Shown in pieces: positions 1 to 14,473 of a stretch of 14,473 bases of DNA. The notes under the pieces were generated by a model. The model worked only from the letters and a program-made list of their open reading frames with translations. It was not told where the DNA came from and ran no database searches. Each line of letters begins with the position of its first letter. Positions within the stretch are counted from its first letter, which is position 1. Position numbers and translations under genes: made by a program. Origin of the DNA: Candidatus Omnitrophota bacterium (GTDB lineage Bacteria > Omnitrophota > Gorgyraeia > Velamenicoccales > Velamenicoccaceae); assembly GCA_020057345.1 (NCBI GenBank), contig JAGVGA010000078.1, forward strand, positions 1-14,473, read 5' to 3'.

Positions 1-1
1 G

Positions 2-1120
2 ATGAAGGGCATATTTAAATTTTATCTTGTGCAGATCGAACCTGAGTTCAAGCTCTACATCACCCCCATCCAATTCGATCCCAACGACCCTCCCTTCCCG
101 ATCTCCTACCCTGCAGACTACAGCAGGCAAATAGCTCAAAAACTCGGGCCCTACCACACGCAGGGCATGCCTGAGGACACCTGGTCGATCAACGAATTAA
201 GGTTGACGGAAAAAGAACTCTTAGAGCAGACCGAAGAGATCTTTAAGGAAAAGAAATCCCTGTTTGATTACGAATTAGGCCGCTTTCAGGAAGGCGTGCT
301 CTTCTCTTATTTCGGCATGACCGACACCATCCAACACATGTTCTGGCGCTACACCGACCCCGGGCATCCGCTTTACGAGAAAGATGCGTCCAAAGAGTAC
401 AAAGAGATGATACGAACCTGGTACAAAAAGATGGACGCGGTCGTCGGAGAAGTCCTGAAAAAAATAGGCAAAGACGACACGCTCATCATTCTGTCCGACC
501 ACGGATTCAATACTTTCCGCAGGGCGGTCCATCTGAACACGTGGCTTAAAGAAAACGGATACCTTTACCTGAAAGATCCCCAGGCAAGCGAAGGAGGAGC
601 CCTGCTATCAGATATCGACTGGTCAAAAACAAAAGTCTATGCCATCGGCTTCGGCGCTCTTTATATCAATCAAAAAGGCCGGGAAGCCCAGGGGATCGTC
701 GAGCCGGGCGAAGAGGCAACAAAGATCAAAAAAGAACTGATCCACAAACTCAGCAGCTGGCTTGATGAAAAATACAAACAGCCCGTTGTCTACTACATCT
801 ATAAAAAAGAGGATATCTTCAAAGGAAGGCTCGCAGACGAGGCCCCTGACCTCTATGTAGGATTCAATATCGGCTACAGGGCCTCCTGGCAGACAGCGCT
901 GGGCGCCGTTCCCAAAGACCTGATCGAAGATAACCTGAAAAAATGGTCCGGCGACCACCTCTTCGACCCGAATCTTGTCCCGGGCGTTATCTTCACCAAC
1001 AAGATCATCACCAAGGAAAGCCCGACGATCTACGACATAGCGCCTACGATCCTGAAATTGGCGGGATTAGAAGATAGGAAAACTAAAAAATACGGTTTTC
1101 AGGGGCAGGCCCTGTTCTGA
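2..1120 (+). CDS. Type I phosphodiesterase/nucleotide pyrophosphatase-like (alkaline phosphatase superfamily) protein, C-terminal part; 5' end probably lies outside the window
   Basis: The ORF is open from the window edge, so the ATG at 2 is probably internal. The translation carries the C-terminal half of the NPP/AlkP fold, with metal-ligand-type motifs TLIILSDHGFNTF and KKWSGDHLFDP. The N-terminal half that normally bears the nucleophile is absent from the window. Stop TGA ends at 1120. Confidence 0.75.
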   Translation: MKGIFKFYLVQIEPEFKLYITPIQFDPNDPPFPISYPADYSRQIAQKLGPYHTQGMPEDTWSINELRLTEKELLEQTEEIFKEKKSLFDYELGRFQEGVLFSYFGMTDTIQHMFWRYTDPGHPLYEKDASKEYKEMIRTWYKKMDAVVGEVLKKIGKDDTLIILSDHGFNTFRRAVHLNTWLKENGYLYLKDPQASEGGALLSDIDWSKTKVYAIGFGALYINQKGREAQGIVEPGEEATKIKKELIHKLSSWLDEKYKQPVVYYIYKKEDIFKGRLADEAPDLYVGFNIGYRASWQTALGAVPKDLIEDNLKKWSGDHLFDPNLVPGVIFTNKIITKESPTIYDIAPTILKLAGLEDRKTKKYGFQGQALF

Positions 1121-1130
1121 CGCGTCAAGC

Positions 1131-2510
1131 CTACTGCGCGTATCCCAGGCTTCTGATCTTTTGCTTAAAATCCTCATCCGACTGAAATCTCGCGGATCGA
1201 TACGCACTCGCCCTCAACCTCTCTTGACGCTCTGCTAACAAAAGCTTCATCCTTTCAAAGACATCGCCCTTCTTCTCAGACAGATCGCCGGCCTCCCCGG
1301 GGTCTGACTCCAAATCAAAAAACTGATAGATTTTCCCGGGATAAGCGGGGAAAAAGATCTTTATATATTCGCTGTTTTCGTCTAAAGACTCCGGATACTG
1401 TATAAGTTTCCACGGGCCCTGGATCAAGGCGGTTATATCCCTGTAAAAAGAAAAAAGCTCTCTTCTTTGCGGAGCCCCGATTTTAAGAGAAACGCCCTCC
1501 AGCCCGGGGATCTGATTCTCTCCGATCTCATCTAATATCGTCGGAAAGATATCGATCAGCGCGGCGTTCTCATCGATCTTTTTGCCGAAGGCCTGTCCGG
1601 GCCGCTTCACGATCAGGGGGACCCTGACGATCTCATTAAAAAGCGTAAAGATATGATTAAAATAAAGGTGATGCTCGCCCAAGCTCTCCCCGTGGTCAGA
1701 CGTCAGGATGATCAGGCTCTTGTCGTAAAGGCCCCTCTTTTTCAACCCGTCCAGGAGCTTTCCGATCTCTTCATCCGCATAGCGGATAGCCCCGTCGTAT
1801 TGGGCGATATAATAATTAGGATCGTCGATGCCGTCCTGGGCGATAAGCGCAGGGATATAATCCCATCCGCCTTGATGGGATTTCTCGGATCTGCGAATAG
1901 GCAGAGGTCCGCCGGGTTTAAATGGATACAAGCTCCTGTAAGGCTCAGGCGAGCGATACGGCCTGTGAGAGCCTAAATAATAAACCCATAAAAAAAACGG
2001 CTTTTTTCGGGTCTCGGCCCAATGCAGAGCGGCCTCGGCAACGGAAGAGGGCGAAGGAATGGTCACTACCTCGTCGAGCACGGAACCGAAATTCTTCCTG
2101 AGATTCTCGAAAAAAATCCTCTGGTTACCGAAAACCCCAAGGGCAAAACCGTGGACTTTCAGGGATGAAAAAAGATTGGGCGCGGCCGGGTCCAGGACCG
2201 AATCCCAAAACTGCATCTTGTGTTCAGGCGTATATAGAGAAGTCAGCAGGGAATAATTCGAAGGGATGGTCCAGCTCCCCTGAGAAAAAGCATGGGCGAA
2301 CAGAGTGGCTCGGCGGGCCAGGGCATCGATGTGCGGGCTCGTGGGTCTCGAATACCCGTAACAGCCCAGATGGTCCGGCCGCAAGGCATCCACCATGATA
2401 AGGATGACATTCGGTTTCCCGGCGCCCTCTTTACGGCCAGGCCCCTTAACCAGAAAAAAACCGATAGACAGAAACAGTAAGAAAATGAAGAAGGAAATCT
2501 TTTTTTTCAT
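1131..2510 (-). CDS. Membrane-anchored or secreted sulfatase-fold (AlkP superfamily) enzyme with a Thr-type, NPP-like nucleophile motif; probably not a true sulfatase
   Basis: The ATG at 2510..2508 overlaps the cysN stop TGA at 2509..2507 (ATGA). The N-terminus is MKKK followed by a 17-residue hydrophobic stretch, ISFFIFLLFLSIGFFLV. Sulfatase-fold motifs are present: NVILIMVDALRPDHLGCYGY, ILTSDHGESLGEHH and FDLESDPGEAGDL. The nucleophile region reads SWTIPSNYSLLTSLY instead of C/S-x-P-x-R. The ORF-track start at 2543 is a TTG extension inside cysN and is not favoured. Confidence 0.8.
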   Translation of the reverse strand: MKKKISFFIFLLFLSIGFFLVKGPGRKEGAGKPNVILIMVDALRPDHLGCYGYSRPTSPHIDALARRATLFAHAFSQGSWTIPSNYSLLTSLYTPEHKMQFWDSVLDPAAPNLFSSLKVHGFALGVFGNQRIFFENLRKNFGSVLDEVVTIPSPSSVAEAALHWAETRKKPFFLWVYYLGSHRPYRSPEPYRSLYPFKPGGPLPIRRSEKSHQGGWDYIPALIAQDGIDDPNYYIAQYDGAIRYADEEIGKLLDGLKKRGLYDKSLIILTSDHGESLGEHHLYFNHIFTLFNEIVRVPLIVKRPGQAFGKKIDENAALIDIFPTILDEIGENQIPGLEGVSLKIGAPQRRELFSFYRDITALIQGPWKLIQYPESLDENSEYIKIFFPAYPGKIYQFFDLESDPGEAGDLSEKKGDVFERMKLLLAERQERLRASAYRSARFQSDEDFKQKIRSLGYAQ

Positions 2511-3745
2511 TCCAAGCCGGTGATAACGACGCCTGCGGCGCAAACCTGGCCGTCCGACTCAAGCACAAATCTTCCCAATTCTTCGACAGAGCCAAAAGGC
2601 TCGACGACAAAAGCCCGCTCGGTCTTCAGGATGATTTTGGCCATCTCATTGAGCTTGAGCGAAGCCGCCTCTTTTTCCAAAATCTCCAGGGCCGAAGGGT
2701 CCATGCGGTCACCGATGCTCTCAATCTCGCAGCTCAACTCCTGAGTGGCGCAGCGCAAGATCATCCTTGCCCCGCGGCTTAAAGGCTCATCGCAGAGCCA
2801 GAAGACGCGGCCCTGAAAGCGCTTAAAAGGCACAGGCGCTTTTTCAACCTGACAAAGAACATCCCCGCGCTTGATATCGGAAGAATTTTTTAGGACAACG
2901 CCGATGTTCTCGCCTGCGACGGCCAGGTCCTTCTGTTTAGCGTAAACCCTGATCTCTGCGACGGACGTCTTTTTCCCTGAAGGCAGCACAATCACATCCT
3001 GGCCGCGTTTCAGGCGTCCGGAGGCAACCCTCCCTAAGACCAAGACTTCTTTTTTTACCCTGTAAATATCCTGAACCGGGAAACGCAGCGGCTTATCTTT
3101 TCCTTGCGTCGGACATTCTAGAGAATCCAAAGCGCCCAATAAAGTCGGCCCTTTGTGCCATCGCAGGACCTGTGACCGGCGAAGAACATTTTCTCCGCTC
3201 TTGGCAGACACGGGGATGATCAACGGCGCCTTTAATTTGCTCTTGCTGAAAAAAAGTTCAACCTCAGAGGCTACGGATTCGAATCTGGATCTATCAAAAA
3301 CAGCCAGATCCATTTTATTGACAGCGACAAGGACCTTCTCGATGCCCAACAATTCAAAAAGGGCAATGAGCCTGCGCGTCTGTTCTGTTACGCCCTGCCC
3401 GACATCGACGATGAGGAGGGCGATGTCCGCCTGGGTTGCACCGGTCATCGTGTTTTTGATCAGCTCAACGTGGCCCGGGGTATCGATGAGGCAATACTTT
3501 CTTTTTTTTGTTTTAAAAAAGACCTGCGTCGTGTCGATGGTCCGCTCCTGCCTGCGCTCTTCTTCGAGCTGGTCCAATAAAAACGCCAGCTCCATATCTT
3601 TGCCTAAATCCGCGGAGGCCTTTTTAATCTCAAGAAGTTTTCCGTTGGATAAAGACCGGGTCTCAACGAGGATCCGGCCGATCAGCGTTGACTTTCCATG
3701 GTCAACCTGGCCGCAGATAACTATGGGGATGGCTTTCTTATCCAT
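2507..3745 (-). CDS. cysN: Sulfate adenylyltransferase subunit 1 (CysN/NodQ-type GTPase), short form without an APS kinase domain
   Basis: EF-Tu/CysN-type G motifs are present: GQVDHGKSTLIGRIL (G1), DTPGH (G3), NKMD (G4) and SAKSG (G5). By eye it is collinear with E. coli CysN (PLRFPVQ, VLPSGK and the beta-barrel domains). It lies immediately downstream of cysD. At 412 aa it ends before any CysC-like domain. Confidence 0.85.
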   Translation of the reverse strand: MDKKAIPIVICGQVDHGKSTLIGRILVETRSLSNGKLLEIKKASADLGKDMELAFLLDQLEEERRQERTIDTTQVFFKTKKRKYCLIDTPGHVELIKNTMTGATQADIALLIVDVGQGVTEQTRRLIALFELLGIEKVLVAVNKMDLAVFDRSRFESVASEVELFFSKSKLKAPLIIPVSAKSGENVLRRSQVLRWHKGPTLLGALDSLECPTQGKDKPLRFPVQDIYRVKKEVLVLGRVASGRLKRGQDVIVLPSGKKTSVAEIRVYAKQKDLAVAGENIGVVLKNSSDIKRGDVLCQVEKAPVPFKRFQGRVFWLCDEPLSRGARMILRCATQELSCEIESIGDRMDPSALEILEKEAASLKLNEMAKIILKTERAFVVEPFGSVEELGRFVLESDGQVCAAGVVITGLE

Positions 3746-3780
3746 AAAACCGAATCGGGCGTAACCTGTCTTTGGTGGGA

Positions 3781-4581
3781 TTACATATACCCCAGGCTTC
3801 TCAACCGCTGCATGGTGTACGTATCTTCCTTGTCCTGGGCCCGGCCGCTGCGTTCGGCGACCTTCGTCTTCTCAAGCTCTCGGATGATCTTTGCAATTGT
3901 GTCTGCCCGGGAATCTACCGGAGAACAACAAAGGGCGCACCCGATACTTCGGTAGCGCTTGCCCTTTTTTGCCAGGTAGAGCTCGACGATCGGGATCTTT
4001 TCGGCGAGGGTATACTTCCAGACATCCAGCTCTGTCCAGTGGAGCATAGGGTGAACGCGGATATGCTGTTCGCCCTCGAGCCGCGTCTTATAAAAATCCC
4101 AAAGCTCAGGCGGCTGGTCCTGATAGTTCCAGGTAAAATCCTCGGAGCGCGGGGAGAACACCCTCTCCTTAGCCCGTATGCCGTGCTCATCCCGCCGGAT
4201 AGCCAAGAGCAACGCCTGAAGGCCGCGTTCCCGGATTGTCTGTTTCAACGCCTCGGTCTTCAGTAAATTGCAGCACTCGAATTTGCCGAATTTCGGGTGG
4301 ATACCTTTTTGGAGGGCCTGCGCATTTTTGCTGATGACAAGATCCAGCCCCCATTTTTTGCTGTATTCATCGCGGAAGCGGTAGATCTCCGGGAACTTGA
4401 AGCCCGTATCGATATGAATCACGGGAAAAGGAACCGCGCCGAAAAAGGCCTTGCGTAAGATCCATAAGAGGGCTGTTGAATCTTTCCCCATCGACCACAG
4501 AAAGCCGACATTTTTGAAACGGCTGGTGGCCTCGCGAACGATATAGATGGTCCTGTTTTCCAGATCGCTCAGATAGCTCAT
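3781..4581 (-). CDS. cysD: Sulfate adenylyltransferase subunit 2 (CysD/NodP, PAPS-reductase-like PP-loop ATPase)
   Basis: Contains the PP-loop SMGKDSTALLWILRKAF, plus HIDTGFKFPE, RRDEHGIRAKERVFSPR and HPMLHWTELDVWKY, collinear with E. coli CysD. It lacks the ~30-aa insertion that E. coli CysD has before the C-terminal RxRxxGC segment. ATG at 4581 lies 4 nt after the folE stop. Confidence 0.9.
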   Translation of the reverse strand: MSYLSDLENRTIYIVREATSRFKNVGFLWSMGKDSTALLWILRKAFFGAVPFPVIHIDTGFKFPEIYRFRDEYSKKWGLDLVISKNAQALQKGIHPKFGKFECCNLLKTEALKQTIRERGLQALLLAIRRDEHGIRAKERVFSPRSEDFTWNYQDQPPELWDFYKTRLEGEQHIRVHPMLHWTELDVWKYTLAEKIPIVELYLAKKGKRYRSIGCALCCSPVDSRADTIAKIIRELEKTKVAERSGRAQDKEDTYTMQRLRSLGYM

Positions 4582-4585
4582 CGCC

Positions 4586-5143
4586 TTACCCCTTGATCAG
4601 CGCGAGGGTCTCGGAGCGCGTTTTTTCGTTTTCCTTGAAAACACCGCGCACCGCGCTGGTCACGGTCATGATCCCTGGTTTTTTTACCCCGCGCATGCTC
4701 ATGCACAAGTGCTCGGCCTCGATCACCACCATGACGCCCAGCGGCTTTAATTTATCCATGATGACGCTGGCGATCTCCGTGGTGAGCCGCTCCTGGACCT
4801 GAAGCCGGCGGGACAGGATATCGACGACGCGGACGATCTTGCTTAAGCCCGTGACGCGGCCGCCCTTGGGGATATAAGCGATATTGGCGCGACCGATAAA
4901 CGGCAACAGATGGTGCTCGCACACCGAATACAGCGGAATACCCTTCAAAAGCACGATCTCCTCATGCTTGTGGTCCAGAATGACCTCTAACTCTTTTTTT
5001 GGATCAACGCCTGTGCCTGAAAGGATCTCGGTATACATGTCCGCCACGCGCTCGGGCGTCTCCGAAAGATCCTTCCTCTTGGGGTCTTCGCCGATCGCCT
5101 CCAGGATCATCTGCGCCGCTTTTTTCAATTTCTGTTTATCCAT
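4586..5143 (-). CDS. folE: GTP cyclohydrolase I (FolE, type IA)
   Basis: Hallmark motifs [11 protein letters not shown] and [10 protein letters not shown] (the Zn-binding Cys/His/Cys set) are present. The 185 aa length is typical. ATG at 5143 is preceded by GAGGGAAAG. Confidence 0.95.
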
Positions 5144-5150
5144 CTTTCCC

Positions 5151-6542
5151 TCACTTCCCTATGCAAAATTTTGAGAAAATCACGTCCAAGAGCTTATCGC
5201 TAAAAACCTCGCCGGTCAGCGCGCCCAACCCGTCTACGGCTTTCCTTAAATCGAGCGCCACGAACTCAAGCGATAATTTCTTGGCGAGCGTCGCACAAGC
5301 AGCCTCGCAGGCCATAAGCGACTTCTTAAGGATATCCATGTGGCGCGCGTTAGAGACGACCGCCCCCTCGTCGGCAAACGGGCCGCCGTCAAAGACAGTC
5401 CTGTAGATCGCCTCTTCCAAAACTTCAATATTTTTGCCTTTGAGCGCCGAGACTTCGATCGCAGGCTTTGAAAAATTGGCCGCCATCGCCGGGACTTTGA
5501 TCCTCCTCTTTTTGTCGCTCTTGTTGACAACCACCAAGGCCTTCTTGTCTTTTATTTGTTGAGCAAGCGTCCAGTCTTCCTTGGTCAAAGCGCTGCTGCC
5601 ATCAAGGACAAAAAGCACAAGATCACACTCATGCAAAGCCTTGCGCGTCCGCAAAAGCGCTTCTTTCTCGATCTTATTGCGGTGTTTCAGCATGCCCGCG
5701 GTATCGATGAGCTGCACGGCCAGGCCCTTTATATTGATATATTCTTCGATCGTATCCCGCGTCGTCCCGGCGATTGACGTGACGATCGCGCGTTCCTGTT
5801 TTAAGATAGCATTTAATAACGACGATTTACCCACGTTGGGTTTTCCGAAAATGACGACCTTGAGCCCATCGCGTATGATCTTGCCCTTGAAACCGCGCTC
5901 GATGAGGTCTTTGAGCTGCGCGTTGACAGAAAAAAGCCTGTTTTGAAAACTCACAAGACTCACCGCGCTGATATCCTCCTCTGAAAAATCAACGGATGCC
6001 TCCATATCCGCCAGAATCTCGAGCATATTTTTCCTCAAGCTCTTGATCTGTCGGGAAATCGTTCCTGAAAGCTGGGACAGGCTGTTTTTGAGCGCCAGAT
6101 CGCTCTTGGCCCGGATGATATCCAGGACCGCCTCGGCCTGCGCCAGGTCCAGGCGGCCGTTCAAAAACGCCCTTTTGGTGAATTCCCCGGGTTCGGCCAT
6201 ACGCGCGCCGTTGGCTAAAACCAATTCCAGGATAAGAGCGAGCGGCCTGGCGCCGCCGTGCGAATTGATCTCGACCACGTCTTCGCGCGTATAGCTCTTA
6301 GGAGCACGCATCAGGGAAACGACGACCTCATCGACAATGACCCCTCGATCGCCGGCGATCCAGCCGTAACGCAGGGAAAAGGTTTTTGAATCAAGGATGG
6401 GTTTTTTATTTTTTGCCAGAAATACTTTATCGACGATGGCTGTCGCCTGAAGCCCGCTTAAACGCACGATGCCGATAGCCCCTTCTCCCCAGGGGGTCGC
6501 GATGGCAGCGATCGTGTCCTCGGCGAGAGCTACTTTCGCCAT
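5151..6542 (-). CDS. mnmE: tRNA uridine-34 5-carboxymethylaminomethyl modification GTPase MnmE (TrmE)
   Basis: The N-terminal folate-binding domain signature [22 protein letters not shown] is present. The G domain shows [20 protein letters not shown] and NKSD. The C-terminus has the invariant CIGK. ATG at 6542 overlaps the folC 3' end by 13 nt. Confidence 0.95.
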
Positions 6543-7906
6543 ATCGCCCTTGCTTCGCCTACGACAAACAACGACCCGGTGATGATCGCGACCTCTTCCT
6601 CTTTGATCTCCCGATTGAGAAATTCCAGCGCCTGCTCAACGGAATTTGTCACGGTCAAACCGCTTTTCTTAAAATAGGGCTTCAGTGTCTTTTCCGGATC
6701 CGCAGAGCGCGGATTATCCGCGCGCGTTAAGATAATCTTATCCGCCATAGGCTCAAGCTGCTCGACGATCCCTTTCAGGTCTTTATCCTCGGAGGCGCCG
6801 AAGACAAGCCACTTGCTGAATTTCTTGAATTCCTTCTCTAAAAAGTTAACAAGGCGGCTCGCGGAATCCCTGTTGTGGGCGCCGTCTAAGATAATAAAGG
6901 GCTTGGTGTGAATGACCTCCAGACGGCCCGGCCAAAAAGCGTTCCAGAGCCCGCGGCTCATGGAATCGCTGCGGATCCGGATGCCGTGCAAAGAGAGCGC
7001 CTCGCACGCCGCTAGACTTAAAGACGCGTTCACAAGCTGATGGGTGCCGAGCATGCGCGTTTTAAAGAAAAACGAGCCGTCGTTTAAGCCTTTATAGAAA
7101 AAGTCCTGGGACATCAGGTCCCCGGAAAGGCGCTTGAAATAAAAATCCTTTTCCATCTCGAAAAGCACCGACCCTTCCGACGCGGCCCTGCGCCTGAGGA
7201 CGTCCATCACTTCTTTTGTCTGGTTCGCCGTCACAGCCACGCCGACCCCGTCAGCCGCTCTTATGTTCGAAGACTTGATGATCCCGGCCTTCTCGTAAGC
7301 GATCTCGGGGAGCGTCTGGCCTAAGATCTGCTCGTGGTCGTAGCTGATGGGCGTGATCACGCTGACAAGCGCATTCGTCGCGTTGGTCGCATCAAACCTC
7401 CCGCCCAGGCCGGTCTCAAGAACAACAAAATCCACGCCCTTGTCTTTAAAATACATCAAGGCCACAACGGTGAGCACTTCAAAAAAGGTCAGCTTGTCCA
7501 GATTGGAAAAAGTATGGTGAAACGATTCGATCTTGGGCGCAAGCGACTCCAGGAGAGCGACAAAATCATTTTTCAGGATCATCCCCGGGAAAAAGATCTT
7601 TTCGTCCGCCGTGTTATTGGGATCCAGGATACGGATCCTCTCTCTCAAATCTTTCAGGTGGGGCGAAGTGTAGAGCCCGACGCGCAATCCTTCTTCTTTA
7701 AGGATATGGGCGATAAAACAAGAGGCCGAGCCCTTGCCTTTGGTGCCGGCGACATGGATGATTTTTAGCTGATCCTGGGGATCCCCAAGACAAGAAAGGA
7801 ATTTTCTGATCCTCTCGAACTTAAAAGCCGTAGAGTAGTGATAGTGAGTCTTTCTCTCGTAATTGACGAAAGACTCCAAATAGGTGATCGCTTCTTCGTA
7901 GGTCAT
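6530..7906 (-). CDS. folC: Folylpolyglutamate synthase / dihydrofolate synthase (FolC, Mur ligase family)
   Basis: Contains the Mur-ligase P-loop HVAGTKGKGS, plus YTSPHL, ETGLGGRFDATN, ISYDHEQILG and ILDGAHN. Length is 458 aa. ATG at 7906 lies 3 nt after the purH stop. Confidence 0.9.
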   Translation of the reverse strand: MTYEEAITYLESFVNYERKTHYHYSTAFKFERIRKFLSCLGDPQDQLKIIHVAGTKGKGSASCFIAHILKEEGLRVGLYTSPHLKDLRERIRILDPNNTADEKIFFPGMILKNDFVALLESLAPKIESFHHTFSNLDKLTFFEVLTVVALMYFKDKGVDFVVLETGLGGRFDATNATNALVSVITPISYDHEQILGQTLPEIAYEKAGIIKSSNIRAADGVGVAVTANQTKEVMDVLRRRAASEGSVLFEMEKDFYFKRLSGDLMSQDFFYKGLNDGSFFFKTRMLGTHQLVNASLSLAACEALSLHGIRIRSDSMSRGLWNAFWPGRLEVIHTKPFIILDGAHNRDSASRLVNFLEKEFKKFSKWLVFGASEDKDLKGIVEQLEPMADKIILTRADNPRSADPEKTLKPYFKKSGLTVTNSVEQALEFLNREIKEEEVAIITGSLFVVGEARAIWRK

Positions 7907-7909
7907 TAT

Positions 7910-9478
7910 TTAATGCTTAAAATGACGGATGCCCGTAAACACCATGGCGATGCCGGCCTTGTCTGCCGCGCGGATGACCTCGTCATCCGCTACTGAGCCA
8001 CCCGGCTGGATGATGGCCTTGATGCCGGCCTTCTTGGCTAACGCGATGTTGTCTGCTTTCGGAAAAAATGCATCGCTCGCCAGCACCGCGCCTTTGGCGC
8101 GTTTTCCCGCGCGCTTGATCGCCAAAGCGACCGAATCCACCCGGCTCGTCTGGCCCATGCCGATGCCGACAGTCTGATCGCCCTTGGCCAAAACGATAGC
8201 GTTTGACTTGACGTGCCGGCAAACCTTCCAGGAAAAAATGAGGCTGTCCAATTGAGCTTTCGTAGGTTTTTTCTTTGTTGCGACTTTTATATCCTTGGTT
8301 TCAAAATCTTTTACGTCTTGTTCCTGGACCAGAAGGCCGCCGTCGATCTTTTTCAGATCCAGCCCATGCCTGGCATTTGCGTTTTCGAAAGAAACTTCAA
8401 GCAGGCGCAGATTTTTTTTCAAGCCCAAAAGCTCGAGCGCCTCTTTTTCAAAACCCGGGGCCAGGATGCACTCCAAAAAACCGCTCTTTGAGATCGCTTT
8501 AGCCGCTCTAGCGTCAACGATCCTGTTTAAGCCGACGATGCCGCCGAACGCGGAAAGCGGATCTGTCTTCCATGCCTCCTGGAAAGCCTTAACTAAGTTT
8601 GCGTCCACAGCAACGCCGCATGGATTATTGTGCTTGATGACGCACGCGGCCGGCTTGTCGAAATCTTTGACGATCGTAAAGGCCGCCTGAAGATCAAGAT
8701 AATTGTTGAAAGAAAGTTCTTTGCCGTGGAGCTGCCTGGCCGTAACCAGGGAAGCGGCCACCGACGGGACGTCTTCGTACAGGGCGGCTTTCTGATGCGG
8801 ATTTTCGCCGTAACGGAGCACGGCCGCCTTCTTGAAATTCAAAGAAAGGGTGTCCGGCAAGACTTCCCCTTCTGCCTTTTTCTGATTCAGTTTTGCGCCT
8901 AAATACTGGGCGATCTGGCCGTCATAGCGCGAAGTCAATTTGAAGACTTCGATTGCAAGTTCTTTAAGCGTCCCCTCCGACACGCAGCCATTCGTGCGCT
9001 TCATCTCAGCCGAGATCCCCTCATAGAACCCCGGATCAGAGACAACAGCCACAAACCTGTAATTTTTTGATGCCGAGCGCAGCATGGACGGGCCGCCGAT
9101 ATCGATATTTTCGATCGCCTCCTCTAAGCTCACGCCTTCTTTTTTGATCGTCTGCGCGAACGGATAAAGATTCACCACCACCATATCGATGAGGCCGATG
9201 CCGTGCTTGTTGACCTGCTCCATGTGATCGGGGTTGTCGCGCAACGAAAGAAGGCCGCCGTGGATCTTCGGATGAAGCGTCTTGACGCGGCCGTCGAGCA
9301 TCTCGGGAAACCCCGTATAATCGGACATCTCGACTACGGACAGGCCGGCGCTCTTCAAGGCTTTGGCTGTCCCGCCGGTAGAAATGATCTCGACACCGAA
9401 AGAAGAAAGAAGTTTGGCAAAATCCACGATCCCGGTCTTGTCCGAAACACTGATGAGCGCCCGCTTGATCTTCAACAT
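7910..9478 (-). CDS. purH: Bifunctional AICAR transformylase / IMP cyclohydrolase (PurH)
   Basis: From the ATG at 9478 the protein starts MLKIKRALISVSDKTGIVDFAK (the MGS-like IMP cyclohydrolase domain). It also carries GRVKTLHPKIHGGLL and ends QPGGSVADDEVI...MVFTGIRHFKH. AAGGAG sits 6 nt upstream of this ATG. The 76 extra N-terminal codons of the 598-aa ORF overlap the upstream gene and are not PurH-like. Confidence 0.95.
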   Translation of the reverse strand: MLKIKRALISVSDKTGIVDFAKLLSSFGVEIISTGGTAKALKSAGLSVVEMSDYTGFPEMLDGRVKTLHPKIHGGLLSLRDNPDHMEQVNKHGIGLIDMVVVNLYPFAQTIKKEGVSLEEAIENIDIGGPSMLRSASKNYRFVAVVSDPGFYEGISAEMKRTNGCVSEGTLKELAIEVFKLTSRYDGQIAQYLGAKLNQKKAEGEVLPDTLSLNFKKAAVLRYGENPHQKAALYEDVPSVAASLVTARQLHGKELSFNNYLDLQAAFTIVKDFDKPAACVIKHNNPCGVAVDANLVKAFQEAWKTDPLSAFGGIVGLNRIVDARAAKAISKSGFLECILAPGFEKEALELLGLKKNLRLLEVSFENANARHGLDLKKIDGGLLVQEQDVKDFETKDIKVATKKKPTKAQLDSLIFSWKVCRHVKSNAIVLAKGDQTVGIGMGQTSRVDSVALAIKRAGKRAKGAVLASDAFFPKADNIALAKKAGIKAIIQPGGSVADDEVIRAADKAGIAMVFTGIRHFKH

Positions 9479-9484
9479 GTATCT

Positions 9485-9490
9485 CTCCTT
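9485..9490 (-). promoter_or_regulatory. Shine-Dalgarno (AAGGAG) for purH
   Basis: The minus strand reads TAAGGAGAGATACATG, giving 6-nt spacing to the ATG at 9478. Confidence 0.65.
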
Positions 9491-9518
9491 ATTTAAGGGA
9501 CAGAAGTGTACGTCCCCA

Positions 9519-10220
9519 TTAGACACTGAATTTGAATTCCATGATGTCGCCGTCTTTGACGATATACTCTTTGCCTTCCTGGCGCAGGTGCCCCTCATTC
9601 TTCGCCTGGTTGACATTACCGACTTTAACCAAGGCCTCATACGCCATGACCTCGGCGCGAATGAACCCGCGCGCGATATCCGAATGGATGCAGCCCGCCG
9701 CCTCAATCGCCGTCGCGTCCTTTCTCATCTCCCAGGCGCGCGACTCTTTGACGCCGCCGGTCAAGAAACTGACGCGGCCGGCCTGGTCATAGGCCTTGCG
9801 CGCGAGCACCGGCAAATCATCCGCCTCGACCTTGTCGATCAAAACAACCGGCTTGATCGTAACGAAATTATTATTGGCGATCCACTTCTTTTCCTCCTCG
9901 CTAAAAGTACCGGCGCACAAAGGCATCTCTTTTTCAAGGAGCTGCTGGCAACGGATCAAAAGGGCCTTCTCCTGGTCGCTCGCCGCCTTGGACAGCTTGC
10001 TTTCGACGATCTCCATGTCCATGATGAGGAGGTCCAATTTTTTCTCATTCAAACAGACGATCGCATCGGCATTTTTAAGGTCTTTTTCCGTTATGAATTC
10101 AACCTGAATGGCGGTGACCTTCGCAGAGCGGTAAAGCTCCTTTAACTTCTCCAGGCGCGCGTCAGGCAGGCTCTTTTTTCCAAAAGGAAAATCAGGGATT
10201 CCGAAAACACTGGCTTTCAT
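9519..10220 (-). CDS. YchF/OLA1-derived protein that keeps the helical and TGS (DUF933-like) C-terminal regions but lacks the P-loop NTPase motifs
   Basis: The C-terminal ~85 aa (ESRAWEMRKDATAIEAAGCIHSDIARGFIRAEVMAYEALV...LRQEGKEYIVKDGDIMEFKFSV) aligns by eye with the E. coli YchF C-terminus ([33 protein letters not shown]...[22 protein letters not shown]). The middle region (FSEEEKKWIANNNFVTIKPVVLI) matches the YchF helical insert. No GxxxxGKS/T, DxxG or NxxE motif is present. The ATG at 10220 is favoured, with GGAGAGG about 8 nt upstream. The GTG at 10229 is an alternative start. Confidence 0.75.
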   Translation of the reverse strand: MKASVFGIPDFPFGKKSLPDARLEKLKELYRSAKVTAIQVEFITEKDLKNADAIVCLNEKKLDLLIMDMEIVESKLSKAASDQEKALLIRCQQLLEKEMPLCAGTFSEEEKKWIANNNFVTIKPVVLIDKVEADDLPVLARKAYDQAGRVSFLTGGVKESRAWEMRKDATAIEAAGCIHSDIARGFIRAEVMAYEALVKVGNVNQAKNEGHLRQEGKEYIVKDGDIMEFKFSV

Positions 10221-10228
10221 AGACTTCA

Positions 10229-10237
10229 CCTCTCCTT
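10229..10237 (-). promoter_or_regulatory. Shine-Dalgarno region (AAGGAGAGG) for the YchF-like gene
   Basis: The minus strand reads TTTAAGGAGAGGTGAAGTCTATG. The purine-rich SD lies 8-11 nt upstream of the ATG at 10220, which is too close (2 nt) to serve the GTG at 10229. Confidence 0.55.
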
Positions 10238-10246
10238 AAAGTGGGC

Positions 10247-12205
10247 TTATTCCTCCTCGACCTTATGCCGAGGATACTGGGCGACGATCGACTGCGCGAT
10301 CTTTTGCGGCACTTCCTCATAATGGGAAAAACGCATGGTGTAACTTCCGCGGCCGCCGGTCATGGAACGAAGGTCGGTGGCATAGCGGAACATCTCGACC
10401 AAAGGCACCTGCGCCTTGATCGTCTGGTTTTTTGAACGGGCCTCGACGCCCATAACCCTCCCTCTGCGGGAATTCAGGTCTGACGGGATCGTGCCCATGT
10501 ACTCTTCGGGGACCGTGATCTCCACATCCATGATCGGTTCGAGAATAATTGGAACGGCGTCCATCGCCGCCTTGCGGAACGCAAGAGCCCCCGCGATCTG
10601 AAACGCGATGTCGGACGAATCGACATCGTGATAAGAACCGTCATAGAGGGTGACCCTGATATCAACCATGGGAAAACTTGTGATGACACCCCCCACCATG
10701 GCGTTGCGGATCCCCTTTTCCACCGAAGGAATGAAGTTACGCGGAATCGCGCCTCCGACGATCTTGTCCACAAATTCAAAAGCCTTGCCGCGCTCGATGG
10801 GCGCAAGCTCAATCCACACGTCGCCGTACTGGCCCCTGCCGCCGGACTGCTTCTTGTGTTTGCCCTGCGCCTTAGCCAATTTTTTCACCGTCTCTTTATA
10901 AGGGATCTTCGGCGTGCCGATCTCGACGGCAACGTTGTACCTTTCCTTTAGGCGCTTGACCATGACATCAATGTGCTGATCACCCATGCCTGAGATAACC
11001 GTCTCTTTGGTCTGTGTGTCGCGGGAGACCTTAAATGTTGGGTCGCTTGCGCAAAGCTTGGCGAGAGCCTCAGAGATCTTCTCCTCGTCCTGCCTCGTCT
11101 TTGGCTTGACCGAAGACGAGAAAACCGGTTCAGGAAAAACGATCGGGTCAAAAACCACCTGCTGCTTTTCATCGGAGAGCGTATCGCCCAGAAATGTCTC
11201 TTTGAGCTTGGCGACGGCCACGATATCCCCGCAAAAACCGGCCTGGATCGCGCGCTGCTCTTTACCCTGAAGGATCATGAGCTGACCTATCCTCTCTTTG
11301 GCGGTGCGCGAAGCGTTTAAAAAGCCGGTGTTGGAGGCAAGCTTGCCGGAAAATATCCTTAAGACCGTCAGCTGACCGACAAAAGGATCGGACACGGACT
11401 TAAATACAAACGCGGAAAAAGGCGCGTCTTCAGTCAGCTTGATCTGTTTTTTCTCCTGGGTATTCGGGTCAGAGGCGAAAACAGGCCTTCTGTCCAACGG
11501 CGAAGGCAGGTAATCGACAATGCCGTCCAGCAATTCCTTAAGGCCTTTGTCCGCGAAAGCCGAGCCGACGAAGATCGGATAGATCTTGCCTTCGACCACC
11601 GCACTTTTAAGCGACTTTTTCAGCTCCTCCTCTTTCATCTCTTTTCCTTCCAGATACTTTTCCAATAGGGCGTCGTCGCTTTCCGCGATGGTCTCGGTGA
11701 GCTCTGCCGAGAACGGCGTTTTGATGACGCAGGCGTTTTTGGAAAAACGCTCCTGAAGTTCTTTGATGATCGCCTCGACGCTCACATTCTCCTTATCGGT
11801 CTTATTGATAAAGATGAGCCTCGGTAAGCCCGCTTCTTCCAAAAGGTCCCAGGCGCGCTCGGTCCCGACTTCGATCCCGCCGGAAGCGTCGATCAAAATG
11901 ACCGCGCCGTCCACCGCGCGGACCGAAGAGATCATGTCCGCTATGAAATCCGCATATCCCGGGGTATCGACGATCTGAATAAAATGGTTTTTCCAGTTTA
12001 AGTTCAGGATGCTCGAATTGATGGAGTTCTTGCGGTCGATCTCATCGGCGTTGTAATCGCTGACCGTGTTGCCTTCGATGATCTTGCCTTTGCGCGACGT
12101 AGCGCCGGCGGCAAAAAGGAGGGCTTCGCAAAGAAACGTCTTCCCGGCCTGGGCATGCGAAACAAAAACAACGCTCCTTTTGGCTTCAGGTTTGACATTG
12201 TCCAT
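10247..12205 (-). CDS. Elongation factor G family paralogue (divergent, 652 aa) with non-canonical GTPase motifs
   Basis: All five EF-G domains are collinear with canonical EF-G: SHAQAGKT (G1), DTPGY (G3, with Tyr where His is expected), NKTD (G4), GSAFADKG (G5), YLPSPLD, SGMGDQHIDV, GGRGQYGD, TLYDGSYHDVDSS and YATDLRS. AGGAGA sits 6 nt upstream of the ATG at 12205. Confidence 0.85.
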   Translation of the reverse strand: MDNVKPEAKRSVVFVSHAQAGKTFLCEALLFAAGATSRKGKIIEGNTVSDYNADEIDRKNSINSSILNLNWKNHFIQIVDTPGYADFIADMISSVRAVDGAVILIDASGGIEVGTERAWDLLEEAGLPRLIFINKTDKENVSVEAIIKELQERFSKNACVIKTPFSAELTETIAESDDALLEKYLEGKEMKEEELKKSLKSAVVEGKIYPIFVGSAFADKGLKELLDGIVDYLPSPLDRRPVFASDPNTQEKKQIKLTEDAPFSAFVFKSVSDPFVGQLTVLRIFSGKLASNTGFLNASRTAKERIGQLMILQGKEQRAIQAGFCGDIVAVAKLKETFLGDTLSDEKQQVVFDPIVFPEPVFSSSVKPKTRQDEEKISEALAKLCASDPTFKVSRDTQTKETVISGMGDQHIDVMVKRLKERYNVAVEIGTPKIPYKETVKKLAKAQGKHKKQSGGRGQYGDVWIELAPIERGKAFEFVDKIVGGAIPRNFIPSVEKGIRNAMVGGVITSFPMVDIRVTLYDGSYHDVDSSDIAFQIAGALAFRKAAMDAVPIILEPIMDVEITVPEEYMGTIPSDLNSRRGRVMGVEARSKNQTIKAQVPLVEMFRYATDLRSMTGGRGSYTMRFSHYEEVPQKIAQSIVAQYPRHKVEEE

Positions 12206-12211
12206 GGTTCA

Positions 12212-12217
12212 TCTCCT
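12212..12217 (-). promoter_or_regulatory. Shine-Dalgarno (AGGAGA) for the EF-G-like gene
   Basis: The minus strand reads AACAGGAGATGAACCATG, giving 6-nt spacing to the ATG at 12205. Confidence 0.6.
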
Positions 12218-12266
12218 GTTTGAAATGACAAAAAACGATAAGGCTTAAGGAAGCCAAAAAGAGGGG

Positions 12267-13433
12267 CTATTCGACGTAGGTGTAGATCTTTCCCTTGTAA
12301 TTACGCAGGACATGCTTGCCCTTGTCCTGGGAGATGAGGTAATTCGGGCCGACGGGAATCTTGCCGCCGCCGCCGGGCGCGTCCACCACATAGGTCGGCA
12401 CCGCGTAGCCCGATGTGAAACCGCGCAGTTTTTCAATGATATTGATGCCCACCGCGACCGGCGTACGAAAATGCGCCGTTCCCTTGACCGGATCGCACTG
12501 ATAAATATAGTATGGCCTGACCCTTATCTTCAAAAGCTCATGCATCAGTTTTTTCATGATATAAGGTTTATCATTGATTCCTTTTAAAAGAACGGTCTGA
12601 CTGCCCAGCGGTATGCCGCTGTCGGCCAACATGTCGCAAGCAGCCTTGCACCTCTTGGAGATCTCCCTGGGATGATTGAAGTGCATGCTGATCCATAGAG
12701 GCTTGTATTTTTTGAGCATCGCGACAAAAGGCTCGGTGATGCGCTGCGGCAAAGATACGGGCACGCGCGTGCCCAGGCGGACAAATTCGACATGCGGGAT
12801 CGCGGTGACCTTCTTTAGGATCTCCTCGAGCTCGTCATCTTCCAGCATGAACGGATCGCCTCCGGAGATGAGCACGTCGCGGATCTTTTTATTGGAACGG
12901 ATATAGTCAATAGCGGCGTCGATCGTCTTAGAATTGATGGAAGAAACCTGTTTTTCTCCGACGAGCCTCCGGCGCGTGCAGTGGCGACAGTACATCGCGC
13001 ACTGCTCGGTGCCTAATAGAAGGACCCTGTCCGGATAACGGTGGACGAGGCCGCTGACAGGCGAATCCCTGTCCTCGGCGCACGGGTCAATGAACTCTTG
13101 ATTGCCGAAACGAAATTCGTCGATCAAAGGGATCGCCTGCCGGCGAATCGGACATTCCGGATCATTGGGATCCATAAGCGTCACCCAGTAAGGCGTGATC
13201 GCCATGGAGAGCCTGCCGTTGGATTTTTTGATCCCCTCTTCTTCCTGCGGCGTCAAGACAAGGACCTTGGCAATCGCCTCAAGGGTATGGATTCGGTTCT
13301 TGATCTGCCAATGCCAGTCTTCCCACGACTCTTCAGGGGTATCCTTCCATAGAGAAACCTTTTTGTAATCGCCGATGGAGCTGCGACGAAGGATGACTTG
13401 CGGCTGCTGAAGTTCGATGACGGGGATCGTCAA
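12267..13433 (-). CDS. kamA: L-lysine 2,3-aminomutase (radical SAM/PLP, KamA/AblA type), short form
   Basis: Near-continuous similarity by eye to Clostridium subterminale LAM: WEDWHWQIKNRI, SMAITPYW, DSPVSGLVHRYPDRVLLL, the radical-SAM CAMYCRHCTRRR, HFNHPRE, RVRPYYIYQCD and YVVDAPGGGGKIPV. The only start codon downstream of the upstream gene's stop that keeps the conserved N-terminus is the TTG at 13433. It has GGAGG 5 nt upstream and overlaps the upstream stop (TTGA). The ATG at 13640 would require a 200+ nt overlap. Confidence 0.85.
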   Translation of the reverse strand: MTIPVIELQQPQVILRRSSIGDYKKVSLWKDTPEESWEDWHWQIKNRIHTLEAIAKVLVLTPQEEEGIKKSNGRLSMAITPYWVTLMDPNDPECPIRRQAIPLIDEFRFGNQEFIDPCAEDRDSPVSGLVHRYPDRVLLLGTEQCAMYCRHCTRRRLVGEKQVSSINSKTIDAAIDYIRSNKKIRDVLISGGDPFMLEDDELEEILKKVTAIPHVEFVRLGTRVPVSLPQRITEPFVAMLKKYKPLWISMHFNHPREISKRCKAACDMLADSGIPLGSQTVLLKGINDKPYIMKKLMHELLKIRVRPYYIYQCDPVKGTAHFRTPVAVGINIIEKLRGFTSGYAVPTYVVDAPGGGGKIPVGPNYLISQDKGKHVLRNYKGKIYTYVE

Positions 13434-14434
13434 CTCTCCCTCCCCTCTTTTTTCAAGCCGACGCGCAGAAGAGCGATCTCCAAAATCTTGACGATGAGCC
13501 CGTTGAAAGTCCACCCTTCGGCCTTTGCCACCAGAGGAAAAACATCTTCCGTTGAAAGCGACGGCAGAGGATTGACCTCCAGAACATAAGGATTGCCCTT
13601 TTTGTCCACGCGAAAATCCACTCTTCCGAAATCGCGGCAATCCACCGCCTGATAAGCCTTGACCGCGAGGACGCGCAACTTATCCTCCAGGGCTTTTGAG
13701 ATCTTGGGCGGACAGATATAGCTGACGTCCGTGCCTTTCAGCCGCCGGGAGGTGTAAACAAGATCGCCTAAGTCCAGCTTGCCGAGTATGCCGATCTGCA
13801 CCGGCGCCAGCGCGCACGCAGGATCATTGCCGATGACGAGCACGGTGAATTCGCTTCCTGAAATAAACTCTTCCACAAGGGCGGACTGCTTGTAGATACG
13901 ATTCACCTCCAACACCTGGCCCTTCAATCTCTTTTTGTCCGATACGATCGAATCTTCGGAAATCCCCTTAGAAGACCCCTCATGCCTGGGCTTGACGATA
14001 AAAGGAAATCTCATGGACGTATGGTTTGTCAAGTCCGTACGCTCATCCGCGATAAAAAATTTTGGCGTCGGCACGCCGTCCGCAATGAAAACCTTCTTGG
14101 CCATGGCCTTATCCAGCGTCACGCCGAGGGTCAAGCCGTCGCTGCCCACAAAAGGGATCTTAAAAAAATCCAGGATGACGGGGACCTCGGATTCGCGGTT
14201 CCGGTTCCCCGCGCCCTCGCACATGTTGAAAACGATGTCCACGCCGGGCTTGGGGCACTTAGACAGGAGCTTGCGCGCATGGCCGATCTTGACGACTTCA
14301 TAACCTCCGGAGGCGATCGCTTCACAGACCTCGTTGATCGTCACCTGTCTGTCAAATTCCGCCTTCGCATCATTCGGCGATTCTTTGGTCTTTCGGTGGT
14401 CCGACTTTAAATCGTAAGTGAGTCCTATTCTCAT
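13430..14434 (-). CDS. D-alanine--D-alanine ligase family ATP-grasp enzyme (non-canonical subfamily, substrate unknown)
   Basis: Ddl-type ATP-grasp motifs are present: FPFIVKPRHEGSSKGIS, VEEFISGSEFTVLVIG and FGRVDFRVDKKGNPYVLEVNPLPSL. The N-terminus MRIGLTYDLKSD...AEFD differs from housekeeping DdlA/B. ATG at 14434 is favoured. The frame stays open to the window edge (14473), so a longer N-terminus cannot be excluded. Confidence 0.8.
   Translation of the reverse strand: MRIGLTYDLKSDHRKTKESPNDAKAEFDRQVTINEVCEAIASGGYEVVKIGHARKLLSKCPKPGVDIVFNMCEGAGNRNRESEVPVILDFFKIPFVGSDGLTLGVTLDKAMAKKVFIADGVPTPKFFIADERTDLTNHTSMRFPFIVKPRHEGSSKGISEDSIVSDKKRLKGQVLEVNRIYKQSALVEEFISGSEFTVLVIGNDPACALAPVQIGILGKLDLGDLVYTSRRLKGTDVSYICPPKISKALEDKLRVLAVKAYQAVDCRDFGRVDFRVDKKGNPYVLEVNPLPSLSTEDVFPLVAKAEGWTFNGLIVKILEIALLRVGLKKEGRES
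13439..13443 (-). promoter_or_regulatory. Shine-Dalgarno (GGAGG) for kamA, embedded in the last codons of the ATP-grasp gene
   Basis: The minus strand reads GGGAGGGAGAGTTGACG. GGAGG lies 5 nt upstream of the TTG at 13433, and the same stretch encodes G-R-E-S-stop of the upstream gene. Confidence 0.6.
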
Positions 14435-14473
14435 GAGATCGCCCTTAAAGAAAAAGGGACCCTTGCCTTTCAA

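Follow-up and report, generated by a model that had tools for sequence, protein, structure and literature searches.

A putative beta-lysine module of KamA and a Ddl-like ATP-grasp ligase beside a degenerate EF-G and a P-loop-less YchF in Omnitrophota

Described systems and layout of the locus

In the EpmB/EpmA/EF-P system, beta-lysine comes from a radical SAM aminomutase of the KamA family and is joined to the acceptor through an amide bond by a partner ligase. The two-gene AblA/AblB system makes the methanogen osmolyte N-epsilon-acetyl-beta-lysine; there, the enzyme that comes after lysine 2,3-aminomutase N-acylates or amidates beta-lysine, giving a small soluble product. Among ATP-grasp enzymes, the Ddl ligases combine a three-domain fold and an ATP/Mg site with an acyl-phosphate mechanism and a dipeptide-like product; BacD/YwfE are Ddl-like L-amino-acid ligases and carnosine synthase ligates a beta-amino acid. 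Other members of the superfamily, namely RimK (acting on S6), TTL (on tubulin) and LysX (on LysW), modify protein Glu tails. Two families of translation-associated proteins are also relevant, the YchF/OLA1 ribosome-binding ATPases and the EF-G2/EFG-II paralogues, which occur as a second EF-G beside canonical fusA. Bacteroides EF-G2 is described, in the part of PMC12775393 that cites Han et al. 2023, as translocating without GTP hydrolysis.

The window, henceforth the whole 14,473-nucleotide stretch of Omnitrophota DNA that was analyzed, contains a four-gene block that is common across this phylum of tiny bacteria (Table 1). The initial annotation had described four consecutive minus-strand genes separated by a 4-nt overlap, a 61-bp gap and a gap of 17–26 bp, and these coordinates checked out. 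The TTG start of kamA shares 4 nt (TTGA) with the TGA of the ATP-grasp gene, the two genes being translationally coupled, and both boundaries came out the same when genes were called independently on the source contig (L001). The gap between the EF-G paralogue and the YchF-like gene measures 26 bp from the ATG and 17 bp if the GTG at 10229 is used. GGAG-type Shine-Dalgarno sites were located upstream of kamA, the EF-G paralogue and the YchF-like gene, as had been claimed for each, and the four family assignments were upheld by profile scores. The region is indeed tightly packed, with 11 of the 12 window genes on the minus strand and gaps of -37 to 61 bp, the largest lying between kamA and the EF-G paralogue; such packing is unremarkable by itself.

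Table 1 Features of the four-gene block and its context genes in the window.
Feature	Position	Strand	Description
ATP-grasp ligase	13430..14434	(-)	334 aa; Ddl-like, 'ATP-grasp 1' type
kamA	12267..13433	(-)	388 aa; KamA/AblA-type lysine 2,3-aminomutase, short C-terminus
kamA/EF-G intergenic gap	12206..12266	(-)	61 bp
EF-G paralogue	10247..12205	(-)	652 aa; five EF-G domains
mini-YchF	9519..10220	(-)	233 aa counted from ATG
purH	7910..9478	(-)	context gene downstream of block
folC	6530..7906	(-)	context gene
mnmE	5151..6542	(-)	context gene
folE	4586..5143	(-)	context gene

The ATP-grasp/KamA module

The distance between KamA and the last ATP-grasp gene was less than 800 bp in 67/67 species loci of Omnitrophota and in 42/42 metagenome loci. 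Single-protein fusions of the two, in both domain orders, formed at least 11 clusters at 90% identity, comprising ATPgrasp::KamA (P0296, P0406–P0412, P0414 and P0415) and the reverse KamA::ATPgrasp (P0368, confirmed with Pfam). At L093 the order was KamA, a double ATP-grasp and a third ATP-grasp, and in Elusimicrobiota KamA was found ~0.6 kb after the ATP-grasp gene (L094) or ~4 kb downstream of it (L088). This invariant adjacency, the fusions in both orders and the recurrence beyond the phylum are the evidence that the ATP-grasp ligase truly forms a functional unit with KamA. The beta-lysine/ATP-grasp module put forward in the initial annotation therefore stands as a unit; of its suggested action on the neighbouring translation-factor homologues there was no sign, and fused or non-Omnitrophota versions had no EF-G or YchF neighbours at the examined loci, the fused proteins lying among genes unrelated to translation.

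The kamA product contains the Pfam domains Radical_SAM and LAM_C. It scored 527.9 with the AblA equivalog TIGR03820, just above the cutoff of 525.4, compared to 238.7 with the EpmB model TIGR03821 (cutoff 369.3), and matched C. subterminale LAM (2A5H) with 484 bits. The CxxxCxxC motif is kept, as are the equivalents of Asp293, Asp330 and Lys337 (YIYQCD, VVDAPGGGGK), in what we take to be the site numbering of the C. subterminale LAM literature. Judged by these scores and residues, KamA is of the LAM/AblA and not the EpmB type and is lysine-specific; in one fusion clade Gln replaces Asp293, which suggests that another amino acid is used there. Compared to EpmB/EpmA/EF-P, the module thus differs in its aminomutase and also in its partner, a Ddl-like ATP-grasp protein instead of a LysRS paralogue, and neither efp nor epmA was present at the examined loci. 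Compared to AblA/AblB, an ATP-dependent ligase of one to three domains takes the place of the GNAT acetyltransferase as second enzyme, so the product would be a peptide or amide and not an acetyl derivative.

The ligase matched PF07478 (Dala_Dala_lig_C) with 120.5 bits, while similarity to RimK (28 bits) and TTL (21 bits) was marginal, and it is ~25–30% identical to solved Ddl structures. Its AF2 model (pLDDT 84) is of low confidence only in the C-terminal tail and in the two mobile loops of the active site, and the top 50 PDB matches of the model were exclusively Ddl or D-Ala:D-Lac ligases (TMq 0.68–0.78). By sequence and modelled fold, the enzyme is Ddl-type and not the RimK/TTL-like tail-extending ligase that had been suggested, and its predicted architecture is that of a small-molecule ligase.

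It is exceedingly improbable, however, that the gene encodes a housekeeping D-Ala-D-Ala ligase placed beside kamA incidentally, as its fold and the source annotation, 'D-alanine-D-alanine ligase', might suggest. A preprint places K01921 in 176/176 complete Omnitrophota genomes, and this assignment might correspond to the same ATP-grasp gene. The ligase scored 181.8 against a cutoff of 243 and fell below every NCBIfam Ddl cutoff. While the three-domain ATP-grasp fold and the ATP/Mg site (KPxxEGSSKG, RVD, LEVN) are kept, positions of the D-Ala site are changed, with HG replaced by EG and SL by DV within NPLPSLSTEDVF (ED-V for S-L), where the residue numbering of the Ddl functional sites is presumably that of the E. 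coli DdlB literature. The omega loop is longer than in Ddl ligases and the N-terminal TYDLKSD...AEFD is distinctive, the full set of family motifs being TYDLKSD / AEFD / NxxEGxxxRNRES / NPLPSLSTEDVF. Moreover, the ligase occurs in tandem duplicates and in fusions, either with another copy of itself or with KamA, and in the annotated loci no mur or fts genes were among the gene calls and the neighbours were never a dcw cluster.

The ligase motifs were matched in 403 GTDB species loci, from which 80 were kept (at least 55% identity among those 80), and 885 clusters at 50% identity reached E<1e-30; no close characterised homologue of the family was found. A tandem ligase pair is present in most lineages and three ligase domains in some, whereas there is a single ligase in the window's clade. 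Members also occur without an adjacent KamA (L089, L095–L098), so beta-lysine may not be the sole substrate. At L089, a double ATP-grasp adjoins a Peptidase_S58 (DmpA/BapA family).

The EF-G paralogue and mini-YchF

All five EF-G domains are present in the EF-G copy, with a shortened G' region. Its P-loop reads SHAQAGKT and its switch II DTPGYADF, in which the catalytic His is replaced by Tyr, and DxPGYxDF was observed in 38/38 full-length orthologues. A canonical EF-G (AHIDAGKTT/DTPGHVDF) was detected alongside it at L047, and a canonical S12-S7-EF-G-EF-Tu operon has been reported for Omnitrophota. Because of the universal Tyr at the catalytic position and the canonical EF-G in the phylum, the copy is classed by sequence as a paralogue, and because of the His replacement it is predicted to lack GTPase activity. 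It scored 864 bits with NF009381 and stayed below cutoff with the curated EF-G2 models (610 against 890 for NF009377; 538 against 1000 for NF058620), being nearer to canonical EF-G (613 bits) than to T. thermophilus EF-G-2 (457 bits). It therefore resembles the EF-G2/EFG-II paralogues in its five domains, divergent G domain and replaced catalytic His, but differs in these scores, in the shortened G' region and in being paired with mini-YchF.

The C-terminus HKVEEE (GAG GAG GAA TAA at 10258..10247) was confirmed. It had been proposed as a ligation site, and an acidic near-terminal EE beside an ATP-grasp gene does recall RimK/S6, TTL/tubulin and LysX/LysW. Among orthologues the tails were EEE, EEG, EEV, EEQ, EEVSH and other variants; K(K)xEE near the C-terminus is conserved, but the last residue varies among E, G, V, Q, R, H, N, L and I. 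The EEE tail is consequently not a conserved C-terminal Glu site.

The only domain matched in mini-YchF was PF06071, the YchF C-terminal domain (112 bits). The protein keeps the helical and the strongly conserved TGS-like C-terminal domains, whereas its P-loop, switch and G3 motifs are gone (degenerate GIPDFPFGKK), and it can be aligned to YchF 1JAL only at residues 42–72, 167–212 and 265–363. Its AF2 model (pLDDT 94.4) matched YchF/OLA1 structures with TMq 0.73–0.84 and TMt ~0.55. At L100 the same position is occupied by a 351-aa YchF form with the P-loop GLPLSGKTS. Sequence and model together identify mini-YchF as a P-loop-less YchF/OLA1 orthologue, which in contrast to YchF/OLA1 was found only in Omnitrophota, at ~233 aa throughout. 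It is presumably not an NTPase because ~130 G-domain residues are missing, among them those of the P-loop, switch I and the G3 motif.

Gene order across Omnitrophota and proposed roles

The four genes were consecutive in 33/59 species loci and in 15/20 metagenome loci with a complete KamA..PurH interval, and the order was kept down to 35–44% mini-YchF identity. The recurrence in other genomes that the initial annotation had named as a check was thus observed, but it is not confined to these four genes. Synteny is conserved to the same degree for upstream genes and for the downstream purH-folC-mnmE-folE order (L002, L004 and most of the 80 species loci; median gaps 4–66 bp), so being neighbours says little about function in Omnitrophota. 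Among the 59 species loci, 33 had the EF-G paralogue and mini-YchF, 15 mini-YchF only, one EF-G only and 10 neither, while ATP-grasp-KamA was always present; EF-G was hence absent from 25/59 arrays, counted locally, such that a missing factor could be encoded elsewhere. The array is widest, most often interrupted and least conserved at the kamA|EF-G junction, where the median gap in species loci is 202 bp, compared to 12 bp between EF-G and mini-YchF, and where unrelated, non-recurrent insertions of up to 5.3 kb occur in other species. EF-G and mini-YchF form a pair of their own, and a dispensable one. In the window, the 61-bp gap contains a terminator-like hairpin at 12242..12255 (GGCTT-CCTT-AAGCC, followed by the T-run TTATCGTTTT; -14.1 kcal/mol, z = -2.0). 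Terminators over 7800..14473 were not enriched (12 compared to 8.1 ± 2.9 in shuffled sequence), and the hairpin is therefore weak evidence.

These data bear on the proposal that the acidic tail of the EF-G paralogue, or mini-YchF, is the acceptor to which the ligase adds beta-lysine or a beta-lysine peptide. The recurrent four-gene order, the conserved K(K)xEE and the precedent of Glu-tail-modifying ATP-grasp enzymes agree with it. Nevertheless, action of the module on its translation-factor neighbours is disfavoured and very unlikely: the module is invariant where the factors come and go, its fused and other-phylum versions lack such neighbours, the proposed acceptor has no conserved terminal Glu, the ligase is Ddl-type, and the junction between the two pairs is the weakest in the array.

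A macromolecule encoded outside the block, such as EF-P, a peptidoglycan precursor or a folate/pterin cofactor tail, is a rather unlikely acceptor, though less so. The module is core to Omnitrophota, which suggests a housekeeping role and not a secondary metabolite, its linkage to folate and purine genes is persistent in the phylum, and ATP-grasp chemistry fits Lys-amine acylation or carboxylate-tail addition. Conversely, no recurring efp, epmA, mur or pterin-tail genes were found beside the module in gene-called loci, folate genes are missing from non-Omnitrophota contexts, KamA is not of EpmB type, and the ATP-grasp enzyme has the predicted fold of a closed small-molecule ligase. Analogies for such acceptors are EpmA-independent EF-P beta-lysylation, the Enterococcus D-aspartate ligase and, given the purH-folC-mnmE-folE neighbours, MptN/CofF.

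The block probably consists of two independent pairs, the ATP-grasp/KamA beta-lysine module and the degenerate EF-G with mini-YchF, which adjoin because this stretch of the Omnitrophota chromosome has an unusually stable gene order. In the two-pair arrangement, KamA would convert L-lysine to beta-lysine, as its conserved catalytic and lysine-binding residues suggest, and the Ddl-like ligase, working via an acyl-phosphate intermediate, would use ATP to build an amide bond in which beta-lysine takes part, as family chemistry and the gene fusions suggest. The product would most likely be a small beta-lysine amide, dipeptide or short oligomer and not a modified protein, and the single ligase of the window's clade points to a one-ligation product. 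The EF-G paralogue and mini-YchF would be a facultative pair of degenerate factors that bind the ribosome; they are probably co-translated and most likely share a transcript with purH-folC-mnmE-folE.

Conservation of the gene array

The window (14.5 kb) is occupied almost entirely by one minus-strand gene array, listed in the table with features of the compared loci. The coordinates, overlaps, gaps, Shine-Dalgarno sites and ...HKVEEE-TAA end of the EF-G gene recorded in the initial annotation were all correct. A separate round of gene calling on the source contig (JGI metagenome 3300037264, L001), which a look-up of the EF-G protein had located, gave identical boundaries, and domain searches upheld the four family assignments. 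Beyond the YchF-like gene, the purH/folC/mnmE/folE/cysD junctions are overlaps or gaps of ≤7 bp, followed by a 35-bp cysD-cysN gap. PurH, folC, mnmE and folE are each folate- or GTP-linked, and the stretch from purH to folE is kept phylum-wide while cysDN is not.

Coordinates of the window gene array and of features in compared loci (L001, source contig; L008-L087, GTDB species loci; other numbers, further loci)
Feature	Locus	Position	Strand	Placement or remark
ATP-grasp ligase	window	13430..14434	-	window gene array
kamA	window	12267..13433	-	window gene array
EF-G homologue	window	10247..12205	-	window gene array
YchF-like gene	window	9519..10220	-	window gene array
purH, folC, mnmE, folE, then cysD, cysN, sulfatase	window	4586..9478 and 2507..4581	-	window gene array, in this order after the YchF-like gene
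Tandem ligase 2	L021-L087, L099-L173	e.g. L039 10982..11983		right after ATP-grasp 1; ~38% identity
ATPgrasp::KamA fusion	L090	5022..7057		fusion clade
ATPgrasp::KamA fusion	L092	7959..9991		fusion clade
Peptidase_S58 gene	L089	5226..6368	+	overlaps end of fused double ATP-grasp gene
351-aa YchF	L100	14073..15128	+	same slot after KamA
Coiled-coil lipoprotein	L029	13243..13824		kamA-purH interval; equivalents in L033, L049, L064, L071, L076
Coiled-coil lipoprotein	L100	15125..15700		kamA-purH interval
ABC-transporter ATPase + membrane proteins	L001	442..2002		upstream of ligase
ABC-transporter ATPase + membrane proteins	L004	3337..4888		upstream of ligase
ABC-transporter ATPase + membrane proteins	L097/L098	~2530..4810		upstream of ligase
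1,036-aa ORF	L047 (JAZDEX010000035.1)	6661..9771	+	directly upstream of ATP-grasp 1

Loci for comparison were collected by scanning GTDB, one genome per species, with a ligase alignment; 403 loci matched, and the best 80 of these (L008-L087) were taken with 10-kb flanks. A metagenome scan with a 7-sequence ligase alignment added 75 Omnitrophota-like loci and a few Elusimicrobiota-like ones, and being mostly Omnitrophota it contributed little extra taxonomic breadth. Ten window proteins were then compared with the species and metagenome loci by tblastn, and all counts refer to these local loci. The order ATP-grasp1, (ATP-grasp2), KamA, [EF-G], [YchF-like], PurH, FolC, MnmE, FolE was observed phylum-wide. 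Wherever a locus extended far enough, KamA lay within 800 bp after the last ligase gene (67/67 species loci and 42/42 metagenome loci). Most lineages carry a second, divergent tandem ligase, whereas the clade of the window has a single one.

The interval between KamA and PurH was variable. Among species loci with a complete interval, both EF-G and the YchF-like gene were present in 33/59, the YchF-like gene only in 15/59, neither in 10/59 and EF-G only in 1/59. Loci devoid of both factors contain a coiled-coil lipoprotein or unrelated genes instead; the lipoprotein is conserved, ~190 aa long, and carries a signal peptide and Cys. EF-G and the YchF-like gene are facultative occupants of a variable kamA-purH slot. 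Median gaps were 0 bp between the two ligases, 62 bp between ligase and KamA, 202 bp between KamA and EF-G (maximum 5.3 kb), 12 bp between EF-G and the YchF-like gene, 41 bp between the latter and PurH, and 4-66 bp further downstream. The weakest link in the block is the junction between its two halves, which in the window is the widest intergenic gap of the array (61 bp). Genes inserted at this junction elsewhere encode a response regulator, HTH proteins, a 1,696-aa protein and membrane proteins; they are unrelated to each other, and a recurrent third partner between kamA and EF-G was rejected on that basis. The 61-bp gap holds a weak 5-bp hairpin followed by a T-run. Terminator-like sites showed no enrichment in the scanned region, so the hairpin and T-run are a hint only, and a strong intrinsic terminator was rejected.

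Upstream genes for a PilZ protein, HhH-GPD, an M20 peptidase, PAC2 and HAD are also conserved (~35/51 loci). Since order is maintained both up- and downstream, it is a trait of the whole chromosomal region rather than of four genes. The order of the four block genes does recur in other genomes, but the conserved order is not specific to them; where a lineage keeps its gene order very stable, adjacency by itself is no sign of shared function, even when conserved. Just upstream of the ligase, an ABC-transporter ATPase is encoded together with one or two membrane proteins that lack annotation; this is seen in the window's own contig, in 9/51 Omnitrophota loci and in AT-rich Elusimicrobiota-like contigs without an adjacent kamA. 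This set could be an exporter for the product, or its placement could be due to chance.

The ATP-grasp ligase and the aminomutase

The nearest relatives of the ligase belong to Omnitrophota; one of them is encoded by the complete Ca. Velamenicoccus archaeovorus genome. The AF2 model (pLDDT 84, with low confidence confined to the final four residues and to two mobile loops of the active site) displays the three-domain ATP-grasp fold of D-Ala-D-Ala ligase (Ddl), and its 50 best PDB matches comprise only Ddl and D-Ala:D-Lac ligases (TMq 0.68-0.78). Alignment to 4ZQI indicated that the ATP/Mg residues are retained (KPxxEGSSKG, GRVD and LEVN). In alignment to Y. pestis Ddl, the D-Ala-binding residues are replaced: HG by EG, the K of the KY pair by V, and S-L by D-V, the E-D-V in NPLPSLSTEDVF of the ligase standing where Ddl has S-L. 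We take the corresponding residues of E. coli DdlB, His63, Lys215 and Ser281/Leu282, to be those that bind D-Ala. The replaced positions are invariant or near-invariant across the ligase family. Scores fell below the cutoff of every Ddl model (181.8 bits vs 243 for NF002378, the best NCBIfam model; 153.5 vs 245.65 for TIGR01205), and with these substitutions a genuine Ddl was rejected.

The initial annotation had likened the enzyme to RimK and tubulin-tyrosine ligase (TTL), which extend Glu tails, and this comparison did not hold. Against 120.5 bits for Dala_Dala_lig_C, RimK reached a marginal 28.3 bits, covering half of its profile, and TTL a marginal 21.5 bits, and no RimK, TTL or LysX structure occurred among the top 50 fold matches, all Ddl-type. 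Sequence and model together place the ligase in the small-molecule Ddl branch. Speculatively, a cationic diamino substrate would be well matched by its acidic replacements.

The second tandem ligase of most Omnitrophota has a longer omega loop and reads GLDPKESNF vs SLSTEDVF in the C-terminal substrate motif. The two enzymes differ exactly in these two elements, which fits two successive, different ligations; the clade of the window lacks the second ligase and may therefore make a product shorter by one residue.

KamA aligns over its full length to the lysine 2,3-aminomutase of C. subterminale (2A5H, 484 bits). The motifs CAMYCRHC, YIYQCD and VVDAPGGGGK match that structure, such that the radical-SAM Cys, PLP Lys337, Asp293 and Asp330 are kept, as they are in nearly all KamA copies of the surveyed loci. 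Asp293 and Asp330 are presumably the ligands of the lysine epsilon-ammonium group, and Lys337 the PLP-binding residue. The score against the AblA equivalog TIGR03820 was marginally above cutoff (527.9 vs 525.4). Glutamate or arginine 2,3-aminomutase identity was rejected, as both Asp ligands are present and scores for those models lay far below their cutoffs.

Two known beta-lysine systems differ from this arrangement. The EpmB/EpmA system acting on EF-P needs an EpmB-type aminomutase, a LysRS-like EpmA and efp; KamA scored 238.7 against the EpmB model TIGR03821 (cutoff 369.3), and neither tRNA-synt_2 (EpmA-type) nor EF-P genes were detected in the gene-called loci. In the AblA/AblB acetyl-beta-lysine pathway, the GNAT enzyme AblB adjoins the aminomutase, whereas here the adjoining enzyme is an ATP-grasp ligase; the called genes of three loci (L001, L002 and L004) contain no acetyltransferase domain.

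An autonomous module, probably a beta-amino-acid ligase

The pairing of ligase and aminomutase put forward in the initial annotation is real: in the compared Omnitrophota loci that extend far enough KamA always adjoins the last ligase, and fusions of the two occur in both orders. An exhaustive search of 50%-identity cluster representatives returned 885 ligase clusters at E<1e-30, many of them 650-700-aa tandem fusions of two ligase domains. An ATPgrasp::KamA fusion (P0296, 695 aa) is accompanied by at least 10 more 90%-identity clusters at 47-78% identity, and the reverse KamA::ATPgrasp fusion was also found (P0368, 744 aa); precomputed Pfam hits confirmed both orders. Elsewhere, KamA is followed by a double and then a third ligase (L093), or lies downstream of the ligase in Elusimicrobiota (~4 kb in L088, ~0.6 kb in L094); some Elusimicrobiota-like loci have the ligase without adjacent KamA. 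In L090 and L092, a ~305-aa conserved Pfam-less protein and a class I/II aminotransferase precede an ATPgrasp::KamA fusion. In the KamA part of this fusion clade, Gln replaces the first of the two lysine-binding Asp residues, a hint that another amino acid may be the substrate. At L089, the end of the fused double ligase gene overlaps a gene of the Peptidase_S58 type (DmpA/BapA family, 362 bits). Members of the DmpA/BapA family cleave N-terminal beta-amino acids, and such a neighbour would fit a beta-peptide product. Neither EF-G nor YchF neighbours the ligase in any of these contexts (fused, L093, L088/L094, L090/L092 or L089).

The ligase/aminomutase module stands on its own, is mobile and is often fused. 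It would constitute an uncharacterised ligase module for beta-lysine, or for beta-amino acids more widely, and belongs to the core of Omnitrophota. KamA would make beta-lysine, and the ligase or ligases would join it, through an acyl-phosphate, to form a small amide or peptide. If this reading is true, a Ddl-like ligase coupled, and at times fused, to a 2,3-aminomutase constitutes a widespread route to beta-amino-acid amides or peptides requiring neither ribosome nor NRPS, the ligase family alone comprising hundreds of sequence clusters. As the module is core to a whole phylum of ultra-small, host-dependent bacteria, the product could be a new metabolite class, possibly an osmolyte, an envelope component or a polycationic peptide. 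No description of such a route was found in the searchable literature: nothing relevant came up for aminomutases or beta-lysine together with ATP-grasp enzymes or D-alanine ligase, for aminomutases in Omnitrophota, or for EF-G2 together with YchF, and the Omnitrophota papers found make no mention of the block genes.

The EF-G paralogue and the YchF-like protein

The EF-G homologue contains all five domains, with switch II DTPGYADF and P-loop SHAQAGKT in place of the canonical DxPGHxDF and AHxDAGKT, and lies between kamA and a ychF remnant rather than in a str operon. Tyr occupies the catalytic His position in 38/38 full-length orthologues, and the protein is predicted to be without GTPase activity. 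A canonical EF-G (AHIDAGKTT/DTPGHVDF) is present in L047, an Omnitrophota MAG locus, and a canonical S12-S7-EF-G-EF-Tu operon has been reported for complete Omnitrophota genomes (preprint 10.64898/2026.06.07.730766); the block's EF-G is therefore a paralogue. Its score passed the broad "elongation factor G" subfamily model NF009381 (864 vs 583) and fell below the curated EF-G2 cutoffs (NF009377, 610 vs 890; NF058620, 537.9 vs 1000). A Bacteroides EF-G paralogue translocates without GTP hydrolysis (Han et al. 2023, as cited in PMC12775393).

The 233-aa YchF-like family is essentially confined to Candidatus Omnitrophota; an exact look-up of the window's protein from its GTG start gave no match. 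It aligns only to residues 42-72, 167-212 and 265-363 of 1JAL, with 1-41, 73-166 and 213-264 missing. The P-loop is degenerate (GIPDFPFGKK, against GxxxxGK[ST] in YchF/OLA1 ATPases, which also carry G3/G4 motifs), no MMR_HSR1 domain was matched, and the TIGR00092 score was 131 (cutoff 279). The YchF helical and C-terminal TGS-like region is present (PF06071, 112 bits), and the AF2 model (pLDDT 94.4) is similar to YchF/OLA1 structures (TMq 0.73-0.84), among them 8KIE, a YchF bound to the 50S subunit. L100 has a 351-aa YchF with P-loop GLPLSGKTS at the same position, which makes a reduced ychF orthologue the best reading of the 233-aa form and suggests that ychF shrank in place, step by step, in this phylum. 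Judged from their motifs, the Tyr-type EF-G and the YchF without a nucleotide site would be naturally "motor-dead" ribosome factors, and they may help probe what EF-G and YchF do without NTP hydrolysis.

The block had been proposed to modify a translation factor, for example by adding beta-lysine to the EEE tail of the EF-G paralogue. The acidic tail is conserved as a K(K)xEE motif, but the terminal Glu is not: chains end in EEE, EEG, EEV, EEQ, EEVSH, EETSR, EEDIN, EVEV or DIEI, among others, the last residue being E, G, V, Q, R, H, N, L or I. A conserved C-terminal Glu such as RimK- or LysX-type ligases use is therefore lacking, and EF-G as acceptor is absent from the array in 25/59 loci. With an autonomous module, facultative factors, a tail that is no conserved terminus and a ligase of the Ddl branch, a translation-factor modification system was not supported. 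A protein-directed, EpmA-independent beta-lysyl ligase acting on the translation apparatus is accordingly very improbable. At similarly slight probability, EF-P, the EF-G paralogue predicted to be GTPase-dead or the 233-aa YchF-like protein could be its clients. Gene order in Omnitrophota would then reflect the link, with other clients served by the fused or tandem versions found elsewhere, a scheme to which we give equally little credence and which the evidence makes unlikely.

The canonical EF-G of L047 is part of a 1,036-aa ORF, in which an N-terminal hydrophobic helix and ~300 aa of coiled-coil and Pro/Glu-rich sequence are in frame with the complete protein (AHIDAGKTT, DTPGHVDF, NKMD). 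The 348 codons before the EF-G core contain no stop, against 21 and 37 stops in the other frames over 1,020 nt, and GGAG lies 4 nt before the ATG. The product may be a membrane-tethered or N-terminally extended EF-G.

Follow-up and report, generated by a model that had tools for sequence, protein, structure and literature searches.

The window, which is the whole 14,473-nt stretch of Omnitrophota DNA analysed here, carries on its reverse strand an unbroken ORF encoding a protein with the five EF-G Pfam domains. The protein, hereafter EF-G2, matches the profile PRK12740.1-5 at 864 bits against a cut-off of 583, and its AlphaFold model has the full EF-G fold (TM 0.94 to ribosome-bound EF-G, 7N2V). 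The gene, its features and its two neighbours are located as follows.

10247..12205 (-): EFG II / EF-G2 paralogue, 652 aa, five EF-G domains
12134..12160 (-): G1 P-loop SHAQAGKTF, residues 16-24
12020..12034 (-): switch I / G2, RKNSI, residues 58-62
11954..11956 (-): Tyr84 (TAT), catalytic His position of switch II, in G3 DTPGY
11594..11734 (-): reduced G' subdomain, residues 158-204
10820..10861 (-): loop I of domain IV, residues 449-462
10628..10630 (-): His526, tip His of domain IV (T. thermophilus H573), conserved
9519..10220 (-): YchF-like neighbour, 233 aa, downstream, 26 nt from EF-G2
12267..13640 (-): KamA-family radical SAM aminomutase, upstream, as the called ORF; the true start is probably further downstream

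The gene order ATP-grasp, kamA, EF-G2, ychF-like, purH is conserved. The KamA aminomutase and a D-Ala-D-Ala-ligase-like ATP-grasp protein lie directly upstream of EF-G2 (12267-14473, minus strand), and their order is conserved across the clade, even in genome G031, where no EFG II was found. Elsewhere in the window, a CysD-like and CysN-like pair (2507-4581, minus strand) stands beside a sulfatase gene. By sequence the pair is of the ATP sulfurylase type and looks ordinary; the CysN-like protein has EF-Tu-like GTPase domains.

EF-G2 was aligned directly to T. thermophilus and S. aureus EF-G. Tyr84 of DTPGY (codon TAT, 11956-11954) lies opposite the catalytic His87 of T. thermophilus EF-G, and Ser61 lies opposite the switch I Thr (Thr64). 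The switch I, RKNSI, is of the EFG II RxxSI type and retains Arg58. In the P-loop, SHAQAGKTF, His17 is retained and the gate Ile is replaced by Ala18, and the EFG II-type Leu25 follows. These three motifs had been described in an earlier note on this DNA, and its readings of them hold. Its account of domain IV does not. The note took D462 for a lost tip His, but D462 corresponds to T. thermophilus H509, and Asp is also found there in canonical Firmicute EF-G, namely in S. aureus EF-G (PDB 2XEX) and in 40/40 canonical Bacillota EF-Gs fetched. The true tip His is T. thermophilus H573 (PDB 1FNM is the H573A mutant). Its counterpart here is H526 of the SYHDVDSS loop, and the equivalent His is kept in every aligned row covering that position. 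D462 is thus no deviation. Loop I of domain IV has the EFG II lysines K451/K452 and an intact GGRGQ.

Across 54 short-G' orthologue loci, a set that includes 3 duplicates, the catalytic position is Tyr in 50 and Phe in the other 4, so the changes in EF-G2 are neither chance nor an assembly error. A pseudogene or sequencing error is ruled out by the intact frame, by orthologues at 71-82% identity and by low dN/dS.

Assignment to the EFG II family

EF-G2 is almost certainly an EFG II paralogue. The criteria for EFG II in Margus et al. 2011 (PMC3150367) are a branch of its own in the tree, a switch I relaxed to xxxSx, a set of twelve conserved positions and common indels in G'. We mapped the twelve positions onto EF-G2 through T. 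thermophilus alignments and found 9/12 exact. Among the five type I positions (Gly16, Leu25, Thr291, Gly333 and Lys352 in 1WDT numbering), L25, G314 and K333 are exact and S270 is conservative for Thr. Position 16 has Ser, not Gly or Ala; 86% of the EFG II family and 23/54 clade loci have Gly there. The EFG I residue is found at 0/5 of these positions. Among the seven type II positions, D177, L225, K451, K452, E496 and G586 are exact and I211 is conservative for Val. RGITI is relaxed to xxxSx, with Ser61 in RKNSI, and Ser is found in 52/54 clade loci. G1, the DxPG of G3, G4, G5 and the acidic G' patch are all conserved. The gene is located outside the str operon, between kamA and ychF/purH, and is accompanied by a second EF-G.

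Like the EFG II proteins of Margus et al. (PMC3150367), EF-G2 has the xxxSx switch I, in the RxxSI form of Clostridia and delta-proteobacteria, Leu25, the Gly and Lys of domain II, the KK of domain IV and an indel in G' region III. Also like them, it combines a relaxed G domain with a conserved domain IV and always stands beside another EF-G. It differs from them in having Ser for Gly16, Ser for Thr and Ile for Val. Omnitrophota are not among the EFG II sub-subgroups in the available part of that paper, and a literature search for Omnitrophota and elongation factor G returned nothing relevant.

In a quick-search tree of 53 proteins, rooted at the midpoint and excluding Thermus, Mycobacterium and spdEFG sequences, the 36 His-less proteins stood apart from the 17 canonical ones on one branch with an SH-aLRT of 100. 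The 36 come from Omnitrophota, Synergistota, Deferribacterota, Aquificota and delta-proteobacterial lineages. The Omnitrophota EFG II proteins form a single group in this tree, with EF-G2 nested among them; most of its closest named relatives come from Candidatus Omnitrophota MAGs. The sampled EFG II proteins carry Tyr, Phe, Asp or Val in place of the catalytic His, whose loss is therefore usual within this set; Asp or Val was observed in delta-proteobacterial lineages (L091, L120, L125, L098, L102 and L121).

The best PDB matches of residues 8-100 were M. smegmatis EF-G2 (9K0Z) and T. thermophilus EF-G-2 (1WDT), both of which have Tyr. Like T. thermophilus EF-G-2 (1WDT/2DY1), EF-G2 has Tyr after DxPG, the P-loop His and Leu, and a five-domain fold (TM 0.77, 35% identity). 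The Thermus protein differs in having its own switch I, a length of 665 aa and, by alignment offsets, about 38 more residues around G'. With M. smegmatis EF-G2 (9K0Z/9K10) our protein shares an identical switch II octapeptide and the Ser in switch I. However, the P-loop His, the Arg of switch I and the canonical G4 and G5 are missing from the M. smegmatis protein. The changes that the earlier note treated as unusual are instead common in, or diagnostic of, EFG II. The His-to-Tyr substitutions are real but mark an already known subfamily, and their discovery value is small, since His-to-Tyr EF-G2 proteins have already been described, structurally solved and mutationally tested.

Other assignments were rejected. 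EFG I (canonical fusA) is ruled out because EF-G2 lacks RGITI, the catalytic His and a str operon location; the TIGR00484 profile was passed only narrowly (698 vs 659). Assignment to spdEFG1 or spdEFG2, which co-occur where EFG I is absent, is ruled out by the EFG I in the str operon. The KDG insertion in switch I that marks spdEFG1 was absent from the ungapped alignment of residues 10-100. Tet(M)/Tet(O) proteins are excluded by profile scores below cut-off (334 vs 775 and 232 vs 1100 bits), and the Tet-like ribosome protection considered in the earlier note finds no support.

The canonical copy, distribution and selection

The assembly covers 770 kb at 78% completeness, and EF-G2 was the sole full-length EF-G found in it by tblastn. 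The end of contig C25 carries rpsL, rpsG and then the first 20 codons (60 nt) of a canonical fusA, which stops at the contig edge within the AHID of its P-loop; a tuf fragment begins at the edge of another contig. EF-G2 as the sole EF-G of the genome is ruled out, since the assembly breaks inside the canonical fusA. The str-operon fusA for which the earlier note had suggested a search is thus present, cut off at the contig edge, and the description of EF-G2 as an EF-G paralogue is borne out.

Two EF-G matches were found in 21/21 same-family genomes. All second copies fetched from relatives (20/20) have canonical G2 and G3 motifs, and the ones inspected lie in rpsL-rpsG-fusA-tuf, or in the portion of it inside the fetched stretch. 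A canonical EF-G was confirmed in all 10 same-family genomes from which the second copy had been fetched. The possibility that the partner copy is spdEFG1 and EF-G2 the recycling factor is ruled out, because the partner is the str-operon EFG I. Some relatives have a third EF-G of 1040-1100 aa with canonical G2 and G3 (L050:3297-6425, plus strand; L058:3116-6424, plus strand). Its N-terminus is extended by 340-410 aa, hydrophobic at the start and without a Pfam hit, and long frames resembling it were seen in six further genomes.

About 49 of the 121 genomes from the phylum closely match the EF-G2 G domain, as judged by a gap in scores (E <= 1e-35 vs >= 1e-31), with the motifs checked in the fetched ones only. 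Among the 121 genomes, EFG II was not found in several Omnitrophota families and was patchy within one family, so EF-G2 is an accessory gene. EF-G2 is inherited within Omnitrophota and kept beside the canonical str-operon EF-G.

In ten genomes with both copies, mean identity was 70% for EFG II and 77% for EFG I. The G domain was less conserved in EFG II than in EFG I (64% vs 76%), whereas domain IV was at 80% vs 79% and was the best-conserved domain among EF-G2 orthologues. A relaxed G domain with a conserved domain IV is the EFG II pattern given in Margus et al. 2011 (PMC3150367). Three close EF-G2 pairs had a dN/dS of about 0.05-0.06. Such values indicate a gene that is maintained, evidently under purifying selection. 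EF-G2 pieces of 159-308 nt, 98-100% identical, were found in three metatranscriptomes, of which DNA carry-over is a possible source. In a promoter and terminator scan, promoter hits were at shuffle level and one weak hairpin (12255-12242) was seen upstream of EF-G2.

The shortened G' subdomain

From NKxD to YLPSP, EF-G2 spans 98 aa, compared with 140-144 aa in 60 canonical EF-Gs. The earlier note had estimated a loss of about 44 residues here, and the comparison confirms a 44-aa deletion, located after residue ~167. EFG II proteins from other phyla measure 139-142 aa over the same span, those from several other Omnitrophota lineages 128-130 aa, and those from one lineage 115 aa. Spans of 96-98 aa were found in a supported clade of 15 tree rows, which includes EF-G2, and in one separately placed sequence. 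L037, from genome G037, has a 98-aa span with Phe at the catalytic position and is placed away from the main short-G' clade; its deletion, of the same size, is possibly independent.

In the AlphaFold model (pLDDT 89), G' consists of three helices (167-175, 178-185 and 192-204) and has no beta-sheet. The acidic residues E171, E175 and D178 remain and are near-invariant within the clade. Judged by alignment offset, E171 and E175 are the counterparts of E. coli 224 and 228, two residues in contact with L12. The deletion removes the beta part of G' and retains the acidic L12-contact helices. Archaeal EF-2 (Pyrococcus horikoshii, PMC5887453) offers a precedent for a helix-only G', being a working translocase in which G' is three helices (31 aa). 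It differs from EF-G2 in having a normal GTPase cycle and in binding the P stalk rather than L12, and is no close relation. G' is also a known indel hot spot of EFG II, according to Margus et al. 2011 (PMC3150367). Taken together, the hot spot and the archaeal three-helix G' suggest that the deletion is a trait of the lineage and does not disturb the stalk contact. The G' deletion is the one feature of EF-G2 for which no named precedent was found, and apart from this lineage-specific trimming EF-G2 is ordinary.

Proposed activity and role

Tentatively, with a probability of about 0.45, we propose from its sequence that EF-G2 may be an accessory, slow back-up translocase with low GTP turnover. 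EF-G2 would bind GTP, which is likely because the GKT of G1, a Ser at the Mg-coordinating position, the NKxD of G4 and the GSA of G5 are kept. It would dock on the ribosome through His17/Arg58, through the acidic G' helices meeting L12 and through domains II-V, and the retention of all these makes docking likely. Ribosome-triggered hydrolysis would be weak, Tyr84 being unable to place the water; the Tyr for His and the change of both gate isoleucines (Ala18 and Asn60) make this probable. The intact domain IV would still drive slow tRNA-mRNA movement. Both loop I glycines, which are required for translocation, are present. On this reading, EF-G2 would be a non-essential back-up translocase with a low GTP cost, used probably when the cell is stressed or short of energy.

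The weak ribosome-stimulated hydrolysis expected in the earlier note is probably right, by analogy with mycobacteria. The same His-to-Tyr change is found in M. smegmatis EF-G2, and H88Y nearly abolishes the GTPase of M. smegmatis EF-G1 (2026 preprint, 10.64898/2026.05.25.727771). However, the note's step from there to a non-translocase role is not justified. T. thermophilus EF-G-2, with an identical Tyr, is reported to hydrolyse GTP and to translocate, elongating slowly. E. coli H91A also still translocates, up to 30-fold slower. Bacteroides thetaiotaomicron EF-G2 (BT2167, PDB 8DMF), likewise an accessory EF-G paralogue, is our model for the proposed mechanism; it supports slow translocation without GTPase activity, under carbon limitation. 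It differs from the Omnitrophota protein in length (718 aa) and shares 30% identity with it. EF-G2 is not its orthologue in the narrow sense, as it scores 538 against a cut-off of 1000 on the BT2167 profile. The probability given above reflects the retention of the residues lost in Mycobacterium, the intact domain IV loops and the translocation by H91A. GTPase-dead canonical EF-G stays stuck on the ribosome, forming very stable complexes, so EF-G2 would need a release route. The three studied EF-G2s (Thermus, Bacteroides and Mycobacterium) behave differently.

The stable complexes of GTPase-dead EF-G would also suit a stress or hibernation factor that does not translocate, as in M. smegmatis, and that would bind 70S/50S in the GTP form and idle ribosomes. 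We consider this role rather unlikely for EF-G2. The M. smegmatis protein, whose switch II motif (9K0Z) is identical, has no ribosome-dependent GTPase, does not recycle ribosomes, fails to complement fusA-ts and acts under stress. However, the P-loop His, switch I Arg, G4 and G5 that it has lost are all kept in EF-G2, whose domain IV loops are intact and most strongly constrained. It is unlikely that EF-G2 is instead a GTPase-competent back-up translocase, hydrolysing GTP without the His as T. thermophilus EF-G-2 does. The 1WDT protein, with the same Tyr and P-loop His, is reported to have intrinsic and ribosome-dependent GTPase and low elongation activity. Residue 16 of EF-G2 is Ser, however, and Margus (PMC3150367) ties Gly at this position to higher intrinsic activity; in the canonical background of M. 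smegmatis EF-G1, moreover, H88Y leaves almost no activity.

The YchF-like protein downstream (9519-10220), or mini-YchF, lacks the P-loop, switch I and switch II motifs and is conserved at 35-74% identity. One YchF C-terminal domain per genome was found in 21/21 same-family genomes (one of them a single contig), in a short frame or adjoining EF-G2, and mini-YchF is apparently the only YchF in all 21. A P-loop-less YchF is more unusual than EF-G2 itself. In other class members (L145, L146, L149, L176, L177 and L178) YchF is 335-378 aa long and its nucleotide motifs are eroded: the P-loop is altered and a canonical switch I is lacking. This suggests stepwise decay of the ATPase in Omnitrophota.

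It is improbable, though compatible with the other readings, that EF-G2 and the P-loop-less YchF work as a two-protein module. Both families act on the ribosome, and mini-YchF adjoins EF-G2 in 45/54 short-G' loci, 8 of the other 9 ending at contig edges. However, the adjacent cases are essentially one clade and so are not independent. In G031 (96% complete), where no EFG II was found, ATP-grasp, KamA, mini-YchF and purH are all retained, with a different gene in between; G030 has mini-YchF, again with no EFG II found; and G037 has the 98-aa G' form with a 357-aa YchF elsewhere. A complex prediction for the two proteins scored 0.00 and was counted neither way. From gene content and order, mini-YchF is a conserved neighbour, not an obligate partner; we read the arrangement as gene order passed down by descent and give a functional pair a small chance. 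Highly doubtful is a nucleotide-sparing ribosome module of this Omnitrophota clade, in which the G'-stripped EF-G2 and the motif-less sole YchF would shift or split stalled ribosomes with no NTP hydrolysed.

EF-G copies are known to share out their tasks, and the G domain, by direct alignment, spans a Tet(M)-like length, but a dedicated recycling factor of the Borrelia or mitochondrial EF-G2 type, or a Tet(M)-like protection protein, is very improbable. The relatives' second copy is an EFG I located in rpsL-rpsG-fusA-tuf, so the two copies need not divide duties between them. The His is retained in mitochondrial EF-G2, and the Tet profiles score far below cut-off.

EF-G2 is thus a natural variant that retains more of the ribosome- and nucleotide-binding residues than mycobacterial EF-G2, yet has neither the His nor the G' beta-sheet. 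As such it could help to explain the differences in activity among EF-G2s and what the G' beta-sheet does.

Follow-up and report, generated by a model that had tools for sequence, protein, structure and literature searches.

In the window, a stretch of 14,473 nt from the Candidatus Omnitrophota contig JAGVGA010000078.1, a gene for a D-Ala-D-Ala ligase (Ddl)-like ATP-grasp ligase overlaps a gene for a lysine 2,3-aminomutase (KamA), and this pairing recurs across phyla. A functional link between the two enzymes, as the initial annotation had proposed from the letters of this one locus, is well supported and strongly backed by comparative genomics, and the module probably makes a β-lysine-containing amide that has not been described. 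The reading that we favor, with only a little more confidence than doubt, is a self-contained two-gene unit of 2.2 kb in which KamA would supply β-lysine and the ligase would convert it into an amide or dipeptide, yielding a soluble small molecule. To our knowledge, β-lysine has a handful of known fates, none of which proceeds via an ATP-grasp ligase, and the full-text literature that we searched contained no paper tying KamA to an ATP-grasp enzyme.

Gene pair and junction

Both genes lie on the minus strand. The ligase gene (14434..13430; 334 a.a., from the translation), which belongs to clade A of its family, begins with ATG at 14434..14432 and ends with TGA at 13432..13430. The KamA/AblA-type aminomutase gene (13433..12267; 388 a.a.) begins with TTG at 13433..13431, and the start and stop codons share the 4-nt overlap TTGA (13433..13430; gap −4). 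A GGAGG Shine-Dalgarno sequence for kamA is located at 13443..13439, within the final codons of the ligase gene and 5 nt before the TTG. The stop codon, the overlap and the GGAGG, all read directly on the minus strand, agree with the initial annotation, which had also taken the TTG for the only plausible kamA start. It is the best start, but not the sole one, since TTG at 13640 and GTG at 13514 are also canonical and in frame, and other starts are thus possible. We prefer TTG at 13433 because the upstream candidates lack a good Shine-Dalgarno sequence, the 27–69 residues that they would add have no homologue support, and gene calling done independently for another contig (L081) gave the same 388-a.a. 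KamA with the same 4-nt overlap.

The exact 4-nt overlap was found at 18 of the 47 ligase-to-kamA junctions in related loci, mostly with TTG starts, and this type of junction is therefore no chance feature. In every phylum with the module, the ligase/kamA junctions overlap or almost do so. The earlier proposal of tight translational coupling thus holds, whereas its extension to co-stoichiometric expression is not deducible from sequence. Downstream, a 61-nt gap separates kamA from an EF-G gene and contains a weak hairpin of terminator-like form (GGCTT-CCTT-AAGCC with a T-rich tail after it; 12242..12255, minus strand), at which the two-gene unit may end. Terminator-like sites in the region are no more common than in shuffled sequence, and the hairpin is only suggestive.

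Recurrence and genomic context of the module

Among 80 loci retrieved by ligase similarity, kamA adjoins the ligase gene in 71, and eight of the nine loci without an adjacent kamA end at a contig edge, which leaves 71 of 72 informative loci with the pair. The module is distributed over at least seven phyla, with representatives in Omnitrophota, Elusimicrobia, Margulisiibacteriota, Chloroflexota (Dehalococcoidia), Thermodesulfobacteriota, Bacillota and an archaeal MAG. The gene order differs (ligase-ligase-kamA in Omnitrophota, kamA-ligase-ligase in Dehalococcoidia), the flanking genes are unrelated between phyla, and the bare pair is present, in unrelated contexts, in the cultured Clostridium thermosuccinogenes and Caldicoprobacter guelmensis. 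We regard the functional link as well supported because the adjacency persists through these phyla, orders and flanks and in cultured Clostridia; the pairing is not unique to this genome, which answers the neighborhood-conservation check that had been suggested. The linkage could also be the trace of a less direct relationship.

The operon of most lineages also includes a second, paralogous ligase gene, and this is the usual form of the system, overlooked in the initial annotation. The Velamenicoccus group of Omnitrophota, the lineage of the window, carries the minimal form with one ligase.

Genes for the enzymes that are known to act with β-lysine (AblB, EpmA, NRPS and KamDE) are absent from the window, as had been noted, and no GNAT gene of any kind was found within it. 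Accessory genes vary by phylum and give no consistent pointer to the product. Several candidates for shared accessory genes were rejected: V. archaeovorus and C. thermosuccinogenes both have HAD hydrolases close to the module, but their similarity is only generic; the unknown proteins of 265 and 269 a.a. are unrelated; and the block upstream in Omnitrophota (Era, M20 peptidase, PAC2, HAD, HypE-like and UPF0280) reflects phylum-specific synteny and does not belong to the module. An Rfam search of the module's upstream regions from 15 sources revealed no riboswitch or leader, including no lysine riboswitch, and a PADLOC search for defence systems gave no matches. In the supplementary data of the enrichment-culture paper, consulted for expression of the V. 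archaeovorus module, we did not find its locus tags.

Features of the two enzymes

KamA was aligned to the lysine 2,3-aminomutase (LAM) of C. subterminale (PDB 2A5H) with an E value of 3e-144. In LAM, D293 and D330 bind the ε-ammonium group of lysine and R134 binds its carboxylate. The three motifs reported initially are all present on the minus strand: the radical-SAM CxxxCxxC cluster CAMYCRHC (a.a. 145–152; 13001..12978), YQCD and VVDAPGGGGK. The alignment confirmed that Asp314 of YQCD (12494..12492) and Asp351 of VVDAPGGGGK (12383..12381) are equivalent to D293 and D330, respectively, and it matched the PLP lysine Lys358 (12362..12360) to K337 and Arg154 to R134. The equivalents of D293, D330, R134 and K337, as well as the Cys triad, are invariant in all 66 module KamAs (66/66). 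Of the aminomutase models, the lysine 2,3-aminomutase equivalog TIGR03820 is the only one whose cut-off KamA exceeds, and then narrowly (528.7 vs 525.4); it stays below the cut-offs for the glutamate (473.6 vs 650) and arginine (404.9 vs 600) aminomutases and for EpmB (239.5 vs 369.3). Specificity for lysine, claimed initially on the two Asp residues, is thus supported at the sequence level. The C-terminus falls at LAM residue 367 of 416; the same end is seen in 36 of the 66 module KamAs, and the others are 10–60 residues longer.

The ligase has the architecture of a Ddl. Pfam Dala_Dala_lig_C matches it at 8.9e-35, and its AF2 model (pLDDT 92.3) adopts the three-domain ATP-grasp Ddl fold. The best folds for the model are Ddl (TM 0.77–0.84, 22–26% identity), and Ddl or D-Ala-D-Lac ligases account for each of the 50 top-ranked PDB folds (TM 0.67–0.85). 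Residues K109, K148, E188, R271, D273, E286 and N288 correspond to DdlB K97, K144, E180, R255, D257, E270 and N272, and the ATP, Mg and catalytic residues are invariant across all of the ligase paralogue groups. The fold, these residues and the length are alike in Ddl/VanA-type ligases, and the chemistry, formation of an acyl phosphate followed by amine attack, is likely shared.

The substrate-binding side of the active site is different. Instead of the Ddl N-terminal substrate loop GGxSxE, the module ligase has the signature TYDLK...AEFD with an insertion of ~10 residues. HMM alignments revealed that DdlB Tyr216 is replaced by Leu or Ile (Leu in the window ligase) and His63 by an invariant Glu, Glu73 in the window ligase. 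DdlB Ser281 is replaced by Asp297 (13546..13544, minus strand) in the window ligase; this Asp is invariant in Omnitrophota clade A, and in Chloroflexota and Clostridia the clade-A Asp sits one position later, at DdlB Leu282. A comparison with DdlB by aligned residues, at the pocket positions that the initial annotation had listed, gave a mixed picture: the equivalents of Ser150 and R255 are kept, Tyr216 and Ser281 are not, and E26 may stand in for the donor-site Glu15, a match taken from the model position and a manual alignment, as the HMM alignments stop short of the N-terminus.

The best NCBIfam Ddl score of the window ligase is 181.8 against a cut-off of 243, and the other ligase paralogues, at 126–200, are all below it as well; none of the Ddl cut-offs applied (TIGR01205, NF002378 and equivalogs) was reached. 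E. coli DdlB shares 28–36% identity with the module ligases (tblastn), and the family profile scores 142 bits against the Yersinia Ddl and 45–60 bits against three other deposited Ddls. Since the distance between the ligase family and some canonical Ddls is no greater than that between canonical Ddls, the divergence of the ligase by itself proves little. The bacterial L-amino-acid ligase BL00235 (3VOT), an ATP-grasp enzyme, showed a weak sequence match to the family (E 3e-9). The NCBI names, where listed, are ‘ATP-grasp domain-containing protein’, ‘D-alanine--D-alanine ligase family protein’ or hypothetical, with two records that differ. Taken together, the scores below the curated cut-offs, the changed D-Ala-site residues and the linkage to kamA support the view that the ligase is not an ordinary housekeeping Ddl.

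Predicted reaction, precedents and rival readings

In the proposed first step, KamA would turn free L-lysine into β-lysine by radical-SAM/PLP chemistry, because its lysine substrate-binding residues are fully conserved. In the second, the coupled ligase, a clade-A member of a family presumably derived from D-Ala-D-Ala ligase, would form an acyl phosphate with ATP and join it to an amine, with β-lysine as one of the partners; we infer this step from the gene linkage and the active-site changes. The loss of the carboxylate-binding acceptor Ser281 and the gain of the clade-conserved Asp would fit a positively charged acceptor, such as lysine or β-lysine. The predicted product is then a β-lysine-containing dipeptide or isopeptide. 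It is most likely a small, soluble compound, for example a polycationic metabolite or a solute of the stress or compatible type, and is unlikely to be a cell-wall precursor. Where the second paralogous ligase is present, its probable task is to add or modify one more residue.

The closest logic is that of pyrrolysine biosynthesis, which would serve as a mechanistic precedent and which the initial annotation had overlooked. The radical-SAM enzyme PylB rearranges lysine, and the ATP-dependent ligase PylC, encoded directly downstream, joins the product to the ε-amine of a lysine (PMC8225853), as the module ligase might do with its own rearranged lysine. The ribosome-binding site of the pyl ligase gene lies inside the mutase gene (PMC8225853), and in the module, likewise, that of the downstream gene is inside the upstream gene. 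The likeness is one of logic only: PylB is no PLP-dependent member of the KamA family, whereas the module mutase is of the KamA type; neither the 60 best PDB sequence matches of the ligase family nor the 50 best folds of the window ligase include PylC; pylD, pylS and tRNA-Pyl are not present with the module; and the Omnitrophota order is ligase-first.

Other systems match the module in part. AblA/AblB, the pathway to the osmolyte N-ε-acetyl-β-lysine, is also a two-gene operon of an aminomutase and one β-lysine-modifying enzyme (predicted in the case of the module), and the module KamA passes the AblA equivalog, but the AblA partner is a GNAT rather than an ATP-grasp ligase. In EpmB/EpmA, β-lysine from a KamA-family aminomutase passes to an ATP-dependent enzyme, which links it as an amide to the ε-amine of a lysine, as proposed here by analogy; EpmA, however, is a class II aminoacyl-tRNA-synthetase paralogue that proceeds via an acyl-adenylate, whereas an ATP-grasp ligase would use an acyl phosphate. 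Ngg is the ATP-grasp ligase of the NAGGN osmolyte pathway. Activation of a β-amino acid by an ATP-grasp enzyme is described for the carnosine (β-alanyl-histidine) synthase ATPGD1 (PMC3407494). ATPGD1, BL00235 and Ngg all make free dipeptides and are only distantly related in sequence to the module ligase. We know of no link of these three to an aminomutase and of no use of β-lysine by them.

An ordinary or redundant peptidoglycan D-Ala-D-Ala ligase, lying beside kamA without meaning, would have the Ddl fold and complete catalytic machinery that we observed, and JGI indeed names family members D-alanine-D-alanine ligase. The Omnitrophota peptidoglycan pathways are also complete, and a preprint lists ddl (K01921) in every one of 176 complete Omnitrophota genomes. 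However, the K01921 assignments may match these module ligases themselves, and KO-level reports cannot tell the family from canonical ddl; in two papers on Omnitrophota or PVC cell walls, ddl is given at the KO or COG level only, and another Omnitrophota paper does not mention peptidoglycan or D-alanine. A tblastn search of 84 module loci with an E. coli DdlB sequence, checked against known residue numbers, found only the module ligases. We consider this reading quite improbable in view of the conserved adjacency to kamA through differing orders and flanks, the position of every paralogue under the curated Ddl cut-offs, the replacement of the acceptor-site Tyr216 and Ser281, and the absence of mur/fts genes from all of the module loci. 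The family is, moreover, abundant in MAGs of Dehalococcoidales, an order whose cultured members lack peptidoglycan, although the MAGs may differ. The same abundance counts against a peptidoglycan target of β-lysine, which belongs to a further alternative that we regard as improbable: attachment to a macromolecule, either a peptidoglycan precursor, by its lysine or diaminopimelate side chain, or, in an EF-P-like manner without EpmA, a protein. ATP-grasp enzymes do modify proteins (RimK and LysX) and peptidoglycan precursors, the enterococcal D-aspartate ligase acting on the precursor side chain, and the β-lysyl-lysine linkage is known on EF-P.

Translation genes are also recurrent neighbors of the module across independent contexts: a short YchF and EF-G in Omnitrophota, PheT and an EF-G-like gene in another locus (L007), RimP-NusA-IF2 in an Elusimicrobia MAG, and RF2 and L21-L27-Obg in Caldicoprobacter. 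Because of this recurrence, EpmA-independent β-lysylation of a protein, possibly a translation factor, or a free N-ε-(β-lysyl)-lysine-type unit for translation might be envisaged, and either would constitute a second, convergent route to a linkage so far confined to EF-P; we regard it as a very long shot. Against a macromolecular acceptor in general, KamA is of the LAM/AblA rather than the EpmB type, no aaRS-like, efp, epmA or carrier-protein gene was found in the window or related loci, the nearest folds of the ligase are all small-molecule ligases, and in C. thermosuccinogenes, Dehalococcoidia, Thermodesulfobacteriota and the archaeon no translation genes lie beside the module. A shared pathway or regulon, in which the ligase would act on an acetylated or otherwise modified β-lysine or make a separate co-solute, seems to us rather unlikely. 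The GNAT and the GNAT-HDAC fusion that, besides MarC, accompany the module in Dehalococcoidia make acylated intermediates plausible, and the sigma-54 two-component pair inserted in the Thermodesulfobacteriota locus suggests condition-specific regulation. However, the 160-a.a. Dehalococcoidia GNAT had no AblB-model hit at E 1e-5, and the minimal module in several phyla consists of two overlapping genes only; any intermediate step would therefore be encoded elsewhere.

Since the pair is present in cultured thermophilic Clostridia, the question is directly testable, and for several of the other phyla with the module, among them Omnitrophota, Dehalococcoidia and Elusimicrobia, metagenomes are almost the sole source of knowledge. 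If the module makes a β-lysine peptide, it would define a novel metabolite, primary or stress-related, or a novel modification. It would also give a function to thousands of genes now named ‘D-alanine-D-alanine ligase’ or ‘ATP-grasp domain protein’, and pathway calls that count the module ligases as peptidoglycan ddl would need correction.

Linkage of the ligase gene to kamA

The ATP-grasp ligase gene runs on the minus strand from an ATG at 14434 to a TGA at 13432..13430 (334 aa in translation), and kamA starts on the same strand with a TTG (13433..13431) that overlaps this stop as TTGA, with a GGAGG (13443..13439, minus strand) within the final ligase codons, 5 nt 5′ of the TTG. These elements are all present as the initial annotation had described them. 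The TTG start is supported by gene calling on another contig with an identical ligase (L081), which independently gives a 388-aa KamA and a 4-nt overlap. It is the best start but, contrary to the initial annotation, not the only possible one, since a TTG at 13640 and a GTG at 13514 lie upstream in frame. Both lack a usable Shine-Dalgarno sequence, and their extra residues are absent from every homologue. In the longer L081 contig, a second ligase is absent from the 2.3 kb upstream of the ligase, and a 284-nt intergenic region carries a promoter-like site, TTGACA-17-TGTGATAAT; transcription of the pair thus probably starts from a promoter of its own. The ligase leader also contains a possible GGGAC...GTCCC hairpin followed by a T-run directly before the start codon (window 14444-14473, minus strand; L081 2237-2285). 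The 5′ arm lies beyond the window end, and the hairpin, which matched no Rfam family, may be either an attenuator or a terminator for upstream transcription. No riboswitch was found at the module.

One genome per species was scanned with the ligase alignment as the query, and kamA adjacency in the resulting 80 loci was scored by tblastn with the window proteins. kamA adjoins the ligase in 71 of them, with hosts in Omnitrophota, Margulisiibacteriota, Elusimicrobia, Chloroflexota/Dehalococcoidia, Thermodesulfobacteriota, Bacillota and one archaeal MAG, so the adjacency, for which the initial annotation had proposed a neighbourhood comparison, is not confined to this genome. Eight of the nine loci without kamA reach a contig boundary on the expected kamA side. 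The sole informative exception is a Myxococcales MAG, in which a fused double ATP-grasp protein (L074 4465-7095; 876 aa, with a tandem pair of Ddl-like domains that share 35-37% identity with the window ligase) has no kamA within 5-6 kb. The genes flanking the module are unrelated between phyla, and the module junctions overlap, or almost so, in every phylum; an exact 4-nt overlap occurs in 18 of 47 ligase-to-kamA junctions, mostly with TTG starts like that of the window. The link between the ligase gene and kamA is well supported.

Two ligase genes are present in 60 of the 80 loci, ordered ligase A−ligase B−kamA in Omnitrophota and kamA−ligase A−ligase B′ in Dehalococcoidia. In Thermodesulfobacteriota (L056 7005-9499; L054 6795-9446), ligase A is separated from kamA−ligase B′ by genes for a PAS histidine kinase and for a sigma-54-dependent response regulator, an arrangement suggestive of module regulation by particular conditions. 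With E. coli DdlB as the root, a neighbour-joining tree resolved three groups: the universal clade A, to which the window protein belongs, as do the lone ligases found in Elusimicrobia and Bacillota; Omni-B, a second Omnitrophota clade near clade A; and the more divergent clade B′ of Chloroflexota, Thermodesulfobacteriota and the archaeon.

The nearest relatives of the window have the one-ligase form, and the complete genome of Candidatus Velamenicoccus archaeovorus (CP019384.1) shows identical synteny: Era, M20 peptidase, PAC2, HAD, ABC ATPase, a 269-aa protein, ligase A, KamA, EF-G, short YchF, PurH, FolC, MnmE and FolE. The short YchF-like gene directly after EF-G (window 9519-10229, minus strand; related locus L084 15017-15718; ~233-236 aa) retains the C-terminal DUF933 and lacks most of the GTPase domain (TIGR00092 131 vs cut-off 279), and is kept in ~22 Omnitrophota loci. 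The mechanical purH ORF (7910-9706, minus strand; 598 aa) overlaps it; since PurH models align only from residue ~79 onward and the L081 gene call is 522 aa, the true purH start should lie near 9478. The far window end (2-1120, plus strand; 1131-2543 and 2507-4581, minus strand) encodes a phosphodiesterase-like protein, a sulfatase and, beside FolE, a CysN/CysD sulfate adenylyltransferase whose CysN lacks an APS-kinase domain, all of them seemingly unrelated to the module.

Sequence and structural features of the two enzymes

Residues 25-388 of the window KamA align to the C. subterminale lysine 2,3-aminomutase (LAM; PDB 2A5H; E 3e-144), with the CxxxCxxC cluster retained (C145, C149, C152) and R154, D314, D351 and K358 equivalent to LAM Arg134, Asp293, Asp330 and the PLP lysine Lys337. 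Against the curated lysine 2,3-aminomutase equivalog the protein scores above the cut-off (528.7 vs 525.4), and it falls below the cut-offs of the glutamate, arginine and EpmB aminomutase models. Its C-terminus corresponds to LAM residue 367 of 416, an endpoint shared by roughly half of the KamAs in related modules, and the lysine-binding residues are kept in 66 of 66 full-length module KamAs. These sequence features place the window KamA among the lysine-specific 2,3-aminomutases of LAM/AblA type, with a predicted activity, in line with the specificity initially assigned from the two Asp equivalents.

The window ligase belongs to the Pfam family Dala_Dala_lig_C, and its confident AlphaFold model (pLDDT 92.3) best matches D-Ala-D-Ala ligases (TM 0.77-0.84, 22-26% identity). 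The DdlB ATP/Mg/catalytic residues (K97, K144, E180, R255, D257, E270, N272) are all kept; the score against the broadest NCBI Ddl model is 181.8 vs a cut-off of 243, and no remaining Ddl/Van model is passed. The substrate sites differ from those of DdlB, with which a comparison had been proposed: in profile alignments, Tyr216, Ser281 and His63 are replaced by Leu232, Asp297 and Glu73. Where DdlB has its N-terminal substrate loop, the ligase carries a longer stretch marked by a distinct invariant signature, TYDLK...AEFD. The HMM alignments end short of this region, and from the secondary structure of the model we infer that Glu26 (of AEFD, at the N-terminus of helix 1) would be the positional equivalent of DdlB Glu15. 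All paralogue groups retain the catalytic residues and score under the Ddl cut-offs. Asp in place of Ser281 or Leu282 is kept across clade A, Clostridia included; the acceptor site carries Tyr216 to Glu and Leu282 to Asn in Omni-B, and Tyr216 to Trp, Gly276 to Asp and Ser281 to Ala in B′.

Comparison with cell-wall and beta-lysine systems

Two observations, read with general knowledge, speak against a function in the cell wall: Dehalococcoidales MAGs, the cultured relatives of which have no peptidoglycan, carry the family in abundance, and in Clostridia it is presumably an extra gene. No mur/fts genes occur in any locus. Sequence distance by itself is a weak argument against Ddl function, because the family profile gives the Yersinia Ddl 142 bits and some other deposited Ddls 45-60 bits. 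K01921 is reported in 176 of 176 complete Omnitrophota genomes (preprint), and this KO may be matching the module ligase family.

Genes for an AblB-type GNAT, EpmA, NRPS and KamDE are absent from the window, as initially noted, and neither these nor EF-P were found in the window or its relatives. A defence-system search gave no match. EF-P beta-lysylation is brought to mind by the translation genes adjoining the module: EF-G in most Omnitrophota (652 aa; window 10247-12205, minus strand), PheT with a 1036-aa EF-G-like protein (L007 2661-5771), RimP-NusA-IF2 in an Elusimicrobia MAG (L052 1880-5879), and RF2 with L21-L27-Obg in Caldicoprobacter (L086 5098-6202 and 10936-14155). Their recurrence in independent contexts may be chance.

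Dehalococcoidia operons add four genes: a 160-aa GNAT (L080 7988-8473), a 580-aa protein in which a histone-deacetylase-type domain is fused to an N-terminal domain that has no annotation but looks GNAT-like by eye (L060 5633-7375), a MarC/NAAT membrane protein (L067 4111-4722) and an upstream winged-helix regulator (L079 371-691). The small GNAT was considered as AblB and rejected, as it did not match the AblB model.

The nearest logic in known biology is PylB/PylC, where lysine is rearranged by a radical-SAM mutase and an ATP-dependent ligase then joins the product to the lysine epsilon-amine (PMC8225853). By fold and sequence comparison PylC is no close relative of the window ligase, and the likeness is therefore functional only. 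That ATP-grasp enzymes are able to activate beta-amino acids is shown by carnosine synthase (PMC3407494).

Predicted chemistry and cultured hosts

KamA would convert free lysine to beta-lysine, free lysine being the required substrate because the Arg134, Asp293 and Asp330 contacts are conserved. The coupled ligase would then form an acyl phosphate and an amide, with beta-lysine as donor, acceptor or both. We infer the pocket assignments as follows: an acceptor site that has lost its carboxylate-binding Ser and acquired an Asp would suit a positively charged acceptor, for example lysine or beta-lysine, and the invariant Glu73, Glu26 and Asp28 could grip both amines of a beta-lysine donor.

With a Bacillota member as the query, the family was located in Caldicoprobacter algeriensis, C. 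guelmensis and Clostridium thermosuccinogenes. In the latter two, the gene directly after the ligase encodes a KamA of 367-371 aa in which the same motifs recur. The pair is flanked by rubrerythrin and the L21-L27-Obg cluster in C. guelmensis and surrounded by glycoside hydrolases in C. thermosuccinogenes; as the same pair stands amid wholly different surroundings, the two genes move as one unit. Genes for an AAC(3)-type aminoglycoside N-acetyltransferase and a metallo-beta-lactamase-fold protein lie 3-4 kb downstream of the C. thermosuccinogenes module (L085 12974-13735).

KamA and ATP-grasp ligases are each well-known families, ATP-grasp dipeptide ligases are common, and our literature search found no paper joining the two; hence, it is the pairing that we regard as new, and it is widespread. 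Its beta-lysine product, by the predicted chemistry, is probably also new, and the cultured hosts mean that tractable organisms exist for studying the pair.
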